This document shows positions 1 to 64,000 of a DNA stretch of 64,000 nucleotides, one piece after another. Under the pieces are notes generated by a model that worked only from the letters and a program-made list of their open reading frames with translations, had not been told where the DNA came from and did no database searches. Source of the DNA: Thermodesulfobacteriota bacterium (GTDB lineage: Bacteria; Desulfobacterota; Desulfobacteria; Desulfobacterales; C00003060). Where the stretch lies: the NCBI GenBank assembly GCA_034189385.1, contig JAXHVD010000013.1:68259-132258 (forward strand), read 5' to 3'. The position numbers and the translations under genes are program-made. Position 1 is the first letter of the stretch. Each line of letters opens with the position of its first letter.

Positions 1-37
1 TCCAGCTTCTAAATCTTCTGAGGAAAGGAGGGAGATC

Positions 38-979
38 ATGGCTGATCTGACCAAGATGATCGTCGTACCCATGGATGGCTCCAAGAACGAATTGAGATCC
101 TTAGACTATCTGAACCTCATTTTTGGTCCCAGGCACAATTTAGACGTGACTCTCTTCTATGTGCTTTCCAGTCTGCCCCCAATCCCGTTGGAGGAGCAAG
201 GTATGAACCGAGAGAGCAGGCTCCAGGTAAAATCTGTTGAGGAACAGAACATCCGGATGGCCGAGCGTATTCTCAGAGAAGCCAAGGTTGCCCTTGTTCG
301 AAAAGGATTCGAAAAAGGGCGTGTGAAGACGCTCTATAAGCGCAGAAAGGTCGGTACTGCCCGAGATATTTGCATGTGGGCAGACGACAATCGTGCCGAT
401 AGCGTACTCATTAGTACTAGGGGGCGAAGTCGCTTACAGGCTTTTTTATGGGGAAAATCTCTAGGAAGTTACTGGAATATTGTAAGGTTTGCCCGGTTTG
501 GATAGTATCAGGCCCTGTTGCCTCTGCACAGGTGCTCGTTGCTATCGATAGCTCAGAGGACGCTATCAGAGCAGTAGACCATGCCGGCTTCGTCTTCTCG
601 GGAACTGACTGTGAAATTACCCTCTTTCATACCATGCGACATCTAAGGCGCTACGTTCCACAAGGGGGTTTTGCAGGCTGCGCCGGAACTTGAAGGGCTT
701 TGTAAGCAGAAAGCTGGAGAACAAATAGATCCCTTCATGAAGAAAGCTAGAGAGATGCTGCTTCAAGCAGGGCTTGCGGAAACTCAGGTTGCTACCAAAG
801 TGGTAGACGGGAGCAGAAGTGCGGCGAATGATATCGTTAAGGAAGCTAAGAAAAGAAGATTTGGAACCATCGTCTTGGGACGCCGAGGCGAGTCCGGGAG
901 CAAAGAGTTCCTCATGGGTTGCGTGGCCGGCAAGGTTTTAGAGGCTGCTGACGATATGACCGTCATGATCGTTCAGTAG
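38..979 (+). pseudogene. Tandem universal stress protein (two UspA-type domains) interrupted by two frameshifts
   Basis: Three ORFs (38-505, 448-693, 671-979) each hold pieces of USP domains. Domain 1 ends ...STRGRSRLQA / FFMGKISRKLLEYCKVCPVWIV, domain 2 starts VLVAIDSSEDAIRAVDHA, and domain 2 ends TIVLGRRGESGSKEFLMGCVAGKVLEAADDMTVMIV. The frame switches map to a T6 run (442-447) and a G5 run (664-668). Confidence 0.65.
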
Positions 980-1088
980 GGCGCCATTGGGTATAATCCT
1001 CTGCCTGAAAGGCCAGGTTACCCATCTTTTCATATCTTTCAAAACGACTGACCAAAATGCAATATCCTTTCTGCGCGAGTAATTAACA

Positions 1089-2060
1089 GTGACCGCCTTG
1101 CTGCCATATGTCCTTCTTATTATTGGGTTTGTCCTGCTCATCAAGGGTGCGGACTTTCTGGTTGATGGCGCTTCATCCATTGCCAGGCGGTTTAATGTGT
1201 CTGATCTGGTGATTGGCCTTACCGTTGTTGCTTTTGGCACATCAACCCCTGAATTGTTTGTCAATATTGTTGCCAGCATCAAGGGCAACACCGACATCGC
1301 CATTGGCAACGTCTTGGGCAGCAATATCGCCAATGTGTTCCTCATCCTTGGTGTTTCCTCTATTATTTACCCCTTGACAGTGACAAAGGGCACAGTCTGG
1401 AAAGAGATTCCATTAAGTCTTCTGGCGGCTGTTCTCCTAGGCATCTTGGCAAATGACCAACTCATCGATAGACGCCAGTTCTCTTCGTTGACCAGGATAG
1501 ATGGGCTGGTGCTTCTTTCCTTCTTTATCATATTCATTTATTACTCTTTGAGCATAGCAAAGAGAATAGAGGGCATGGAAGAACACGTTCCTGCCAAGCA
1601 GTATGGAGTGCTAAAGTCGTTGCTTTTTGTTTTCGCAGGGCTCGCCTGTTTGAGCGTTGGGGGAAAGTGGATTGTCGAAGGGGCTGTGCATTTAGCTTTG
1701 ACTCTGGGAATGAGCCAATCATTGGTGGGACTGACGGTGGTTGCCATCGGCACATCACTGCCTGAATTGGCCACATCGGCTGTCGCTGCCCATAGAAAGA
1801 ATGTCGAAATAGCGGTGGGCAATGTGGTCGGCTCAAATATCTTTAACATTTTCTTTGTCTTGGGGATTAGTGCGACCGTCAAGCCGCTTCCCTTTAAGAC
1901 CACGAGCAACATAGACGTGGGCATGGTAATTGTGGCCAGCCTACTACTATTCACGTACATGTTTACTGGGAAAAAGCGGCAACTAGACAGGTGGGAGGGG
2001 GGAATATTTGTTGTCCTGTACGTGGGTTATCTCGTGTTTCTGATTGTGAAAGGGCACTGA
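1089..2060 (+). CDS. Ca2+/cation antiporter, CaCA (YrbG-like) family
   Basis: 323-aa polytopic membrane protein with a GTG start. It has the two alpha-repeat signatures GNVLGSNIANVFLILG and GNVVGSNIFNIFFVLG, each preceded by GTS(T/L)PEL. Confidence 0.85.
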   Translation: MTALLPYVLLIIGFVLLIKGADFLVDGASSIARRFNVSDLVIGLTVVAFGTSTPELFVNIVASIKGNTDIAIGNVLGSNIANVFLILGVSSIIYPLTVTKGTVWKEIPLSLLAAVLLGILANDQLIDRRQFSSLTRIDGLVLLSFFIIFIYYSLSIAKRIEGMEEHVPAKQYGVLKSLLFVFAGLACLSVGGKWIVEGAVHLALTLGMSQSLVGLTVVAIGTSLPELATSAVAAHRKNVEIAVGNVVGSNIFNIFFVLGISATVKPLPFKTTSNIDVGMVIVASLLLFTYMFTGKKRQLDRWEGGIFVVLYVGYLVFLIVKGH

Positions 2061-2287
2061 TTCTTAGTCTGAATCGAGAGGGATGTGCTGAATGTGCAAA
2101 AGGAAAAAGATATCAGACATAAAGCATATTGGCTTTATTTCCAATAGGTTTTCAGGAACTGACGACGTGTCACTGGAGACAGCAAAACAAGAGAACAGAG
2201 AACAAAGGACCCCGGACCCCTTGGTAAGTTCATCGCATTACTTCTAAGATTATATTTTTGGCAAGAACTTGCCTCTGTCAACAAACG

Positions 2288-2974
2288 CTACTCCTTGCCA
2301 GGCTTATCTGTGGCCATCCGTTCATATTCTTCTTTGGCATTTTCTGCTTCAACGATTTCAAGTTTCTCCTTGATAGCCGCCTTGTCGAAACTCCGCTGCT
2401 TCTCCTCGACTTTCTTCTGATAATCCGTCATTGAATACTTCTGAGCTGAGGGAGCCTTTTCAGCAACGAGCTGTGTTATCCAAGCCAAATCTCGTTTAGC
2501 TTCAGCTAATTCTACTCCAAACTTAGCTTTCTTTACCCCGGTCTTCCGAGCTTTCACTACTTCTGTTTTCCAGCTCACAAGCAGGTTGGCCACTTGCATG
2601 TCTTGCCGTGCCTTCTTGACTGCCGCAGCAGCAGTACCCATCCGATCCGTCTCACCATTTTCTTCTGCAGCTTTTTCTTCAGCCCTAACTGCCTTTAGTT
2701 CCAATTCTTTTATTTGAAGAGTGCGTTTTGCATTTGTTAAATCTTTTTCAGCCTTTTTCTTTTCCTCCTCTGCACGAGCCAGTTCCACTCGCGCCAGGAA
2801 CACCTCAAGTTCGGGCTCCTTGAGTGCTTCCAGGCCGTCTGGAGAAAGCTGTGTCAAGTCAGCAAACTTCACTGAATCTCCGAAAAGGCCGGCCTGAGTA
2901 TTCGTATGCAAAGCCACTAAAAAGCAAAAAAAGACTGCGGAAACCAGTTTTGGCAGCGTGTTCATGGCTTTCAT
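2288..2974 (-). CDS. Secreted coiled-coil protein of unknown function (last gene of the tamA-tamB transcription unit)
   Basis: Internal ATG at 2974 is preceded by the RBS AGGGGGAAAC. The signal peptide is MKAMNTLPKLVSAVFFCFLVALHTNTQA, followed by a long K/E/A-rich heptad-like sequence. The longer ORF-track start (3109) has no support. Confidence 0.55.
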   Translation of the reverse strand: MKAMNTLPKLVSAVFFCFLVALHTNTQAGLFGDSVKFADLTQLSPDGLEALKEPELEVFLARVELARAEEEKKKAEKDLTNAKRTLQIKELELKAVRAEEKAAEENGETDRMGTAAAAVKKARQDMQVANLLVSWKTEVVKARKTGVKKAKFGVELAEAKRDLAWITQLVAEKAPSAQKYSMTDYQKKVEEKQRSFDKAAIKEKLEIVEAENAKEEYERMATDKPGKE

Positions 2975-3168
2975 CTTGTTTCCCCCTATTCTGTCTGGGT
3001 TACTATCGTTTCCATTTCCATTTTGACAAAGGGCTGCAGCTGTCTCGGTTCCTATATATAACAATAGGCTTCCGCTGTCCAGATCCTGGCCACTTCCACC
3101 CCTACACACGAGATGAGGCTCGCAGAACTAATTACCCGTCTGCCCATTCTCACAGGCACCATCGTGCT

Positions 3169-6100
3169 TCAGTAATTTTTTTTCCAGTTAATGCCGGCCC
3201 CTCCTTCGGCGTTTTCGCCAATCTCAGTTTCCAATGTAATGCTTGGTGTGACATCGATCTCTATGGAAGTCTTTCCGCTTTCGGGCCCTGACCCCTTTTC
3301 CACCTCAAGGTACACGCCCTCCCGCAGATACTTGCCGGCGCTGATGCTGGCCTCTTTGGCGTCTTCTCCTGACTGTTTGACTTCCAACTGGTCCACGCCC
3401 AACATCTTGCGGGCCCGTCCCATGAAGTCAAAGCCGCCCCCGGACGTAAGGGTCCTGGCGGCATGGGCCAACCTGACGGCCTGCATGGGAGTGATGTGGG
3501 CTACGCCCCGGCCGAAAAGCACGCGAGACAGGACTTCGTCTGACGGCAGTTCAGGGACGGAAGAAAGCGTAACCTCTGGTGCAAGAACAGACCCAGAAAG
3601 CTGGAGGTGCGCAGTGATCTCCTTGGCCTGGCATTCGCCCAGGACGTCCAAGTAGGGCGACAATGGGAGCGAAGGATCCAGTGTGAGCGTCCCCCGTTGA
3701 AGAGAAAAGCGTTTCCCCATAAAGTTGAAGTGCCCCCGCACGACAGAAAGCTTCCCTGTTATGACCGGGCTGCTGGCGCTACCAGTGATGGTAAGGCTGC
3801 CTTGCCATTCAGAGTCCAGTCCTCGACCGCGCAAGAAGGCCCTTCCAGGGGAGTCCACTTGCATATTCAAGTCAAGGGCCATGGCTTCTTCACCCTTCTT
3901 GGCCGGCAGAGCAGGTCCATTTTCGCTTTCGCCATGGAGTTCGATGACGTCCAGCTCAACTATTTCAGGAGGGATCCGGTTGGGAATGCGGAGTTCTGCC
4001 TGCGGCACTTGGAGGTTGCCTGAAAGGGACGCCTTGGCAAGGGCTCCCGATAACACCACCTGTCCTGTGGCCGTGGCCGTGGCATTGTCGAGTCTAAGCA
4101 CTGTGGCTTGATCCAGGGTCATGGCCAATTGGAAAGGGAAACCCTTTTTAGAAAGAAGCTCCAGCCAACCTTCAGCCGAGATGGTACCAGTCCCCCCGTC
4201 GGTGGCCCGGGCGTGCCTGATGCCCAGCCGCCGGTTTTCCGTGGTCACGGCCATGTCGATCTCTTTGAAGGTGGTGCCGCTTCGGAGGTGTTCATAAGCC
4301 CCATTTCCCACAGAGCCGGTGACGGTTACGTTCGGGGCGCCCATTGTGCCGTCTAAGGCCAGACTGAGATCAAGGGTCCCCTCCATGACCTGGTCGTCCA
4401 GCAAGAAGGCCGACGGCATCCATGCCATGTCGATTTCGCCGGTAAGTTGGCCACGGAGTCTTCCGTCAGCCGGCATGGCCCAGGCAAAAGGCGCGAGGGA
4501 GAACTTGAAAGGCATATCGAGGTCGGCCTCAAAAGGCTGGTCACCCAGGCCCTGGAGCGTGAGGGCGGTCTGGAGCCTGTCTTGTCCCAGTTCAGCCTTG
4601 GCCTTGAGTGTTGCCATCGGAACCCCTTGAGATGGGGACGCACGGCGAGCCATCTCCCGGATGTGCAGTTCCACAGCCCCCGCAGGTTTCTCAGGGGGGC
4701 CGTGAAGGTGGATGTTCCCATCCAATATGCCGGAGAGGACCGGGGCCCCAATGAGGCTTAGGGCCTGCATGGGCAAGGCCTCCATTGTCCCCTTTAGAGT
4801 GAAGGCTGCTTTGGAAAAATCACCTGAGCATTCGAGATGCCCTAAGCCAACGTTTAGGCCGAAGGGATTTAAGGTGTATCCTGCCTCGGTGCTCGTGACG
4901 GATGTAGGTTTTGACAGCATGAAGGGGAACTCCGCATAGTGTCCATCCAGTTGGCTGAATTCCAGAGTCTTGACTTTTGGGGTGACCCTGAAAACCCCGG
5001 CGGTATTGATTTCCAATCTGTCTTGGTATTGGCCTTTGGCGCTGCTGGAAAAGTTCACCTCATGGCTGTTTCCGCTAGCGTTGAGGAGAAGAGACTCCAG
5101 GGTAAGGTCGTTGCGCCCATAACCCTTCAGCTCAAGTTCTGTAGTCACCTCTGGATTTTGGAAGGGGGTCGTCACCTCGCCCCGCCATATCAAGTTTCCT
5201 ACTTCTCCATAGGGGCTCGTCAAATTTTTTCCCTGAGCGACAACAATGACGTTTTGGCCCCTTTCTTCCACATCAAGGTTGCATGCAAGTTCAGCAGCTC
5301 CCTTGATTTCCGGCCCGATCAAAGGGGACAGGTCTGAAAGCTTGCGAAACGCTCCTTGAAGCTCTCCCACCACTGTGTGCCTGTTCAAATCCAAAGTCAC
5401 GTTGCCAGTCAGGGCGTTTGCTCCGACTTTGGTTGAGAGGGCGGTCAGGCTTAGCGAGGGACCCTCCACGGCGAAGTCACTGACAAGTTCAAAGGGCTGT
5501 TCTCCATGTCGGAGGCTTACCTGTAAATCGCCTTCCCCTCGGGTGGGCCACCCCTCGGCGTTTAGGGAGGCATGGACTTGTTGGATCAGGAGCCCTGCCA
5601 GCAGAAGCTGCTCAGACGCTACCTCCACATTCAAGTGTGGCTCGGCGAACGGTCCCTGGACCTTCCCATCTACCTGCAATGTGCCTTCAAGACTCCGTCC
5701 AAGGGCCGGACCAAGGATGGCAAGGGTTGGCACGGTCAAGTGGCAGGAAACTTCAAGGTGTTCCTCCAGCAAGTCCACAGAAGCGCTACCGGCAAGCTGT
5801 ACTGCCGCAGTCTGGATCTCGAACTGCTTAACGGTGAGTCCCTTTGTCTCCTCAAGTGTCACATGGCTGGAAAAATCCACCCCATCCCCTAAGAGGGCAT
5901 TTAAAAACGGGGCTGTTTGCTCCAGAAAGTGGATGGCGCCATGAACATAGACGGCAATGTCCCCGGCCTGGCCATGGCCGTTCATGGAGGCCTCGAACCT
6001 GAAACGGGCGCTTTTGCCGACCATAGCCTCGCCAAGGGCGAGCTCCTCAATGGCAAGGCGCTGGATCGTTACTTGCCCCAAGGTCTTGGGCCAGGCCGGT

Positions 6101-6501
6101 GATCCTTCGGGGCCCCCCTGTCCCTTGTCATTACCGTTGAGCGGCAGTCGGTCAAGCTCCATGCTGTTGACGCCGAGTTCTGCAATGTGGATTCGCCCAC
6201 GGAGAAGAGCCAAGGGTGACCAGCGCAGCGTCACGTCTTTGACTGCCAGCCACTGGCCGTCCCCATCATTGAAGGCGATCCGGTTCACACCAAGGCTGAA
6301 TGGGACGAGGCCCCTGATCTCGCCCATCTCAACCTGCCCCTCACCAGGTTTGCTCAGGCCGGAGGCGACCAGGTTTTTTATGTACCTTCTAGCTGGGCCT
6401 GTTTGGGCTGCACCGATCACAAGGGCAAGAACAAGGACAACCGCCGCTGTACCGAGGCCCACCCATTGGGCCATCCTTTTTATGATGTGCTTCGAGTTCA
6501 T
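3169..6501 (-). CDS. tamB: Translocation and assembly module protein TamB (AsmA-like, DUF490 C-terminus)
   Basis: 1110 aa with an N-terminal membrane anchor (GLGTAAVVLVLALVIGAA), a long beta-rich body and a TamB-type C-terminus (...GKYLREGVYLEVEKGSG...GINWKKNY). It lies directly downstream of an Omp85 gene. Confidence 0.8.
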   Translation of the reverse strand: MNSKHIIKRMAQWVGLGTAAVVLVLALVIGAAQTGPARRYIKNLVASGLSKPGEGQVEMGEIRGLVPFSLGVNRIAFNDGDGQWLAVKDVTLRWSPLALLRGRIHIAELGVNSMELDRLPLNGNDKGQGGPEGSPAWPKTLGQVTIQRLAIEELALGEAMVGKSARFRFEASMNGHGQAGDIAVYVHGAIHFLEQTAPFLNALLGDGVDFSSHVTLEETKGLTVKQFEIQTAAVQLAGSASVDLLEEHLEVSCHLTVPTLAILGPALGRSLEGTLQVDGKVQGPFAEPHLNVEVASEQLLLAGLLIQQVHASLNAEGWPTRGEGDLQVSLRHGEQPFELVSDFAVEGPSLSLTALSTKVGANALTGNVTLDLNRHTVVGELQGAFRKLSDLSPLIGPEIKGAAELACNLDVEERGQNVIVVAQGKNLTSPYGEVGNLIWRGEVTTPFQNPEVTTELELKGYGRNDLTLESLLLNASGNSHEVNFSSSAKGQYQDRLEINTAGVFRVTPKVKTLEFSQLDGHYAEFPFMLSKPTSVTSTEAGYTLNPFGLNVGLGHLECSGDFSKAAFTLKGTMEALPMQALSLIGAPVLSGILDGNIHLHGPPEKPAGAVELHIREMARRASPSQGVPMATLKAKAELGQDRLQTALTLQGLGDQPFEADLDMPFKFSLAPFAWAMPADGRLRGQLTGEIDMAWMPSAFLLDDQVMEGTLDLSLALDGTMGAPNVTVTGSVGNGAYEHLRSGTTFKEIDMAVTTENRRLGIRHARATDGGTGTISAEGWLELLSKKGFPFQLAMTLDQATVLRLDNATATATGQVVLSGALAKASLSGNLQVPQAELRIPNRIPPEIVELDVIELHGESENGPALPAKKGEEAMALDLNMQVDSPGRAFLRGRGLDSEWQGSLTITGSASSPVITGKLSVVRGHFNFMGKRFSLQRGTLTLDPSLPLSPYLDVLGECQAKEITAHLQLSGSVLAPEVTLSSVPELPSDEVLSRVLFGRGVAHITPMQAVRLAHAARTLTSGGGFDFMGRARKMLGVDQLEVKQSGEDAKEASISAGKYLREGVYLEVEKGSGPESGKTSIEIDVTPSITLETEIGENAEGGAGINWKKNY

Positions 6502-6509
6502 GTATCTAA

Positions 6510-7009
6510 CTCAAGTTTTCGCCAGGCGGCTTCAAAAGAGGCGCACCCCTTATTTCCACAATTAGTGGGTGTGTCAAGACTTGTATCCCCCGGATTTGGC
6601 AACAGAGGGATGGGGAAATTCGCAGAGCGAAGGCCTACAGCCATTGCCACCTAGAATTTCATTCACAGACTCGCAAGAAGTCTTTTCGCGAACGACATTG
6701 AGCATTCTTGGGATAAGATTCATGATAAGCGGAGCGTAAGAATCGCGAACTGTTTGAGGGCGTGAGCCCGAGTTTTCGTGATTTAGCGGAGCGCAGAATG
6801 AATCCCAAGAATTCTCACGGAGTGAGCGAATCGGACTTTTTGCGAACCCCCTTTGCAAGGTACTAAAGGCATTATTGGAGGCCGAAGAGAAGCGGATTCC
6901 CCCATCCCGAGGCTTCAATTGCAGAGAAGAGGCCCAAACCAGTGCCCTTCCGCTTTGTAGACATCTCAGCATGCTCTTAGCTTTTACTTCAACTGGTTGA
7001 TATGGGTGC
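6510..7009 (-). repeat. Dispersed intergenic repeat, copy A (long variant, ~500 bp) between tamA and tamB
   Basis: The reverse complement aligns with copy B (46730-47013) at three places: the left part (ATCAACCAGTTGAA...GCGGNAGGGCNCTGGTTTGG), the central module (TAAAGGCATT..GGAGGCCGAAGAGAAGCG.ATTCCCCC, 6864-6910) and the terminal module (GCGCCTCTTTTGAAGCCGCC.GGCG.AAACTTG, 6510-6547). It carries ~225 bp of extra internal sequence. Confidence 0.6.
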
Positions 7010-8902
7010 GAAACCTACGTAAAAAGCTTCTCCAAGGCTCACGTAGACTTGAAAGCTATCGTCAATCTCAGGCCTTCGATTTAACGGCACACCGACGTCA
7101 AGACGGAAAGGGCCGATGGGGGTGAAATACCGAAGCCCCAATCCTGTGCCCCAACCAAGCGTGTGGCTGAAATCCGGACTCGTCGTCTCAAAGGCAGTTC
7201 CTCCATCCAGGAAAGCGACCAGGCCGATGCGATCTGTCACCTTCAGTCGCAATTCTGTGGAGAGTTCAAAAAGGGACCTGCCGCCAAGGGGCTCGTCTTC
7301 CTCCAAGGGACCCACGGTCTGGAAGGGATAGCCCCGGATGGACCCGCCCCCGCCCGCATAAAAACGCTCATCTGCGGGGATGGCGTCACGGGAGGCGCCT
7401 ACCATGGAGCCCACCGCAACCCGCGCCGCCACCAGCGTGGAGGGATTGTCAACCATTTCCAGACAGCGACTCAGGCTCACCTTCCCCTTCAAAAAAGCGA
7501 AATCCTCACCGACCACATCGAAATAGGGGGTCAGTTGAAAGACAAGGCGGCCGCCATATGTGGGTTCCAGCACGTCGTCTCTGGTGTCCCAGTCAAAATG
7601 CCATGGTGATGAGACCAGACTGAAGCTCTCCTCCTCGTCCAGTTGGGTGACCGTGGAAGTCTTAAACGCCAGGCCTCCGCCTATGGTCATTCCTTTGCCC
7701 AAATCACGTTCCACAAGGGCCGAGCTTCTCAGGTTGCGGCTGGTGTAGGCCTCCGGGCGGTCTTCGGCCACACGCACATTTAGAAGCAAGGTCTGGTCCG
7801 GTCTCCAGAGGCTGGGCTTTCTGGCGGTCCCTTCTGCGGCCCGGGTGAAATCCGATGCGGTGGCCGTGAGGGTCAGACGTTCACCATGATGGAAGAGGTT
7901 ACGGTGCTCCCATGAGATCTTTGCCCCCGGTCCCTCATCTGTCTTGTAGCTCACACCAGCTCCCACGGAACGGTGCTTGCGCTCGGTGACCCCGATGGTT
8001 ATTGGGAGCAAGCCCCGTTCATCCAGGTGTTGATCCGGAGTAACCCTGACCATGGCAAAAAGCCCTGTCTTGGTGAGGCCCCTCTGAACCTCTACCAGAA
8101 AATCAGCATTATAGGCATCTCCTTGTTTCCAGGGGATCTTTCCGCGCACCAGGTCTTCGTCTACTGATTGAAGGCCCGTGATCTTTAAGGTCCCGAATCG
8201 GGCCGCCGGCCCTGGCTCGATGCGAAAATGGACGGCAACGGACCGGTCAGCATGGTCCACCAGGACCTTCCGCTCGTCGATTGTTGAAAAGGGAAAGCCT
8301 CTTGATTTCATGAGGCCCAGGAGTTTTTCTTCCCCGTCCAGGATGATCCGGGCCCGGGCGGGCTCGCCTTTTTGGAGGCCGATTTGTTCCGGTTCAGGCA
8401 GGCGAAGTCCCGATGGCGCTGCTCCGGCGGTTTCAATGTCAACACTTTTTAGAAGGTAAACCGGTCCCAAGTCCACCTGAAAGGTGACCCGGACAGGCAC
8501 TTTCTGTGCGTCTATATGGAGTTTGACTTGCCCCCCGTAGTAGCCTTCGGCCCGAAAGGCCTTTGTGAGCAGAGGAACATCACCTTCTGCTCGCCTGCGC
8601 AACTGGGAGAGGCTCACGGGGGGGCGCTCTTTTCTCAGGATCACGACATCAGAGATCTCCTCAAGGGTCTTTCGCAACTCCTTTTCCTCGACCCCTGTAA
8701 TGGTCGCCTGGTAGTCAAGCCCTGAGGGTTTGGCAAAGACTGTGTGTTCGAGTGAAATGAAAGCAAGGCAGAAAAGGAACACGAAGACCACCTGAGGGCG
8801 GAAACAGTGCCCACTAGGGGTCGTCCCGTGGCGGATGGCCAAGGAGGGCCACTTCTTTTCATTGGCATTGCTGTACGTCTTTTCACCGGCTGTCATGAGC
8901 AC
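6989..8902 (-). CDS. tamA: Omp85-family outer membrane protein TamA (POTRA domains plus beta-barrel)
   Basis: 637 aa with a signal-like segment VVFVFLFCLAFISLEHTVFA, POTRA-like repeats and an Omp85 barrel (...GGGGSIRGYPFQ..., ...LGLRYFTPIGPFRLDVG...). It is adjacent to tamB. The exact start is uncertain, and the last ~6-10 codons overlap repeat copy A. Confidence 0.8.
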   Translation of the reverse strand: MLMTAGEKTYSNANEKKWPSLAIRHGTTPSGHCFRPQVVFVFLFCLAFISLEHTVFAKPSGLDYQATITGVEEKELRKTLEEISDVVILRKERPPVSLSQLRRRAEGDVPLLTKAFRAEGYYGGQVKLHIDAQKVPVRVTFQVDLGPVYLLKSVDIETAGAAPSGLRLPEPEQIGLQKGEPARARIILDGEEKLLGLMKSRGFPFSTIDERKVLVDHADRSVAVHFRIEPGPAARFGTLKITGLQSVDEDLVRGKIPWKQGDAYNADFLVEVQRGLTKTGLFAMVRVTPDQHLDERGLLPITIGVTERKHRSVGAGVSYKTDEGPGAKISWEHRNLFHHGERLTLTATASDFTRAAEGTARKPSLWRPDQTLLLNVRVAEDRPEAYTSRNLRSSALVERDLGKGMTIGGGLAFKTSTVTQLDEEESFSLVSSPWHFDWDTRDDVLEPTYGGRLVFQLTPYFDVVGEDFAFLKGKVSLSRCLEMVDNPSTLVAARVAVGSMVGASRDAIPADERFYAGGGGSIRGYPFQTVGPLEEDEPLGGRSLFELSTELRLKVTDRIGLVAFLDGGTAFETTSPDFSHTLGWGTGLGLRYFTPIGPFRLDVGVPLNRRPEIDDSFQVYVSLGEAFYVGFAPISTS

Positions 8903-9202
8903 ATCTCACGGGACCCCCTATGGCGACATGCATTGGGGGCTTGCCCAGAACCTCTTGATCGGTTATAGAGTCTTAGACTCAAGTGTCTTCAGCACGCCTG
9001 GACACGGTTGACCCTCTTCATTTATGAGGATTCGTTTGGGCCGGCGTACGTTCTTTCCCAAAGGTCCCTATTTTAAGAAGTGGTGGCATTTCTATCGCAC
9101 GAAGGTGGCTGATGCAATAGCTTGATGACAAGGACATGGTCTCCATGACCGTTCATTTGAGATATCACATGGCAAGTTACAATGAGAGGGGGTAAATCTG
9201 CG

Positions 9203-9772
9203 ATGAAAGGAAAAAGACTATTAGGGGTATGGACCCTGGCGTTTTTAGGCGTTGCAGGGCTTTTTGCCCTTACATGGGCAGGCGATGACATAAAGACTCG
9301 CGCCATGCTCCGTGGCCTCGGCCCAATCTCCGTAGAGGTGGAGCACTTTGATCTTGAATTGAGAGACCGACTAAAAAGGGGAGGACTGACGGAAGACGGA
9401 CTCCTTGCAGCGGTGGAACGCAAACTCCAAGCGGCTGGAATCAGATTGCTTTCTGATGAAGATTCACAGAAAGCCCCTTTCCCTCCCGTCCTTTATGTAA
9501 ACCTCCAGATTCTGGTGCCTGAAGTCAAGTTCACCTATACTGTGGGGGGGGAGCAGATCTCCAAGGAGAAATCTGGGGAGAGGCATTTCTATAGAGTTGA
9601 TGTAGAGCTTCGTCAAATGGCTTCCCTGTTGAGAGATCCCCTTATCAATGGGGAAGTTGCCACGTGGTCGTCGGGGTCCATGGGTTTTCGCCGGTTGCCT
9701 CGTATCCAGGCCGACGTCATGGACCAGGTAGACGCTTTCATCAGCGCCTGTTCAGGCGAAAGCACTAAGTAG
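9203..9772 (+). CDS. Hypothetical secreted protein
   Basis: ATG 9203 follows the RBS GAGGGGG. The signal peptide is MKGKRLLGVWTLAFLGVAGLFALTWA. I recognise no family. Confidence 0.5.
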   Translation: MKGKRLLGVWTLAFLGVAGLFALTWAGDDIKTRAMLRGLGPISVEVEHFDLELRDRLKRGGLTEDGLLAAVERKLQAAGIRLLSDEDSQKAPFPPVLYVNLQILVPEVKFTYTVGGEQISKEKSGERHFYRVDVELRQMASLLRDPLINGEVATWSSGSMGFRRLPRIQADVMDQVDAFISACSGESTK

Positions 9773-9830
9773 TGTGAACATGACTCCGAAGATTATTCTG
9801 CTCCGTAGCGACTGAGGGGAGGTGCATTCA

Positions 9831-10895
9831 ATGCCCAGGTTCATAAAGAGAACGTCAAAAAAGGCCGGTCTTGCGCCTGGAACACTCGTTCATATTGGAG
9901 AAAAGAAGGTTGAAGCCGCAAGGGTGATGGTCATCGACTACGACAAGGAGCGATTTCAGCAAAAGGAGCTGAAAACCGTTGAAGAGTGCTTTCCCTTCAA
10001 GGAAGCCCCCACTATTACATGGATAAACATAGACGGACTTCATGATATTGAGATCATTGAGAAGATAGGCAAATGTTTTGACATACATCCCCTTACGTTG
10101 GAAGATATTGTAAACACGGCACACAGGCCGAAATTGGAGGATTTTGATGATTACGTGTTTGTCGTCTTAAAGATGCTTCACTATGACAAGGAAAGCAGCA
10201 GCGTCAAGTCTGAGCAAGTCAGCCTCATTCTGTGTCAGCATTGTCTCATTTCCTTTCAAGAGAGGGAAGGAGACGTCTTCAGCATGGTCCGTGAGAGAAC
10301 AAAGAAAGGCAAAGGGCACATCCGAAAGGGAGGTGTTGACTATCTTGCCTATGCGCTCATTGATGCCATCGTTGACCATTACTTCATCATCCTGGAGACT
10401 TTCGGAGAGCAGATAGAAGAACTGGAAGAAGCCCTGGTTACAAGTCCTACGTCCGAGATCCTGGAAAGCATTCACCACATGAAAAAAGAGATGATCTATC
10501 TCCGCAAACAGGTCTGGCCTCTGAGGGAAGTGGTGGCCGGCCTGAGAAGAGGAGAGATTGCACTCATACGTGAATCAACAAACATCTTTCTGGCTGATGT
10601 GTATGATCACACAGTGCATGTCATCGATACCATAGAGTCCCTTCGAGATGTCCTGTCCGGTATGCTTGATATCTATCTTTCCACCGTAAGCAACAAAATG
10701 AACGAGGTGATGAAGGTGCTCACGATTATGGCGACCATCTTCATCCCACTGACCTTTATTGCCGGAGTTTATGGCATGAATTTCAAATACATGCCGGAAC
10801 TTGAATGGCACTGGGGCTATTTTGGAGCGTTGTCCATCATGGTCGGTGTGGCGGTTTTCATGGTCTTCTATTTCAAGAAAAAGACATGGCTGTAA
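9831..10895 (+). CDS. corA: Magnesium/cobalt transporter CorA
   Basis: CorA fold with the signature GVYGMNFKYMPEL between two C-terminal TM helices. ATG 9831 lies 8 nt after GGAGG. Confidence 0.9.
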   Translation: MPRFIKRTSKKAGLAPGTLVHIGEKKVEAARVMVIDYDKERFQQKELKTVEECFPFKEAPTITWINIDGLHDIEIIEKIGKCFDIHPLTLEDIVNTAHRPKLEDFDDYVFVVLKMLHYDKESSSVKSEQVSLILCQHCLISFQEREGDVFSMVRERTKKGKGHIRKGGVDYLAYALIDAIVDHYFIILETFGEQIEELEEALVTSPTSEILESIHHMKKEMIYLRKQVWPLREVVAGLRRGEIALIRESTNIFLADVYDHTVHVIDTIESLRDVLSGMLDIYLSTVSNKMNEVMKVLTIMATIFIPLTFIAGVYGMNFKYMPELEWHWGYFGALSIMVGVAVFMVFYFKKKTWL

Positions 10896-11005
10896 ACGCA
10901 CCGAACAGCACTCTTCAAACCCTGGCTTTACAGTGTCATCAAGAAGAAAACAGCCCTCGAATTCATGAGCACACCCCACATTTGTGTGGAGCACAAGGAG
11001 GGAAC

Positions 11006-12091
11006 ATGGTTCTTCTCAGGAGCATTCTGCTCTGTGTCACGCTTTTAATTGTCCTGGGCGCCAGTGGCTTGGAGGCGCAAGAACAGCCTTTGGGCCGTGG
11101 CACCTTGATGGTGGGAACCAAAGAGGCGCCTCCTTTTTCCACGAAGACAGAGGACGGCTCGTGGAGAGGGATTAGCATTGATCTGTGGAACGAGATTGCC
11201 TCTGAATTGAATCTCATTTTTGAGTTCCGCGAGCTGGATCTGGCCGGCTTGCTGGACGGAGTGGCCAACGGCAATCTGGATGTGGCCGTTGCCGCCCTGA
11301 CCATTACGCCCGAGCGGGAGAAGGCCTTTGATTTCACCCATCCCTTCCACACTACCGGCCTTGGCATCGCTGTTGCCTCGAAGACCAAAAGCCCCTGGAT
11401 TGCGGTCCTGAAACGGTTCTTCTCGCTCGCCTTTCTTAGAGTCCTGGTGGCCCTTTCCGCCTTGTTGCTGGCGGTGGGCATCGTTGTGTGGTGGTTTGAA
11501 AGAAGGGGAAACCCAGGGCAATTCGGAGAAGGCACCGTAAAGGGGATAGGTTCCGGGTTTTGGTGGTCCGCGGTGACCATGACCACGGTCGGCTACGGAG
11601 ACAAAGCCCCTGTGACCGTGGGAGGACGCGTTGTGGCCCTCATATGGATGTTCGCCGGCATTATCGTGATATCGAGCATCACTGCGGCCATTACCTCAGC
11701 GCTGACGGTGACTCAGCTGGAATCAGGGGTCCGAGGGCCGGAAGACCTCACCGATGTAATCGTCGGCGCTCTGGCGGACTCTTCCAGTGCTGCCTATCTG
11801 CGAGAAAACCGGATCTCCTTCGACGAGTATGACACCGCCATGGACGGACTCCAGGCCGTGTCAGAGGGTATGATCGATGCCTTGGTATATGACGCCCCCA
11901 TTCTCCGTTATGTCGTGAACCAGGAATTCCGGGGCGAACTGCAGGTGTTGCCAAATACGTTTCAACGCCAGGATTACGGGATCGCCTTGCAGACCGGAAG
12001 TCCCCTGCGAGAGCCGATTAACCGTGTTTTGCTGCAAAAGATTCAAGCGCCGATATGGCAGGACACGCTGTATTGGTATCTGGGCGGATGA
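11006..12091 (+). CDS. GluR0-type ligand-gated potassium channel (periplasmic SBP-3 lobes flanking a K+ channel pore)
   Basis: ATG 11006 follows AAGGAGG. A signal peptide and solute-binding lobe 1 are followed by M1-P-M2 with the selectivity filter TMTTVGYGD, then lobe 2. The ORF-track start at 10805 overlaps corA and is rejected. Confidence 0.8.
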   Translation: MVLLRSILLCVTLLIVLGASGLEAQEQPLGRGTLMVGTKEAPPFSTKTEDGSWRGISIDLWNEIASELNLIFEFRELDLAGLLDGVANGNLDVAVAALTITPEREKAFDFTHPFHTTGLGIAVASKTKSPWIAVLKRFFSLAFLRVLVALSALLLAVGIVVWWFERRGNPGQFGEGTVKGIGSGFWWSAVTMTTVGYGDKAPVTVGGRVVALIWMFAGIIVISSITAAITSALTVTQLESGVRGPEDLTDVIVGALADSSSAAYLRENRISFDEYDTAMDGLQAVSEGMIDALVYDAPILRYVVNQEFRGELQVLPNTFQRQDYGIALQTGSPLREPINRVLLQKIQAPIWQDTLYWYLGG

Positions 12092-12493
12092 AGACCGATC
12101 TGTAAAGCCCTGAGTGAGTCACGACATCTAAACCGATTGTATTTTAGCGGACGATGGGACCCGACAGTTGGAAAATAGGCTGCAGTTGTGGTCTTGGAGC
12201 GAAAAGAAGACTCTTTTCTGTACATTGTTCAGCAAGGGAAATTTTCCAAACACACCTTGAACCGATTAAGCGAGCGCATTCTCCACAGGAGAGCTACCGC
12301 AGCCCCGTAGGTTCTGCCTGACGGCAGTGCTAACGCGGTGAGGCTGCGGGGTTAGCGAGCGTATATAAAATGAGACATATTCCTTACGGTCGCTGCGAAG
12401 CACTGCCGCTAGGTAGAACATTCCCTGCAGCTTGCTGCAGGGTCTTCAATGGTTTGTGAGCAAATCATCCAATAAGAAGCGAGAGTGGGCATC

Positions 12494-12664
12494 ATGGTCA
12501 GGTATATCATTGGAGCTTTGGCGGGTGCGGCGATTGGGGGCATCATAGGATATTTGGGTAAATGTTCCGGAAACACCTGAGGCATGACGGGCAGCCCCTG
12601 GTCAGGGGCTATTACCGGTGCAATAATCGGGATTATGATTGCCTCTTCCACTGTTTCCGGATAG
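12494..12664 (+). CDS. Candidate small membrane selenoprotein (56 codons, UGA at codon 29, C-x4-U motif)
   Basis: The ATG 12494 frame reads MVRYIIGALAGAAIGGIIGYLGKCSGNT-TGA(12578-12580)-GMTGSPWSGAITGAIIGIMIASSTVSG-TAG(12662). The frame stays open after the TGA and encodes a glycine-zipper helix. A hairpin with a GGUC loop follows the TGA. Confidence 0.55.
12588..12616 (+). promoter_or_regulatory. SECIS-like hairpin downstream of UGA 12578
   Basis: AGCCCCT (12593-12599) pairs with AGGGGCT (12604-12610), giving a perfect 7-bp stem and an apical loop GGUC (12600-12603) at nt 23-26 from the U of UGA. A lower CGG/CCG extension is present. This matches the loop and spacing I recall for the E. coli fdhF SECIS. 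Confidence 0.5.
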
Positions 12665-12834
12665 TCGCAGCCGCGCTTCGACTGTGAGCCAACGAAACGC
12701 CGAACAAGTGGATCGATGACGATTCATTAATCTGTGCGGCGTCAAGTTATGGCTTCCCAAGAGGGTCACCCACGGTGTTGGGTGCCGTGTAAAGATCTGC
12801 TAGCGACGCCCCGACTGGACGGGGGCTGCTTGGC

Positions 12835-13680
12835 ATGCAAGGAAGGCTCTCAATGAAAATCTTCAAGATCGGGTTTCCTTTGGTGGTTTCGGGTGCCGTG
12901 GCGGCATGTGTCGTGTTGGTGCTCAGGCCCCACGTTCAATACCAGGGGATCGTCGAAGACGTCTCGTCATGGGGTTCCTTTTTCACCGTCTTTGGTGTCA
13001 TCTACGCCATTGTTGCCGGCTTTCTCCTCGTCACTGTTCTGAACCGATACAGCGCTTTGAATTAGACGATCGAAGATGAGCTGAATGCTGTTGAGTGCGT
13101 CCGGGACTTTCTTGTATATTTGGACGACGAAAAACGCGGCGCGAAAACTGCCATTAAACGGGCGCTTGCGAACTACGTGAGGTCTCTGTCCATTAAGGAA
13201 TGGGAAGAGATGGCCGATCCTCGCACGCCGATGAACTCCGACACATCAGAGGAGCTGTACGAAATCATGCGCAAGGGAAAGGGGATACAGGTGACGAGAG
13301 AGCGCGACAGTGTCGTCCTTTCTGCGCTGGTGGAGAACATCTCAGAGATTACGAAAATGCGAACAAGGCGCATTGCACTCGCCAATGAAAGGCTGCCTCC
13401 TAGGCTCCGAATACTGATGGTTTTCATGTCAATTGCTCTCGTGGGCGCCTTTGTCCTCCTGGGCGTTCGGTGCGTATTCACACATGTATTCATTGTCGTA
13501 ACCCTCACCATTTCGATTCACCTTCTCTACATGATCATAGAAGACCTTGATCACCCCTTCCACGGTGTCTGGAACATCAACCGGGCGCCGCTGGACGAAC
13601 TCGCGAAAAGCTTCGAGGATGAGCTGAGAGAGAATCAGACCCATAACAGGCCCAACACTCTGTGGTCGGGGGAGGGTTAG
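12835..13680 (+). pseudogene. DUF4239-like membrane protein interrupted by a single in-frame TAG
   Basis: ORFs 12835-13065 and 13120-13680 are in the same frame. The only stop between them is TAG 13063-13065 (...NRYSALN*TIEDELNAVECV...). The joined product has N- and C-terminal TM helices and a KEWEEM motif typical of DUF4239, as I recall it. Confidence 0.55.
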
Positions 13681-13735
13681 GGAAAGGTGAGATGTCTTCC
13701 TGCAAGACGGTTGAAAGAGGAATCGATATTCTCTC

Positions 13736-14710
13736 TCACAGCCACTTTATCCGCTTGAACCATCCCACCAATAGTACTGCAAGGCCCACAAGGCCTAGAG
13801 CCACGATAGCAAAGGCCCATTTGTATTCTGCTCCCGGAATACCGCCGACATTGATCCCAAGCAGTCCTGTAAGGAGCCCCAAGGGCAAGAATATGGCCGC
13901 TACGATGGAAAGCAAGTACATGGCCTTGTTCATCTGTTCCGACAAACGGTTGTTCAGTTCTTCCTGGGTGACAGCAGCATGCTCACGGGCTGAGTCAATA
14001 TCTTCAACAAAACGTGCCGTGCGTTCCCATACCTCGCGTATGTGCGCTTTGTCCATGTCATCCAGCCATGGAATGCGTTCATTCTGCAACCGTGCAATAA
14101 CATCCCGCTGAGGGGCCACATATCGCCGCAGACTGATGGTCTGGCGCCGCAGGTCGGAAAGCTTGGGTCGTAGTTCCTTGCTTTCGGCAGTGAGCACTGT
14201 GTCTTCCAGTTCATCTACGCTGTCGTCAATTTCAGCCACCACGTCTCCCATCCGGTCTGTTATGCGACGGCAGACCATGATCAGAAAATCAGCCGAAGAG
14301 GTAGGCCCTGTACCGGACTTGATCGCGTTGCCAATGTCGTCAATGGCCATCACGCGCCTGTGTCTCATAGATAGGATGCGATGTTCGGTAAACAACATGC
14401 GCAATGAGACCATATCCTCAGGATCGGCTCCGGGGTTGCAGTTTACCCCCCGCAGTATCAAAAGGAGGCCCTCCTCAGAAAAGACGCAACGGGGCCGTGT
14501 CTCCTCTGCAAGCAAGGATTCCGATAATATGGAACTAAGGCCGCTGTCGTCCGATAACCATTTTTGAACTTTTTCATTGGCATAATCAAGGTGCAACCAC
14601 AGTACCCCTTGCTCCGCAGACCACTGCTTGACTCCTTTCCAATCGATAGCTTGGCCGCCACCCTGACCATCGAGGACATACGCAAATACGAGGCCTTCCT
14701 GTTCGTTCAT
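13736..14710 (-). CDS. zntB: Zinc transporter ZntB (CorA superfamily), copy 1
   Basis: 324 aa. The C-terminal TM pair carries the ZntB-type motif LTGLLGINVGGIPG and the ending ...WFKRIKWL. RBS AAGGGAGGGA. Confidence 0.9.
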   Translation of the reverse strand: MNEQEGLVFAYVLDGQGGGQAIDWKGVKQWSAEQGVLWLHLDYANEKVQKWLSDDSGLSSILSESLLAEETRPRCVFSEEGLLLILRGVNCNPGADPEDMVSLRMLFTEHRILSMRHRRVMAIDDIGNAIKSGTGPTSSADFLIMVCRRITDRMGDVVAEIDDSVDELEDTVLTAESKELRPKLSDLRRQTISLRRYVAPQRDVIARLQNERIPWLDDMDKAHIREVWERTARFVEDIDSAREHAAVTQEELNNRLSEQMNKAMYLLSIVAAIFLPLGLLTGLLGINVGGIPGAEYKWAFAIVALGLVGLAVLLVGWFKRIKWL

Positions 14711-14775
14711 GTTCCGTCCCTCCCTTGGATTGAAGCCCCATGTTTAAGTTGCCGCTGACGAAAACCCATGATCGG

Positions 14776-14804
14776 AATCTAATGGATGCCACAAGACCTG
14801 TCAA
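14776..14804 (-). promoter_or_regulatory. Putative sigma70-type promoter of zntB copy 1
   Basis: On the minus strand: TTGACA (14804-14799), a 17-nt spacer, then TAGATT (14781-14776), about 65 nt upstream of the zntB ATG. Confidence 0.4.
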
Positions 14805-15538
14805 ACACCGGACCTGAATCCAGCCAGATTGCCCACATCATGGCCCTTCCGTCTCATTGCGTGGGGGAAACCCGTCTCAGTACATGGAAAGAAAAGGGCC
14901 ATCCATTTCCTACTCCTTTGCGACGTTTCCCCCACTTGACATTCCTCTGCAATGTATGTAAGCAAAATGCAGACACACCTCTGGAGGGCAGCGAAGACTT
15001 TTTCCCCAGACGGCTTCTGGCAGCGTGCGCCTCTGCATGACTGGTCATTTTTCAGTGTTTTGCGTTGTTGGTCAACACAAGGGTTCGGGGTGAGTTGAGT
15101 TTCTCGTATGGAGGAGGGGTGAATGCGAGTGACTTTGGGACAACGCAATGGCCCAGCTTTGTTACCCCCTCTTTGTGCCCATATGGCACGTGAAATATTG
15201 CTCAACCAGGGGCTACCAATCACAGTGCCTCCTTTCCATGCCACCGGCCGCAGTGACGGCCAAGCAATCTACCTTTGTGGCGAAGAAGAATCACGACCCC
15301 ACCCTGTTTGCAGGCCTTTTCGCACACCTGCCGGCTCCGTCCGGGGTCGGATTGAGAGATGCCCTAATTATCTTAAACCGTTAGGCGAATCGCCGGCACA
15401 ATGTGCGCCTGTTGAAACCCTATGGGGCCGACCTCATCCCTTTGTGATCCATGGAATCGGAATGAAGACACGGGGGCTCAAGCATGGGTGGTCGTCCATG
15501 TTTGTGGCAAGTCTGGTGGAGCGCCCTGGAGAAGATAT

Positions 15539-15568
15539 CTGACAAGACTGACAAGCTTCAAATATACT
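15539..15568 (+). promoter_or_regulatory. Putative sigma70-type promoter of hsp20
   Basis: CTGACA (15539-15544), an 18-nt spacer, then TATACT (15563-15568), about 45 nt upstream of ATG 15614. Both hexamers are lost in the second repeat copy, which lacks hsp20. Confidence 0.35.
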
Positions 15569-15613
15569 CAATGTTGCCATCCTGGGGAGGCACACTGACA
15601 AGGAGGTGGTTGT

Positions 15614-16057
15614 ATGGACATAGTTCCGTGGAGGCCTTTTAGAGAACTCGGGACCCTGCGAAGAGAGATGGACAGCCTTTGGAATCGGTTCTTCGGGGAG
15701 ACATCGTTGCCAAGTGTTTTTTCACAAGAATGGGCGCCAAGGGTGGATGTCTCGGAGACCAAAAACAGTGTGGTGGTCAAGGCTGAGATCCCTGGCATGG
15801 AGGCAAAGGACATGGACGTAAGCGTCTCTGGCGATGTCTTGACTATTAGAGGCGAAAAGAAGAAGGAAGAGGAAAAGAAGGATGAGCATTACCATTATCG
15901 TGAAAGGTACTCGGGGTCCTTTCAGCGCTCATTCCAGCTTCCTGTGACCGTCAAAGGCGAGAAAGCGGATGCAACATTTAAGGATGGTGTCTTAACGATC
16001 ACCATTCCTAAGGCGGAGGAAGCCAAGAAAAAGGAAATCAAAGTCAAAACTGCGTAA
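15614..16057 (+). CDS. hsp20: Small heat-shock protein, Hsp20/alpha-crystallin family
   Basis: 147 aa with an alpha-crystallin domain (PRVDVSETKNSVVVKAEIPGMEAKDMDVSVSGDVLTIRGEKK...GVLTITIPK). RBS AAGGAGG. Confidence 0.9.
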   Translation: MDIVPWRPFRELGTLRREMDSLWNRFFGETSLPSVFSQEWAPRVDVSETKNSVVVKAEIPGMEAKDMDVSVSGDVLTIRGEKKKEEEKKDEHYHYRERYSGSFQRSFQLPVTVKGEKADATFKDGVLTITIPKAEEAKKKEIKVKTA

Positions 16058-16246
16058 GAATATATTCCCTCCCCGGGAGGCATGCACAGAGGCAAAAAGG
16101 CGGGTTTGCCACGATTTCCCTTTGCAGGCAAGGTGATGGTGGCACCGGTCCAACAAGGTGCTGGTTCAATCATCGCTCTTCCTGGAAATGCCAGCATTGG
16201 GTGGCAATATTCTATAAACCCAAGGAAAACGAACAGGAGGTTAAAG

Positions 16247-16381
16247 ATGGCAAATGTCAAGAAGGTCGGTGAAGTGTATAGATGTGAAGTCTGCGGGAAT
16301 GTGGTCGAGGTGAAGGAGGTTGGCGGAGGGGAGCTGGTCTGTTGCGGCCAAGCGATGATATTGGAAAAGGGAGGCAAATAG
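16247..16381 (+). CDS. Desulforedoxin (44 aa, Fe(Cys)4 protein)
   Basis: [44 protein letters not shown] has the C-x2-C ... C-C pattern of desulforedoxin and the desulfoferrodoxin N-domain. RBS AGGAGG. The longer ORF-track start 16082 is unsupported. Confidence 0.8.
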
Positions 16382-16441
16382 GAGGTCTCTTATGTCACAG
16401 GAAAAAACGCGAATGAAAGAGTCGATAGACTGGAGGAGATA

Positions 16442-17629
16442 ATGGCCGGCGTGAGAATCTATTCGGCAAAAGGATGTCCGTTCTGTGACAGGGCCAAATC
16501 GTTTTTGGAGGAGAAGGGAATCACCTTTGAAGAGATTGAGACCGTACCGGAATCAAAGGCCTGGATGGAGATGAAGGAGAAGACCGGAAGCGGTTCTCTG
16601 CCTCAGATAGTGATCCATGGCGAGCCGGTGGGGGGATACAGTGATCTTGTTAACATGGAAGCCGGTGGCGAATTCTACAAGAAACTGGGGCGTACTGAAC
16701 CGGAAGCATCCCCCCGTCTTTTCGATGTGATCATCATCGGGACCGGTCCTGCGGGCTTGAGTGCTGCCATTTATACGGCCCGGAAGGTCCTTAAAACCCT
16801 TGTTATTGGCAAAGAGATGGGCGGGCAGGTGGCATGGACATTTGATGTGGACAACTACTTGGGGTTCAGTCATGTCGACACAGCTGACCTGATCTCAAAG
16901 TTCGAGGAACATGTGGAAAAATATGGCGTGGAGAAGGTCACCGGCGTTGAGGTCACCGCCTTGGATCTTAGCGGCAAGGTGAAAAAAGTCACCGCAGGCG
17001 AGGCAGAGACGTATCAGGCCAAGACGGTCATTATTGCCACGGGGAAGCGGCCCAGACCCCTCAATGTGCCTGGTGAAAAAGAGCTGATCGGTAGGGGCGT
17101 GGCCTATTGTGCCACCTGCGATGCCCCTCTGTTTGCAGACCTTGATGTGGTGGTGGCAGGGGGCGGCAATTCAGCCTTGCAGTCAGCCATTGACCTTATA
17201 AAAGTCGCCCGAAAGGTCTACGTAGTCTCGTTGACCCCCTTGACGGCCGACCAGATCCTTCAGGACAAGGTAACCAGTGCCGCCAACGTGGAGATCTTCA
17301 CGGAATACAAAATTACCAGAGTCTTGGGAGACACGGCCGTCGAGGGCTTGGAGATGGAGGCCCTTGAGACAGCTGAGGCAAAGACCTTGAAGGTTCAGGG
17401 CGTATTTGTGGAGATCGGCCTCCTTCCCAACTCTGAGCTCGTGGTGGACACCTTGCGGACCAATCGTGTGGGAGAGATTGTCGTCGACAACAGGTGTCGC
17501 ACCGGCGTCGCGGGCGTGTTTGCCTGCGGGGATGTGACGGATGTTCCGTATAAACAAGTCGTTGTGGCAGCAGGGGAAGGGGCAAAAGCAGGCCTCTCGG
17601 CCTATGAGTATATCATTACCCAGAAGTAG
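16442..17629 (+). CDS. Glutaredoxin-domain / thioredoxin-disulfide reductase fusion protein
   Basis: The N-terminal Grx fold has CPFC. It is followed by a low-Mr TrxR-like flavoprotein (VIIIGTGPAGLSAAIY, redox-active CATCD, second dinucleotide fold VVAGGGNSA). Confidence 0.85.
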   Translation: MAGVRIYSAKGCPFCDRAKSFLEEKGITFEEIETVPESKAWMEMKEKTGSGSLPQIVIHGEPVGGYSDLVNMEAGGEFYKKLGRTEPEASPRLFDVIIIGTGPAGLSAAIYTARKVLKTLVIGKEMGGQVAWTFDVDNYLGFSHVDTADLISKFEEHVEKYGVEKVTGVEVTALDLSGKVKKVTAGEAETYQAKTVIIATGKRPRPLNVPGEKELIGRGVAYCATCDAPLFADLDVVVAGGGNSALQSAIDLIKVARKVYVVSLTPLTADQILQDKVTSAANVEIFTEYKITRVLGDTAVEGLEMEALETAEAKTLKVQGVFVEIGLLPNSELVVDTLRTNRVGEIVVDNRCRTGVAGVFACGDVTDVPYKQVVVAAGEGAKAGLSAYEYIITQK

Positions 17630-17775
17630 TAGATTGACATAGGGGGCAATCCTTCATTCTGCGGTTCAGAAGGCAGACAAAGAGGTCTTCGTGTCTTAAG
17701 GCATAAGGTTTTGCAGTCAGCCCTTGGCTGGCGCGCAGGGGCCGATCGACGGTTCTGTGTAAGGAGGAATGGTTT

Positions 17776-19590
17776 ATGGAAAAGCAGTATAAGTTTTCCA
17801 TCTGGTATGTGCTCATCGCCATCTGGATCGTGCTGATTCTTCAAAACATGATCTTCCAGTTCTTTTCAGTAGAGAGGGTGCCGTACAGTGAATTTGTCAA
17901 GGCTCTGCAAGGGGGGAAGGTGATAGAGGTGGCCGTGACCCAGGATCGCCTTCAGGGAAAGATGAGGGTCGAAAAGGACGGCAAAGAGACAGAAAAGGTG
18001 TTCAGCACCGTCCGTGTGGATTCGAACCTTTCCGAACTGTTGGAGAGGTATAATGTCACCTTCAAGGGGGTTGTGGAGAGCAACTTTCTAAAGAACCTCG
18101 CTTCGTGGGTCATTCCTATCTTTATTTTTGTGGGTGTCTGGTACTTCATGATGAAACGTTTTGCTTCGCAACAGGGCGGTTTCCTGACGCTAGGTAAGAA
18201 AAAGGCGAAGGTCTACGTGGAAGATGAAGTCGGGGTGCGCTTTGAAGATGCCGCCGGCGTCGACGAAGCCAAGGAGGAACTCGTGGAAGTGATCGAGTTC
18301 CTGAAGTTCCCAGACAAGTTCACAAGATTGGGCGGAAAGCTTCCCAAAGGGATCTTGCTGGTGGGCCCTCCGGGAACGGGTAAGACCCTCTTGGCCCGAG
18401 CAGTAGCCGGAGAAAGCGGTGTGCCCTTTTTCAGCATGAGCGGCTCAGAGTTCGTGGAACTCTTTGTGGGCATGGGCGCCGCCCGCGTACGGGATCTCTT
18501 TGCCCAAGCTAAAGAGAAGGCCCCTTGTATCATTTTCGTTGACGAACTTGACGCCCTGGGCAAGGCTCGGGGTATCGGCATGACCGGGGGCCATGACGAG
18601 AGAGAACAGACCTTGAACCAGCTCTTGGTGGAGATGGATGGATTTGACCCCACCATAGGGGTCATTCTGATGGCCGCCACCAATCGTCCGGAGATTCTGG
18701 ATCCGGCCCTGCTGCGAGCCGGCCGCTTTGACCGACACATCCTGGTGGATAGACCGGACAAAAACGGCAGAGCGGATATTCTGAAGGTTCACTTAAAAGG
18801 GATCACGATGGGCAAAGACATTGACGTGGATGCCGTGGCAGGGATGACGCCCGGATTTGTGGGGGCCGATTTGGCCAATCTGGTGAACGAAGCCGCCCTT
18901 TTGGCCGTGCGGCACGACAAAGAGAAGGTCGGGATGGCCGAGTTTCAGGAGGCAGTGGAACGTATCGTTGCCGGACTGGAAAAGAAGAACCGTCTCATCA
19001 ACAAAAAGGAAAGAGAAATTGTGGCCTATCACGAGGTGGGCCATGCGCTCGTGGCCCTTTCTTTGCCCGGGACCGACCCGGTTCGAAAGATCTCCATCGT
19101 GCCGAGGGGGGTGGCCGCCCTGGGTTATACTCTCCAGGTGCCCACCGAGGACCGCTTTCTGATGAGCAAAAGCGAACTCTTGAACAAGATCGCTGTGGCA
19201 CTCGGCGGCCGGGCCGCAGAAGAGATCAAGTTTGAAGACATCTCAACGGGCGCACACAATGATCTTGCCAGGGCTACGGATATTGCGCGAAGCATGGTCA
19301 AGCAATACGGTATGAGCCCCCAGCTGGGCCACATCTACTTTGAGAAAGAACGCACTCGGCAGTATTTTCTTGATATGGGGATGAGTTCACCAAAAGACTA
19401 CAGCGAGAAGACGGCAGGACTCATTGACCATGAGATGAGGGACATTATTGACCAGCAGTACCAGGTGGCCAGGGGGATACTGACCAAGCATAGAAAGGCC
19501 CTGGATGAGGGGGCGGCCCTGGTGTTAAAAGAAGAGAACATCGAGGGCGATCGCTTGAAGAACCTCCTTGGAGCCGAGAAGACAGGCTAG
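17776..19590 (+). CDS. ftsH: ATP-dependent zinc metalloprotease FtsH
   Basis: 604 aa with two N-terminal TM helices, AAA+ Walker A GPPGTGKT, Walker B IIFVDELD, an SRH region and the zinc site HEVGHA. Confidence 0.95.
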   Translation: MEKQYKFSIWYVLIAIWIVLILQNMIFQFFSVERVPYSEFVKALQGGKVIEVAVTQDRLQGKMRVEKDGKETEKVFSTVRVDSNLSELLERYNVTFKGVVESNFLKNLASWVIPIFIFVGVWYFMMKRFASQQGGFLTLGKKKAKVYVEDEVGVRFEDAAGVDEAKEELVEVIEFLKFPDKFTRLGGKLPKGILLVGPPGTGKTLLARAVAGESGVPFFSMSGSEFVELFVGMGAARVRDLFAQAKEKAPCIIFVDELDALGKARGIGMTGGHDEREQTLNQLLVEMDGFDPTIGVILMAATNRPEILDPALLRAGRFDRHILVDRPDKNGRADILKVHLKGITMGKDIDVDAVAGMTPGFVGADLANLVNEAALLAVRHDKEKVGMAEFQEAVERIVAGLEKKNRLINKKEREIVAYHEVGHALVALSLPGTDPVRKISIVPRGVAALGYTLQVPTEDRFLMSKSELLNKIAVALGGRAAEEIKFEDISTGAHNDLARATDIARSMVKQYGMSPQLGHIYFEKERTRQYFLDMGMSSPKDYSEKTAGLIDHEMRDIIDQQYQVARGILTKHRKALDEGAALVLKEENIEGDRLKNLLGAEKTG

Positions 19591-19806
19591 CTGTCTGTCG
19601 GTATCTTTCGATCGTGTTGGAGGTGGCCGAATGCAAAGGGGTTGTCGCCCAAGTCCCTTTTGCCTGAACCGTTTTTGCATGGATCCATCGCTTGTCCGAG
19701 CCCGCCTTGTATGGCAGATTCGTTGGAATCTATGGACAAGAAATGTTTCAAAGAAGGGCCTGGAGGAATTTCTGTCTGGGCAACAGCCCGTAGAAAGGGG
19801 GAGGAG

Positions 19807-20136
19807 ATGAAAAAAGCTGGTTTGGGTCTTTTGATCGTCTGTTTGCTGGGATCGGTCGGTATGGGAGCGGAGAAGGAAAAAGGCGTGTTCCATGAATTGA
19901 GGTGTGACATATGTCACAAGGCAGAGCCTTCCGGAAACTCGCCTTCTTTGAAGGAAATAGCCCAGGGTTACCAGGGGAAAGAAGATCACCTCCTGGGCTA
20001 TTTGAAGGGGGATGTGGACCCCATCGTGAAACCGGGCGGCGCAGGTGTGATGAAGAGATATCTTGAAAAGACAAAGGCCCTTTCAGCTACGGAGACGAAA
20101 TCATTGGCTGACTTTATCATGAGCCAGTCAAAATAG
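19807..20136 (+). CDS. Small periplasmic monohaem c-type cytochrome
   Basis: ATG 19807 follows GGGGGAGGAG. The signal peptide is MKKAGLGLLIVCLLGSVGMGA, there is a single CDICH haem motif, and a distal Met candidate lies in GAGVMKRY. Confidence 0.7.
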   Translation: MKKAGLGLLIVCLLGSVGMGAEKEKGVFHELRCDICHKAEPSGNSPSLKEIAQGYQGKEDHLLGYLKGDVDPIVKPGGAGVMKRYLEKTKALSATETKSLADFIMSQSK

Positions 20137-20252
20137 GAAACAAGTCTTAGGGCAACAGCCCGTCCAGACCCAGCCATTTCAAGTCCGGTGTGTTAGGGAT
20201 ATCGACCTTGGAGATGTGGATGTCTCCTAAGATGAAATAGGGAGGTGACGCT

Positions 20253-20957
20253 ATGGAAGGAGCCCCTGTAGCAAGAGAAAGAACACAGGTCGTGGTCAAC
20301 GATTTTGTGAGGAGTGTTTACAACTGGATGGGCGTGGGACTTGCACTGACCGGATTTATCGCCTTGTACGTCTCCACCAGTGAGACCCTGATGCGGCTCG
20401 TTTTCGGCAACCAACTTATTTTTTTCGGGTTGATCATAGCCGAGCTTGCCCTGGTCTTTTCCATAAGCGCGAGAGTAGACAAGATGAGCGCAGGCACAGC
20501 CACCACCCTCTTTGTTATCTATTCCGCCCTCAATGGGGTGACCTTGTCCTTCATATTTCTCGTCTATGCCCGGGCCTCCATTGTAAGTACGTTCTTCATC
20601 TGCTCAGCCACTTTTCTGGCGTGTAGTGTTTACGGCTGGACGACCAAGAGGGATTTGACCTCCTGGGGCGGATTTCTCATGATGGGGCTGATCGGTGTCA
20701 TTATCGCCTCTTTGGTCAATATGTTCATCCAAAGCAGCGCGGTGAACATGATGGTCAGCTACATAGGGGTGCTCGTATTTGTGGGCCTGACCGCCTATGA
20801 TACCCAGAAATTGAAAAACATGGCCGTGACACAGCCCGCTGGCCTTGACGCCGCCGTGATCAAAAAGGGAGCTGTTTTAGGTGCCCTGTCTCTTTATCTT
20901 GACTTCATTAACCTCTTCTTGCTGCTGCTCAGGATTCTTGGCCGGGGGCGGGACTAG
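20253..20957 (+). CDS. Bax inhibitor-1/YccA family membrane protein
   Basis: 234 aa with seven predicted TM helices. The N-terminus (FVRSVYNWMGVGLALTG) and C-terminus (ALSLYLDFINLFLLLLRILG) are typical of BI-1/YccA. Confidence 0.8.
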   Translation: MEGAPVARERTQVVVNDFVRSVYNWMGVGLALTGFIALYVSTSETLMRLVFGNQLIFFGLIIAELALVFSISARVDKMSAGTATTLFVIYSALNGVTLSFIFLVYARASIVSTFFICSATFLACSVYGWTTKRDLTSWGGFLMMGLIGVIIASLVNMFIQSSAVNMMVSYIGVLVFVGLTAYDTQKLKNMAVTQPAGLDAAVIKKGAVLGALSLYLDFINLFLLLLRILGRGRD

Positions 20958-21080
20958 GTTTTAAAGGAGACATGTTTGGGGTTTGTCGATCGTGTGCCGC
21001 TTGCCCTTGTGATACTGAGGCCCAGGCTAGTGATGCAGCGTGACCAAGAGTAAGGCGTAAGAGGTATTCTTATTGCTTCC

Positions 21081-22511
21081 ATGAAAGCGCATTCAAAACG
21101 GGCAAGGACCAAGATTGTGTGCACCTTGGGCCCGGCCACCTTTGCGGCCGATGGCATTCGGCGGCTTATTCTCTCGGGAATGGATGTGGCTCGTCTCAAC
21201 TTTTCCCATGGGGACCACGACACCCATCGTCAGACCCTTCGGATCATCAGAGAGCTCTCTAAGGAATTGGGAAAAGAGGTTGGGGTCCTCCAGGACCTTG
21301 GGGGACCGAAAATCCGTATCGGAAACCTGCCGGTTCAAGAAAGACGCCTCCAGCCTGACGAACCTGTTGTTCTGAGCCCAGCGGCCACATCGGATCCATC
21401 CGTGATCCCCGTGAACTATCCTTATATTGTGGAGGACGTAGAAGTCGGCAGTCGCATTCTCCTTGCCGACGGCCTGATTGAACTTGAGGTGCAAGGGAAA
21501 GAGGCGGACCGGCTGGTTTGTCGGGTGGTGGTGGGAGGGATGGTGCAGTCTCACAAGGGGATCAATTTGCCATCCAGCACGCTCAGGGTGCCGGCTTTCA
21601 CTGACAAGGACCGGGAAGATCTTGCCGTTGGATTGGAAGAGGGAGTGGATTTTGTAGCCCTATCCTTTGTTCGTCACGAACAGGACCTGGAACCGGTGCG
21701 GGCAATTTTAGACCAGAGCCCGAAACCTCCTTTGTTGATCGCTAAGATTGAAAAAGCCCAGGCCATCCAAAGGTTTGATAAGATCCTGGCCATGGTTGAC
21801 GGTGTCATGGTGGCCCGGGGTGATCTGGGCGTAGAAATGCCTCTGGAGGCGGTGCCGATGATCCAGAAGAAGATCATTCGGATTGCCCGTCAGTCTGGCA
21901 AACCGGTGATCACTGCCACGCAGATGCTCCGATCCATGGTTGAGAGCCCCCGGCCCACCCGCGCGGAGGCAACGGATGTGGCAAACGCTATTTTAGACGG
22001 TACGGATGCCCTGATGCTCTCCGAGGAGACGGCTATGGGAGCTTATCCCATAGAGGCTGTGAAGGTCCTCGACAGAATTGCTCGAACCACGGAACCGTAC
22101 TTAAGGGAACGTGACTTGCTGAACGAACCAATGGCCGAGTCCCTTCCCATGACCGCGTCGAGCATCAGTCGGTCTGCCTGCTGGATGGCTGACAATCTTC
22201 ATGCAGCCGGCATCGTTGCCGGCACGTCTTCGGGCAGCACGGCCCGTTTAGTGGCGCGATTTCGACCCGCATGCCCTGTGGTGGGGTTGACCCCTCGCCT
22301 TGAGACGCAACGCCAGTTGACCTTGTCTTGGGGGGTACTCCCCACCTTGGCGACATCCTTTTCAGACACAGAGCAGATGTTTGACTTGGCCCGTTCATGG
22401 GCCGTGGAGTACGGCCTTGCCCGCCAAGGAGACCGTCTAGTCGTGACTGCGGGCGTCCCGTTGGGAGCCCCTGGAAGCACGAATCTTCTGAAAGTCATTG
22501 AGATTACATAG
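21081..22511 (+). CDS. pyk: Pyruvate kinase
   Basis: 476 aa. Motifs: TKIVCTLGPA, MDVARLNFSHG, VMVARGDLGVEMP and ATQMLRSM. Confidence 0.95.
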   Translation: MKAHSKRARTKIVCTLGPATFAADGIRRLILSGMDVARLNFSHGDHDTHRQTLRIIRELSKELGKEVGVLQDLGGPKIRIGNLPVQERRLQPDEPVVLSPAATSDPSVIPVNYPYIVEDVEVGSRILLADGLIELEVQGKEADRLVCRVVVGGMVQSHKGINLPSSTLRVPAFTDKDREDLAVGLEEGVDFVALSFVRHEQDLEPVRAILDQSPKPPLLIAKIEKAQAIQRFDKILAMVDGVMVARGDLGVEMPLEAVPMIQKKIIRIARQSGKPVITATQMLRSMVESPRPTRAEATDVANAILDGTDALMLSEETAMGAYPIEAVKVLDRIARTTEPYLRERDLLNEPMAESLPMTASSISRSACWMADNLHAAGIVAGTSSGSTARLVARFRPACPVVGLTPRLETQRQLTLSWGVLPTLATSFSDTEQMFDLARSWAVEYGLARQGDRLVVTAGVPLGAPGSTNLLKVIEIT

Positions 22512-22740
22512 GCCCAGAAAGGGACAGGAGTGCGTATGGTGAAGTTGGTGCTGCTCCGCCGCGGGCCAGCGAGCCTTGAACCTGGAAAACTTGATATACG
22601 AATGCATGTCTCCTTCGGAGATGGTTGGAATTACTCGCTTTCAGGCGAAGTAAGTTTTCAAGTGTTTGGATACAGCCGTGTAGGAGTTTTGTCGTTCCGG
22701 CCCTGTATCAAGGACGGGGTAGACTGCAGCCGGGCACGCA

Positions 22741-22782
22741 GTGCCTCTTTTGAAGCCGCCGGGCGCAAACTTGAGATACATG
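22741..22782 (+). repeat. Dispersed repeat, copy D (terminal module only) upstream of glgP
   Basis: GTGCCTCTTTTGAAGCCGCCGGGCGCAAACTTGAGATACATG matches the terminal module of copies A and B, including the CTTGAG..GATACATG tail shared with copy A. Confidence 0.5.
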
Positions 22783-22800
22783 CTTAGAGGAATGTAAGAC

Positions 22801-24927
22801 ATGGAGTCTGAAGAAAGTCTATTTCTCAACCTCCCCCAGCGTCTTGTGGGACTGGGGGAGCTGGCTGAAAATTTGTGGTGGAGCTGGCATCCCGCTGCGA
22901 GAATGCTTTTCAAGACGCTGAGCCGTCGAGCGTGGAAGGAGACCGGCCACAATCCCGACAAACTGCTCAGGGAGTTGCCCCAAGAGATTTTAGAATCAGC
23001 CGCCAAGGATCCTGAGTATTTGCGCCAGTATGACGTCGTGCTTGCTCGGTTTCAGGGGGAGATTTCGGAGGCATGCTGCCTGGTCAATGCCGGAAGTGAT
23101 CCGAACATCCACGCCATCGCCTATTTTTCCGCAGAATATGGCCTGCATCATTCCTTGCCCTTTTATGCCGGGGGATTGGGTTTTTTGGCCGGGGATTTTG
23201 TCAAGGAGTGCAGCGACTTGAGGTTGCCAATGGTGGCTGTGGGCTTCATGTATCCGGAGGGCTACGTTCAACAGCGGATTCGCGAAGACGGCTGGCAGGA
23301 GAACCTGGATCAGGCCCTTGACCGGGATGCTGCGTCCATATCCAGGGTTCTGAATGAAAAGGGAGAGCAGGTGGTGGTGAAAGTCCCTTTTATCGAGCCG
23401 CCCATTCATGTGGCCGTGTGGAAGGTGACGGTCGGCAGGGTCCCCCTTTTTCTCATGGACACGGATATTGAGATCAACGATCCGTGGTACCGCGCCATAT
23501 CGGCGCGTCTCTACACGGGCGACATTGAGCAGCGGCTGCGGCAAGAAATCGTCCTCGGCATTGGAGGGACAGAGGTCTTGCAGGCCCTTGGCATCAAACA
23601 CACGGTACTCCATCTAAATGAAGGACACGCTGCTTTTGCCCTCCTTGAGAGAATTAGGGCCAGGGTGGAGGCAGGAATGGGGTATGAAGAGGCTGCAGAC
23701 CAGGTAAGGCGCACCGCCATTTTCACGACCCACACCCCGGTGCCGGCAGGTCATGATGTGTTCCCTTTTCAATTGATGGGAAAGTACTTTCATTCTTACT
23801 GGCCGGCCTTGGGCCTGGATCACGACAGGTTCCTGGAGCTGGGTGTTCACCCCCAAGAACCGGCAGCAGGATTTAACATGACGGCCTTTGCCCTCAGAAT
23901 GTCCGGGTATAGCAATGCCGTGAGTAGAAAACACGGGGAGGTGAGTCGGCGCATGTGGCAGAGCCTGTGGCAGGAGGGGGCTGAAGATCACGTGCCCATT
24001 GGCCATGTGACCAACGGTGTGCATGTGCCCACATGGATTGAACCCAAGCTGGAACTCCTTTTCAATAAATATCTCGGCCCAGACTGGTTGCGGGATCACG
24101 ATAATCCCTCTCTTTGGGAGTTGATCGACAATGTCCCGGATGAAGAGCTATGGCAGACCCATTACTGGCTGAAGATCAAATTGATCGATGCCGTGCGGGA
24201 GCGATCTCGCCAGCTCTGGGCCAAGGAGCGGGTCAGCCCTTCCATTGGGCTTGCCGGAGGAGCCTTGCTGGACCCTTCAGTATTGACATTGGGCTTTGCA
24301 AGACGCTTTGCGACCTATAAAAGGGCGGATCTCATCTTCAGTGATATGGAACGATTGAAAAGGCTTCTGAACGACAGATGGAGGCCGATACAGATTATCT
24401 TTGCGGGCAAGGCCCACCCGGCAGACGACCCGGGCAAGCGCATTCTGCAGAGAGTATTTAATGCTGCCCGCGACCCGGAGATGGGCGGGCGGATCGCCTT
24501 TGTACAAGATTACGGTGAGCAGTTTGCACAATACATGGTCCATGGGGTGGATGTATGGTTAAATACCCCTCTACCGCCCATGGAGGCAAGCGGCACGAGC
24601 GGCATGAAAGCGGCCTTAAATGGCGTGCCCCAACTGAGTATCATGGACGGGTGGTGGATCGAGGGATTCAACGGCAAGAACGGTTGGGCCTTTGGGCAAG
24701 AAGCAATAGACGGGAACGGGGACCAGCAAGACGCCGATGGCCTTTACACTATTCTGGAAAAGGAAGTCATCCCTCTTTACTATAAGGTCTCGGACAATGG
24801 TACGCCCCACGACTGGGTCAGGGTCATGAAGGAGTCTATCAAGAGCAATGGGGCCAGGTTTTCAAGTAGGCGGATGGTGAGGGAATATACTCAAAAATTC
24901 TATATGAAGGCGTTGAAAGAGGCATGA
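22801..24927 (+). CDS. glgP: Alpha-glucan (glycogen/maltodextrin) phosphorylase, GT35
   Basis: 708 aa with the short bacterial alpha-glucan phosphorylase architecture. The PLP-lysine region is EASGTSGMKAALNG. Confidence 0.9.
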   Translation: MESEESLFLNLPQRLVGLGELAENLWWSWHPAARMLFKTLSRRAWKETGHNPDKLLRELPQEILESAAKDPEYLRQYDVVLARFQGEISEACCLVNAGSDPNIHAIAYFSAEYGLHHSLPFYAGGLGFLAGDFVKECSDLRLPMVAVGFMYPEGYVQQRIREDGWQENLDQALDRDAASISRVLNEKGEQVVVKVPFIEPPIHVAVWKVTVGRVPLFLMDTDIEINDPWYRAISARLYTGDIEQRLRQEIVLGIGGTEVLQALGIKHTVLHLNEGHAAFALLERIRARVEAGMGYEEAADQVRRTAIFTTHTPVPAGHDVFPFQLMGKYFHSYWPALGLDHDRFLELGVHPQEPAAGFNMTAFALRMSGYSNAVSRKHGEVSRRMWQSLWQEGAEDHVPIGHVTNGVHVPTWIEPKLELLFNKYLGPDWLRDHDNPSLWELIDNVPDEELWQTHYWLKIKLIDAVRERSRQLWAKERVSPSIGLAGGALLDPSVLTLGFARRFATYKRADLIFSDMERLKRLLNDRWRPIQIIFAGKAHPADDPGKRILQRVFNAARDPEMGGRIAFVQDYGEQFAQYMVHGVDVWLNTPLPPMEASGTSGMKAALNGVPQLSIMDGWWIEGFNGKNGWAFGQEAIDGNGDQQDADGLYTILEKEVIPLYYKVSDNGTPHDWVRVMKESIKSNGARFSSRRMVREYTQKFYMKALKEA

Positions 24928-25289
24928 GGCAATGAAACACCGTTTGGCGAGGGTGTCGCGCTCTAGAGGTTATGCGCAAAGGACAAAAAGGGCTTCAGGT
25001 GAAGATCGGTGAATTTAAAGAGGAATGGACGCTCCGAGCGATGACACACAACCCCTAAGAAGATCTTCCACTTGGCATGCACGCTGAGCAGCTCATGCTG
25101 AAAATCATCTGGTATTTCGGTTTTTCGGAAAAAACTGGTCTGGTTGTAGGAGGGCTGGCTGGCGAGAGCAAGCAACTCAAGCAGGTCTTTAGCATAAGAA
25201 CCTCATCATTGAACTGAATAAAATCCAATAAGGAAAGCAATTGAATGGGCAGTATAGATTTGTCTCACCTGATAAGGAGTAATTTATTC

Positions 25290-26771
25290 ATGAATGTTAA
25301 TTTTCAATACAGGCCTATCTTTCTTCTCTTATGTTTTAATGCCCTTTTTGCGTTCAATCTTTACGGCTGCATTCAGAAAAAATCATATAATTATAAAGAT
25401 GTCAAAAAAGAGGTAGAAGTTAAAAAGATGTCGACCTCTTTCAATCGAAAAACCGTGCAAGAACCGGATTTTATTGTTCCTTCATCACCTTTACCCTTGG
25501 TGGATGCTATCAAAATCGCCCTTCAAAATAATCCTGAAATCGAGATGGCCGTAGCCCGGATAAACCAGTCCGAGGCGTTGATCGACGAAGCAACAGCATC
25601 ATTCTGGCCTGTCATCTCGACCTTCATGGAATACATACAGGGTGATGCTCCTTCTGCCTTTCTCTTCAAGACCATGGACCAAAGGAAATTGCAGCAGGGT
25701 GTCAACTTCAATGACCCTGGCTGGTTTGAAAATTACGAAATCGGTTTAAAAGCGACGATCAACCTCTACAATGGAGGACGAGATTTGCTTCGCAAGCGAA
25801 TGGCCGAGACTGGCCTTGAAATTTATGAACTAGATTATCAGAGTGTTGAGAATGCACTCATTGCATCCGTAATTGGGGGATATTTCAATGCCCTTGCAGC
25901 CAACGATTTCATAGAGATCGCCAAGGAGTCTGTAACTACGGTTGAGAAACAACTTAGAATCATGCGTGTGAGATATGAAGAGGGAGGGGCTCTCAAATCG
26001 GATGTCCTTTCCCTTGAGGTGCGATTGGCCCAGGCACGGGAAGATCTTGTTAGGGCCAGAAACAATTACATGCTTTCCATTGCAGCCCTTTCGAATCTTC
26101 TGGGTTTACATCCAAATGTGGCTCTGTCATGTAAAAAAGGTGAAGAGACCCCTTTAGAATTACCACCTGATTACGAATCAGGTATCGTTCACGCCCTCGC
26201 CAACCGTCCCGAACTGCAAAAAGTAAGGCTTCAGATCATCCAATCACGAATGGGTTTGGATGTGGCCCGTGCGGGATATATCCCTCGCCTAGATGCTCAG
26301 AGCAGGGTCTATTATGATGATCCAGATTTTGATTTTTCTGATGACCGGAGGAACTGGACAGCCGGTGTCATCCTGAATTGGGATCTCTTCTCAGGATTCA
26401 GTACGAGAGCTCACGTTGCCAAGGAAAGAGCAATTCTTGAAGAGATGATAGCCGCTGACCGAAAAACCACCCAGGCCGTCCAATTGGATTTGAAAACCGC
26501 TTATCTAAAGATGGCGGAGTCTGAGGCGCGTCTGGAGGTAACAAAGGCAAGCGTTGCCCAGGCAGACGAGACCCTGAGACTCGTTAAGAAGCAATATGAG
26601 GGTGGTTCCGCGAGCATCACTCGATACCTGGATGCGGAACTGACAAGAAACAAGGCCAAGATTAGAACCGCGGCTGCACTCTATGACCTGCAAAAGGCCA
26701 AAGCCGCGGTGGGCCGTGCACTGGGTATTTGGGCCATCTTTGCGGAAGGAGTACATGACAAGTATGAATAA
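25290..26771 (+). CDS. TolC/NodT-family outer membrane efflux protein
   Basis: ATG 25290 follows TAAGGAG. A lipoprotein-like signal ends in LYGC, and there are two OEP repeats with long coiled coils. It is the first gene of an OMF-MFP-RND operon. Confidence 0.85.
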   Translation: MNVNFQYRPIFLLLCFNALFAFNLYGCIQKKSYNYKDVKKEVEVKKMSTSFNRKTVQEPDFIVPSSPLPLVDAIKIALQNNPEIEMAVARINQSEALIDEATASFWPVISTFMEYIQGDAPSAFLFKTMDQRKLQQGVNFNDPGWFENYEIGLKATINLYNGGRDLLRKRMAETGLEIYELDYQSVENALIASVIGGYFNALAANDFIEIAKESVTTVEKQLRIMRVRYEEGGALKSDVLSLEVRLAQAREDLVRARNNYMLSIAALSNLLGLHPNVALSCKKGEETPLELPPDYESGIVHALANRPELQKVRLQIIQSRMGLDVARAGYIPRLDAQSRVYYDDPDFDFSDDRRNWTAGVILNWDLFSGFSTRAHVAKERAILEEMIAADRKTTQAVQLDLKTAYLKMAESEARLEVTKASVAQADETLRLVKKQYEGGSASITRYLDAELTRNKAKIRTAAALYDLQKAKAAVGRALGIWAIFAEGVHDKYE

Positions 26772-27936
26772 AAGTTTCAAGAGGATGTTAAGGATTGTGA
26801 CCTATATCTCGGGTGCATTGCTGCTTGTTCTATTTATCATCTACATGGGGGGATTATTGACTCCGGGGAAAATCGGACCGGGCAGGGTAAAAAAGATATC
26901 TTCAGAGTTCATCCCACCCGGAAAAACGGGCCGTGCTGAGATTTCCAAGATTACAGAATTCTACGAAGCCATTGGAACGGTGCGTCCTCGGACCGAGACC
27001 AAAATCGAAGCCCAGGTAACGGGCAGGGTCATGGAGGTCCTTGTTCGACCCGGTGATGCGATCAGTAAAGGGAAGCTTCTGATCGTGCTGAATAGCGAAG
27101 AGTTTCAAGCCCGTGTGGATCAGGCCAGACAGGGCCTAGTTTCGGCAGTAGCCCGAAAAGAACAGGCCAAACAGGGCGTTTTTGCAGCCCGGGCGGCTTA
27201 TGCGGAGGCGGAATCCACCTACCAAAGGGTAGAGAAGTTCTTTGCATCGGAGGCTGCTACGAAACAGGATTTGGAACAAGCCGAATCGGCCTATCTTCAG
27301 GCTAAGGCTAGGCTGAAACAGGCCGAAGATGTCTTGAAGGAAGCGGAAGCCGGGGTTAACCGCACGAGAAAAATCGTTGAAGAGAGTTCTATCACCCTTG
27401 ATTATAACAAAATAAGGGCTCCGGACAATGGACAGGTGGTCGAACGTTTGGCAGAACCCGGTGACCTGGCCTGGCCCGGCAAGCCTCTGCTCGTGCTACA
27501 GACCAGGGAAGCCCTCCAACTGGAGGCCCTCGTCCGTGAAGGACTGATTCATAAGGTAAACCCCGGCATAGCCCTTGAGGTCCACATAAACGCTCTGAAC
27601 AGAACCATGGAGGGAAAAGTGGAGGAAGTGATCCCATCTGCGGATCCATCGACGCGGACATTCCTCGTCAAGGTGGGCCTTCCAACCCAGCAAGACCTTT
27701 ATCCCGGTATGTTCGGACGCCTGCTTGTCCCTATCAAAGAGAATGAAGTTGTCGTGGCCCCAGGTTCCGCGATACGTCGCATAGGCCAGCTAGATGTCGT
27801 GATGATCGAGGAGAAAGGTGAATGGAAAGAGATTTTTGTCAAAACGGGCAGACCCGTGAGCGGTGACAAAGTTGAAATCCTCTCCGGGCTCAATGGGAAT
27901 GAGACCATCGCGCTGTTAGGAGAAAAAGATGCCTGA
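26755..27936 (+). CDS. RND efflux periplasmic adaptor (membrane fusion protein, HlyD family)
   Basis: ATG 26755 follows GAAGGAG and overlaps the OMF stop. It has an N-terminal anchor, a coiled-coil hairpin and lipoyl/beta-barrel motifs (IRAPDNGQVV..., PGMFGRLLVPI). Confidence 0.85.
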   Translation: MTSMNKSFKRMLRIVTYISGALLLVLFIIYMGGLLTPGKIGPGRVKKISSEFIPPGKTGRAEISKITEFYEAIGTVRPRTETKIEAQVTGRVMEVLVRPGDAISKGKLLIVLNSEEFQARVDQARQGLVSAVARKEQAKQGVFAARAAYAEAESTYQRVEKFFASEAATKQDLEQAESAYLQAKARLKQAEDVLKEAEAGVNRTRKIVEESSITLDYNKIRAPDNGQVVERLAEPGDLAWPGKPLLVLQTREALQLEALVREGLIHKVNPGIALEVHINALNRTMEGKVEEVIPSADPSTRTFLVKVGLPTQQDLYPGMFGRLLVPIKENEVVVAPGSAIRRIGQLDVVMIEEKGEWKEIFVKTGRPVSGDKVEILSGLNGNETIALLGEKDA

Positions 27937-30900
27937 CATCAATCACTCCCCTGAGGGTTTGATTCCCAAAATCGTTCGTCACTTCTTGGATTACCGTCTC
28001 TCCATCTTGTTCCTGCTATTCGCCATTTGTGCGGGCATTTCTGCGATCATGATAACGCCCAGGGAGGAAGAACCCCAGATTGTCGTTCCCCTTGCAGATG
28101 TGTTCGTACAGGTACCGGGTGCAACAGCTGAAGAAGTGGAAAAACTCGTTGCAACGCCGCTGGAGAGACTGCTGTGGCAGATTGACGGTGTGGAGTATGT
28201 CTATTCCGTGTCACGCAGGGATATGGCTGTCGTTACGGTCCGATTCTGTGTAGGAGAAGATCGGGAACGGTCCCTGGTCAAGTTACACAACAAAATCAGC
28301 ATGAATGTAGATCAGGTGCCTCCGGTTGTCGGGAGATGGGTCATTAAGCCGGTGGAAATCGATGATGTCCCTATCGTTAATTTGACGATTCATTCATCCA
28401 GGTATAGCGATTCGGAACTGCGCCGGATCGGAGAAGAGGTCCTCTCTCGTCTGGCAGAGGTGGAGGATGTCTCGCGAACCCAGATCATTGGCGGCCGAAG
28501 CTGGGAAGTGCGGGTTGAGGTGATTCCGGAACGGATGTCCGGCTACGGTGTTTCTTTATTGGAAGTAGAACGGGCCTTACGGGGAACGGACGCCTCTGTG
28601 ACTGCGGGGGCATTCAACCGCAGAAACCGGGAAACAGCGGTCACCAGTACTTCCTTTGTGGCCTCGGTCCAGGAAGTGGAAAACATTGTGGTTGGTGTGC
28701 ACGCAGCCAGACCCGTTTATCTCAGGGATATCGCAGAAGTTCTCGATGCCCCTGAAGAGGCAAAAACCTATTCAAGGATCGGATTCTCAAACCGTCAGCT
28801 TCAGGAAAAGTCTCCCGACGCCACTTCTTCTTTGCAGCCGGCGGTCACGCTGGCCATCGCCAAGAAAAAGGGAGCAAATGCGGTTCTCGTGGCCAGGAAT
28901 ATCCTTCAAAGGGTTGAGGCGTTGAAGCGTGACGTTATTCCGGCTGGTGTTCAGGTTCAAGTGACCCGAAATTACGGCCAGACGGCACAGCAAAAGGTGA
29001 GCGATCTCATAGAGTCCCTTGTTTTCGCCATCCTCACGGTCGTCGGCCTCCTGGCATTGACCCTTGGATGGAGAGAAGCCCTTATTGTTGCAGTAGCCGT
29101 ACCCATCAGTTTTTCCCTCGCCCTTTTTGTCAACTATCTGTTCGGGTACACCATTAACCGTGTAACCCTGTTTGCCCTGATCCTCTCCCTGGGCCTCGTC
29201 GTTGACGACCCGATTACCAATGTGGACAACATTCAGAGACATATTCGGATGGGCAAACGGAATCCCGTCGAAGCCACCCTGTTTGCCGTCAAGGAAGTTC
29301 TGCCTCCGGTGATCATGTCTACCCTTGCCATCATCGTCTCCTTCACTCCACTGTTTTTTATAACCGGCATGATGGGACCCTATATGGCCCCAATGGCCGC
29401 CAATGTACCGCTGACGGTCAGCTTTTCCACTGTCTGCGCGCTTACCTTTGTTCCCTGGTTGTCCTATCTATTATTGAGGGGGCGGAAAATAGAGGCTGGT
29501 GATAAGAACGATGCCCAGCAGGCAGATGTAACACATCCGTGGATAAAGCGCGGGTACGGCGCTCTTATGTCCCCTCTCTTGGCATCAGGGAGCAAAAGAG
29601 TTTTGCTCGCAGTCGTTGTTTTGGCTCTTCTGGCAATATCGGTTGCTCTCCCTGCCATTCGGTATGTCCCTTTCAAAATGCTTCCTTTTGACAATAAAAA
29701 CGAGTTTCAAATTGTCGTGGATATGCCGGAAGGAACCACGCTGGAGACCACCGACAGGGTGGTTCGCGCCTTTGAAGACCACCTAAAGGAGGTACCTGAG
29801 GTCACACATTTCATATCTTGTGTGGGAACATCTTCTCCCATGGATTTTAATGGCATGGTCCGTCACTACTATCTGAGGGAAGGGGGTAATATGGCCGATA
29901 TCCGGGTCAACCTGGCAGACAAAGCAAAGAGGAAACAACAGAGCCATGAGATCGTTTTGAGAATTCGTAAGGATCTTGAGGCCATCGCTTCCGAAAGAGG
30001 TGCACTGATCAAACTCGTGGAGGTTCCGCCCGGGCCGCCTGTTGTTTCCACACTGGTAGCAGAAATCTACGGATCTCCGGACAGATCATACGATCAATTG
30101 ATCCAGGGTGCAGCCCACATCAAGACGGTCATGGAGAAAGAACCATACGTCGTGGACATTGACAACACGGTTGAAACACCCCGGGACAGGGTCGATTTCA
30201 TTCTAGATAAGGAAAAGGCGGCGCTGCATGGCGTGAACACCAAAATGATTACACAGACCTTGAAGATGACCTTGGAAGGTGAGAACCCGGCCACGGTTCA
30301 TAAACCGGGCGAGCGGCAGCCCTTACCCATTAAGCTCATTCTTCCCCGCGACAGACGCACTGGAACAACCTCCCTTTCTCAGATACCCATCAAGACTTCA
30401 ACCGGGGGAATGGTTCCCCTGGCCGAGATGGGCAGCTTCGTAAAAATCCGGGAGAATCAACCCATTTACCACAAGAACCTGCTGCGGGTGGTCTATGTAT
30501 TCGGGGAAATGGCTGGCAGGGCTCCTGCCGAAGCGGTTCTTGACATGCAGAAAAAACTAGAAAAAAATCCTCTTCCTCCGGGCATTAGGGTTGACTGGGC
30601 AGGGGAAGGAGAGTGGAAGATTACTCTGCAAGTTTTCAGAGATTTGGGCATTGCCTTTACGGCGGCATTGATGGGGATCTATATTTTGCTTGTGATCCAG
30701 ATGAAATCGTTCTTCATGCCTATTTTGATCATGGTTGCGATCCCCCTCACCCTGATCGGCATCATGCCGGGATTCTGTCTTTTCAATGTTTTTTTTACAG
30801 AGACGATAGGAGGTTTTCAAAATCCCGTTTTCTTTACAGCCACCAGTATGATCGGTATGATCGCCCTTGGCGGGATCGTGATCCGAAATTCACTGGTTCT

Positions 30901-31156
30901 TATAGAGTTTATTGAGGCGGCTCTGAAAGAGGGGCTGACCCTACAGGAGGCGATCCTGCGGAGCGGTGCTGTAAGATTCAGGCCCATTGTATTGACGGCC
31001 GCCACAACGGCCCTCGGCGCATGGCCCATCACCCTGGACCCCATCTTTTCCGGACTGGCCTGGGCCCTGATTTTCGGCTTGGTTGCATCGACCCTCTTTA
31101 CTCTCTTTGTTGTTCCAGTAACATATTACGCTCTGAACCGAAGGAGGCTTGGTTAA
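27929..31156 (+). CDS. RND efflux transporter permease (AcrB/CzcA superfamily)
   Basis: 1075 aa with 12 TM helices and two large periplasmic loops. Its start overlaps the MFP stop. Confidence 0.9.
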   Translation: MPDINHSPEGLIPKIVRHFLDYRLSILFLLFAICAGISAIMITPREEEPQIVVPLADVFVQVPGATAEEVEKLVATPLERLLWQIDGVEYVYSVSRRDMAVVTVRFCVGEDRERSLVKLHNKISMNVDQVPPVVGRWVIKPVEIDDVPIVNLTIHSSRYSDSELRRIGEEVLSRLAEVEDVSRTQIIGGRSWEVRVEVIPERMSGYGVSLLEVERALRGTDASVTAGAFNRRNRETAVTSTSFVASVQEVENIVVGVHAARPVYLRDIAEVLDAPEEAKTYSRIGFSNRQLQEKSPDATSSLQPAVTLAIAKKKGANAVLVARNILQRVEALKRDVIPAGVQVQVTRNYGQTAQQKVSDLIESLVFAILTVVGLLALTLGWREALIVAVAVPISFSLALFVNYLFGYTINRVTLFALILSLGLVVDDPITNVDNIQRHIRMGKRNPVEATLFAVKEVLPPVIMSTLAIIVSFTPLFFITGMMGPYMAPMAANVPLTVSFSTVCALTFVPWLSYLLLRGRKIEAGDKNDAQQADVTHPWIKRGYGALMSPLLASGSKRVLLAVVVLALLAISVALPAIRYVPFKMLPFDNKNEFQIVVDMPEGTTLETTDRVVRAFEDHLKEVPEVTHFISCVGTSSPMDFNGMVRHYYLREGGNMADIRVNLADKAKRKQQSHEIVLRIRKDLEAIASERGALIKLVEVPPGPPVVSTLVAEIYGSPDRSYDQLIQGAAHIKTVMEKEPYVVDIDNTVETPRDRVDFILDKEKAALHGVNTKMITQTLKMTLEGENPATVHKPGERQPLPIKLILPRDRRTGTTSLSQIPIKTSTGGMVPLAEMGSFVKIRENQPIYHKNLLRVVYVFGEMAGRAPAEAVLDMQKKLEKNPLPPGIRVDWAGEGEWKITLQVFRDLGIAFTAALMGIYILLVIQMKSFFMPILIMVAIPLTLIGIMPGFCLFNVFFTETIGGFQNPVFFTATSMIGMIALGGIVIRNSLVLIEFIEAALKEGLTLQEAILRSGAVRFRPIVLTAATTALGAWPITLDPIFSGLAWALIFGLVASTLFTLFVVPVTYYALNRRRLG

Positions 31157-31218
31157 AACCTATAGAACCAATCGTAACACAACAAATATTGCTTATTATG
31201 TAAATCTGCAGCTTCAAG

Positions 31219-31557
31219 GTGAAAAGCTTCAGTTTGACAGACAGTGCCGCTAGCCTAATCACCCAAAAGGGCTGTAGACATTCAGATTCTATGCATCATC
31301 ATGATCTGATTCTGTTTTTTCTTCAAATCTGTGTGATGCTCATGGCCGCCATCACCTTTGGCCAGGTGATGCTCATGCTTCGCCAGCCTTCTGTCCTCGG
31401 GGAATTGATGGGGGGCATGGTGCTCGGCCCCACCGTCTTTGGCGCATTGGCACCCCAGTCATACACCTGGCTATTCCCTAGCGAGGACGTCACCTCATTG
31501 GGGCGGGAAGCAGTGATGAAGATCGGCATGTTGTTCTTTCTCTTCCGCGTATTCTAG
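31219..31557 (+). pseudogene. N-terminal fragment of a CPA2-type cation:proton antiporter
   Basis: Only 112 codons. The motif LRQPSVLGELMGGMVLGPTVFG matches the first two TM helices of Kef/NapA-type antiporters. The frame ends at TAG-TGA, and ~430 bp without a credible ORF follow. Confidence 0.55.
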
Positions 31558-31985
31558 TGAACATTGCCTCTCTCATATCGGGGGGCATGAAAGGGGTCAT
31601 CACCAAACGAGACGCCTTTCGACGGGCCCCAGATGGCAACCGTCCGGATAATCCTTGAACGAAAGAAGAAGATAAGGGATTCGCAGACCATGTGCAGGAA
31701 ATATCCTGCGGAGACGTGCAAAATATCAACAGCTTCTGCCTTGAACTTGCAGAGGGTCGGCATCCCGTTTGTCAGTCTGTCTCATGAGTATGACCATGTG
31801 GCACGATGCAAAAACAGCTGTCATGGAGTCTGATTTGTGAATAGATGTGATGATAACAACAGCCACAGTGGCCTTGAGGAGAATACTCCAGTTTTGTGGG
31901 GGCGATGGAGTTGCCCCTTGGCAAAGCAGGTGGAAGCTCGGCCTTGGGAGGCTAAAGGCACCGGTAACAGTTCGCAGGATCTTTC

Positions 31986-33050
31986 TTGAGCAAAGAGATA
32001 TCCAAGCATAGGAATCAAGCAGGACCTCAGGGAAGGGATGATGTAAGGGCTCGCCTCATCGCCATCACGTTGTCCTTTGTGGTCGGCGCTTCATTGATGG
32101 CGGTGAAGTTTTACGCCTACCGGCTTACCCATTCTTCTGCTATCCTCTCCGATGCCCTTGAATCCATCATCAATGTGGTCGCCAGTGCCTTCGCCCTTGG
32201 AAGTATTTTGCTTGCAGCCAAGCCTCCAGATGAAAGCCATCCTTATGGACACGGAAAGATCGAGTACTTCTCAGCAGGCTTTGAGGGTGCCCTAATTGTC
32301 TTGGCCGCATTAGGCATCTTCAAGACGGGTATTGGTCACCTCCTCCATCCCCAGCCCCTTCCGCTCCTTGAAATGGGGTTGATCATTCTACTCGGTGCCG
32401 GTCTCATCAATCTCCTGTTGGGGATGGGGCTCATACGCGTGGGCAAGCGAACCCATTCCCTTGCCCTTATAGCCGACGGCAAACACGTGCTTACCGATGT
32501 CTACACCTCGGCAGGGGTGTTGGTCGGTCTTTTCTTGGTCCGTCAGACCGGCTGGTATTGGCTGGATGGTGCCATTGCCTGCTTGGTGGGCTTGAATATC
32601 CTTGTCACAGGAGCAAAACTGGTACGCCAATCTTTTTCGGCCCTTATGCACGCATCAGACCCTGAGCTCCTCAAAGAGATTGCCACCTTGCTTGTCGAAC
32701 ACCGCAAGGATGTGTGGATCGATATTCATCAGCTTCGAGCGTGGCGTTCGGGGAGTTTCGTATACATCGACTTTCACCTGGTTCTCCCGCGAGATTACAG
32801 CCTGGAAGAAGCCCATGGTGAGGTGAAAGAGCTGGAAGAGGTGATTGCCGATCACTTCGGCGGGGCTGCCAGTCTCCTTATCCACACAGACCCGTGCGTG
32901 GATCCCGATTGTCCCATTTGCCGTCGTCATCTGTGCGGGCTGCGCCAGAAGGACTATAAGGCCGAGGTTCCCTGGAAATGGCAGACACTGATCCAGCAAG
33001 GCGGGGCAGGGGAGCGTTTAGAGGGGCTTGCTGAAGACTCCGACTCCTAG
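31986..33050 (+). CDS. Cation diffusion facilitator (CDF) family metal efflux transporter
   Basis: 354 aa with a TTG start and six TM helices. The metal site motifs are [10 protein letters not shown] and [10 protein letters not shown] cytoplasmic CTD is followed by a Cys-rich tail ([14 protein letters not shown]). Confidence 0.85.
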
Positions 33051-34699
33051 ACGCCTGCCGCCTTGAAGGCCCCATTCACGATGGCTTGGGCCTCCTCTTG
33101 AATCTGCCTTAAATGTTCCTTCCCTTTGAAACTCTCCGCATAGATTTTGTAGACATCCTCTGTCCCTGACGGTCGGGCCGCGAACCATCCATTTTCAGCT
33201 ACCACCTTGAGTCCGCCGATAGGCGCTTCGTTGCCCGGGGCCCGTGTCAGTTTAGCCACGATCTTCTCGCCGGCCAGCGCCTTGGCCGTCACTGTGTCAG
33301 GAGAGAGTTTCTTCAATGCCGCTTTTTGGGCGGGTATAGCTGGCGCGTCAATCCGTTCGTAGACCGGGCTCCCCAGTTTTTCTTCCAATTCGGTGTATAC
33401 CTCGCCCGGATCGCGGCCCATTTTGGCGGTGATTTCAGCACCAAGAAGGTCCATGATGATGCCGTCCTTATCCGTGGTCCAGACGGTGCCGTCTTTGCGC
33501 AGGAATGAAGCGCCCGCACTTTCTTCACCGGCGAATCCAAAAGTGCCGTCCATGAGCCCATTCACGAACCATTTGAAGCCCACAGGGACCTCCACCAGTT
33601 TTCGTCCCAAGTGTGACGCCACACGGTCGATCATGGAGCTTGATACCAGGGTCTTTCCAATGGCAACGTGAGGCTTCCAATTTGGTCGGTTTTGAAAAAG
33701 ATACCAAACGGCCACGGTAAGGTAGTGGTTGGGATTAAGAAGCCCGGAGCTCTTCGTGACAATGCCGTGACGGTCCGTATCGGCGTCGTTGCCAAAGGCA
33801 ATGTCAAACTTGTCCTTCAGGTTGATAAGGCTGGCCATGGCATAAGGAGAGGAGCAATCCATGCGGATCTTGCCGTCCTTGTCCAGGGTCATGAACCCGA
33901 AGGCGGGATCAACGGTCCGATTGAGCACTTCCATATTCAATCCATGCTGGTCTACAATGGGGTCCCAAAAGGCCACGGACGAGCCCCCCAAAGGATCTAC
34001 GCCGAGTTTCAATCCGGCGGCCGCGATGACATCCATGTTGATGACATTGCGAAGATCGTTCACATAAGGTCCTACATAGTCGTATTCATGGGTGGTGTGT
34101 GCGGCCATGGCCTTTTCAAGGGGTGTGCGACGCACCTCTTTGTTTCTTGAGCCCAGGATATGGTTGGCCCTTTCTTGGATGATCGCCGTGGTGTCCGTGT
34201 CAGCCGGACCGCCCGTTGGGGGGTTGTACTTGAACCCGCCGTCTTCCGGCGGGTTGTGCGAAGGCGTGATCACCACGCCATCAGCCTGGCCGCTCTTTCT
34301 TTTTCGGTTGTACGTGAGAATCGCATGGGAGATGACCGGGGTGGGCGTATGGCCTAGCCCCTTTTGAACCATCACCGTGACGCCGTTGGCTGCGAACACC
34401 TCTACGGCACTTGCCAGGGCCGGTTCTGAGAGGGCGTGGGTGTCCATCCCTACAAAGAGAGGACCGGTGATGCCTTTAGACTTCCTGTGCTCTGCAATGG
34501 CCTGGGAGATGGCCAACACATGGTTTTCGTTGAAGCTTTTGTTAAACGACGACCCCCGGTGGCCAGAAGTGCCAAAGGCGACCCGCTGGGAAGGGTCTGC
34601 AACATCCGGCTTGTGGGCATAGTAGGCCGTTACCAGCCTGGGGATATTGACGAGAAGTTCGCGGGGTGCTGGTTTACCGGCAAGTTCTGACAACGGCAT
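33047..34699 (-). CDS. pgm: Phosphoglucomutase (alpha-D-glucose phosphate-specific)
   Basis: 550 aa with the phosphoserine loop [15 protein letters not shown], the Mg site [10 protein letters not shown] and the sugar loop GEESAG. Confidence 0.95.
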
Positions 34700-35009
34700 G
34701 GCATTCCTCCTATAAGGGCATATGGTATAAAATGTAGCAGATCTGTCGGCATATATCCAGAAGCAAAGCCTGGCCGTCGCTTCATAGCAAACGTAGTAAT
34801 AAGTTCATGTCATTGCGTCGGTTGCTTGATTCTGGTATGGATTCAATTGTGTGACTCTGCCCTTTCCAACAAGCCTTCACCGGGACGAAGGCGTTGTTCT
34901 ATGGCCCACACAAGGGTTTTTATGGTGTCATCAACAAAGATGGAATGATAAAAATAGCCATTCGCCCGCGAAGAGACTTCTCACGAACATGTCAACAAAG
35001 GAGCAAGCC

Positions 35010-35309
35010 ATGTTGTCTAAATCAAAATCAGAGAAAAAGGCTAGCAGACGGAGGGTGACCCTTTGGTTGGAGGCGCCAATGGCAAAAGAGGTGGTCCTGC
35101 TGGGAGATTTCAACAGCTGGAACTCCAAGACCCATCCCATGAAGAAGGGGCGAGACGGAGTCTGGAAAAAGAGCTTGATGCTTTTGCCAGGAAGGTATGA
35201 GTACAAGTTCCTGGTCGACGGACAATGGCACCATGATCCGGAGAACAGCGACTTTTGCTTCACCGGCCTGGGGACTTGTAACAACTTGCTTTTCGTAAGC
35301 GGGGCATAA
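35010..35309 (+). CDS. Glycogen-binding (CBM48/AMPK-beta-like) domain protein
   Basis: ATG 35010 lies 6 nt after AAGGAG. The sequence VTLWLEAPMAKEVVLLGDFNSWNSKTHPMKKGRDGVWKKSLMLLPGRYEYKFLVDGQWHHDPEN is the E-set/CBM48 fold signature. Confidence 0.7.
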   Translation: MLSKSKSEKKASRRRVTLWLEAPMAKEVVLLGDFNSWNSKTHPMKKGRDGVWKKSLMLLPGRYEYKFLVDGQWHHDPENSDFCFTGLGTCNNLLFVSGA

Positions 35310-35464
35310 CCGGGCTCCAGCTTAGGGAAGACACCGACCTCTCATCCCTGGATGAGGCCTTCGGAAAGATCGTTGGTGAGGTTTGTCTCGGGACCTGTTG
35401 CAGACCAGTTGGCTGGCTGGATACGTAAGAAAAAGCACAAAGGGGCGGAAAAGACCACTTAGAA

Positions 35465-36505
35465 ATGGTTGAAAGGAGGCATTTGGTGACACACCGAGGG
35501 GTGTTATTGGCGTGCTTTATGGCTGTTGTTCTATTGTGGACACTGCCTGCAGTGGCGGACGAAGTACGCCTGGCAAATGGTAGCCGGCTCATTGGAGAGA
35601 TTGTAAACATGGAACAGGAGGTACTTCACTTTAAAGCAACTTTCGCTGGTGAGATCAAGATTGCGTGGGCCGAAGTGGTGCGCCTCCACTCGGATCAAGA
35701 CCATACATATGTCCTCATGAGCCAAGAAGTTTTTACTGGGCAGGCCACATGCCCTTCTAACGGTAACATCCAGATCGTGGATGAGCGCATTGGTAAATTA
35801 CCGGAGTTGTCCCTCGGAGATGTTACGGTCATCAATCCCTCGCCTGCGATGAGCTACAAGGGGAGCATGACTGCCGGCGGGAGTATGAACACAGGAAATA
35901 CAGATAGCAAAGCAGGGAATGCTTCGGCCAAGTTTCAAGCCAGATCCAAGCGCCATCGGTTTTCTCTGGGAGCAAAACACAACTATGCAGAAGACGATGA
36001 CGAACTGACGGCCCGAAAGACCACAGGCAGCCTCAAGTATGATTTCTTTCTGACGCAGAAGCTTTACATTTATGCACACTCGTTGTTTGAACGTGATGAC
36101 ATGCAGGATATTAACCTGCGAAGCACTATGGGTCCTGGCCTTGGGTACCAATTCCTTGACTCAGAGCGGGCCAGTCTCTTTGCCGAGGCGGGCGTGTCGT
36201 ATTTCAATGAAGACTACGATGAAGGCGAAGACCAGCAATACACATCAGGACGGTGGTCGGTGGGATTTGACTACGAACTGTTGCCTGAGCGGGTGAAGTT
36301 CTTCCACTTCCATGAGGGCTACTACAGCCTGGAAGAGTCCGGCTCTTACTACCTTCGTTCTGAGCAGGGATTTCGTTTTCTCCTTATCGGAAATCTATTT
36401 GCCAATATTGAGGTCGATTATGACTACAACAACAAGCCGCTGGCCGAAAAAGAGAAGTCGGACACAACTTATATCTTTGGCCTAGCTTATGAACACGCAT
36501 TCTAA
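35465..36505 (+). CDS. DUF481-family putative outer membrane beta-barrel protein
   Basis: A signal peptide and an N-terminal LANGSRLIGEI motif are followed by GNTDS and alternating beta-strand repeats. The protein ends in the aromatic residue ...LAYEHAF. Confidence 0.65.
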   Translation: MVERRHLVTHRGVLLACFMAVVLLWTLPAVADEVRLANGSRLIGEIVNMEQEVLHFKATFAGEIKIAWAEVVRLHSDQDHTYVLMSQEVFTGQATCPSNGNIQIVDERIGKLPELSLGDVTVINPSPAMSYKGSMTAGGSMNTGNTDSKAGNASAKFQARSKRHRFSLGAKHNYAEDDDELTARKTTGSLKYDFFLTQKLYIYAHSLFERDDMQDINLRSTMGPGLGYQFLDSERASLFAEAGVSYFNEDYDEGEDQQYTSGRWSVGFDYELLPERVKFFHFHEGYYSLEESGSYYLRSEQGFRFLLIGNLFANIEVDYDYNNKPLAEKEKSDTTYIFGLAYEHAF

Positions 36506-36754
36506 GGTGATAGTCATGTTACCAGGTGAAGGTTTTTTCATGATTCAGGCCTTCACCAGGAGAACGGGACTCTCCTGTCAAAAGGGGCAGGCCGATGGAT
36601 TCCCGTTTTTATGAGCAAAAGCTGGATTCCGTTTCCAGAGCTGCATTGGTTCAAACAGGCTTGGTGCCGTACAACCGCTATTGAGACTAATCAACAGGCG
36701 TCTATGAAGCTTGCTTCAAGGCCTGCAAAAAAAGTATCCACTAATACACTTTTT

Positions 36755-37729
36755 TCACAACCATTTTATCCGCTTGAACCATCCCACCAATAGTACTGCA
36801 AGGCCCACAAGGCCTAGAGCCACGATAGCAAAGGCCCATTTGTACTCTGCGCCTGGAATGCCGCCAACATTGATCCCGAGCAGTCCGGTAAGGAGCCCCA
36901 AGGGCAAGAATATTGCCGCTACGATGGAAAGCAAATACATGGCCTTGTTCATCTGTTCCGACAAACGGTTGTTCAGTTCTTCCTGGGTGACAGCAGCATG
37001 CTCACGGGCTGAGTCAATATCTTCAACAAAACGTGCCGTGCGTTCCCATACCTCGCGTATGTGCGCTTTGTCCATGTCATCCAGCCATGGAATGCGTTCA
37101 TTCTGCAACCGTGCAATAACATCCCGCTGAGGGGCCACATATCGCCGCAGACTGATGGTCTGGCGCCGCAGGTCGGAAAGCTTGGGTCGTAGTTCCTTGC
37201 TTTCGGCAGTGAGCACTGTGTCTTCCAGTTCATCTACGCTGTCGTCAATTTCAGCCACCACGTCTCCCATCCGGTCTGTTATGCGACGGCAGACCATGAT
37301 CAGAAAATCAGCCGAAGAGGTAGGCCCTGTACCGGACTTGATCGCGTTGCCAATGTCGTCAATGGCCATCACGCGCCTGTGTCTCATAGATAGGATGCGA
37401 TGTTCGGTAAACAACATGCGCAATGAGACCATATCCTCAGGATCGGCTCCGGGGTTGCAGTTTACCCCCCGCAGTATCAAAAGGAGGCCCTCCTCAGAAA
37501 AGACGCAACGGGGCCGTGTCTCCTCTGCAAGCAAGGATTCCGATAATATGGAACTAAGGCCGCTGTCGTCCGATAACCATTTTTGAACTTTTTCATTGGC
37601 ATAATCAAGGTGCAACCACAGTACCCCTTGCTCCGCAGACCACTGCTTGACTCCTTTCCAATCGATAGCTTGGCCGCCACCCTGACCATCGAGGACATAC
37701 GCAAATACGAGGCCTTCCTGTTCGTTCAT
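36755..37729 (-). CDS. zntB: Zinc transporter ZntB (CorA superfamily), copy 2
   Basis: The protein is identical to copy 1. About 12 nucleotide differences, all synonymous, are confined to the last ~180 nt of the gene. Confidence 0.9.
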   Translation of the reverse strand: MNEQEGLVFAYVLDGQGGGQAIDWKGVKQWSAEQGVLWLHLDYANEKVQKWLSDDSGLSSILSESLLAEETRPRCVFSEEGLLLILRGVNCNPGADPEDMVSLRMLFTEHRILSMRHRRVMAIDDIGNAIKSGTGPTSSADFLIMVCRRITDRMGDVVAEIDDSVDELEDTVLTAESKELRPKLSDLRRQTISLRRYVAPQRDVIARLQNERIPWLDDMDKAHIREVWERTARFVEDIDSAREHAAVTQEELNNRLSEQMNKAMYLLSIVAAIFLPLGLLTGLLGINVGGIPGAEYKWAFAIVALGLVGLAVLLVGWFKRIKWL

Positions 37730-37794
37730 GTTCCGTCCCTCCCTTGGATTGAAGCCCCATGTTTAAGTTGCCGCTGACGAAAACCCATGATCGG

Positions 37795-37823
37795 AATCTA
37801 ATGGATGCCACAAGACCTGTCAA
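37795..37823 (-). promoter_or_regulatory. Putative sigma70-type promoter of zntB copy 2
   Basis: The sequence is identical to 14776-14804 (TTGACA-17-TAGATT on the minus strand). Confidence 0.4.
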
Positions 37824-38645
37824 ACACCGGACCTGAATCCAGCCAGATTGCCCACATCATGGCCCTTCCGTCTCATTGCGTGGGGGAAACCCGTCTCAGT
37901 ACATGGAAAGAAAAGGGCCATCCATTTCCTACTCCTTTGCGACGTTTCCCCCACTTGACATTCCTCTGCAATGTATGTAAGCAAAATGCAGACACACCTC
38001 TGGAGGGCAGCGAAGACTTTTTCCCCAGACGGCTTCTGGCAGCGTGCGCCTCTGCATGACTGGTCATTTTTCAGTGTTTTGCGTTGTTGGTCAACACAAG
38101 GGTTCGGGGTGAGTTGAGTTTCTCGTATGGAGGAGGGGTGAATGCGAGTGACTTTGGGACAACGCAATGGCCCAGCTTTGTTACCCCCTCTTTGTGCCCA
38201 TATGGCACGTGAAATATTGCTCAACCAGGGGCTACCAATCACAGTGCCTCCTTTCCATGCCACCGGCCGCAGTGACGGCCAAGCAATCTACCTTTGTGGC
38301 GAAGAAGAATCACGACCCCACCCTGTTTGCAGGCCTTTTCGCACACCTGCCGGCTCCGTCCGGGGTCGGATTGAGAGATGCCCTAATTATCTTAAACCGT
38401 TAGGCGAATCGCCGGCACAATGTGCGCCTGTTGAAACCCTATGGGGCCGACCCCATCCCTTTGCGATTCATGGAATCGGAATAGAGATATGTGGCTCAAG
38501 GATCGGTGGGCGTCCATGTTTGTGGCAAGTCTGGTGGGTGGGGCACGCTGGAGAAGACATCTCACAAGACTTCAACATAAAGAGGACAGACTTGACGGCT
38601 TCGTAAAAAGTCGAAAAACACCTCTTTCTTTCATTTAACTTCTGG

Positions 38646-38685
38646 ATCCCGGCTCGTGCCCCGTTTCACGAGGCTTGGCCGGGAT
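38646..38685. repeat. REP-like extended palindrome
   Basis: ATCCCGGC (38646-38653) pairs with GCCGGGAT (38678-38685), with an inner TCGTG/CACGA stem. It is preceded by TTCTGG, as is the next palindrome. Confidence 0.45.
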
Positions 38686-38786
38686 GACAAATTATGACAC
38701 AGCCTCGAAAGCTGGGCACGTAGTGGCTCTTTTTAGGCCGTGAGGCGCAACCCTAAGCCCTATCCAGTCCTTTCAACAAGTTCTGG

Positions 38787-38807
38787 ATGCCGGATCAAGT
38801 CCGGCAT
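38787..38807. repeat. REP-like palindrome (second copy of the TTCTGGAT.CCGG motif)
   Basis: ATGCCGGA-TCAAG-TCCGGCAT is a perfect 8-bp stem. It shares the 5' context (A)GTTCTGGAT(G/C)CCGG with 38639-38653. Confidence 0.45.
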
Positions 38808-38966
38808 GGTGATTCAAGGACTTTTTGCGACGCTGTCAACGTTAAGAAGGTGGGAGAAATCTACAGATGCAAAGCCGGTGGGAATGTCGACGAGGTGCTG
38901 GAGGTCGACTGGGGGAAACTGGTATGCTGCGGCCAACCAATTGTATTGGAAAAACCAGGAGAATAG
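38787..38966 (+). CDS. Desulforedoxin-like small ORF with a degenerate metal site (possibly a pseudogene)
   Basis: The frame reads ...AVNVKKVGEIYRCKAGGNVDEVLEVDWGKLVCCGQPIVLEKPGE*, compared with dx at 16247 ([43 protein letters not shown]). The second Cys of C-x2-C is replaced (CKAG). The only in-frame ATG (38787) lies inside a palindrome. Confidence 0.4.
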   Translation: MPDQVRHGDSRTFCDAVNVKKVGEIYRCKAGGNVDEVLEVDWGKLVCCGQPIVLEKPGE

Positions 38967-38976
38967 GAGGTACACC

Positions 38977-40014
38977 ATGTCACAAGCGAAGCCAGGAATT
39001 AATCGTAGGGATTTCATTAAGTTGGGGGCACTCGCTGCTGGCGGGGCGGCTCTTTCAGGAAGGATACCCTTTGCGCAGGCCGCTGGCACAAGCGAAGAGC
39101 CTGACAGCCCCATCTATTTGGCCCTCAACATGTCTAAAGTGGCCAACAACGAGGAGAGCTTTCGCCTGATGAAAAAAGTCGGTCCCAAGGTGTGCATCAC
39201 CACGGCCTCCCATCCCGGATTTGTAGGATTTCAGGCCAACATCCAGACCGGCATCCTCCCCTTAGCTGGTCGGTATGGTGGAGGAAAGGTGCACATGGAA
39301 AAAGAACTCAACCCCATTCGCAACTACCAGTATACCATGTGGAAACGATGGGAAGATCATGACGATTTTCATGCCAAACAATTCAACAGGACCTTTGAAC
39401 TGTGCGGCAGTTGTCTTTCCATGGTCGTTGAAGGGCCGTGGGAGCCTGTGTACAGGATCGTGAAGGCCAAAATGCCTCCCGTGCGGTCCATGGGTCAGAT
39501 TACCGACCTTGGAGTCGACATGCAGCACAAAAAAGAGTTTATCCGTTTTGCCACCCCCATGCGCTGTGTAGCCATGGCAGAGCACACGGTGAAGACTGGC
39601 AGAGAGGCTGATTTTGAACAAGGGGCCATTGCCACCATGGAGGCCCTGTCCGATTCCACAGGATTTCTCGGGTACATGATTCTAAAGCAGATGGGCGTTT
39701 GTGCCTTGGGGAGTTTCATGCTGGATCCCCAATCCATGGGGGAGGCATTGCAGACTCTGGGCGCGAATCCTCCAAAAGATCCCAAACCCCTTTTCAAGAC
39801 ACCCGAGGCCATGCCGAGCCCTCCGGAGTACCTGATCCATACTGAATGGGACGCCGTGGAGATGGCCCGACTCGGTTTTGCCAAGGTCCTGGTCAATCAC
39901 AGGATCAAGAAAATACATGACGATGGGGTCATGGCACACCTTATGCGGGGACCGTACATCATGTTCTTCCAGCCTATGATGGAAGAGCCGGGCTGGCGGG
40001 CCATGCTTGGGTAG
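38977..40014 (+). CDS. sor: Sulfur oxygenase reductase (SOR) homologue with a Tat signal peptide
   Basis: ATG 38977 follows TAGGAGG. The Tat leader is [35 protein letters not shown]. The mature part matches SOR ([49 protein letters not shown]; YGPYI-like [13 protein letters not shown]). The 79 codons upstream in the ORF track are rejected. Confidence 0.85.
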   Translation: [345 protein letters not shown]

Positions 40015-40075
40015 TGAAAGCAGCGGAAAGGCTTGAGAAACAAGTGGCGGATGTAACGTCTAACAGGCAAGAGGT

Positions 40076-40609
40076 ATGAATATGAATCAGACGGCCGGTC
40101 AAAGCGCTTGGAACCCTTATTTGGCAGGCATCTTAAGTGGCTTGGTCCTTGTCCTGTCGGTGTGGGCTTCAGGCAAGTACTTTGGGGCGTCAACCACCTT
40201 TGTTCGCTCCGCAGGCCTCATTGAAAGAGTCTTCACTGCCGAGCGGGTAGCCAAGATGGATTATTTCGTAAAAGAAGTGCCTCAGATCGACTGGCAGTGG
40301 ATGTTTGTAGCAGGCATTTTTTTCGGGTCTCTCTTAGGATCGACCACCTCCGGCAGCTTTCGATGGAAGGCTGTGCCGGACATGTGGGCCGGACGCTTCG
40401 GGCCTAGCCGGTTGAAGCGTGCCGCAGCAGCCTTTCTCGGAGGGCTGGTTGCCATGTTCGGGGCTCGTCTGGCCGATGGGTGACCGAGCGGCCATGGGCT
40501 GGGCGGGTCGGTTCAGCTGGCGGTAAGTGCCTATATTGCTTTGGTCTGCTTCTTCATGGGCGGCATCATCATGGCACGCATCCTCTACAGAGGAGATGGC
40601 CAGAGATGA
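40076..40609 (+). CDS. YeeE/YedE-family sulfur-transport protein, N-half, candidate selenoprotein (UGA at codon 136)
   Basis: ORF 40076-40483 stops at TGA within ...FGARLADG-TGA-PSGHGLGGSVQLAVSAYIALVCFFMGGIIMARILY.... The frame then stays open to TGA 40607-40609, which overlaps the next start (ATGA). The UGA sits where the family has the conserved Cys of G-C-x-S-G-H-G. Confidence 0.6.
40498..40517 (+). promoter_or_regulatory. SECIS-like hairpin downstream of UGA 40481
   Basis: GCUGGGC (40498-40504) pairs with GUUCAGC (40511-40517), giving 5 Watson-Crick and 2 G-U pairs. The apical loop GGGUCG contains GGUC at nt 26-29 from the U of UGA. Confidence 0.4.
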
Positions 40610-41133
40610 CAATCCTAACATACGGTTTGGTCACAGGGGTGCTTTTTGGCTTCTTCTTGCAGAAGGCCAGGGTCATTCGTTATGACAAGCAGCTCGGTGC
40701 CCTGCGCCTGAAAGACATGACAATCGTCAAGTTCATGTTTTCCACCGTCTTGACCGGGATGGTTGGCGTGTACCTATTTGTGGATCTCGGCTTGGCCCAA
40801 CTTTCTGTTAAAACGACAGTCTTGGGCGGCAACATCCTTGGCGGATTGATTTTTGGTCTTGGCTGGGGTTTACTGGGCTACTGCCCTGGCACAGCAGTGG
40901 GTGCCTTGGGTGAAGGCAGATGGGACGGGTTGTGGGGTGTCCTTGGCATGCTTGCTGGTGCGGCGCTCTTTGCCGAGGCCTATCCGATTTTCAAGGGGAC
41001 CGTTCTCACGTGGGGCGCTTTCGACAAGATCACCCTACCTCAGATTCTGAGGGTGAACCATTGGATTGTCATCGGCCTCTTTGTTGTCGGAGGATTGAGC
41101 CTCTTTGGGTGGTTTGAAAAGAAGGGCTTGTGA
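40606..41133 (+). CDS. YeeE/YedE-family sulfur-transport protein, C-half
   Basis: 175 aa with four TM helices and the motif GLGWGLLGYCPGTAVGALGEG. Its start overlaps the stop of the extended upstream gene. Confidence 0.8.
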   Translation: MTILTYGLVTGVLFGFFLQKARVIRYDKQLGALRLKDMTIVKFMFSTVLTGMVGVYLFVDLGLAQLSVKTTVLGGNILGGLIFGLGWGLLGYCPGTAVGALGEGRWDGLWGVLGMLAGAALFAEAYPIFKGTVLTWGAFDKITLPQILRVNHWIVIGLFVVGGLSLFGWFEKKGL

Positions 41134-41292
41134 TTGCTGCACGGCTCTGCTCAGGGTTTTGGACAGAGAAGGGAAAACTGGACGAAGCTGTCCACGGAAC
41201 GTGGGCCTTTTTGAAAATAAGGGTCCTTTTTATATGTTGCCGGTTTTGAGAAACGAGAACCAAGGCCTGAAGGGATCTTCTCCGAGGATGTC

Positions 41293-42318
41293 ATGGCACT
41301 TCGTTTGATTGAAATAGTCCTTCCTGAGGATACGGCAAAGGAGGTCCAAGACGTCTTGGAAGAATCTCAGGTCAACCAGGTGTGGCTCGAGAAAAATTCC
41401 GACAAACAGATTCTTATACAGTTGCTTGTCCCGGCACAAAAGTCGGAAGCTGTGTTGGACGTGTTAGAAAAGCGCTTTTCTACACGAGAGGGTTTCACTA
41501 TTGTACTTCTGCCAGTCGAGGCAGCCTTGCCCCGATCAGAGGAGCCTGAACCAGAATCTTCATATCCGGAAGACCAAGCATCTTCGGGAGAACCTGCACA
41601 GACGAAAATAGGGCGCATATCCCGTGAGGAGCTGTACCATGACGTACTCGATGTTACCCAGTTTTCCAAGGTGTTCTTTGTCATGGTCGTCCTGTCGTCT
41701 TTGGTGGCAGCCATTGGGATTCTGCGAGACAATGTTGCTATCATTATAGGGGCAATGGTCATCGCCCCGCTGCTGGGGCCGAACGTGGCTCTTTCTCTGG
41801 CCACCACCCTGGGAGACGAGAAGCTGGGTCGGACGGCGTTGAAGACCCTGTTAGTCGGTATTTTGGTCGTCACAGCGGTCTCTGTTTCTGTGGGCGTTTT
41901 CGTCCCATTTGATATTACAACTCTTCATGAAGTTATCACCAGAACTGAAGTGGGGTTGGGAGATATTGCCCTTGCCTTATCATCTGGAATGGCTGGCACG
42001 TTATCCTTCACGACAGGCCTCTCAACCACATTGATCGGTGTCATGGTGGCCGTGGCCTTGCTTCCACCTCTGGTGACGTTTGGACTACTATGCGGCGCTC
42101 ATGAGATCTCTATGGCAATGGGTGCCCTGCTGCTCTTTGTGACCAACGTTGTCTGTATCAACGTTTCAGGGGTTGCCACATTTCTGATACAAGGCGTCCG
42201 GCCCATATCATGGTGGGAAGCGACCACTGCGAAAAGGGCAACCCGGAAGGCCATGCTCATTTGGGGGCTGTTGCTTGTCGCCCTTGTCTTGTTGATTCTC
42301 TTTTCCCAGAGGGCGTGA
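41293..42318 (+). CDS. DUF389 / TIGR00341-family membrane protein
   Basis: The N-terminal soluble domain (MALRLIEIVLPEDTAKEVQDVLEE...) is followed by the hydrophobic DUF389 domain (IIIGAMVIAPLLGPNVALSLA...). Confidence 0.7.
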   Translation: MALRLIEIVLPEDTAKEVQDVLEESQVNQVWLEKNSDKQILIQLLVPAQKSEAVLDVLEKRFSTREGFTIVLLPVEAALPRSEEPEPESSYPEDQASSGEPAQTKIGRISREELYHDVLDVTQFSKVFFVMVVLSSLVAAIGILRDNVAIIIGAMVIAPLLGPNVALSLATTLGDEKLGRTALKTLLVGILVVTAVSVSVGVFVPFDITTLHEVITRTEVGLGDIALALSSGMAGTLSFTTGLSTTLIGVMVAVALLPPLVTFGLLCGAHEISMAMGALLLFVTNVVCINVSGVATFLIQGVRPISWWEATTAKRATRKAMLIWGLLLVALVLLILFSQRA

Positions 42319-42394
42319 GCCTGACCGAAATGTGCCAGATTGACTAACAATTTCGATGATTTATTTTCTTACACATTCATTGAAGGGGACTATT

Positions 42395-43255
42395 ATGTCG
42401 GACGTCATTGCCATCATTTTGGGCCGTCTAGGAAAGATATTCGACCCGCAGTCCTTGGGCAATCTTCTTGTCGGTTGGCTGATGAACCTGGTTGTGGCCA
42501 TGGCAATTATGGCAGCCTTCTACTTGTTGTGGCTCATGGCAAAGGTGGTTCTGGGCTTCACGCTACGCCGGAAAGTCGATCCAACGAGTTTTTCCTTTAT
42601 TGAAACCATTCTTAAGTTCTCTCTGTTAATCATCGGGGTCATCACAGCACTGGATTCTGCCGGCATCAAAACCTCGGCCCTGTTGACGTCACTGGGCATT
42701 GCGGGGCTGACCATCGGATTTGCTGCACGGGATGCCCTTTCCAATCTCATTTCAGGCATCCTGATCTTCATTGATCGCCCCTTTGTCCTCGGCGATCTGG
42801 TGGAGATTGACGGTGCCTACGGCAAGGTCGAGCGCATCACCCTGCGGTCGACGCGGGTAGTGACTTCCGACGGCCGGATGTTGGCCGTGCCCAATACGGA
42901 AATCATCAACAAGACTGTGGCATCTTATACAAATTTTCCCCATCTTCGTCTCGATGTCGGCGTGACCGTCGGTGTCAAGGAAGACCTGGAGCAGGTCCGC
43001 CAGCTGTTGCTGGCGCTGCCGAAGGACGATCCCGCCTTTCTTGACGATCCCGCCCCACGGGTCGTGGCGACAGCGCTCAATGACTACAATGTCGCCATGG
43101 AACTTCAGGTCTGGCTTGACGATGAGCGCCGTCACGTTGAAAAACGTTATGAGTTGCGGGAAAAAGTATTCAATACGCTAACGCGGGCAGGTGTGGACTT
43201 GCCTTTCGAAACGCTGCAACTACAACCTGTTGACGTCAAGGTGCACGGGCAGTAA
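42395..43255 (+). CDS. Small-conductance mechanosensitive channel (MscS family)
   Basis: ATG 42395 follows GAAGGGGA. Three TM helices are followed by the MscS beta-domain signature NLISGILIFIDRPFVLGDLVEIDGAYGKVERITLRSTRVVTSDGRMLAVPN. Confidence 0.85.
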   Translation: MSDVIAIILGRLGKIFDPQSLGNLLVGWLMNLVVAMAIMAAFYLLWLMAKVVLGFTLRRKVDPTSFSFIETILKFSLLIIGVITALDSAGIKTSALLTSLGIAGLTIGFAARDALSNLISGILIFIDRPFVLGDLVEIDGAYGKVERITLRSTRVVTSDGRMLAVPNTEIINKTVASYTNFPHLRLDVGVTVGVKEDLEQVRQLLLALPKDDPAFLDDPAPRVVATALNDYNVAMELQVWLDDERRHVEKRYELREKVFNTLTRAGVDLPFETLQLQPVDVKVHGQ

Positions 43256-43267
43256 GGCCGGCAGCTG

Positions 43268-43624
43268 TTTGTGGATCTTGGCTTGGTCCAACTTGTTGTT
43301 AAAGCGACAGTTGTAGGCAGCAACATCCTTGGCGGATTGATTTTTGGTCTTGGCTGGGGTTTGCTGGGCTACTGTCCTGCCACAGCAGTGGGTGCCTTAG
43401 GAGAAGGCAGATGGGACGGGTTGTGGGGTGTCCTCGGCATGCTTGCTGGTGCGGCCCTCTTTGCCGAGGCCTATCCGGTTTTCAAGGGGACCGTTCTCGC
43501 GTGGGGCGCTTTTGACAAGATCACTCTGCCTCAGATTCTCCGGGTGAACCATTGGGTTATCATGGCTTTGTTTGTTGTTGGAGGAGTGAGCCTTTTTGGG
43601 TGGTTTGAAAAAGGGAGGCTCTGA
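43268..43624 (+). pseudogene. Truncated duplicate of the yedE C-half gene (last 117 codons only)
   Basis: ~90% nucleotide identity to 40777-41133 at an offset of 2491. It begins immediately after the mscS stop and has no RBS or native start. The ORF-track Met is an in-frame GTG. Confidence 0.75.
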
Positions 43625-43706
43625 CTGTTGACAGGGACGGAAAGGGTCAGCGAATGTCAACAGAACCAAGTACAAAAGCTTATCCTAAGGGAAGGAGAAC
43701 AGCGTT

Positions 43707-44519
43707 ATGAAGGCCCTGAGAAATGATGCTATCGTCGTTGTATTGCTTATCACCTTATTACTGTCTTGCAGTACCGTTCCCATCACCGGCAGAAAGCAAC
43801 TCGATTTTATTCCCATCTCTAGCATGCTGGCCATGAGCGTTCAGGAATACGACGCTTTTTTGAAGTCCAACAAACTGAGCACCAATCAAAAGCAGACGCA
43901 GATGGTAAAAGAAGTGGGCTTGCGGGTTCAAAAGGCCGTGGAGGCGTACTTTGCCAAGAATCAGCAATCCGGCGCCCTGGACGGCTACGGCTGGGAGTTC
44001 AATCTCGTGGAAAGTGACGAGGTAAACGCCTGGTGCATGCCCGGGGGAAAGGTCGTGGTCTACACAGGGATTCTTCCCATCACCCAGGATGAGGCCGGTC
44101 TTGCCACGGTCATGGGCCATGAAATAGCGCACGCAGTGGCCAGGCACGGCAATGAGCGCATGAGTCAGGCCCTGATAGCACAAATGGGAGGCATAGGGCT
44201 GGCAGCGGCCTTGAAGGAAAAACCGCAGAAGACCAAAGAACTCTGGATGACGGCCTTTGGATTGGGTACTCAGGTAGGGGTCCTTTTGCCTTACAGCCGT
44301 TTGCAGGAAAAAGAGGCGGACCACTTGGGCCTCATTTTCATGGCCATGGCCGGTTATGACCCTAACCGGGCGGTAGATTTCTGGCAGAGGATGGCCCAGA
44401 AGAAAGGCGGGCAGGCCCCGCCGGAATTTCTGAGCACCCACCCTGCTGATGAAACCAGAATCGCCAAGATTAAGGAATTGATGCCCGAGGCCATGGGGTA
44501 CTATGCCAGGCCACAGTAA
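43707..44519 (+). CDS. M48-family zinc metalloprotease lipoprotein
   Basis: Lipobox LLSC, HExxH as HEIAHAVARH, and a downstream Glu in EKEADHLG. Size and layout are like the YcaL/LoiP class. Confidence 0.85.
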   Translation: MKALRNDAIVVVLLITLLLSCSTVPITGRKQLDFIPISSMLAMSVQEYDAFLKSNKLSTNQKQTQMVKEVGLRVQKAVEAYFAKNQQSGALDGYGWEFNLVESDEVNAWCMPGGKVVVYTGILPITQDEAGLATVMGHEIAHAVARHGNERMSQALIAQMGGIGLAAALKEKPQKTKELWMTAFGLGTQVGVLLPYSRLQEKEADHLGLIFMAMAGYDPNRAVDFWQRMAQKKGGQAPPEFLSTHPADETRIAKIKELMPEAMGYYARPQ

Positions 44520-44663
44520 CTACGTTCCGGCATGAGGAGTGATTTTTTGGTAACGTTGAAAAGTTGAAGCAAACTCTCCTAACGGGCAGCTAAAAGGATA
44601 GGGAGGATGGCTGAACGAAGGCATACAGCCATCTCCATCCAGAGCAATAATATATGGGCTACT

Positions 44664-44707
44664 TAAAGGCATTGGATGCCGAAGAGAAGCGATTCGCCCT
44701 ATCCGAA
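44664..44707 (-). repeat. Dispersed repeat, copy C (central module only) upstream of mlaE
   Basis: TAAAGGCATTGGATGCCGAAGAGAAGCGATTCGCCCTATCCGAA matches 6864-6910 and the reverse complement of 46861-46903. Confidence 0.45.
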
Positions 44708-44772
44708 AGTTGTCCACAGACATAGACGATGTCACAACTTCTGAACGTTACTAATCTTTTTCTCTGGTAGTG

Positions 44773-45927
44773 ATGAAAAACCCGTTCCGTAACAACAAAA
44801 ATGGGCCTGCTGCATCGATCCGGGTTGAAGGGCAGGAACCGGAGGGGCTGACCCTGACGATCGAGGGTCGTCTGGACTCAAACACAACGGCGAAGTTGTG
44901 GCATGAGGCAACGGAGGCGATCAGCAAGATGTCTCCAAGCCGGATTCTGGTGGATGCCTCTAAAATGGATTACTGCGATGTCTCCGGAATTGGTCTCTTG
45001 GTGGAGATTCTCCGTCACAAGCAACGCACAGGCGCAGAGGTGGAGATCCGGGGCCTCCAGGAAAGATTCCAGCAACTGCTCCATCTTTTTGACACATCGA
45101 AATTTGGTGAAGAACCGGGGCGAAAGCAAAGGCCCGGCAGGCTGCCTGAAGAGGTTGGTCGATCGGTTTTCAGGTTTTGGCAAGACACCCATGACCTAGT
45201 CGTCTTTGTAGGGGAACTCACTTTTTCCCTCGGGCTCGCCCTTCGCCACCCCGGTCGGATCCGTTGGAAAGATGCTTTTCTTGCGGGGGAAGCCACAGGG
45301 GTAAACGCCCTTCCCATCGTTGCCTTGGTCAGTTTCCTTGTAGGCCTTATCATGGCTTTTCAGGCCGTCATTCCCATGCGCCGATTCGGAGCCGAAATCT
45401 TTGTGGCAGATCTTGTTGGCCTGGCCATGGTAAGAGAGTTGGGCCCGCTCATGACGGCCATTGTTCTGACAGGGCGTTCCGGCTCGGCCTTTGCTGCAGA
45501 GCTTGGAACCATGAAAGTGAATGAAGAGATAGACGCCCTCAACACCATGGGGCTTGATCCCGTTCGATTTCTTGTGGTGAGCCGGGTCCTTGCAGCCCTT
45601 GCCATGACCCCGCTGTTGACCGTTTTTGCAGATTTCATAGGCGTCATGGGCGGCTCTCTCGTGTTGCGCTCTCTGGGGTATCCTTTTGTTACGTATTTCA
45701 ACCAGTTTGCGTCAGCAGTGGATCAGGTCGATCTTGTGGGGGGCCTTGTAAAATCTGTGGTTTTTGGCATTATGGTGGCTGGAATAGGGTGTCTGCGCGG
45801 TTTGCAGACCAGAACAGGTCCTGCTGCCGTGGGCGAATCGGCCACACGGGCGGTGGTGAGCGGGATCATTCTTATTGTCATTGTTGATGGCATTTTTTCG
45901 GCAGTCTACTATTATCTTGGAGTCTAA
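44773..45927 (+). CDS. mlaE: MlaE-type ABC transporter permease with N-terminal STAS domain
   Basis: The STAS-like N-domain (LTIEGRLDSNTTAKLW...DYCDVSGIGLLVE) is fused to an MlaE/Ttg2B permease core (...ELGPLMTAIVLTGRSGSAFAAELGTMKVNEEIDAL...). Confidence 0.8.
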   Translation: MKNPFRNNKNGPAASIRVEGQEPEGLTLTIEGRLDSNTTAKLWHEATEAISKMSPSRILVDASKMDYCDVSGIGLLVEILRHKQRTGAEVEIRGLQERFQQLLHLFDTSKFGEEPGRKQRPGRLPEEVGRSVFRFWQDTHDLVVFVGELTFSLGLALRHPGRIRWKDAFLAGEATGVNALPIVALVSFLVGLIMAFQAVIPMRRFGAEIFVADLVGLAMVRELGPLMTAIVLTGRSGSAFAAELGTMKVNEEIDALNTMGLDPVRFLVVSRVLAALAMTPLLTVFADFIGVMGGSLVLRSLGYPFVTYFNQFASAVDQVDLVGGLVKSVVFGIMVAGIGCLRGLQTRTGPAAVGESATRAVVSGIILIVIVDGIFSAVYYYLGV

Positions 45928-46719
45928 ATGTCGATGGTTGCCACAGAAGATGCCATCATACGCGTTGAGAACCTCACGGCTGGTTACGGGGAGACTCCGG
46001 TCGTTGACAACATCTCCTTTTTGGTCAAGCCGGGTGAGGTGTTCGTCATTTTGGGGGGCTCCGGTTCCGGCAAGAGTACCATCTTGAAATGCATGATCGG
46101 GCTCTACAAGCCTGCGTCTGGGAAGGTTTTGATCGGCGGGGACGATATTGTATCTGCCGAGGGGGAGCACCGCTTTCAAATCCTCAACAGGATTGGCGTC
46201 ATGTACCAGAAGGGGGCGCTCTTTGGTTCCATGACCTTGCTCGAAAATGTCCGTCTGCCGCTGGAGGAGTTCACGGAACTCCCTCCCCCTGCCATGGATC
46301 TCATTGCCACGCTGAAACTGGGGCTGGTGGGACTGCGCGGATTCGAAGACAAGGTGCCAGCGGAGCTGAGTGGAGGGATGCAAAAGCGCGCAGCCATTGC
46401 CAGGGCCATGGCCCTTGATCCTGAGATCCTGTTTCTTGACGAGCCGTCGTCAGGCTTAGACCCCATTACCTCGGCAGAGGTAGATCAGCTCGTTTTGAAT
46501 CTCGCCCGGAACCTGGGCATGACTTTTGTCATCGTAAGTCACGATCTTGCCAGCACTTATATGATCGCAGATCGGGTGGTCATCCTAGATACAAAGACCA
46601 AGGGCATCGCCGCAACAGGAAGCCCCACGGAGCTGAGGGATAGCAGTGAGAGCCCATGGGTGCGGCAATTCTTGAACCGCCAGGTGACGCCTGAATGGAA
46701 TAAGCGAGCGCATAGCTAA
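45928..46719 (+). CDS. mlaF: ABC transporter ATP-binding protein (MlaF-type)
   Basis: Walker A GGSGSGKST, signature LSGGMQKR and Walker B ILFLDEP. The start abuts the mlaE stop. Confidence 0.9.
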   Translation: MSMVATEDAIIRVENLTAGYGETPVVDNISFLVKPGEVFVILGGSGSGKSTILKCMIGLYKPASGKVLIGGDDIVSAEGEHRFQILNRIGVMYQKGALFGSMTLLENVRLPLEEFTELPPPAMDLIATLKLGLVGLRGFEDKVPAELSGGMQKRAAIARAMALDPEILFLDEPSSGLDPITSAEVDQLVLNLARNLGMTFVIVSHDLASTYMIADRVVILDTKTKGIAATGSPTELRDSSESPWVRQFLNRQVTPEWNKRAHS

Positions 46720-46729
46720 AAGACGCCAG

Positions 46730-47013
46730 TTTGCGCCTCACGGCTTGAAAAGAGGCGCACCATTATCAACCAGTTGAAATGACGAGTAAACACGTGCCAA
46801 GGCTTCTATGAAGCGGCAGGGCGCTGGTTTGGACCTTTTTGATGCAATGGGAGCCTCGGGAGGGGGGAATTCGCTTCTCTTCGGCCTCCAATGCCTTTAC
46901 TAAGCGAATTTCCCCCTCCCTTTGTTGCACATCCACAGGGGGGTACAAGTCTTGATGCACGTACGATTAGTGGAGACGAGGGTTGCGCCTCTTTTGAAGC
47001 CGCCAGGCGCAAA
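46730..47013 (+). mobile_element. MITE-like dispersed repeat, copy B (284 bp, ~32-bp terminal inverted repeats) between mlaF and mlaD
   Basis: The left end is TTTGCGCCTCACGGCTTGAAAAGAGGCGCACC (46730-46761). The reverse complement of the right end (46981-47013) is TTTGCGCCTGGCGGCTTCAAAAGAGGCGCAACC, about 28/32 identical. The interior matches copy A. No transposase is present. Confidence 0.55.
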
Positions 47014-47162
47014 CTTGCGTTAAAAGACAAACCTTTTACGGTGCTGCGGAGCTCTCCCGCCAGGGAGAACATTCCCCGTAGCTTGCCGCGGGAGAGTTCA
47101 ATCCAGAACCGGCCTTTAGATGGCTGAGGGAGCTCCGGCAAGGATCTTCAAGCAATTGTACC

Positions 47163-48218
47163 ATGAGCGGAAGAGCGAATTATTTTAAGATAGGCCTCTT
47201 TGTCATCGTCGCCACCACCTTGGCCGTCGTTTCTGTGATCATTTTGGGGGCCGGGGCGCTTTTTCAGAAAAAAACACTCATGGAGAGCTACTTTGAGGAG
47301 TCGGTGCAGGGGTTGGAGGTTGGTTCACCTGTCAAGTTTCGTGGGGTGGGGATCGGCAATGTGGAACTTATCACCCTCGTTGACAGAGAGTATGCCACGG
47401 CCCTTCAACACGTGCTTGTTCGGGTGGGGCTTTCCTCTGATGTGTGGAAGGCCAAACCGAAACAAGTGGGAGACCTAACAGAAGAGATAGAGCGAGGCCT
47501 TCGGGTTCGCCTTGCCTTTCAAGGGCTCACCGGAACGGCCTATCTCGAAGCCGATTACCTAGATCCCGAGCGCAACCCTCCCTTGAAGATCGATTGGACA
47601 CCTCGTTATTGTTACATCCCTTCTGCACCGAGCACCATCACGCGTCTTAGCGAGTCTCTAGACAGGATCATGAGGAGGCTGGAACAGGTCAAGATCGACA
47701 GAATCACAGAAGTGGTAGAGACCTCCTTAAAGGCATTCACCCAGGCTACCGAGGATGTTGACTTGAAAGAGACCAATGCCCAGGCGCAGGAGTTGTTGAT
47801 AGACTTGAGGGAGACCAACCGCCTTATCGCTGAAAGCCTGAAGGGGGGCAGATTGGAGTCCATCTTGTCAGACACCTCGGCGACCATGGGTGCGGCCCGT
47901 CGTATCGTTGAGGGCTCAGAGCCGTCTCTGGCAGAATTCCCAGCGGCCCTTTTGGAGGCCTCAAGGAATGTGGAGGCCTTCACGAAAAGGCTGGATGCAA
48001 TGTCTCAGGGCCTGCCCGATGCCTTTTCCAGACTCAAGGAGATTTTACACGAGATAGACGATCTCCTTTCCAGCCAGCAGCAAGACATTGCCATCACGGT
48101 TCGCAATATCAAGGCCGCTTCAGAGAACTTGAGAGAGCTGACCGAAAACGCCACAAGGTATCCGGCCCAGGTTCTTTTTGGAGAACCTCCGAGCCCCGTG
48201 GACCCTCAAGGGGAATGA
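47163..48218 (+). CDS. mlaD: MCE/MlaD-family substrate-binding protein
   Basis: An N-terminal anchor and the MCE domain (GLEVGSPVKFRGVGIGNVELI) are followed by a long helical C-terminal region. Confidence 0.8.
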   Translation: MSGRANYFKIGLFVIVATTLAVVSVIILGAGALFQKKTLMESYFEESVQGLEVGSPVKFRGVGIGNVELITLVDREYATALQHVLVRVGLSSDVWKAKPKQVGDLTEEIERGLRVRLAFQGLTGTAYLEADYLDPERNPPLKIDWTPRYCYIPSAPSTITRLSESLDRIMRRLEQVKIDRITEVVETSLKAFTQATEDVDLKETNAQAQELLIDLRETNRLIAESLKGGRLESILSDTSATMGAARRIVEGSEPSLAEFPAALLEASRNVEAFTKRLDAMSQGLPDAFSRLKEILHEIDDLLSSQQQDIAITVRNIKAASENLRELTENATRYPAQVLFGEPPSPVDPQGE

Positions 48219-48847
48219 GAATGGGCGCCCGTGTTTTGCTCAATACGATTGTTTTCACTGTGAGCCTTTGCCTGGTGAGCGGATGCGTCAGGCTTGAAAG
48301 AAGCTACCCTGACAAGCGTTGCTTTTTAATTCACCTTTCTCGCCCCGAAAAGGCCTCTCGTGCCTTGACAGATGAAGCCCTGAGGGTCTTTACCTTTTCC
48401 GTCTCTCCCCCTTACGAGGGAAAGGGCTTTGTTTACGCCAGAGGTGACAACAGGGTTGAGACTGACTTTTACAATGGGTTCGTCATCTCGCCCGGCACCA
48501 TGGTTACCGAAGAGGTCAGGCGGTGGATGGCAGGGTCTGGCTTATTCGGCCATGTTGGAGATATTTCCGCCTACGGCAACCCGGGCTATTTGTTGGGAGG
48601 CCGGGTTGCCGCCTTATACGGAGACTACGGTGATCCATCTGCCCCGAAAGCGGTTCTGAAAATGGAGTTTCTTCTCGCCCGCGACGTTTCTGCCGGCAAG
48701 GAAATCGTCTTTGAGAATCACTACCAGAGAACGATCTCCCTGGATAGGGGCTCTGCCAAGGCATTGGTTAACGGCTGGAGGGAGGCCCTCGAGGGCATTC
48801 TGCAAGATTTCGAAGGGGATCTAAGGGACTGCCTGCAAGGCCCCTGA
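48215..48847 (+). CDS. ABC-type transport auxiliary lipoprotein (DUF330/PqiC-like)
   Basis: Lipobox LVSGC. The ATG overlaps the mlaD stop, and its size and position after an MCE gene fit the family. Confidence 0.6.
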   Translation: MRMGARVLLNTIVFTVSLCLVSGCVRLERSYPDKRCFLIHLSRPEKASRALTDEALRVFTFSVSPPYEGKGFVYARGDNRVETDFYNGFVISPGTMVTEEVRRWMAGSGLFGHVGDISAYGNPGYLLGGRVAALYGDYGDPSAPKAVLKMEFLLARDVSAGKEIVFENHYQRTISLDRGSAKALVNGWREALEGILQDFEGDLRDCLQGP

Positions 48848-49056
48848 GGAGGTATGTCGTCCCTTCCTTACACAGTGGGCTTGACGATCTTTGGCGCTAT
48901 CGACTATACGAAGATAATTTGCTGGCCTGATCCTTTGCTGCTCACAGCGCAGCTTCAGTGTGCCTCAAAGCGCCACCGTAGAGAAACTGCCGCGAGGAGG
49001 CGAGAGACCGGGTCTGTGAATCCGTTTTCTGAAGGAAGGGAAAGAGGAGGTTGAAG

Positions 49057-49275
49057 ATGACGCTGAAAGGTATCATTTTTGTTGTGGGTTCTTTACTCTT
49101 TGCCACCTTTGTGGTGCAGAACGCCCAGGTGGTGGAGGTGCGATTTCTCTTCTGGCACACCGAGGCCTCAAGGGCTTTGGTCTTGGTTGGGACTTTTGCC
49201 TTTGGACTGATCGCCGGCTGGCTGACCGGCTGGCTGCGGAAAAAAGAACCCAAGGCCACGGAAAAAGACGACTGA
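49057..49275 (+). CDS. LapA-domain (DUF1049) small inner membrane protein
   Basis: ATG 49057 lies 6 nt after GAGGAGG. Two TM helices flank NAQVVEVRFLFWHTEASRALV, the LapA_dom pattern. Confidence 0.6.
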   Translation: MTLKGIIFVVGSLLFATFVVQNAQVVEVRFLFWHTEASRALVLVGTFAFGLIAGWLTGWLRKKEPKATEKDD

Positions 49276-49368
49276 GCAGTGATTGAGGGGGCTAGTTGAT
49301 GGGGTGGGAAGAGGTGCTGTGTTCACCCCTGGAGGGCGCTTTTTCAAAGCTGCGTCTCATGGGCATGG

Positions 49369-51972
49369 ATGTTTGCTGCACCAATAGGTGAACTAATGGG
49401 ACAGGGCGCCCAAAGGCCGGTGGATTGGAAGCGGAAGAAAGGTACCCTTGGAACCTTCGCCGGGGTCTTCACTCCGAGCATCTTGACCATCCTTGGGATT
49501 ATCCTGTTCCTGCGGTTGGGCTACGTGGTGGGAAATGCGGGCCTGGCTCGGGCATTTGTAATCATTTGCCTTGCCAATGCCATCTCCATTCTCACCTCCT
49601 TTTCCCTGTCTGCCATTGCCACGAACCTCAAGGTCAAGGGCGGCGGCGATTACTACCTTATATCGCGCACCCTTGGTGTGGAGTTTGGCGGCGCTATAGG
49701 CATCGTCCTGTTCCTTGCCCAATCGGTTTCCATTGCCTTTTACTGCATCGGTTTTGGCGAGGCCGTGGTCGGCATGTTGCCGGACACGACTACAGTCCCC
49801 CCTCAAATGGTTGCAGCAGCAGCCGTGTCCTTTCTTTTCATCTTTGCTTGGCTAGGGGCGGATTGGGCCACAAGGTTCCAGTATGTCGTGATGGGCTTAC
49901 TGGTTTGCGCCCTGCTATCATTTTTTATTGGCGGCCTGGCAAAATGGGACACTGCCACTCTCGTCCAGAACTGGGCAAGGCCTGCGGCCGGTCCAGGTTT
50001 CTGGGTTCTGTTCGCTATCTTCTTCCCCGCCGTCACCGGCTTCACACAAGGCGTGAGCATGTCCGGCGACCTTGAAGATGCAGGAAAAAGTCTTCCCCTC
50101 GGTACTTTCTCGGCCGTAGGGATATCGATCATCGTTTACTTTGCCGTGGCCATTATTTTTGCTGCCGGTCAGCCCGGCAGCGTGTTGATGTCCGATTACG
50201 GTGTGATGAAACGTGTTGCCCACACCGGCGTTCTCATTAATGCGGGTGTGGTTGCTGCCACGCTGTCATCGGCTATGGCCTCCTTTCTGGGCGCCCCCCG
50301 GATCCTGCAATCCATGGCAACCGATCGGATCTTTACCTTTCTTCTGCCCTTTGCCAAAGGTGCCGGGCCGAGCGGCAATCCTCGCAGAGGCGTCTTGCTT
50401 TCCATGGCCATCGCGTTTGTCACCATTGGTCTGGGAAAACTCAACGTGATCGCGCCGGTGGTATCCATGTTCTTTCTGATTTCATACGGTCTTCTCAACT
50501 ATGCTACATTTTATGAGGCACGGGCATCGAGCCCTTCTTTCCGTCCTCGATTTCGTTGGTATGATCTTCGATTAAGTCTCTTGGGGGGGATTGTCTGCCT
50601 CGGTGCCATGCTGGCCGTTGACCTAACGGCAGGCGCCATGGCCATGGCCGTTCTCTTTGCCCTCTACCAGTATCTTAAGAGGACCGCAGGCCCAGCACGC
50701 TGGGCCGACAGCACCCGATCCTATCATCTCCAGCGCGTTCGGGAGCATCTCCTGGCCACAGCTGCAGAGCCCGAGCATCCTCGGGATTGGCGGCCCCAGA
50801 TTCTTGCCCTGTCCAATCATTCCCATAGACGCGAGCAGTTGCTTCGTTTCGCCTCCTGGATTGAAGGTGGAAGCGGCCTAACCACAGCAGTTCGTGTTCT
50901 AGAGGGAGAAGGAGTCAAGATGCTGAAGCTTCGGGAAGAAGCTGAAGCAGAACTCTCTGAAGATATTGCCGAGCATGGGTTGAAGGCATTTCCCTTGGTG
51001 GTCGTTGCCCCCAGCCTTCCGGTCGGCATCCACACGTTGGTTCAGGCCTTTGGCGTTGGGCCTCTGAAGGTGAATACAGTTCTCCTTAACTGGCTTGAGG
51101 AGACTCCCAAGGGCGTTCTGGCTTTTGGAGAGCGGCTGTACGGAAGGAATCTTCGGGTGGCTTTTCGACTGGGCTGCAATATCATTGTGTTGGATGCTGA
51201 GGAAAACGAGTGGTTGGCCCTGGAAGGGGTCTCTACCGAGAATCGGCGCATCGATGTCTGGTGGTGCGACGATGCAACAGGTCGGCTCATGTTATTGCTA
51301 GCCTATCTTATGACCAGAAGCGAGGCCTGGCGAGAGTCAAAAATCAGGCTTCTTCAGGTCTGCTGCCAGCATGCATCAGACGAAACAAGGCAACGTCTGG
51401 AACAGGTACTCGCAGAGGTGCGGATCGAGGCCGAACCAGAGATCGTGGAGAACACGAGCCCCGATGCCGTGGCCGAGCATTCGGCCGGGGCAGCCCTTGT
51501 GTTTCTTCCCTTTCGCCTTAAGGGGAATCAAGTGGTGGACCCATTCGGCGGCCCCTTGGGCGACACCCTTTCACGACTGCCTGTGGCGGCGGCTGTGCTC
51601 GCGGCTGAGGACATCGATCTGGACGCCGAACCTGAAGAAGGAAAGGCCGGCAAGGTTGCCGAGGCCCTGGATGCCTTGGCCGATGCGGAAAAAAAGGCTG
51701 AGGAGACGGAAAAGGCAGCTGTCGAAGCTGCTGAAAAGGCCGATGACAAGCTACAAGAAATGAGAAACGTCGTCGCCTCGGGCGTCGATGCTGAGACTAT
51801 GGCAAAGATAGGCGCCGATGCCAAGAAGGCGAGGGATGAGGCGACGCGGGCTGCCCGACGGGCTGCAAAGGCTCAGGCCAAGACGGAAAATGCGGCCAGG
51901 GAAGTAGAGAGGCTGGGGGCGAAACCGGCCAAGGCCGAAAAAGGGGTGGAGGAAAAAGAGGAGGGGCAATGA
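49369..51972 (+). CDS. APC-superfamily cation-chloride cotransporter-like permease (SLC12-like) with a large cytoplasmic C-domain
   Basis: 867 aa. The 12-TM amino-acid-permease fold (GTFAGVFTPSILTILGIILFLRLGYVVG) is followed by an SLC12-type C-terminal domain and an A/E/K-rich coiled tail. The exact start is uncertain (49369 or 49396). Confidence 0.75.
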   Translation: MFAAPIGELMGQGAQRPVDWKRKKGTLGTFAGVFTPSILTILGIILFLRLGYVVGNAGLARAFVIICLANAISILTSFSLSAIATNLKVKGGGDYYLISRTLGVEFGGAIGIVLFLAQSVSIAFYCIGFGEAVVGMLPDTTTVPPQMVAAAAVSFLFIFAWLGADWATRFQYVVMGLLVCALLSFFIGGLAKWDTATLVQNWARPAAGPGFWVLFAIFFPAVTGFTQGVSMSGDLEDAGKSLPLGTFSAVGISIIVYFAVAIIFAAGQPGSVLMSDYGVMKRVAHTGVLINAGVVAATLSSAMASFLGAPRILQSMATDRIFTFLLPFAKGAGPSGNPRRGVLLSMAIAFVTIGLGKLNVIAPVVSMFFLISYGLLNYATFYEARASSPSFRPRFRWYDLRLSLLGGIVCLGAMLAVDLTAGAMAMAVLFALYQYLKRTAGPARWADSTRSYHLQRVREHLLATAAEPEHPRDWRPQILALSNHSHRREQLLRFASWIEGGSGLTTAVRVLEGEGVKMLKLREEAEAELSEDIAEHGLKAFPLVVVAPSLPVGIHTLVQAFGVGPLKVNTVLLNWLEETPKGVLAFGERLYGRNLRVAFRLGCNIIVLDAEENEWLALEGVSTENRRIDVWWCDDATGRLMLLLAYLMTRSEAWRESKIRLLQVCCQHASDETRQRLEQVLAEVRIEAEPEIVENTSPDAVAEHSAGAALVFLPFRLKGNQVVDPFGGPLGDTLSRLPVAAAVLAAEDIDLDAEPEEGKAGKVAEALDALADAEKKAEETEKAAVEAAEKADDKLQEMRNVVASGVDAETMAKIGADAKKARDEATRAARRAAKAQAKTENAAREVERLGAKPAKAEKGVEEKEEGQ

Positions 51973-52009
51973 AGATAGATGGATGTGAATACCTGGTCGG
52001 AGAGACTGT

Positions 52010-53116
52010 ATGAATGTGGCAGACTCCATAAGGGCCTTTTCCTGGTCCCTTGGTGTGTTTGGTGCAGCCGTTCTGACGGGGCTTGTGGGACACTTCTTGC
52101 TCTTCAAAATCGGGGCCCTGTTGGCCGGACGCACGGAGGCTGTTTTTGACAATTCCATGTTCCAACGTTTTCGCGGCCCTTCTCGGCTTATTATCCCCCT
52201 TCTGGCGGTAAGCTTTGTGATACCACTGACGGGTCTATCTCCTGCCACAGAGGGTTTGTTGAGGCAGGCCGTCAGCCTCGTTCTCATTGCTGCAACGGCA
52301 TGGCTGATGATCAGGGCGGTCTATGTGCTTGAAGATGTGGTCGTGTTTCGATTCAGAGTGGATGTGGCAGACAATATCAGGGCCAGAGCCATTCATACAC
52401 AGTTTCAGATCTTCAAGAAAGTGGCCATCGTTGTTATCATCATACTGGCATTGGCCATCATCCTTACGACCTTTGAGAAGGTCCGCCACCTGGGCACGAG
52501 CATCCTGGCATCAGCCGGCATCGCCGGCATCATCGTGGGCTTTGCGGCCCAGCGGTCTATCAGCACCTTGCTGGCGGGGCTTCAGATTGCCATCACCCAA
52601 CCGATTCGACTTGATGACGTGGTGGTCGTAGAAGGCGAATGGGGACGGATCGAAGAGATCACCCTGACCTATGTGGTCGTTCGCATCTGGGATTTGCGGC
52701 GTCTGGTTCTTCCCATTACTTACTTTCTTGAAAAGCCCTTTGAAAATTGGACAAGGGTCTCGGCCGAGGTGCTGGGCACGGTGTTCGTCTATGTGGACTA
52801 TACCGTCCCGGCAGAGGCCGTTCGGGAAGAACTGCGCCGTATCGTGGAGAAATCACCGTCGTGGGACGGCAAGGTGTGCCTCCTGCACGTCACGAACGCC
52901 ACCGAGCGCACGGTGGCGTTGCGAGCCCTTGTGAGCGCCAGGGATTCTGGAAAGGCCTGGGACCTTAGATGTGAGGTAAGGGAGAAACTCATTGCCTTCG
53001 TTCAAGAGAAATATCCCGACGGGTTGCCCAAGGTGCGCGCTGAGTTTGAAGCTTTGAAAAAAGAGGCCAACCTCACCCAGCTTTCTGAAGCAAAGGAGAG
53101 GGGGAAAGATGGATAA
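52010..53116 (+). CDS. Mechanosensitive ion channel (MscS family)
   Basis: 368 aa with TM helices and the MscS core ISTLLAGLQIAITQPIRLDDVVVVEGEWGRIEEITLTYVVVRIWDLRRLVLP. Confidence 0.85.
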   Translation: MNVADSIRAFSWSLGVFGAAVLTGLVGHFLLFKIGALLAGRTEAVFDNSMFQRFRGPSRLIIPLLAVSFVIPLTGLSPATEGLLRQAVSLVLIAATAWLMIRAVYVLEDVVVFRFRVDVADNIRARAIHTQFQIFKKVAIVVIIILALAIILTTFEKVRHLGTSILASAGIAGIIVGFAAQRSISTLLAGLQIAITQPIRLDDVVVVEGEWGRIEEITLTYVVVRIWDLRRLVLPITYFLEKPFENWTRVSAEVLGTVFVYVDYTVPAEAVREELRRIVEKSPSWDGKVCLLHVTNATERTVALRALVSARDSGKAWDLRCEVREKLIAFVQEKYPDGLPKVRAEFEALKKEANLTQLSEAKERGKDG

Positions 53117-53191
53117 ATCATCAAAACGGCCCGGCCTGCGCGGCGGCCCGGTCGTTGATAGACCCTTTCATCTGTTTAGGAGAAACATTTT

Positions 53192-55459
53192 ATGAAACAG
53201 ACTGGCAACCGCAGCATTGGTGCACTTTTTTTTGTGTGTTTTTTTGTGGTTTCAGCGCTCCTTGTTCTTATGAGCCCTTCGAATTTTTTGGAGGGTGTTC
53301 AGCACACTGCTCATGCCTCATCAAGGGCCGTCAAGGAGGCAGATAGGACCGGGAACAATGGGCAAGCCCCAAGGGGTAAGTCAGAGGCTGAGGAACAGCG
53401 CGAAGAAGGTGGGGCAACCGATGAAAAGACGTTGAAAGCACCTCAGGAGAGGGACAAGGCAGGCGCCCAGAAACTGAAACAGGCACCCCAGGGTCCCAAG
53501 GCCTGTCCGGAAGATAATGCTGGGAAGGCAAAGGAGGGGGGACCCTCCCATCTCCTTGCGCGGAGAACCGGTGCGTTGAAGGGGCTGGGGTGGGGGGCGA
53601 TTGGAGAAGAACTGGGCCGCCTGACCAGCCATCTCGTCATTTTATTCTCAGCAAGTGCGTGGGCAGGCGGAATCAAGAGCATCTGGAATGCAAGCGGCTT
53701 TTCAGGTTTTTCTCCAATTCTCCTTCTCATGATCATCCTCTTTCTGGCTTTCCGACTACGCCACCGCTGTATGGTTCTTGCACAACGTCCCTTTTGGGAT
53801 ACGCGCCCCTGGCCCCATGTTGGAATGGAGCTTTTCTATCGTTCGCTGCCACTCTTTGCAGTGGTCCTGTTTCTGTATGCCTCCATGGAAGCTCAGTACG
53901 GCGACTTCACCCTTCCACTTGTTCGGGCTGTCTTCTATGTCCTGATGATATGGTTGTTCTCCAGATGGGCCCATGGCTTTCTCCGGTTTTGGCAGGAACG
54001 GGAGGGTTTGCTCTTTTCAAAGAAGGCCATAAACCGTCTGCGTATCCTTGTTACAATGGCCATGGCTTTCAGCATCGCCTATATCGTCATAGGGTCTATG
54101 CTCGGCAGCGAGAGCATGCTTCTTCTCATTGGCCGCTTGGGCTTTTCAGTAGCCTTTTTTTTCTGGACGGCATCTTTTTCAAAGGCTCTTACCCCAAAGG
54201 CGGCTGAAGCTTTGCCGACAGAACCTCCACTGTTTTTGAAGACCAGGTCAGTCTTGATCGGTTTCCTGTACGTGATTGCCTCGGTCGGTTTCCTCGTGGA
54301 ACTGGCAGGCTATGGCCGACTGGCGTTATACTGGTACATATCATGGGGGCGGACCGCTGTCGTCGTGCTGTGGGCTACAGTCTTCCTGTTCTTGCTCCAC
54401 GAATGGCATTTGGATTTTGCCAGAAGCTCCTTGAGCGATGAGAACGGGTCAAAGGTGACGACCCGTCCCATCAAGTGGCTCCTTATGCGCCTTGCCTGGG
54501 TGGCCTGGCTTGGAGCAGTTATTGCCTTTTTCTTACTTGCCTGGGGGGCCAAGCAGACCGTATTGCTCAGCTGCATCCAAGTGTTGAGCCGCCCCATCCA
54601 GGCGGGGAGCATACGTTTCAGCCTGGTGGGTTTTGTGTATGCCTTCTTCATCTTGCTCATCACGCGCACGGCAGCCCGCTTTGGGCGCCACGTCCTTGAA
54701 AGCAGGTTGCTGATAGACAGCGGGCTGGAAGCAGGTGTGCAGGAGTCGGTTATCTCTGTTACGGTCTACCTCTTGTGGGCCTTGGGCATCGTGGTTGCCC
54801 TGACTGCCCTCGGCTTCAGCACCACGTCTCTCACCGTGGCCTTGGGCGCCTTAGGCGTTGGCCTTGGGTTTGGCTTGCAGAACATCTTCAATAATTTCGT
54901 CAGCGGTCTCATCCTTCTTTTTGAAAGACCGGTGCAAGTGGGAGATGCTATTGAAGTGAATGGGACTTGGGGGACCATTTCAAAAATAAGAGTCCGATCC
55001 ACTGTCGTTCAGACCTACGACAACGCTTCCCTAATCATCCCCAATGCCGACATGATCAGCAACCAGGTCACCAACTGGAGCTTCAGGGATCTTCGGTTAC
55101 GACGGTGGATCACGGTGGGGGTGGCCTACGGATCGGATACGGAATTGGTGCGAAAAACACTTTTGGAAATTGCTCACGCAGAGCGGAAGGTCTTAAAGAG
55201 GCCCCGCCCCGATGTCCTATTTAGGGATTTCGGCGACAGCGCTCTCATTTTCAGTTTGCGGGTATGGAGCACCATAGACGATTTCATCGCCATGGAAACC
55301 AATGTCCGTTTTGAGGTCGATCGGCTCTTCAGGGAGAGAAACATCGAGATCGCCTTCCCCCAGCGCGACATCCACATCCGCTCCGTGGTTGAAGGGGCCG
55401 AACCTTTGGCTCCAGTCGGCCAACGTGAGGAGATCAAAAAAACCGACGAGACCGGGTAG
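53192..55459 (+). CDS. Large mechanosensitive channel (MscK/MscM-like, MscS family)
   Basis: 755 aa with a signal/anchor, a low-complexity charged region, ~10 TM helices and the MscS core NNFVSGLILLFERPVQVGDAIEVNGTWGTISKIRVRSTVVQTYDNASLIIPN. Confidence 0.85.
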   Translation: MKQTGNRSIGALFFVCFFVVSALLVLMSPSNFLEGVQHTAHASSRAVKEADRTGNNGQAPRGKSEAEEQREEGGATDEKTLKAPQERDKAGAQKLKQAPQGPKACPEDNAGKAKEGGPSHLLARRTGALKGLGWGAIGEELGRLTSHLVILFSASAWAGGIKSIWNASGFSGFSPILLLMIILFLAFRLRHRCMVLAQRPFWDTRPWPHVGMELFYRSLPLFAVVLFLYASMEAQYGDFTLPLVRAVFYVLMIWLFSRWAHGFLRFWQEREGLLFSKKAINRLRILVTMAMAFSIAYIVIGSMLGSESMLLLIGRLGFSVAFFFWTASFSKALTPKAAEALPTEPPLFLKTRSVLIGFLYVIASVGFLVELAGYGRLALYWYISWGRTAVVVLWATVFLFLLHEWHLDFARSSLSDENGSKVTTRPIKWLLMRLAWVAWLGAVIAFFLLAWGAKQTVLLSCIQVLSRPIQAGSIRFSLVGFVYAFFILLITRTAARFGRHVLESRLLIDSGLEAGVQESVISVTVYLLWALGIVVALTALGFSTTSLTVALGALGVGLGFGLQNIFNNFVSGLILLFERPVQVGDAIEVNGTWGTISKIRVRSTVVQTYDNASLIIPNADMISNQVTNWSFRDLRLRRWITVGVAYGSDTELVRKTLLEIAHAERKVLKRPRPDVLFRDFGDSALIFSLRVWSTIDDFIAMETNVRFEVDRLFRERNIEIAFPQRDIHIRSVVEGAEPLAPVGQREEIKKTDETG

Positions 55460-55529
55460 GGGGAAGCTCCTTTCCTTGCTCGCCTTTGGCGCGAGGGGGA
55501 AGGTGAGGCGGTTACTGGAGGACTTTGGT

Positions 55530-57155
55530 ATGAGTGTGCGTGAACAGATCGAATCCATATTTCCAGAAGAAGAGGAGATCCCCGAAAGGGTCCTTGCTGG
55601 GATTCCCATCCACCAAGACAGATTCCTTGTCAACGGGGAGGTCAGGCGCTGGAGCGGCCCCATGCAGGAGGTCTATTCGCCCGTTTGCGTGACAACGTCG
55701 AAAGAGGCTTTCCCAAAAAGAGTGGGCAGCTATCCGCTCCTGACAGAAAAGGAGGCCGTGGACGCCCTGGACGGGGCTGTTCAGGCCTATGACCATGGCA
55801 GGGGGCTCTGGCCCACCATGCCTGTAGGGGAGAGGATTGCCCACATTGAAGACTTCACCCATAGGATGATCGAAAAGAGGGACGATGTGGTGAACCTTTT
55901 GATGTGGGAAGTGGGCAAGTCCTGCCAGGATTCAGAGAAGGAGTTTGACAGAACGGTCCAGTATATCGGAGACACCATAGGCGCCCTAAAAGACCTGGAT
56001 CGCCTCTCATCGCGGTTCGTTATTGAACAGGGCATTATGGGGCAGATCCGCCGCGCCCCCCTGGGTGTTGCCCTCTGTATGGGGCCCTTCAACTATCCCT
56101 TGAATGAGACATTTGCTACCCTTATTCCAGCGCTCATCATGGGCAACAGCGTCATCATCAAACCGCCGAAACACGGGGCGTTACTTTACGGTTGTCTCCT
56201 GGAGGCCTTCAGGGACGCTTTTTCCAAAGGCGTGGTCAACACGGTCTACGGAAAGGGCCGCGAAGTCCTGCCGCCCCTTATGTCCTCTGGGAAGATCGAC
56301 GTCCTTGCCTTTATTGGTACCAGCCGTGGGGCGAACCAGTTAAAAAAACAGCACCCGAGGCTGCACCGATTGCGTTCCGCCCTAGGGATGGAAGCAAAGA
56401 ACGCGGGTATCATTCTGCCTGATGCGGACATGGATCTCGCTGTGAGAGAGTGTGTCCTGGGATGCCTGTCATTCAACGGCCAGCGGTGCACGGCGCTCAA
56501 GATCCTTTTTGTCCATTCGAGGATTTTGGATTCCTTTCTTGAGAGCTTTTCTGAAGCCATTGGCAGGCTCACATGCGGCATGCCCTGGGAAGAGAAGGTT
56601 TTCATCACCCCCCTTCCTGAGCCGAAGAAACCGGATTACTTGACCGGATTAGTGGAAGATGCCGTACATTTCGGTGCCAAGGTCGTCAATAAGGATGGCG
56701 GTTGCGTGAATCAGACCTTTTTTTATCCTGCATTGCTCTTTCCGGTAAACGACGCCATGAAGGTCTATCACGAAGAGCAGTTCGGGCCGGTGATTCCCGT
56801 CATTGCCTTTGACGATATCGAAACACCGATACAGTATGTCATCGGCTCCAATTATGGACAGCAGTTGAGTATATTTGGCACCGATCCTGGCGCCATCGCC
56901 CGTTTGATCGACCCCCTGGTCAATCAGGTGTGCAGGGTCAACATCAACAGCCAGTGTCAGAGGGGGCCTGACACCTTTCCCTTTACGGGCAGAAAAGACT
57001 CTGCTGAAGGGACCCTCTCTGTTGCAGATGCCCTGCGGGTCTTTTCCATCAGGACCCTTGTGGCGGCCAAAGAGGCGGAAATAAACAAGGAGATCATGAC
57101 CAGGATTGTGAGGGATCGTGCCTCAAAGTTTCTTTCCACTGACTTCATCCTGTAG
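55530..57155 (+). CDS. gapN: NADP-dependent non-phosphorylating glyceraldehyde-3-phosphate dehydrogenase-like aldehyde dehydrogenase
   Basis: ALDH superfamily with the catalytic Cys in FNGQRCTALK and Glu in MEAKNAG-type context. The N-terminus VNGEVRRWSG is typical of GapN. The ORF-track start 55302 overlaps the upstream gene and is rejected. Confidence 0.7.
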   Translation: MSVREQIESIFPEEEEIPERVLAGIPIHQDRFLVNGEVRRWSGPMQEVYSPVCVTTSKEAFPKRVGSYPLLTEKEAVDALDGAVQAYDHGRGLWPTMPVGERIAHIEDFTHRMIEKRDDVVNLLMWEVGKSCQDSEKEFDRTVQYIGDTIGALKDLDRLSSRFVIEQGIMGQIRRAPLGVALCMGPFNYPLNETFATLIPALIMGNSVIIKPPKHGALLYGCLLEAFRDAFSKGVVNTVYGKGREVLPPLMSSGKIDVLAFIGTSRGANQLKKQHPRLHRLRSALGMEAKNAGIILPDADMDLAVRECVLGCLSFNGQRCTALKILFVHSRILDSFLESFSEAIGRLTCGMPWEEKVFITPLPEPKKPDYLTGLVEDAVHFGAKVVNKDGGCVNQTFFYPALLFPVNDAMKVYHEEQFGPVIPVIAFDDIETPIQYVIGSNYGQQLSIFGTDPGAIARLIDPLVNQVCRVNINSQCQRGPDTFPFTGRKDSAEGTLSVADALRVFSIRTLVAAKEAEINKEIMTRIVRDRASKFLSTDFIL

Positions 57156-57275
57156 CCAGGGGAGTGAAACCCTTTGTGCGGTCACCTCACCGCCAGAACA
57201 GGCTGGTGGGCAAGTGACCTGCGGTGGCAAACCCAGGCCCCTGGAGGAAGTCAATGACAAGGGGGCGATACACTA

Positions 57276-60017
57276 ATGGGGGCTTATACACAGAGAATGA
57301 AAGAAGAAGCAGAAAAACCCTGGGCCCGTTCATGGGAAGAGGTGGTCAAAGAACTTCTTGTCTCACCGGAAAAGGGCCTTTCTTCTGCCGAGGCGGCTGA
57401 AAGACGCCGGCAATACGGCCCGAATCGTCTTCGGGAAACTAAGCCTTTAAGTGTCTGGGCTATTCTTTTTAATCAATTCAAGGGCCTCATTGTTGTCTTC
57501 CTTATAGCTGCCGCGGTGGTCGCTTTTGCCTTTGGCGATCATGTGGAGGGCGCGGCCATCATTGCAGTGATTTTGATAAACGCCCTGATCGGTTTTGTCA
57601 CAGAGTTAAAAGGCGCACGCTCTGTAGAGGCCTTGCGAAAGATGGGCAGCGTGGCCTCAAGGGTCCGTCGCGACAGCAAGATCCAGGAGATTGCAGCCCA
57701 GGATCTTGTGCCCGGCGACATGGTTGTCCTTGAAGGCGGTGATGTGATTACGGCAGACTTGCGCCTGGTCACACAGTCAAAGCTTCAAGCCGACGAATCC
57801 GTCCTCACCGGTGAATCCTTGCCCGTGGAAAAGGGTGTGGAACCCCTCCAAGAAAAGGCCCCTCTTGCTGAGCGACGCAACATGCTTTTTAAGGGGACGG
57901 TCCTGACCAGGGGATCGGCAGAGGCCGTGGTGGTGGGCACGGGGATGCACACGGAGTTGGGCAACATCTCCTCGCTCGTAGACGAAACAGAGGACGAGAG
58001 CACGCCTCTGGAAGAGCGGCTGGACCAGCTCGGTCACTGGCTCATCTGGTTAAGCCTTGCCCTTGCGGTCTTTGTGGCTGTCACAGGGATCATGGCCGGC
58101 AAGGAGACATTCCTCATGATCGAGACGGCCATTGCCTTGGCCGTGGCAGCCATCCCCGAAGGGCTCCCCATCGTGGCCACCATCGCCCTTGCCCGAGGGG
58201 TGTGGCGCATGGCACAGAGAAACGCCCTGGTGAAAAGGCTCTCTGCCGTGGAGACCCTGGGCTCCACAAGCGTCATCCTTACGGACAAGACAGGCACCTT
58301 GACGGAAAACCGCATGACGGTGACACGGCTCGTGCTTCCATCAGGGAACATTGAGGTGGACTGGGCATCATCAGGCAGTGACGGTGCCTTTAAGCGAGAC
58401 GGCCACGTTCTTGATCCTGCCGGAGACAGGGCCTTGGTGGAAGCCTTGGAGGTGGGGGCCCTTTGCAACAATGCCGCCTATTCCGCGGAGGGGGGATCAA
58501 ACCCACAGGGCGTGGGCGATCCCCTGGAGGTGGCCTTGTTGGCCGTTGCTGCCAATGCAGGGATTCGTCGAAAGGAGCTTATAGAAAAAACACCGGAGGT
58601 GAGAGAGGAGGCCTTTGACTCCAGCACCAAGATGATGGCCACCTTTCACCAAAATGGCGGTCCCTGTCGTGTGGCCGTGAAAGGGGCCCCTGAACCTGTG
58701 CTTGAAGCCTCTTCTGCTCTCTTGATCGAAGAAGGCGAGCGAGAGATCTCTGAAGACGATCGCAAGGCCTGGCTTGCCAGCAATCAGGAGATGGCTGAAG
58801 AGGGCCTTCGGGTATTGGCGCTGGCCACAAAGTCTGCCGAGTCCTGCGAGGCCGCGCCATACCAGGGCTTGACCTTCCTGGGCCTTGTGGGCCTCCTTGA
58901 TCCCCCAAGAAAGGAGGTCAAACAAGCCCTTTCCTCATGCAAAGAGGCCGGCATCAGGGTGATCATGGCCACGGGAGACCAGGCCGTGACAGCGCGGATC
59001 ATCGGCCATGCCGTGGGCCTGGTGGATGACAGGCAGGCCCAAGTGGTGAGCGGCCAAGATCTCAAGCATGAAGAGGCCTTGACCGAGGAAGAGCAAAGGC
59101 AGCTCCTTCAGGTGCCCCTCTTTGCCAGGGTGAGCCCTGAACAGAAACTCGATCTGATCGCCATTCACCAAAAGAACAATTCCATCGTGGCCATGACAGG
59201 AGACGGTGTAAACGACGCCCCGGCCCTCAAGAAGGCGGACATCGGCATTGCCATGGGCCAGCGGGGGACCCAGGTGGCCCGCGAGGCCTCGGACATGATC
59301 CTCAAAGATGACGCCTTTTCCTCCATTGTGGTGGCCGTGGAGCAAGGACGCATCATTTTTGGCAACATCAGGAAGTTCGTTTTATATCTTCTCTCCTGCA
59401 ATGTGAGCGAGCTCATGGTCGTGACCCTGGCCGCCATGGTGAACGCGCCACTTCCCATTCTTCCCCTTCAGATACTCTTTTTGAATCTTGTCACAGATGT
59501 CTTCCCTGCCTTGGCCCTTGCTGCGGGCGAAGGAAGCCCCGGCATCATGAGACGCCCGCCTCGTGACCCGGAAGAGCCCATTGTCTCCCGCAAGCATTGG
59601 CTTAAAGTGGGCGGTTATGGCGCGGTCATGACAGTGGCGGTCCTTGCAGCCTTTGCCCTTGCCCTGGTCTGGCTCAACATGGAGGCGCGACAGGCCGTGA
59701 CCGTCTCTTTTCTTACCCTGGCCTTTTCGCAGTTGTGGCACGTCTTTAACGTGCGCGACCGAGGATCCAGGCTTCTTCAAAACGAGATCACGGGCAATCG
59801 TTTCGTGTGGGGGGCCCTGGGGCTGTGCACCCTATTGCTTCTTGGCGCCGTCTATCTGCCGGGCCTTTCCCATGTGTTGAAGACGGCAAACCCGGGCACT
59901 GCGGGCTGGCTGCTCATTGTGGTTGCGAGCCTGATCCCTTTTGTGGTCGGGCAGGTCATGAAGGCCATCCCCTTTTCCGGTCAGGCATCCTTTAGCCCTG
60001 AAAGCACCTCGTCGTAG
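57276..60017 (+). CDS. P-type cation-transporting ATPase (P2-type, Ca2+-ATPase-like)
   Basis: 913 aa with TGES, the phosphorylation site DKTGTLT, the hinge TGDGVNDAPALKKADIGIAMG, and an N-terminal cation-ATPase domain. Confidence 0.9.
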   Translation: MGAYTQRMKEEAEKPWARSWEEVVKELLVSPEKGLSSAEAAERRRQYGPNRLRETKPLSVWAILFNQFKGLIVVFLIAAAVVAFAFGDHVEGAAIIAVILINALIGFVTELKGARSVEALRKMGSVASRVRRDSKIQEIAAQDLVPGDMVVLEGGDVITADLRLVTQSKLQADESVLTGESLPVEKGVEPLQEKAPLAERRNMLFKGTVLTRGSAEAVVVGTGMHTELGNISSLVDETEDESTPLEERLDQLGHWLIWLSLALAVFVAVTGIMAGKETFLMIETAIALAVAAIPEGLPIVATIALARGVWRMAQRNALVKRLSAVETLGSTSVILTDKTGTLTENRMTVTRLVLPSGNIEVDWASSGSDGAFKRDGHVLDPAGDRALVEALEVGALCNNAAYSAEGGSNPQGVGDPLEVALLAVAANAGIRRKELIEKTPEVREEAFDSSTKMMATFHQNGGPCRVAVKGAPEPVLEASSALLIEEGEREISEDDRKAWLASNQEMAEEGLRVLALATKSAESCEAAPYQGLTFLGLVGLLDPPRKEVKQALSSCKEAGIRVIMATGDQAVTARIIGHAVGLVDDRQAQVVSGQDLKHEEALTEEEQRQLLQVPLFARVSPEQKLDLIAIHQKNNSIVAMTGDGVNDAPALKKADIGIAMGQRGTQVAREASDMILKDDAFSSIVVAVEQGRIIFGNIRKFVLYLLSCNVSELMVVTLAAMVNAPLPILPLQILFLNLVTDVFPALALAAGEGSPGIMRRPPRDPEEPIVSRKHWLKVGGYGAVMTVAVLAAFALALVWLNMEARQAVTVSFLTLAFSQLWHVFNVRDRGSRLLQNEITGNRFVWGALGLCTLLLLGAVYLPGLSHVLKTANPGTAGWLLIVVASLIPFVVGQVMKAIPFSGQASFSPESTSS

Positions 60018-60229
60018 GCAGCATTGTGCCAGGCACAGGCCGAGCAGACCAGTATGGGGGCTTGCCCGCATTCGTCACAAATGGGACAGTGGACTGTTTC
60101 GCCCTTGTAGGAAGTTGCCGTATATCCTGAGCAGTACACCTCTCCCCCACACTCCGGACAGTGCTCAAAGTGGACTTTGGGCCCCTCTCCCGGCGACCTG
60201 TTTTCTAGACATATTTCGCAAATAGCCAT
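59981..60229 (-). CDS. Cys-rich zinc-ribbon protein (82 aa)
   Basis: ATG 60229 follows AAGGAGGG. There are four C-x2-C pairs (CEIC, CPEC, CPIC, CSAC). It overlaps the convergent ATPase 3' end by 37 nt. Confidence 0.5.
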   Translation of the reverse strand: MAICEICLENRSPGEGPKVHFEHCPECGGEVYCSGYTATSYKGETVHCPICDECGQAPILVCSACAWHNAAYDEVLSGLKDA

Positions 60230-60254
60230 GTTGTTACCCTCCTTTTTCATGAGA

Positions 60255-60695
60255 TCATATTGCCTGCGGCACATCCCTTCCAGATCCAGTGCCGTTTCTG
60301 CCCAAGGGGGGACTTTCCAGAATTCTACTTTCCAAAATCTTTTCAACTTTCTCTTTGATCACCCTTAAAGGCGACGGCTTCAGGATGCAGGAAATGCCCT
60401 TTTCCAAAAGAAAGGAGCTCCGTTCCTGGGAAAGGGCTCCAGTAAAAAAGAGGAATCTTTTCCCGATGTCCGGATCGGTTTTTGCCGCCTCTTTATAGAA
60501 ACCAACGCCGTCCAACGCAGGCATGTCTATATCCGAGATAATGACATTAAAAAAACCGTTCGTTTGTCTTCTCCAGTGCCAGTCTTCATAGTCAGCCAGA
60601 TGTCTCAGAAAGGTGGACAGTTCTCTGTCGTCTGCGAAGTAATCGCCCCCTGTCTGTAGATTCTCCCAGCCTTTTTCTCAATCTCTCTGATCCAT
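60255..60695 (-). pseudogene. Stand-alone response-regulator receiver domain without a usable start codon
   Basis: Receiver motifs run across the ORF-track start: ...DYFADDRELSTFLRHLADYED...FNVIISDIDMPALDG...FFTGAL...ILKP. The only upstream in-frame ATG (60695) is separated from them by TGA 60678-60680. Confidence 0.45.
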
Positions 60696-60746
60696 TCGAT
60701 AAGGTTCTGCGTCCCAACATCCTTCCAGCTCCACCACTGGTGCGAG

Positions 60747-61925
60747 TCACTGTGCCGCTGCCACCTTTGGCTTCGTCCAAAAAGGGGAAAGCTCTCTGAG
60801 TCGCTCAATGATCGGTGGAAGCCTCTCGATAATGAAGTCCATTTCTTCTTCTGTGTTGTAAACACTTAAACTGAAGCGGATGGAGCCATGGGCCGATGTA
60901 AATGGGACGCCCATGGCACGGAGCACATGAGAGGGCTCCAAGGACCCGGAGGTGCATGCCGACCCTGAAGATGCACAGATGCCCAGCTCATTCATCATGA
61001 GAAGGATGGCCTCGCCTTCCACATATTCGAAACTTATGCTCGTGGTGTTGGGCAAGCGATAGTTGGTGTCACCATTGACCATGGCATTGGGGACGCGGTC
61101 CAGGATGCCCTCTTCAAGCTTGTCTCTGAGGCGGCTGACGCGCGTATTCTCGTCTTCCATGTGAGCTGCCGCCAGCTCAGAGGCCTTCCCAAGCCCAACA
61201 ATGGAGGCCACGTTTTCCGTCCCTCCCCTTCGGCCTCTCTCTTGATGCCCCCCGATGACAAAGGGCGAAAACTTCGTCCCCTTTCGAACATAGAGGGCCC
61301 CAATGCCCTTGGGCGCATGGAGTTTATGTCCTGAAAGAGAAAGCATGTCCACGGGGGTCTGCTTGACATCAATGGGAATCTTTCCGACGGCCTGCACCGC
61401 ATCGGTATGGAAGACGATGCCTCTGGCTTTCAAGACCGGGGCGATTTCTTCTATGGGAAAGAGGACCCCAGTTTCATTGTTGGCCCACATGATGCTCACG
61501 ATGGCCGTATCATCAGAGAGGCTATCGAATAGGCGATTCACATTCAGCCTGCCGTAGCGGTCTACTGGAAGAAAAGTGACCCGATATCCCTTTTTCCCCA
61601 AGTCCTCGCCCAGGTTTTTCACAGCCGGATGTTCCACCCTGGTGGTGATGATGTGTTTCTTTTCAGGATGTGATTCAAGGGCAGCCTTAATAGCTGTATT
61701 ATCACTTTCTGTGCCAGAGCTGGTGAAGAGAATCTCATCGGCAGACGCTCCAATGAGACGGGCCACCTGCTCTCTGGCTTCTCCCAATTTTGCCGCCACC
61801 TGCCCGCCAAAGGTGTGCATGCTTGAAGGGTTGCCGTAGAGGTCGTGAAAGTAGGGGAGCATCTCAGCCAGCACCTCGGGCGCAACCTGTGTTGTTGCGT
61901 TGTTGTCTACATAGATGACCTTCAT
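60747..61925 (-). CDS. nifS: Cysteine desulfurase NifS
   Basis: 392 aa with the PLP lysine in SLSGHKLHAPKG and the active-site loop SSGSACTSG. Confidence 0.9.
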   Translation of the reverse strand: MKVIYVDNNATTQVAPEVLAEMLPYFHDLYGNPSSMHTFGGQVAAKLGEAREQVARLIGASADEILFTSSGTESDNTAIKAALESHPEKKHIITTRVEHPAVKNLGEDLGKKGYRVTFLPVDRYGRLNVNRLFDSLSDDTAIVSIMWANNETGVLFPIEEIAPVLKARGIVFHTDAVQAVGKIPIDVKQTPVDMLSLSGHKLHAPKGIGALYVRKGTKFSPFVIGGHQERGRRGGTENVASIVGLGKASELAAAHMEDENTRVSRLRDKLEEGILDRVPNAMVNGDTNYRLPNTTSISFEYVEGEAILLMMNELGICASSGSACTSGSLEPSHVLRAMGVPFTSAHGSIRFSLSVYNTEEEMDFIIERLPPIIERLRELSPFWTKPKVAAAQ

Positions 61926-62752
61926 GACGCCACCTCCACTACCTCTAGTTCCGGTGTCACCATTTCGTGAAGCTTGGATTCCACATAATGCTTCAGGGTC
62001 ACCTGAGACGCCACACAGGAGGCGCAGGTTCCCTGGAGCCTCACATAGACCTTGTTCCCGTCCACGTCAAAGAGTTCGATGTCGCCACCGTCCTTGTGGA
62101 GAGAAGGCCTGATCTCCCGTTCCAGGGTTTCTTCGATGAGTTTAATCTTTTGAAGGTTGGTCAATGGCGCAGGTTTGCTTCTTGCTACATAGGGTTTGCC
62201 GTGGACCTTGTTGATGATCTCCAGAATCTTGTCATGGCAGCTTTCACACCCTCCGCCGGCTTTGGTATAGCCGGTCACATCCTCAATGGTGGCCAGGTTG
62301 TTTTCGCGAACAGCCCGCTCTATTTCTACATCGGTCACACCAAAACACTCACAGACGAGCTCTCCTTCAACGGCTTTTTCCGGTTCGCCGCGGGAATGGG
62401 CAATGGCCTTTTCAAGGGCCTCTCGGCCCATGACAGAGCAGTGCATCTTCTCCTTTGGCAGCCCCCCAAGATAATCGGCGATATCCTGATTCGTCACCTT
62501 TTCGGCTTCCTCCAGGGTCATGCCCTTGATCATCTCTGTGAGGGCTGAAGAAGAGGCAATGGCGCTGGCGCAGCCAAAGGTCTTAAACTTGGCATCCTTG
62601 ATCTTCTTGTCTTTGTCCAACTTAAAGGTCAGCTTCAACGCATCGCCACACGCCAGAGACCCTACCTCGCCAACGCCTTCAGGATCTTCCACCTCGCCCA
62701 CATTTCGAGGGTTCAAAAAGTGTTCTTTTACTTTTTCTGTATATTCCCACAT
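61922..62752 (-). CDS. nifU: Fe-S cluster assembly scaffold NifU (three-domain)
   Basis: ATG 62752 follows AAGGAGAAAG. The IscU-like N-domain (GSLACGDALKL, FGCASAIASS) is followed by a central BFD-like 2Fe-2S domain (CECFGV..., GGGCESC) and a C-terminal NifU domain (GTCASC). Confidence 0.9.
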   Translation of the reverse strand: MWEYTEKVKEHFLNPRNVGEVEDPEGVGEVGSLACGDALKLTFKLDKDKKIKDAKFKTFGCASAIASSSALTEMIKGMTLEEAEKVTNQDIADYLGGLPKEKMHCSVMGREALEKAIAHSRGEPEKAVEGELVCECFGVTDVEIERAVRENNLATIEDVTGYTKAGGGCESCHDKILEIINKVHGKPYVARSKPAPLTNLQKIKLIEETLEREIRPSLHKDGGDIELFDVDGNKVYVRLQGTCASCVASQVTLKHYVESKLHEMVTPELEVVEVAS

Positions 62753-62813
62753 GGCTCTTTCTCCTTCATATAGACGGCCTGGTGAGCGGATCAAGATAGC
62801 TCAGTGGATCTCA

Positions 62814-63740
62814 TCATTCCTTGAAAAGATCCGTTGTGATGTACCGCTCGCCCGTACTTGGAACGACCACCACGATTTGCTTGCCCCTGCTCTCCTCCCG
62901 TCGTGCCACCTGCAGGGCGGCCCATATGGCCGCTCCAGAGGAAATCCCGCAGAGGATCCCCTCTTCCTTTGCAAGGCGCCTTGCTGTATCAAAGGCCTCA
63001 TCATTGCCTACCGTGATCACTTCGTCGATCACATCCACATTGAGCACCTTGGGCACAAACCCTGCGCCAATCCCCTGTATTTTATGCGGCCCGGCGTTTC
63101 CACCAGAAAGAACCGGGGAGTCTTCGGGCTCCACGGCAATGGCCATGAATGAGGGTTTCCGAGCCTTGATCACCTCTGACACGCCCGTAATGGTTCCTCC
63201 TGTGCCCACGCCAGAAACCAGTATGTCCACGTTGCCATCCGTATCTTTCCAGATCTCTTCGGCCGTGGTTTCTCGGTGGATCTGGGGGTTGGCCGGATTG
63301 CTGAACTGGTCGGGCATGAAGGCATCCTCCGCGCTGGTCAGGATCTCTACCGCCTTGGCAATGGCCCCTTTCATGCCTTCACTTCCAGGGGTCAACACAA
63401 GCTGGGCCCCCAAGTGCTTCAAGAGCTTTCTTCGCTCCATGCTCATGGTGTCGGGCATGGTGAGACAGAGACGGTACCCTTTTGCCGCGCATATAAAGGC
63501 CAAGGCAATACCCGTATTCCCGCTCGTGGGTTCCACGATCAATGTATTCGGACCGATTCTGCCGTCACGCTCTGCAGCCTCTATCATGGAGGCCCCGATA
63601 CGATCCTTGATGCTGCCCAGGGGATTAAAGAATTCCAGCTTTGCAATGATCTCCCCGTTCAGGCCTCTGCCCAGTTTGTTGATTCTGACCAAAGGGGTAT
63701 TTCCTACGGTCTTTCCTATTTGGGAGTAGATTCTTCCCAT
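62814..63740 (-). CDS. cysK: Cysteine synthase A (O-acetylserine sulfhydrylase)
   Basis: 308 aa with the PLP lysine in NPLGSIKDR, the asparagine loop [10 protein letters not shown] and GTGGTITG. Confidence 0.95.
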
Positions 63741-63752
63741 CTCAGGGCCTCC

Positions 63753-64000
63753 TTACTTGTAGATCAGCCTGGGGGGCTCCAGAAGGACCTTCGTATCTGG
63801 AGGAACAGACTCTGTTACCCACACATTGCCTCCTATGACGGAGCGAGCCCCGATGACCGTATCTCCCCCGAGGATAGTGGCCCCCGCGTAAATGATCACA
63901 TCGTCTTCGATCGTTGGATGACGCTTCTTGCCCTTAAGACGTTCTCCTGCATCCTTTGGCAACGACAGGGCCCCTAGGGTCACACCCTGATAGATGCGGA
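63753..64000 (-). CDS. cysE: Serine O-acetyltransferase, C-terminal part (gene continues beyond the window)
   Basis: Left-handed beta-helix hexapeptide repeats ([27 protein letters not shown]). It lies directly upstream of cysK on the same strand. Confidence 0.8.

What the first reader, a model, noticed from the sequence alone, without database searches (positions are those of the whole stretch)
40076..40609. YeeE/YedE sulfur-transporter half with UGA at the conserved pore cysteine (candidate selenoprotein)
The annotated ORF stops at TGA 40481-40483. The same frame then runs 41 more sense codons that encode a plausible TM helix (PSGHGLGGSVQLAVSAYIALVCFFMGGIIMARILY) and ends at a TGA overlapping the next gene start (ATGA, 40606-40609). 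The local sequence FGARLADG-[UGA]-PSGHGLGG matches the family motif I recall as G-G-C-(T)-S-G-H-G, so the UGA replaces the conserved Cys. A Cys/Sec pair of this kind is the classic signature of a genuine selenoprotein. Fourteen nt downstream a hairpin (40498-40517) presents GGUC in its apical loop ~25 nt from the UGA, similar to the E. coli fdhF SECIS geometry. The same GGUC-loop arrangement occurs independently at 12578-12610. I cannot tell from memory whether Sec-containing YeeE/YedE proteins have been catalogued.
Basis: partly seen in the sequence, partly recalled or inferred. Interest (0 to 1): 0.75.

Follow-up and report, generated by a model that had tools for sequence, protein, structure and literature searches.

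The report
Selenocysteine-containing half of a sulfur transporter
The in-frame TGA at 40481-40483 very probably encodes selenocysteine at a key pore cysteine of a two-gene YeeE/YedE-type sulfur transporter, but this selenoprotein family is already listed in published catalogues, so the gene is real and not new.

Summary
The ORF stops at TGA 40481-83. The same frame runs 41 more sense codons to a TGA that overlaps the next gene's ATG.

- **Cys/Sec pair.** Full-length homologues (172-177 aa) have an invariant Cys at this codon (FGARLADG-C-PSGHG). The position aligns with Cys293 of the crystallised S. thermophila YeeE, the essential cysteine that contacts thiosulfate.
- **Conservation.** Of the 80 closest species-level genomes, 60 carry TGA here and 20 carry TGC/TGT. 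Three near-identical metagenome contigs also carry TGA. The post-TGA frame is under purifying selection (pN/pS 0.17).
- **SECIS.** The hairpin at 40497-40518 has an 8-bp stem and a GGGUCG loop 21 nt after the UGA. It fits the published bacterial SECIS model. It pairs in 96.7% of cells in TGA sequences, with GC/AU covariation at synonymous sites, but in only 70% of cells in Cys sequences.
- **Partner gene.** The downstream gene is the PmpB-like other half.
- **Prior knowledge.** Reviews from 2022 and 2026 already list Sec-containing YeeE/YedE proteins (PF04143, motif GUxSG).
- **Not tested.** The Sec machinery could not be checked beyond the window.
- **Second site.** The UGA at 12578 sits in a DUF6132 gene. 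It looks like another selenoprotein and is absent from the 2026 catalogue under that name.

The parts
40082..40609 (+). Gene for the Sec-containing PmpA-like half of a split YeeE/YedE transporter. It is 175 aa from ATG 40082, or 177 aa if ATG 40076 is the start.
   Evidence: The translation reads through TGA 40481-83. PF04143 scores 78.9 bits over profile positions 170-310 of 310. Homologues are 62-75% identical and 172-177 aa long. The AAGAGG Shine-Dalgarno sequence lies 7-8 nt before 40082, and gene calls in relatives start there.
40481..40483 (+). UGA read as selenocysteine. It is equivalent to Cys293 of S. thermophila YeeE.
   Evidence: The Cys column is invariant in full-length homologues. 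The codon is TGA in 60 of 80 species-level genome loci and in 3 metagenome contigs, and TGC/TGT in the other 20 genome loci. It aligns to C293 of 6LEO. The Pfam score is 78.9 bits with C, 71.0 with A and 68.6 with W.
40497..40518 (+). bSECIS-type hairpin. The 8-bp stem is 40497-40504 paired with 40511-40518. The apical loop GGGUCG is 40505-40510 and begins 21 nt after the UGA.
   Evidence: Energy is -11.5 kcal/mol, z = -3.06. In the window-type variant 100% of cells pair, with AU:5 and GC:4 at one pair. In the family-wide form 96.7% pair across 57 distinct TGA sequences, against 70.2% in 19 Cys sequences. It meets the constraints quoted from PMC13188914.
40484..40606 (+). The 41 post-UGA codons. 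They encode the loop motif PSGHG and the last transmembrane helix.
   Evidence: pN/pS is 0.167 over 1891 pairs of TGA-bearing loci. The extension is 41 codons long in 47 of 64 sequences and 39-42 in 60 of 64. This segment adds 28 bits to the Pfam match.
40606..41133 (+). PmpB-like partner half (175 aa), with Cys93 equivalent to Cys91 of YeeE. Its start overlaps the stop of the Sec gene (ATGA).
   Evidence: PF04143 matches profile positions 16-145 and DUF6691 also matches. It aligns to 6LEO residues 4-119, including GGC91. The gene immediately follows the Sec/Cys gene in nearly all loci whose contig extends that far. It is the NCBI protein MDY6838453.1.
38977..40014 (+). Upstream gene for a sulfur oxygenase reductase homologue (345 aa) with an N-terminal twin-arginine signal. 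It may supply the transporter's substrate in this lineage.
   Evidence: PF07682 SOR matches at E = 3.5e-142 and a TAT_signal is detected. The product is MDY6838451.1. It is adjacent to the Sec gene only in the close relatives L081-L083 and lies nearby in L001.

Best explanation
**What it is.** TGA 40481-83 is a selenocysteine codon in a gene that encodes one half of a two-subunit YeeE/YedE-family membrane transporter.

**How recoding works.** When the ribosome reaches the UGA, the hairpin at 40497-40518 is presumably bound by SelB carrying Sec-tRNA(Sec). The hairpin's loop starts with G residues 21 nt downstream of the UGA. Sec is inserted and translation continues for 41 codons to the true stop, which overlaps the start of the partner gene.

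**The protein.** The 175-177-aa selenoprotein corresponds to the C-terminal half of full-length YeeE and is PmpA-like. It pairs with the downstream 175-aa protein, which corresponds to the N-terminal half and is PmpB-like. Together they would rebuild the hourglass pore.
- The selenol sits where Cys293 of YeeE contacts thiosulfate at the periplasmic mouth.
- Cys93 of the partner sits at the Cys91 position.

**Likely function.** The pair probably imports thiosulfate or zero-valent/sulfane sulfur.

**Shown and inferred.**
- Shown: the Cys/Sec pairing, conservation of the UGA, selection on the downstream frame, the conserved and covarying hairpin, and homology to both halves of YeeE.
- Inferred: SelB dependence, heterodimer formation, the substrate, and any catalytic advantage of Sec.
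For: - **Cys/Sec pair.** Full-length homologues have an invariant Cys at the UGA position.
- **Conserved UGA.** TGA occurs at this codon in 60 of 80 species-representative genomes and in 3 metagenome contigs. TGC/TGT occurs in the remaining 20 genomes.
- **Downstream frame.** The post-TGA frame keeps its length and is under purifying selection (pN/pS 0.167, against 0.265 just upstream). Pfam homology extends through the UGA to the end of the profile, and a Cys there is worth 8-10 bits.
- **Hairpin.** It fits all four bSECIS constraints quoted. In TGA sequences 96.7% of cells pair, and one pair shows GC:32, AU:20, GU:3 at synonymous sites. The same structure pairs in only 70.2% of cells in Cys orthologues, where that pair is broken in 13 of 19. 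Codon choice in the hairpin is fixed only in the TGA group, for example Gly GGT in 57 of 64 against a mixed set.
- **Position in the structure.** The Sec position aligns to C293 of 6LEO. C293 contacts thiosulfate and is essential (PMC7449682).
- **Split architecture.** It matches the PmpA/PmpB description in PMC11582611.
- **TGA still works as a stop.** It ends this same gene, so the genetic code is not reassigned.
- **Second UGA gene.** A second UGA gene with a hairpin lies in the same window at 12485-12664. The same TGA is present in 5 diverged metagenome relatives, which argues that this organism decodes Sec.
- **Catalogued family.** PF04143 with motif GUxSG is listed, and this gene has D-G-U-P-S-G.
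Against: - No selA, selB, selD or tRNA-Sec gene lies in the 64-kb window. The rest of the genome could not be reached.
- No Rfam family matches the hairpin. This is expected, because bacterial SECIS elements are diverse.
- The hairpin lies in a strongly conserved coding segment, so part of its sequence conservation reflects the protein. The contrast with Cys orthologues and the changes at synonymous sites address this, but most stem pairs never vary.
- The review text examined here describes this family only as predicted to contain Sec; I found no report of selenium incorporation into any member, though I did not search for one specifically.
Confidence: 0.9

Rival explanations
1. The TGA is an ordinary stop. 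The gene makes a 133-135-aa truncated protein, or is a pseudogene, and the downstream open frame is a relic.
For: Gene callers produced 133-aa products for this gene and its close relatives. Forty-one sense codons can occur by chance. The Sec machinery was not seen in the window.
Against: - The same TGA, followed by the same 39-42-codon frame, is kept in 60 of 64 TGA-bearing sequences from different species, with pN/pS of 0.167.
- The truncated product would lack the pore cysteine motif and the last transmembrane helix, which are worth 28 Pfam bits.
- A relic would not keep a hairpin with compensatory changes only where TGA is present.
Confidence: 0.03
2. The UGA is read through, but not as Sec. 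Near-cognate Trp, Cys or another residue is inserted, and the hairpin acts as a generic read-through stimulator.
For: Sec machinery is unverified for this genome. No protein-level data exist.
Against: - The replaced residue is specifically an essential Cys, which is the hallmark of Cys/Sec pairs.
- The hairpin has the spacing, loop size and leading G residues of bSECIS elements.
- The host phylum and the taxa carrying TGA (Desulfobacterales, Syntrophales, Syntrophorhabdaceae, Nitrospirota) are, from established knowledge, rich in Sec users.
- Published catalogues already list this family as a selenoprotein.
Confidence: 0.05
3. The TGA is an assembly or sequencing error for TGC/TGT in this metagenome-assembled genome.
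For: The source is a MAG contig. A single base separates TGA from TGC/TGT.
Against: The identical TGA is present in 63 independent assemblies, including three contigs that are 89-92% identical from different samples. The hairpin specific to TGA forms is also present here.
Confidence: 0.01

Closest known systems
[quoted passage not shown]
   Same: The Pfam family is the same. The Sec motif is the same: the window has D-G-U-P-S-G-H-G. It is a predicted transporter selenoprotein.
   Different: Nothing essential differs. I could not retrieve the example sequence to confirm that it is the same half-size subfamily. This gene comes from an uncultured Thermodesulfobacteriota MAG and sits next to a SOR gene.
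PmpA/PmpB split YeeE/YedE proteins (Serratia sp. ATCC 39006; discussed in PMC11582611)
   Same: There are two adjacent half-size genes. One aligns to the C-terminal half of YeeE and carries the Cys293-equivalent residue. The other aligns to the N-terminal half and carries the Cys91-equivalent residue. A heterodimer has been proposed.
   Different: The halves here are about 175 aa, not about 130 aa. The Cys293-equivalent residue is Sec. The gene order is C-terminal-half homologue first, with overlapping stop and start codons.
TsuA/YeeE thiosulfate importer (S. thermophila, PDB 6LEO/6LEP/8J4C; E. coli YeeE)
   Same: The fold family is the same. The loop motifs carrying C91 and C293, which line the thiosulfate path and are essential, are conserved.
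   Different: - The protein is split into two polypeptides.
- A C22 equivalent was not looked for; the PmpA/PmpB-type halves are described as having one conserved cysteine each.
- No YeeD/TusA-like partner gene was found in the window or among the recurrent neighbours.
- NCBIfam TsuA models score far below their cut-offs (39.3 against 400 and 31.8 against 645).
- The substrate is therefore not established.
E. coli fdhF-type bacterial SECIS and the bSECIS consensus model
   Same: The stem-loop lies inside the coding sequence directly after the UGA. The apical loop begins with G-G, lies 21 nt from the UGA, and the energy is below -7.5 kcal/mol.
   Different: The sequence is unrelated to fdhF. 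No bulged U was assessed. SelB binding has not been tested.

Membership tests
Bacterial selenoprotein gene (SelB/SECIS-dependent UGA recoding) | An in-frame UGA aligns with Cys in homologues (a Cys/Sec pair) | tested here: met
   The Cys column is invariant in 18 full-length homologues. At the same codon, 20 genome loci have TGC/TGT and 60 have TGA.
Bacterial selenoprotein gene (SelB/SECIS-dependent UGA recoding) | Coding potential is conserved downstream of the UGA | tested here: met
   pN/pS is 0.167 over the 36 post-TGA codons in 1891 pairs. The extension is 39-42 codons long in 60 of 64 sequences. The Pfam match runs to the end of the profile.
Bacterial selenoprotein gene (SelB/SECIS-dependent UGA recoding) | A bSECIS element is present: 3-9 nt apical loop, 4-16 bp stem, G in the first two loop positions, 16-37 nt from the UGA, MFE <= -7.5 kcal/mol | tested here: met
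   The loop is 6 nt (GGGUCG), the stem is 8 bp, the spacing is 21 nt and the energy is -11.5 kcal/mol (criteria). Conservation and covariation are specific to TGA forms.
Bacterial selenoprotein gene (SelB/SECIS-dependent UGA recoding) | selA, selB, selC (tRNA-Sec) and selD are present in the same genome | not testable with these tools
   None lies in the 64-kb window. The source contig is 134.5 kb, and the rest of the MAG could not be fetched. There is indirect support from a second UGA-plus-hairpin gene in the window.
Bacterial selenoprotein gene (SelB/SECIS-dependent UGA recoding) | Selenium is detected in the protein (75Se labelling or MS) | not testable with these tools
   This requires an experiment.
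YeeE/YedE family (Pfam PF04143 Sulf_transp) | The score is above the Pfam gathering threshold | tested here: met
   78.9 bits against a cut-off of 27 for the joined product. The partner gene scores 46.3 bits.
Catalogued Sec-containing YeeE/YedE selenoprotein family | The Sec lies in the motif G-U-x-S-G | tested here: met
   The window reads ADG-U-P-S-G-HG. The motif is as listed in PMC13188914.
PmpA/PmpB-type split YeeE | Two adjacent half-size genes align to the C- and N-terminal halves of YeeE and carry the Cys293- and Cys91-equivalent residues | tested here: met
   Searches give the alignments. The description is in PMC11582611. The partner follows in nearly all loci whose contig extends that far.
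PmpA/PmpB-type split YeeE | Each half is about 130 aa with four predicted transmembrane helices | tested here: not met
   The halves here are 175-177 aa and 175 aa. The number of helices was not computed.
TsuA thiosulfate transporter (NCBIfam NF052577 / NF041049) | The score is above the curated equivalog cut-off | tested here: not met
   39.3 against 400 and 31.8 against 645. It is related, but it is not a TsuA equivalog.
YedE/FdhT selenium-metabolism membrane protein (NF033796, TIGR04112) | The score is above the curated cut-off | tested here: not met
   23.3 against 350 for the Sec half. The partner scores 31.6 against 200.

The most novel reading that the evidence does not exclude
Sec naturally replaces the Cys293-equivalent pore residue, and it does so in most of the closest homologues. 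A selenol is largely deprotonated at physiological pH, so it would be a poor donor for the S-H...S hydrogen-bond relay proposed for YeeE. This could mean that the pore cysteine acts as a nucleophile. It would form a transient Se-S adduct with thiosulfate or sulfane sulfur, so that these transporters move sulfur by covalent relay rather than by simple conduction. In this lineage the transporter could be coupled to a TAT-exported sulfur oxygenase reductase that generates the substrate in the periplasm.
Probability: 0.15. Interest if true: 0.6.

Novelty: already known. Interest (0 to 1): 0.3.

Why it matters
- **Annotation.** Gene callers split or truncate this gene to 133 aa and lose the pore motif and the last helix. 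Anyone annotating Thermodesulfobacteriota or Nitrospirota genomes should expect the Sec form, because it is the majority among the closest homologues (60 of 80).
- **Mechanism.** The Sec sits exactly at the thiosulfate-contacting, essential Cys293 position of a structurally characterised transporter. This gives a natural chemical probe for whether that cysteine acts by hydrogen bonding or by nucleophilic chemistry.
- **Prior status.** The family is catalogued, and the review text examined here describes it only as predicted to contain Sec. The finding therefore confirms and details something known rather than revealing something new.

Tried and rejected
- **Rfam.** The search at gathering thresholds over the whole window found nothing. 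The search at E <= 10 around both UGA sites returned no SECIS-type match.
- **Single-sequence folding.** Folding 71 nt gave z = -0.29 and was uninformative. Only the 24-nt hairpin and the comparative analysis were informative.
- **Reaching the rest of the source contig.** Exact-protein look-ups failed for four window proteins. The search for Sec machinery therefore could not go beyond the window.
- **Homologues of the 59-aa DUF6132 candidate.**
  - The word-indexed protein search found none.
  - The protein-guided metagenome scan found none.
  - A degenerate DNA pattern scan finally recovered 5 relatives.
- **Original references.** The references cited by the reviews for the YeeE/YedE selenoprotein (PMC2398784, PMC5029168) do not name the family in their main text. 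The catalogue claim therefore rests on the two reviews.
- **Genetic-code reassignment, considered and rejected.** TGA terminates this same gene and aligns with Cys, not Trp or Gly.
- **Independently translated 41-codon ORF, considered and rejected.** That segment has no start codon at its beginning.

Full report
**1. Observation**

- ORF 40076..40483 ends at TGA 40481-83.
- The same frame continues for 41 sense codons to TGA 40607-09.
- That TGA overlaps ATG 40606 of the next gene (ATGA).

The AAGAGG Shine-Dalgarno sequence and the gene calls in relatives favour ATG 40082 as the start. This gives a 175-aa product rather than 177 aa.

With Cys placed at the UGA, the joined product matches Pfam PF04143 (Sulf_transp) over residues 5-165, to the very end of the profile, at 78.9 bits. 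The 135-aa truncated product scores 50.7 bits and stops at profile position 280 of 310. With Ala or Trp at the position the score drops to 71.0 or 68.6 bits, so the profile expects Cys there.

**2. Cys/Sec pair and conservation of the UGA**

A protein search returned 3604 homologues. The best full-length ones are 172-177 aa and 62-75% identical. In an alignment of 18 full-length homologues the UGA falls on an invariant Cys, in FGARLADG-C-PSGHGLSG.

The three closest database proteins (91-92% identical) were called as 133 aa ending in ARLADG. Their contigs (L081-L083) show the same TGA followed by the same open frame.

I then scanned one genome per species. Of the 80 best loci, 60 carry TGA at this codon and 20 carry TGC or TGT.
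- TGA forms occur in Desulfobacterales, Syntrophales, Syntrophorhabdaceae, Thermodesulfovibrionales/Nitrospirota and others.
- Cys forms are mostly Geobacter and Desulfuromonas relatives, Desulfovibrio and two Firmicutes-type MAGs.

Among TGA loci the downstream extension is 41 codons long in 47 of 64 and 39-42 in 60 of 64. Across 1891 sequence pairs the 36 codons after the TGA have pN/pS of 0.167, compared with 0.265 for the 36 codons before it. The segment after the UGA is therefore translated and under selection. TGA also terminates this same gene, so the code is standard.

**3. SECIS element**

In the window, 40497-40504 pairs with 40511-40518 (8 bp). The loop is 6 nt (GGGUCG) and begins 21 nt after the UGA. 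The energy is -11.5 kcal/mol and z = -3.06.

This satisfies the bSECIS model quoted in PMC13188914: 3-9 nt loop, 4-16 bp stem, G in the first two loop positions, 16-37 nt spacing, and MFE <= -7.5 kcal/mol.

| Sequence set | Structure | Cells paired | Pair 18-37 |
|---|---|---|---|
| 57 distinct TGA sequences | 9-bp hairpin with one bulge | 96.7% | GC:32, AU:20, GU:3, unpaired:2 |
| 19 distinct Cys orthologues | same structure | 70.2% | broken in 13 of 19 |
| 9 distinct window-type sequences (Val codon GUU, shifted register, no bulge) | 8-bp hairpin | 100% | AU:5, GC:4 |

- In the TGA set, pair 18-37 involves the third base of a Gly codon and the first base of a Leu codon. A second pair shows CG:53, UA:2, UG:2.
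- Codon use inside the hairpin is nearly fixed only in the TGA group. For example, one Gly codon is GGT in 57 of 64 TGA sequences, against GGC 9, GGT 8 and GGG 3 in the Cys group. Another Gly codon is never GGC in the TGA group (GGG 40, GGA 23, GGT 1) but is GGC in 10 of 20 Cys sequences.
- One Cys locus (L037) still has the intact hairpin, which suggests a recent Sec-to-Cys change.

Rfam has no matching family.

**4. What the protein is**

The Sec half aligns to residues 232-329 of S. thermophila YeeE/TsuA (PDB 6LEO; profile E = 1.8e-8). The UGA falls on Cys293. The downstream 175-aa gene (40606-41133) aligns to residues 4-119, and its Cys93 falls on Cys91.

In the crystal structure C293 contacts thiosulfate at the periplasmic mouth. 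C91A and C293A abolish complementation (PMC7449682).

PMC11582611 describes short PmpA/PmpB proteins that match the C- and N-terminal halves of YeeE. Each has one conserved Cys (C293- and C91-equivalent) and they are proposed to form a heterodimer. The window pair has this architecture, but the halves are about 175 aa rather than about 130 aa.

The partner gene immediately follows the Sec/Cys gene in nearly all loci whose contig extends that far.

NCBIfam TsuA and YedE/FdhT models score far below their cut-offs. The pair is therefore a relative of these proteins, not an equivalog of the thiosulfate or selenium transporters.

**5. Context**

The window comes from a 134.5-kb contig of an NCBI Thermodesulfobacteriota MAG.

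- **Upstream gene.** It encodes a sulfur oxygenase reductase homologue with a twin-arginine signal. The linkage is specific to this lineage: it is seen in L081-L083, and the gene lies nearby in L001.
- **Other loci.** The most common further neighbour, in 18 loci, is a pyridine-nucleotide disulfide oxidoreductase of about 480 aa.
- **Reading.** Both neighbours fit traffic in thiosulfate or zero-valent sulfur. PmpAB-like proteins have been linked to uptake of zero-valent sulfur (cited in PMC11582611). The substrate remains an inference.
- **NCBI accessions.** The accessions for SOR and the partner are MDY6838451.1 and MDY6838453.1. Neither truncated product is attributed to NCBI. The intervening accession is therefore probably the full-length selenoprotein. 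This is an inference.

**6. Sec machinery**

The window contains no tRNA genes and no SelA, SelB or SelD domains. I could not reach the rest of the genome.

Indirect support comes from a second UGA gene in the window at 12485-12664, with TGA at 12578-80.
- The joined 59-aa product matches Pfam DUF6132 across the UGA. The score is 44.4 bits with Cys, 39.7 with Ala and 37.8 with Trp.
- A 7-bp hairpin with a GGUC loop follows 19 nt after the UGA.
- Five diverged metagenome relatives carry the same TGA, the same open downstream frame and, in four of the five, a comparable 6-7-bp hairpin with a 4-nt G-G-N-C loop.

**7. Comparison with what is known**

[quoted passage not shown] They name it among predicted Sec-containing transporter subunits. 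The window gene has G-U-P-S-G.

The kind is therefore already known, and this gene is one more member. This analysis adds four things:
- the mapping of Sec onto Cys293 of the solved structure;
- the finding that the Sec form predominates among the closest homologues;
- a covariation-supported SECIS with two registers;
- the link to the PmpA/PmpB-type split architecture and to a SOR neighbour.

**8. Verdict**

Interest is modest (0.3) because the family is already catalogued. The open points are the Sec machinery in this genome, protein-level proof and the substrate.

Noticed in passing
window 12485-12664 (+), TGA at 12578-12580, hairpin about 12593-12610: This is a second candidate selenoprotein: a 59-aa glycine-zipper membrane protein of Pfam DUF6132 with the motif C-S-G-N-T-U-G-M-T-G-S-P-W. 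The Pfam match spans the UGA and scores 44.4 bits with Cys, 39.7 with Ala and 37.8 with Trp. A 7-bp hairpin with a GGUC loop follows the UGA. Five diverged metagenome relatives (L102, L116, L123, L124, L169) all carry the same TGA with an open downstream frame. DUF6132/PF19628 does not appear in the 2026 selenoprotein catalogue and no NCBIfam model matches. It may be an uncatalogued selenoprotein family.
   Followed up: partly
window 38977-40014 (+): This is a sulfur oxygenase reductase homologue (PF07682, E = 3.5e-142) with an N-terminal twin-arginine (TAT) signal, in a Thermodesulfobacteriota MAG. It lies directly upstream of the Sec transporter gene. As far as I recall, known SORs are cytoplasmic, oxygen-dependent enzymes, so an exported one in this lineage is unusual. 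By eye the motifs VGPKVC, H..DFH, LCGSC and GPWEP are present. The residue roles are from memory.
   Followed up: partly
window 13736-15473 and 36755-38492: This is a 1.74-kb direct repeat at 98.9% identity. It contains a CorA-family gene whose two copies encode identical 324-aa proteins, plus about 760 bp of flanking sequence. The copy at 36755 is the one with conserved synteny to the SOR/transporter locus (L081).
   Followed up: partly
window 43256-43622 (compared with 40765-41131), and 41293-43255: This is a 367-nt copy, 87.7% identical, of the 3' end of the PmpB-like gene. It forms a 117-aa fragment ORF at 43271-43624. In the relative L082 the M48 peptidase gene directly follows pmpB. The DUF389 and MscS genes (41293-43255) therefore look like an insertion flanked by the duplicated gene end.
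   Followed up: partly
window 12835-13065 and 13120-13680 (+): The two ORFs are in the same frame and are separated by an in-frame TAG at 13063-13065. Together they cover a bestrophin-like domain; the second part matches profile positions 85-232 of 232. This is a pseudogene, an assembly error or an interrupted gene.
   Followed up: no
L037:469-516: This is a Cys (TGC) orthologue in a Syntrophus MAG. It retains the complete SECIS-type hairpin seen in the TGA forms, which suggests a recent Sec-to-Cys conversion.
   Followed up: no
Loci L001-L080, about 1.4 kb downstream of the Sec/Cys codon: In 18 loci the transporter pair is followed by a pyridine-nucleotide disulfide oxidoreductase of about 480 aa (Pyr_redox_2 plus dimerisation domain). 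It looks like a CoA-disulfide or persulfide reductase. In 14 loci a protein with a cNMP-binding domain follows. One TGA locus has 233 sense codons after the TGA, which may be a fusion of the two halves.
   Followed up: partly
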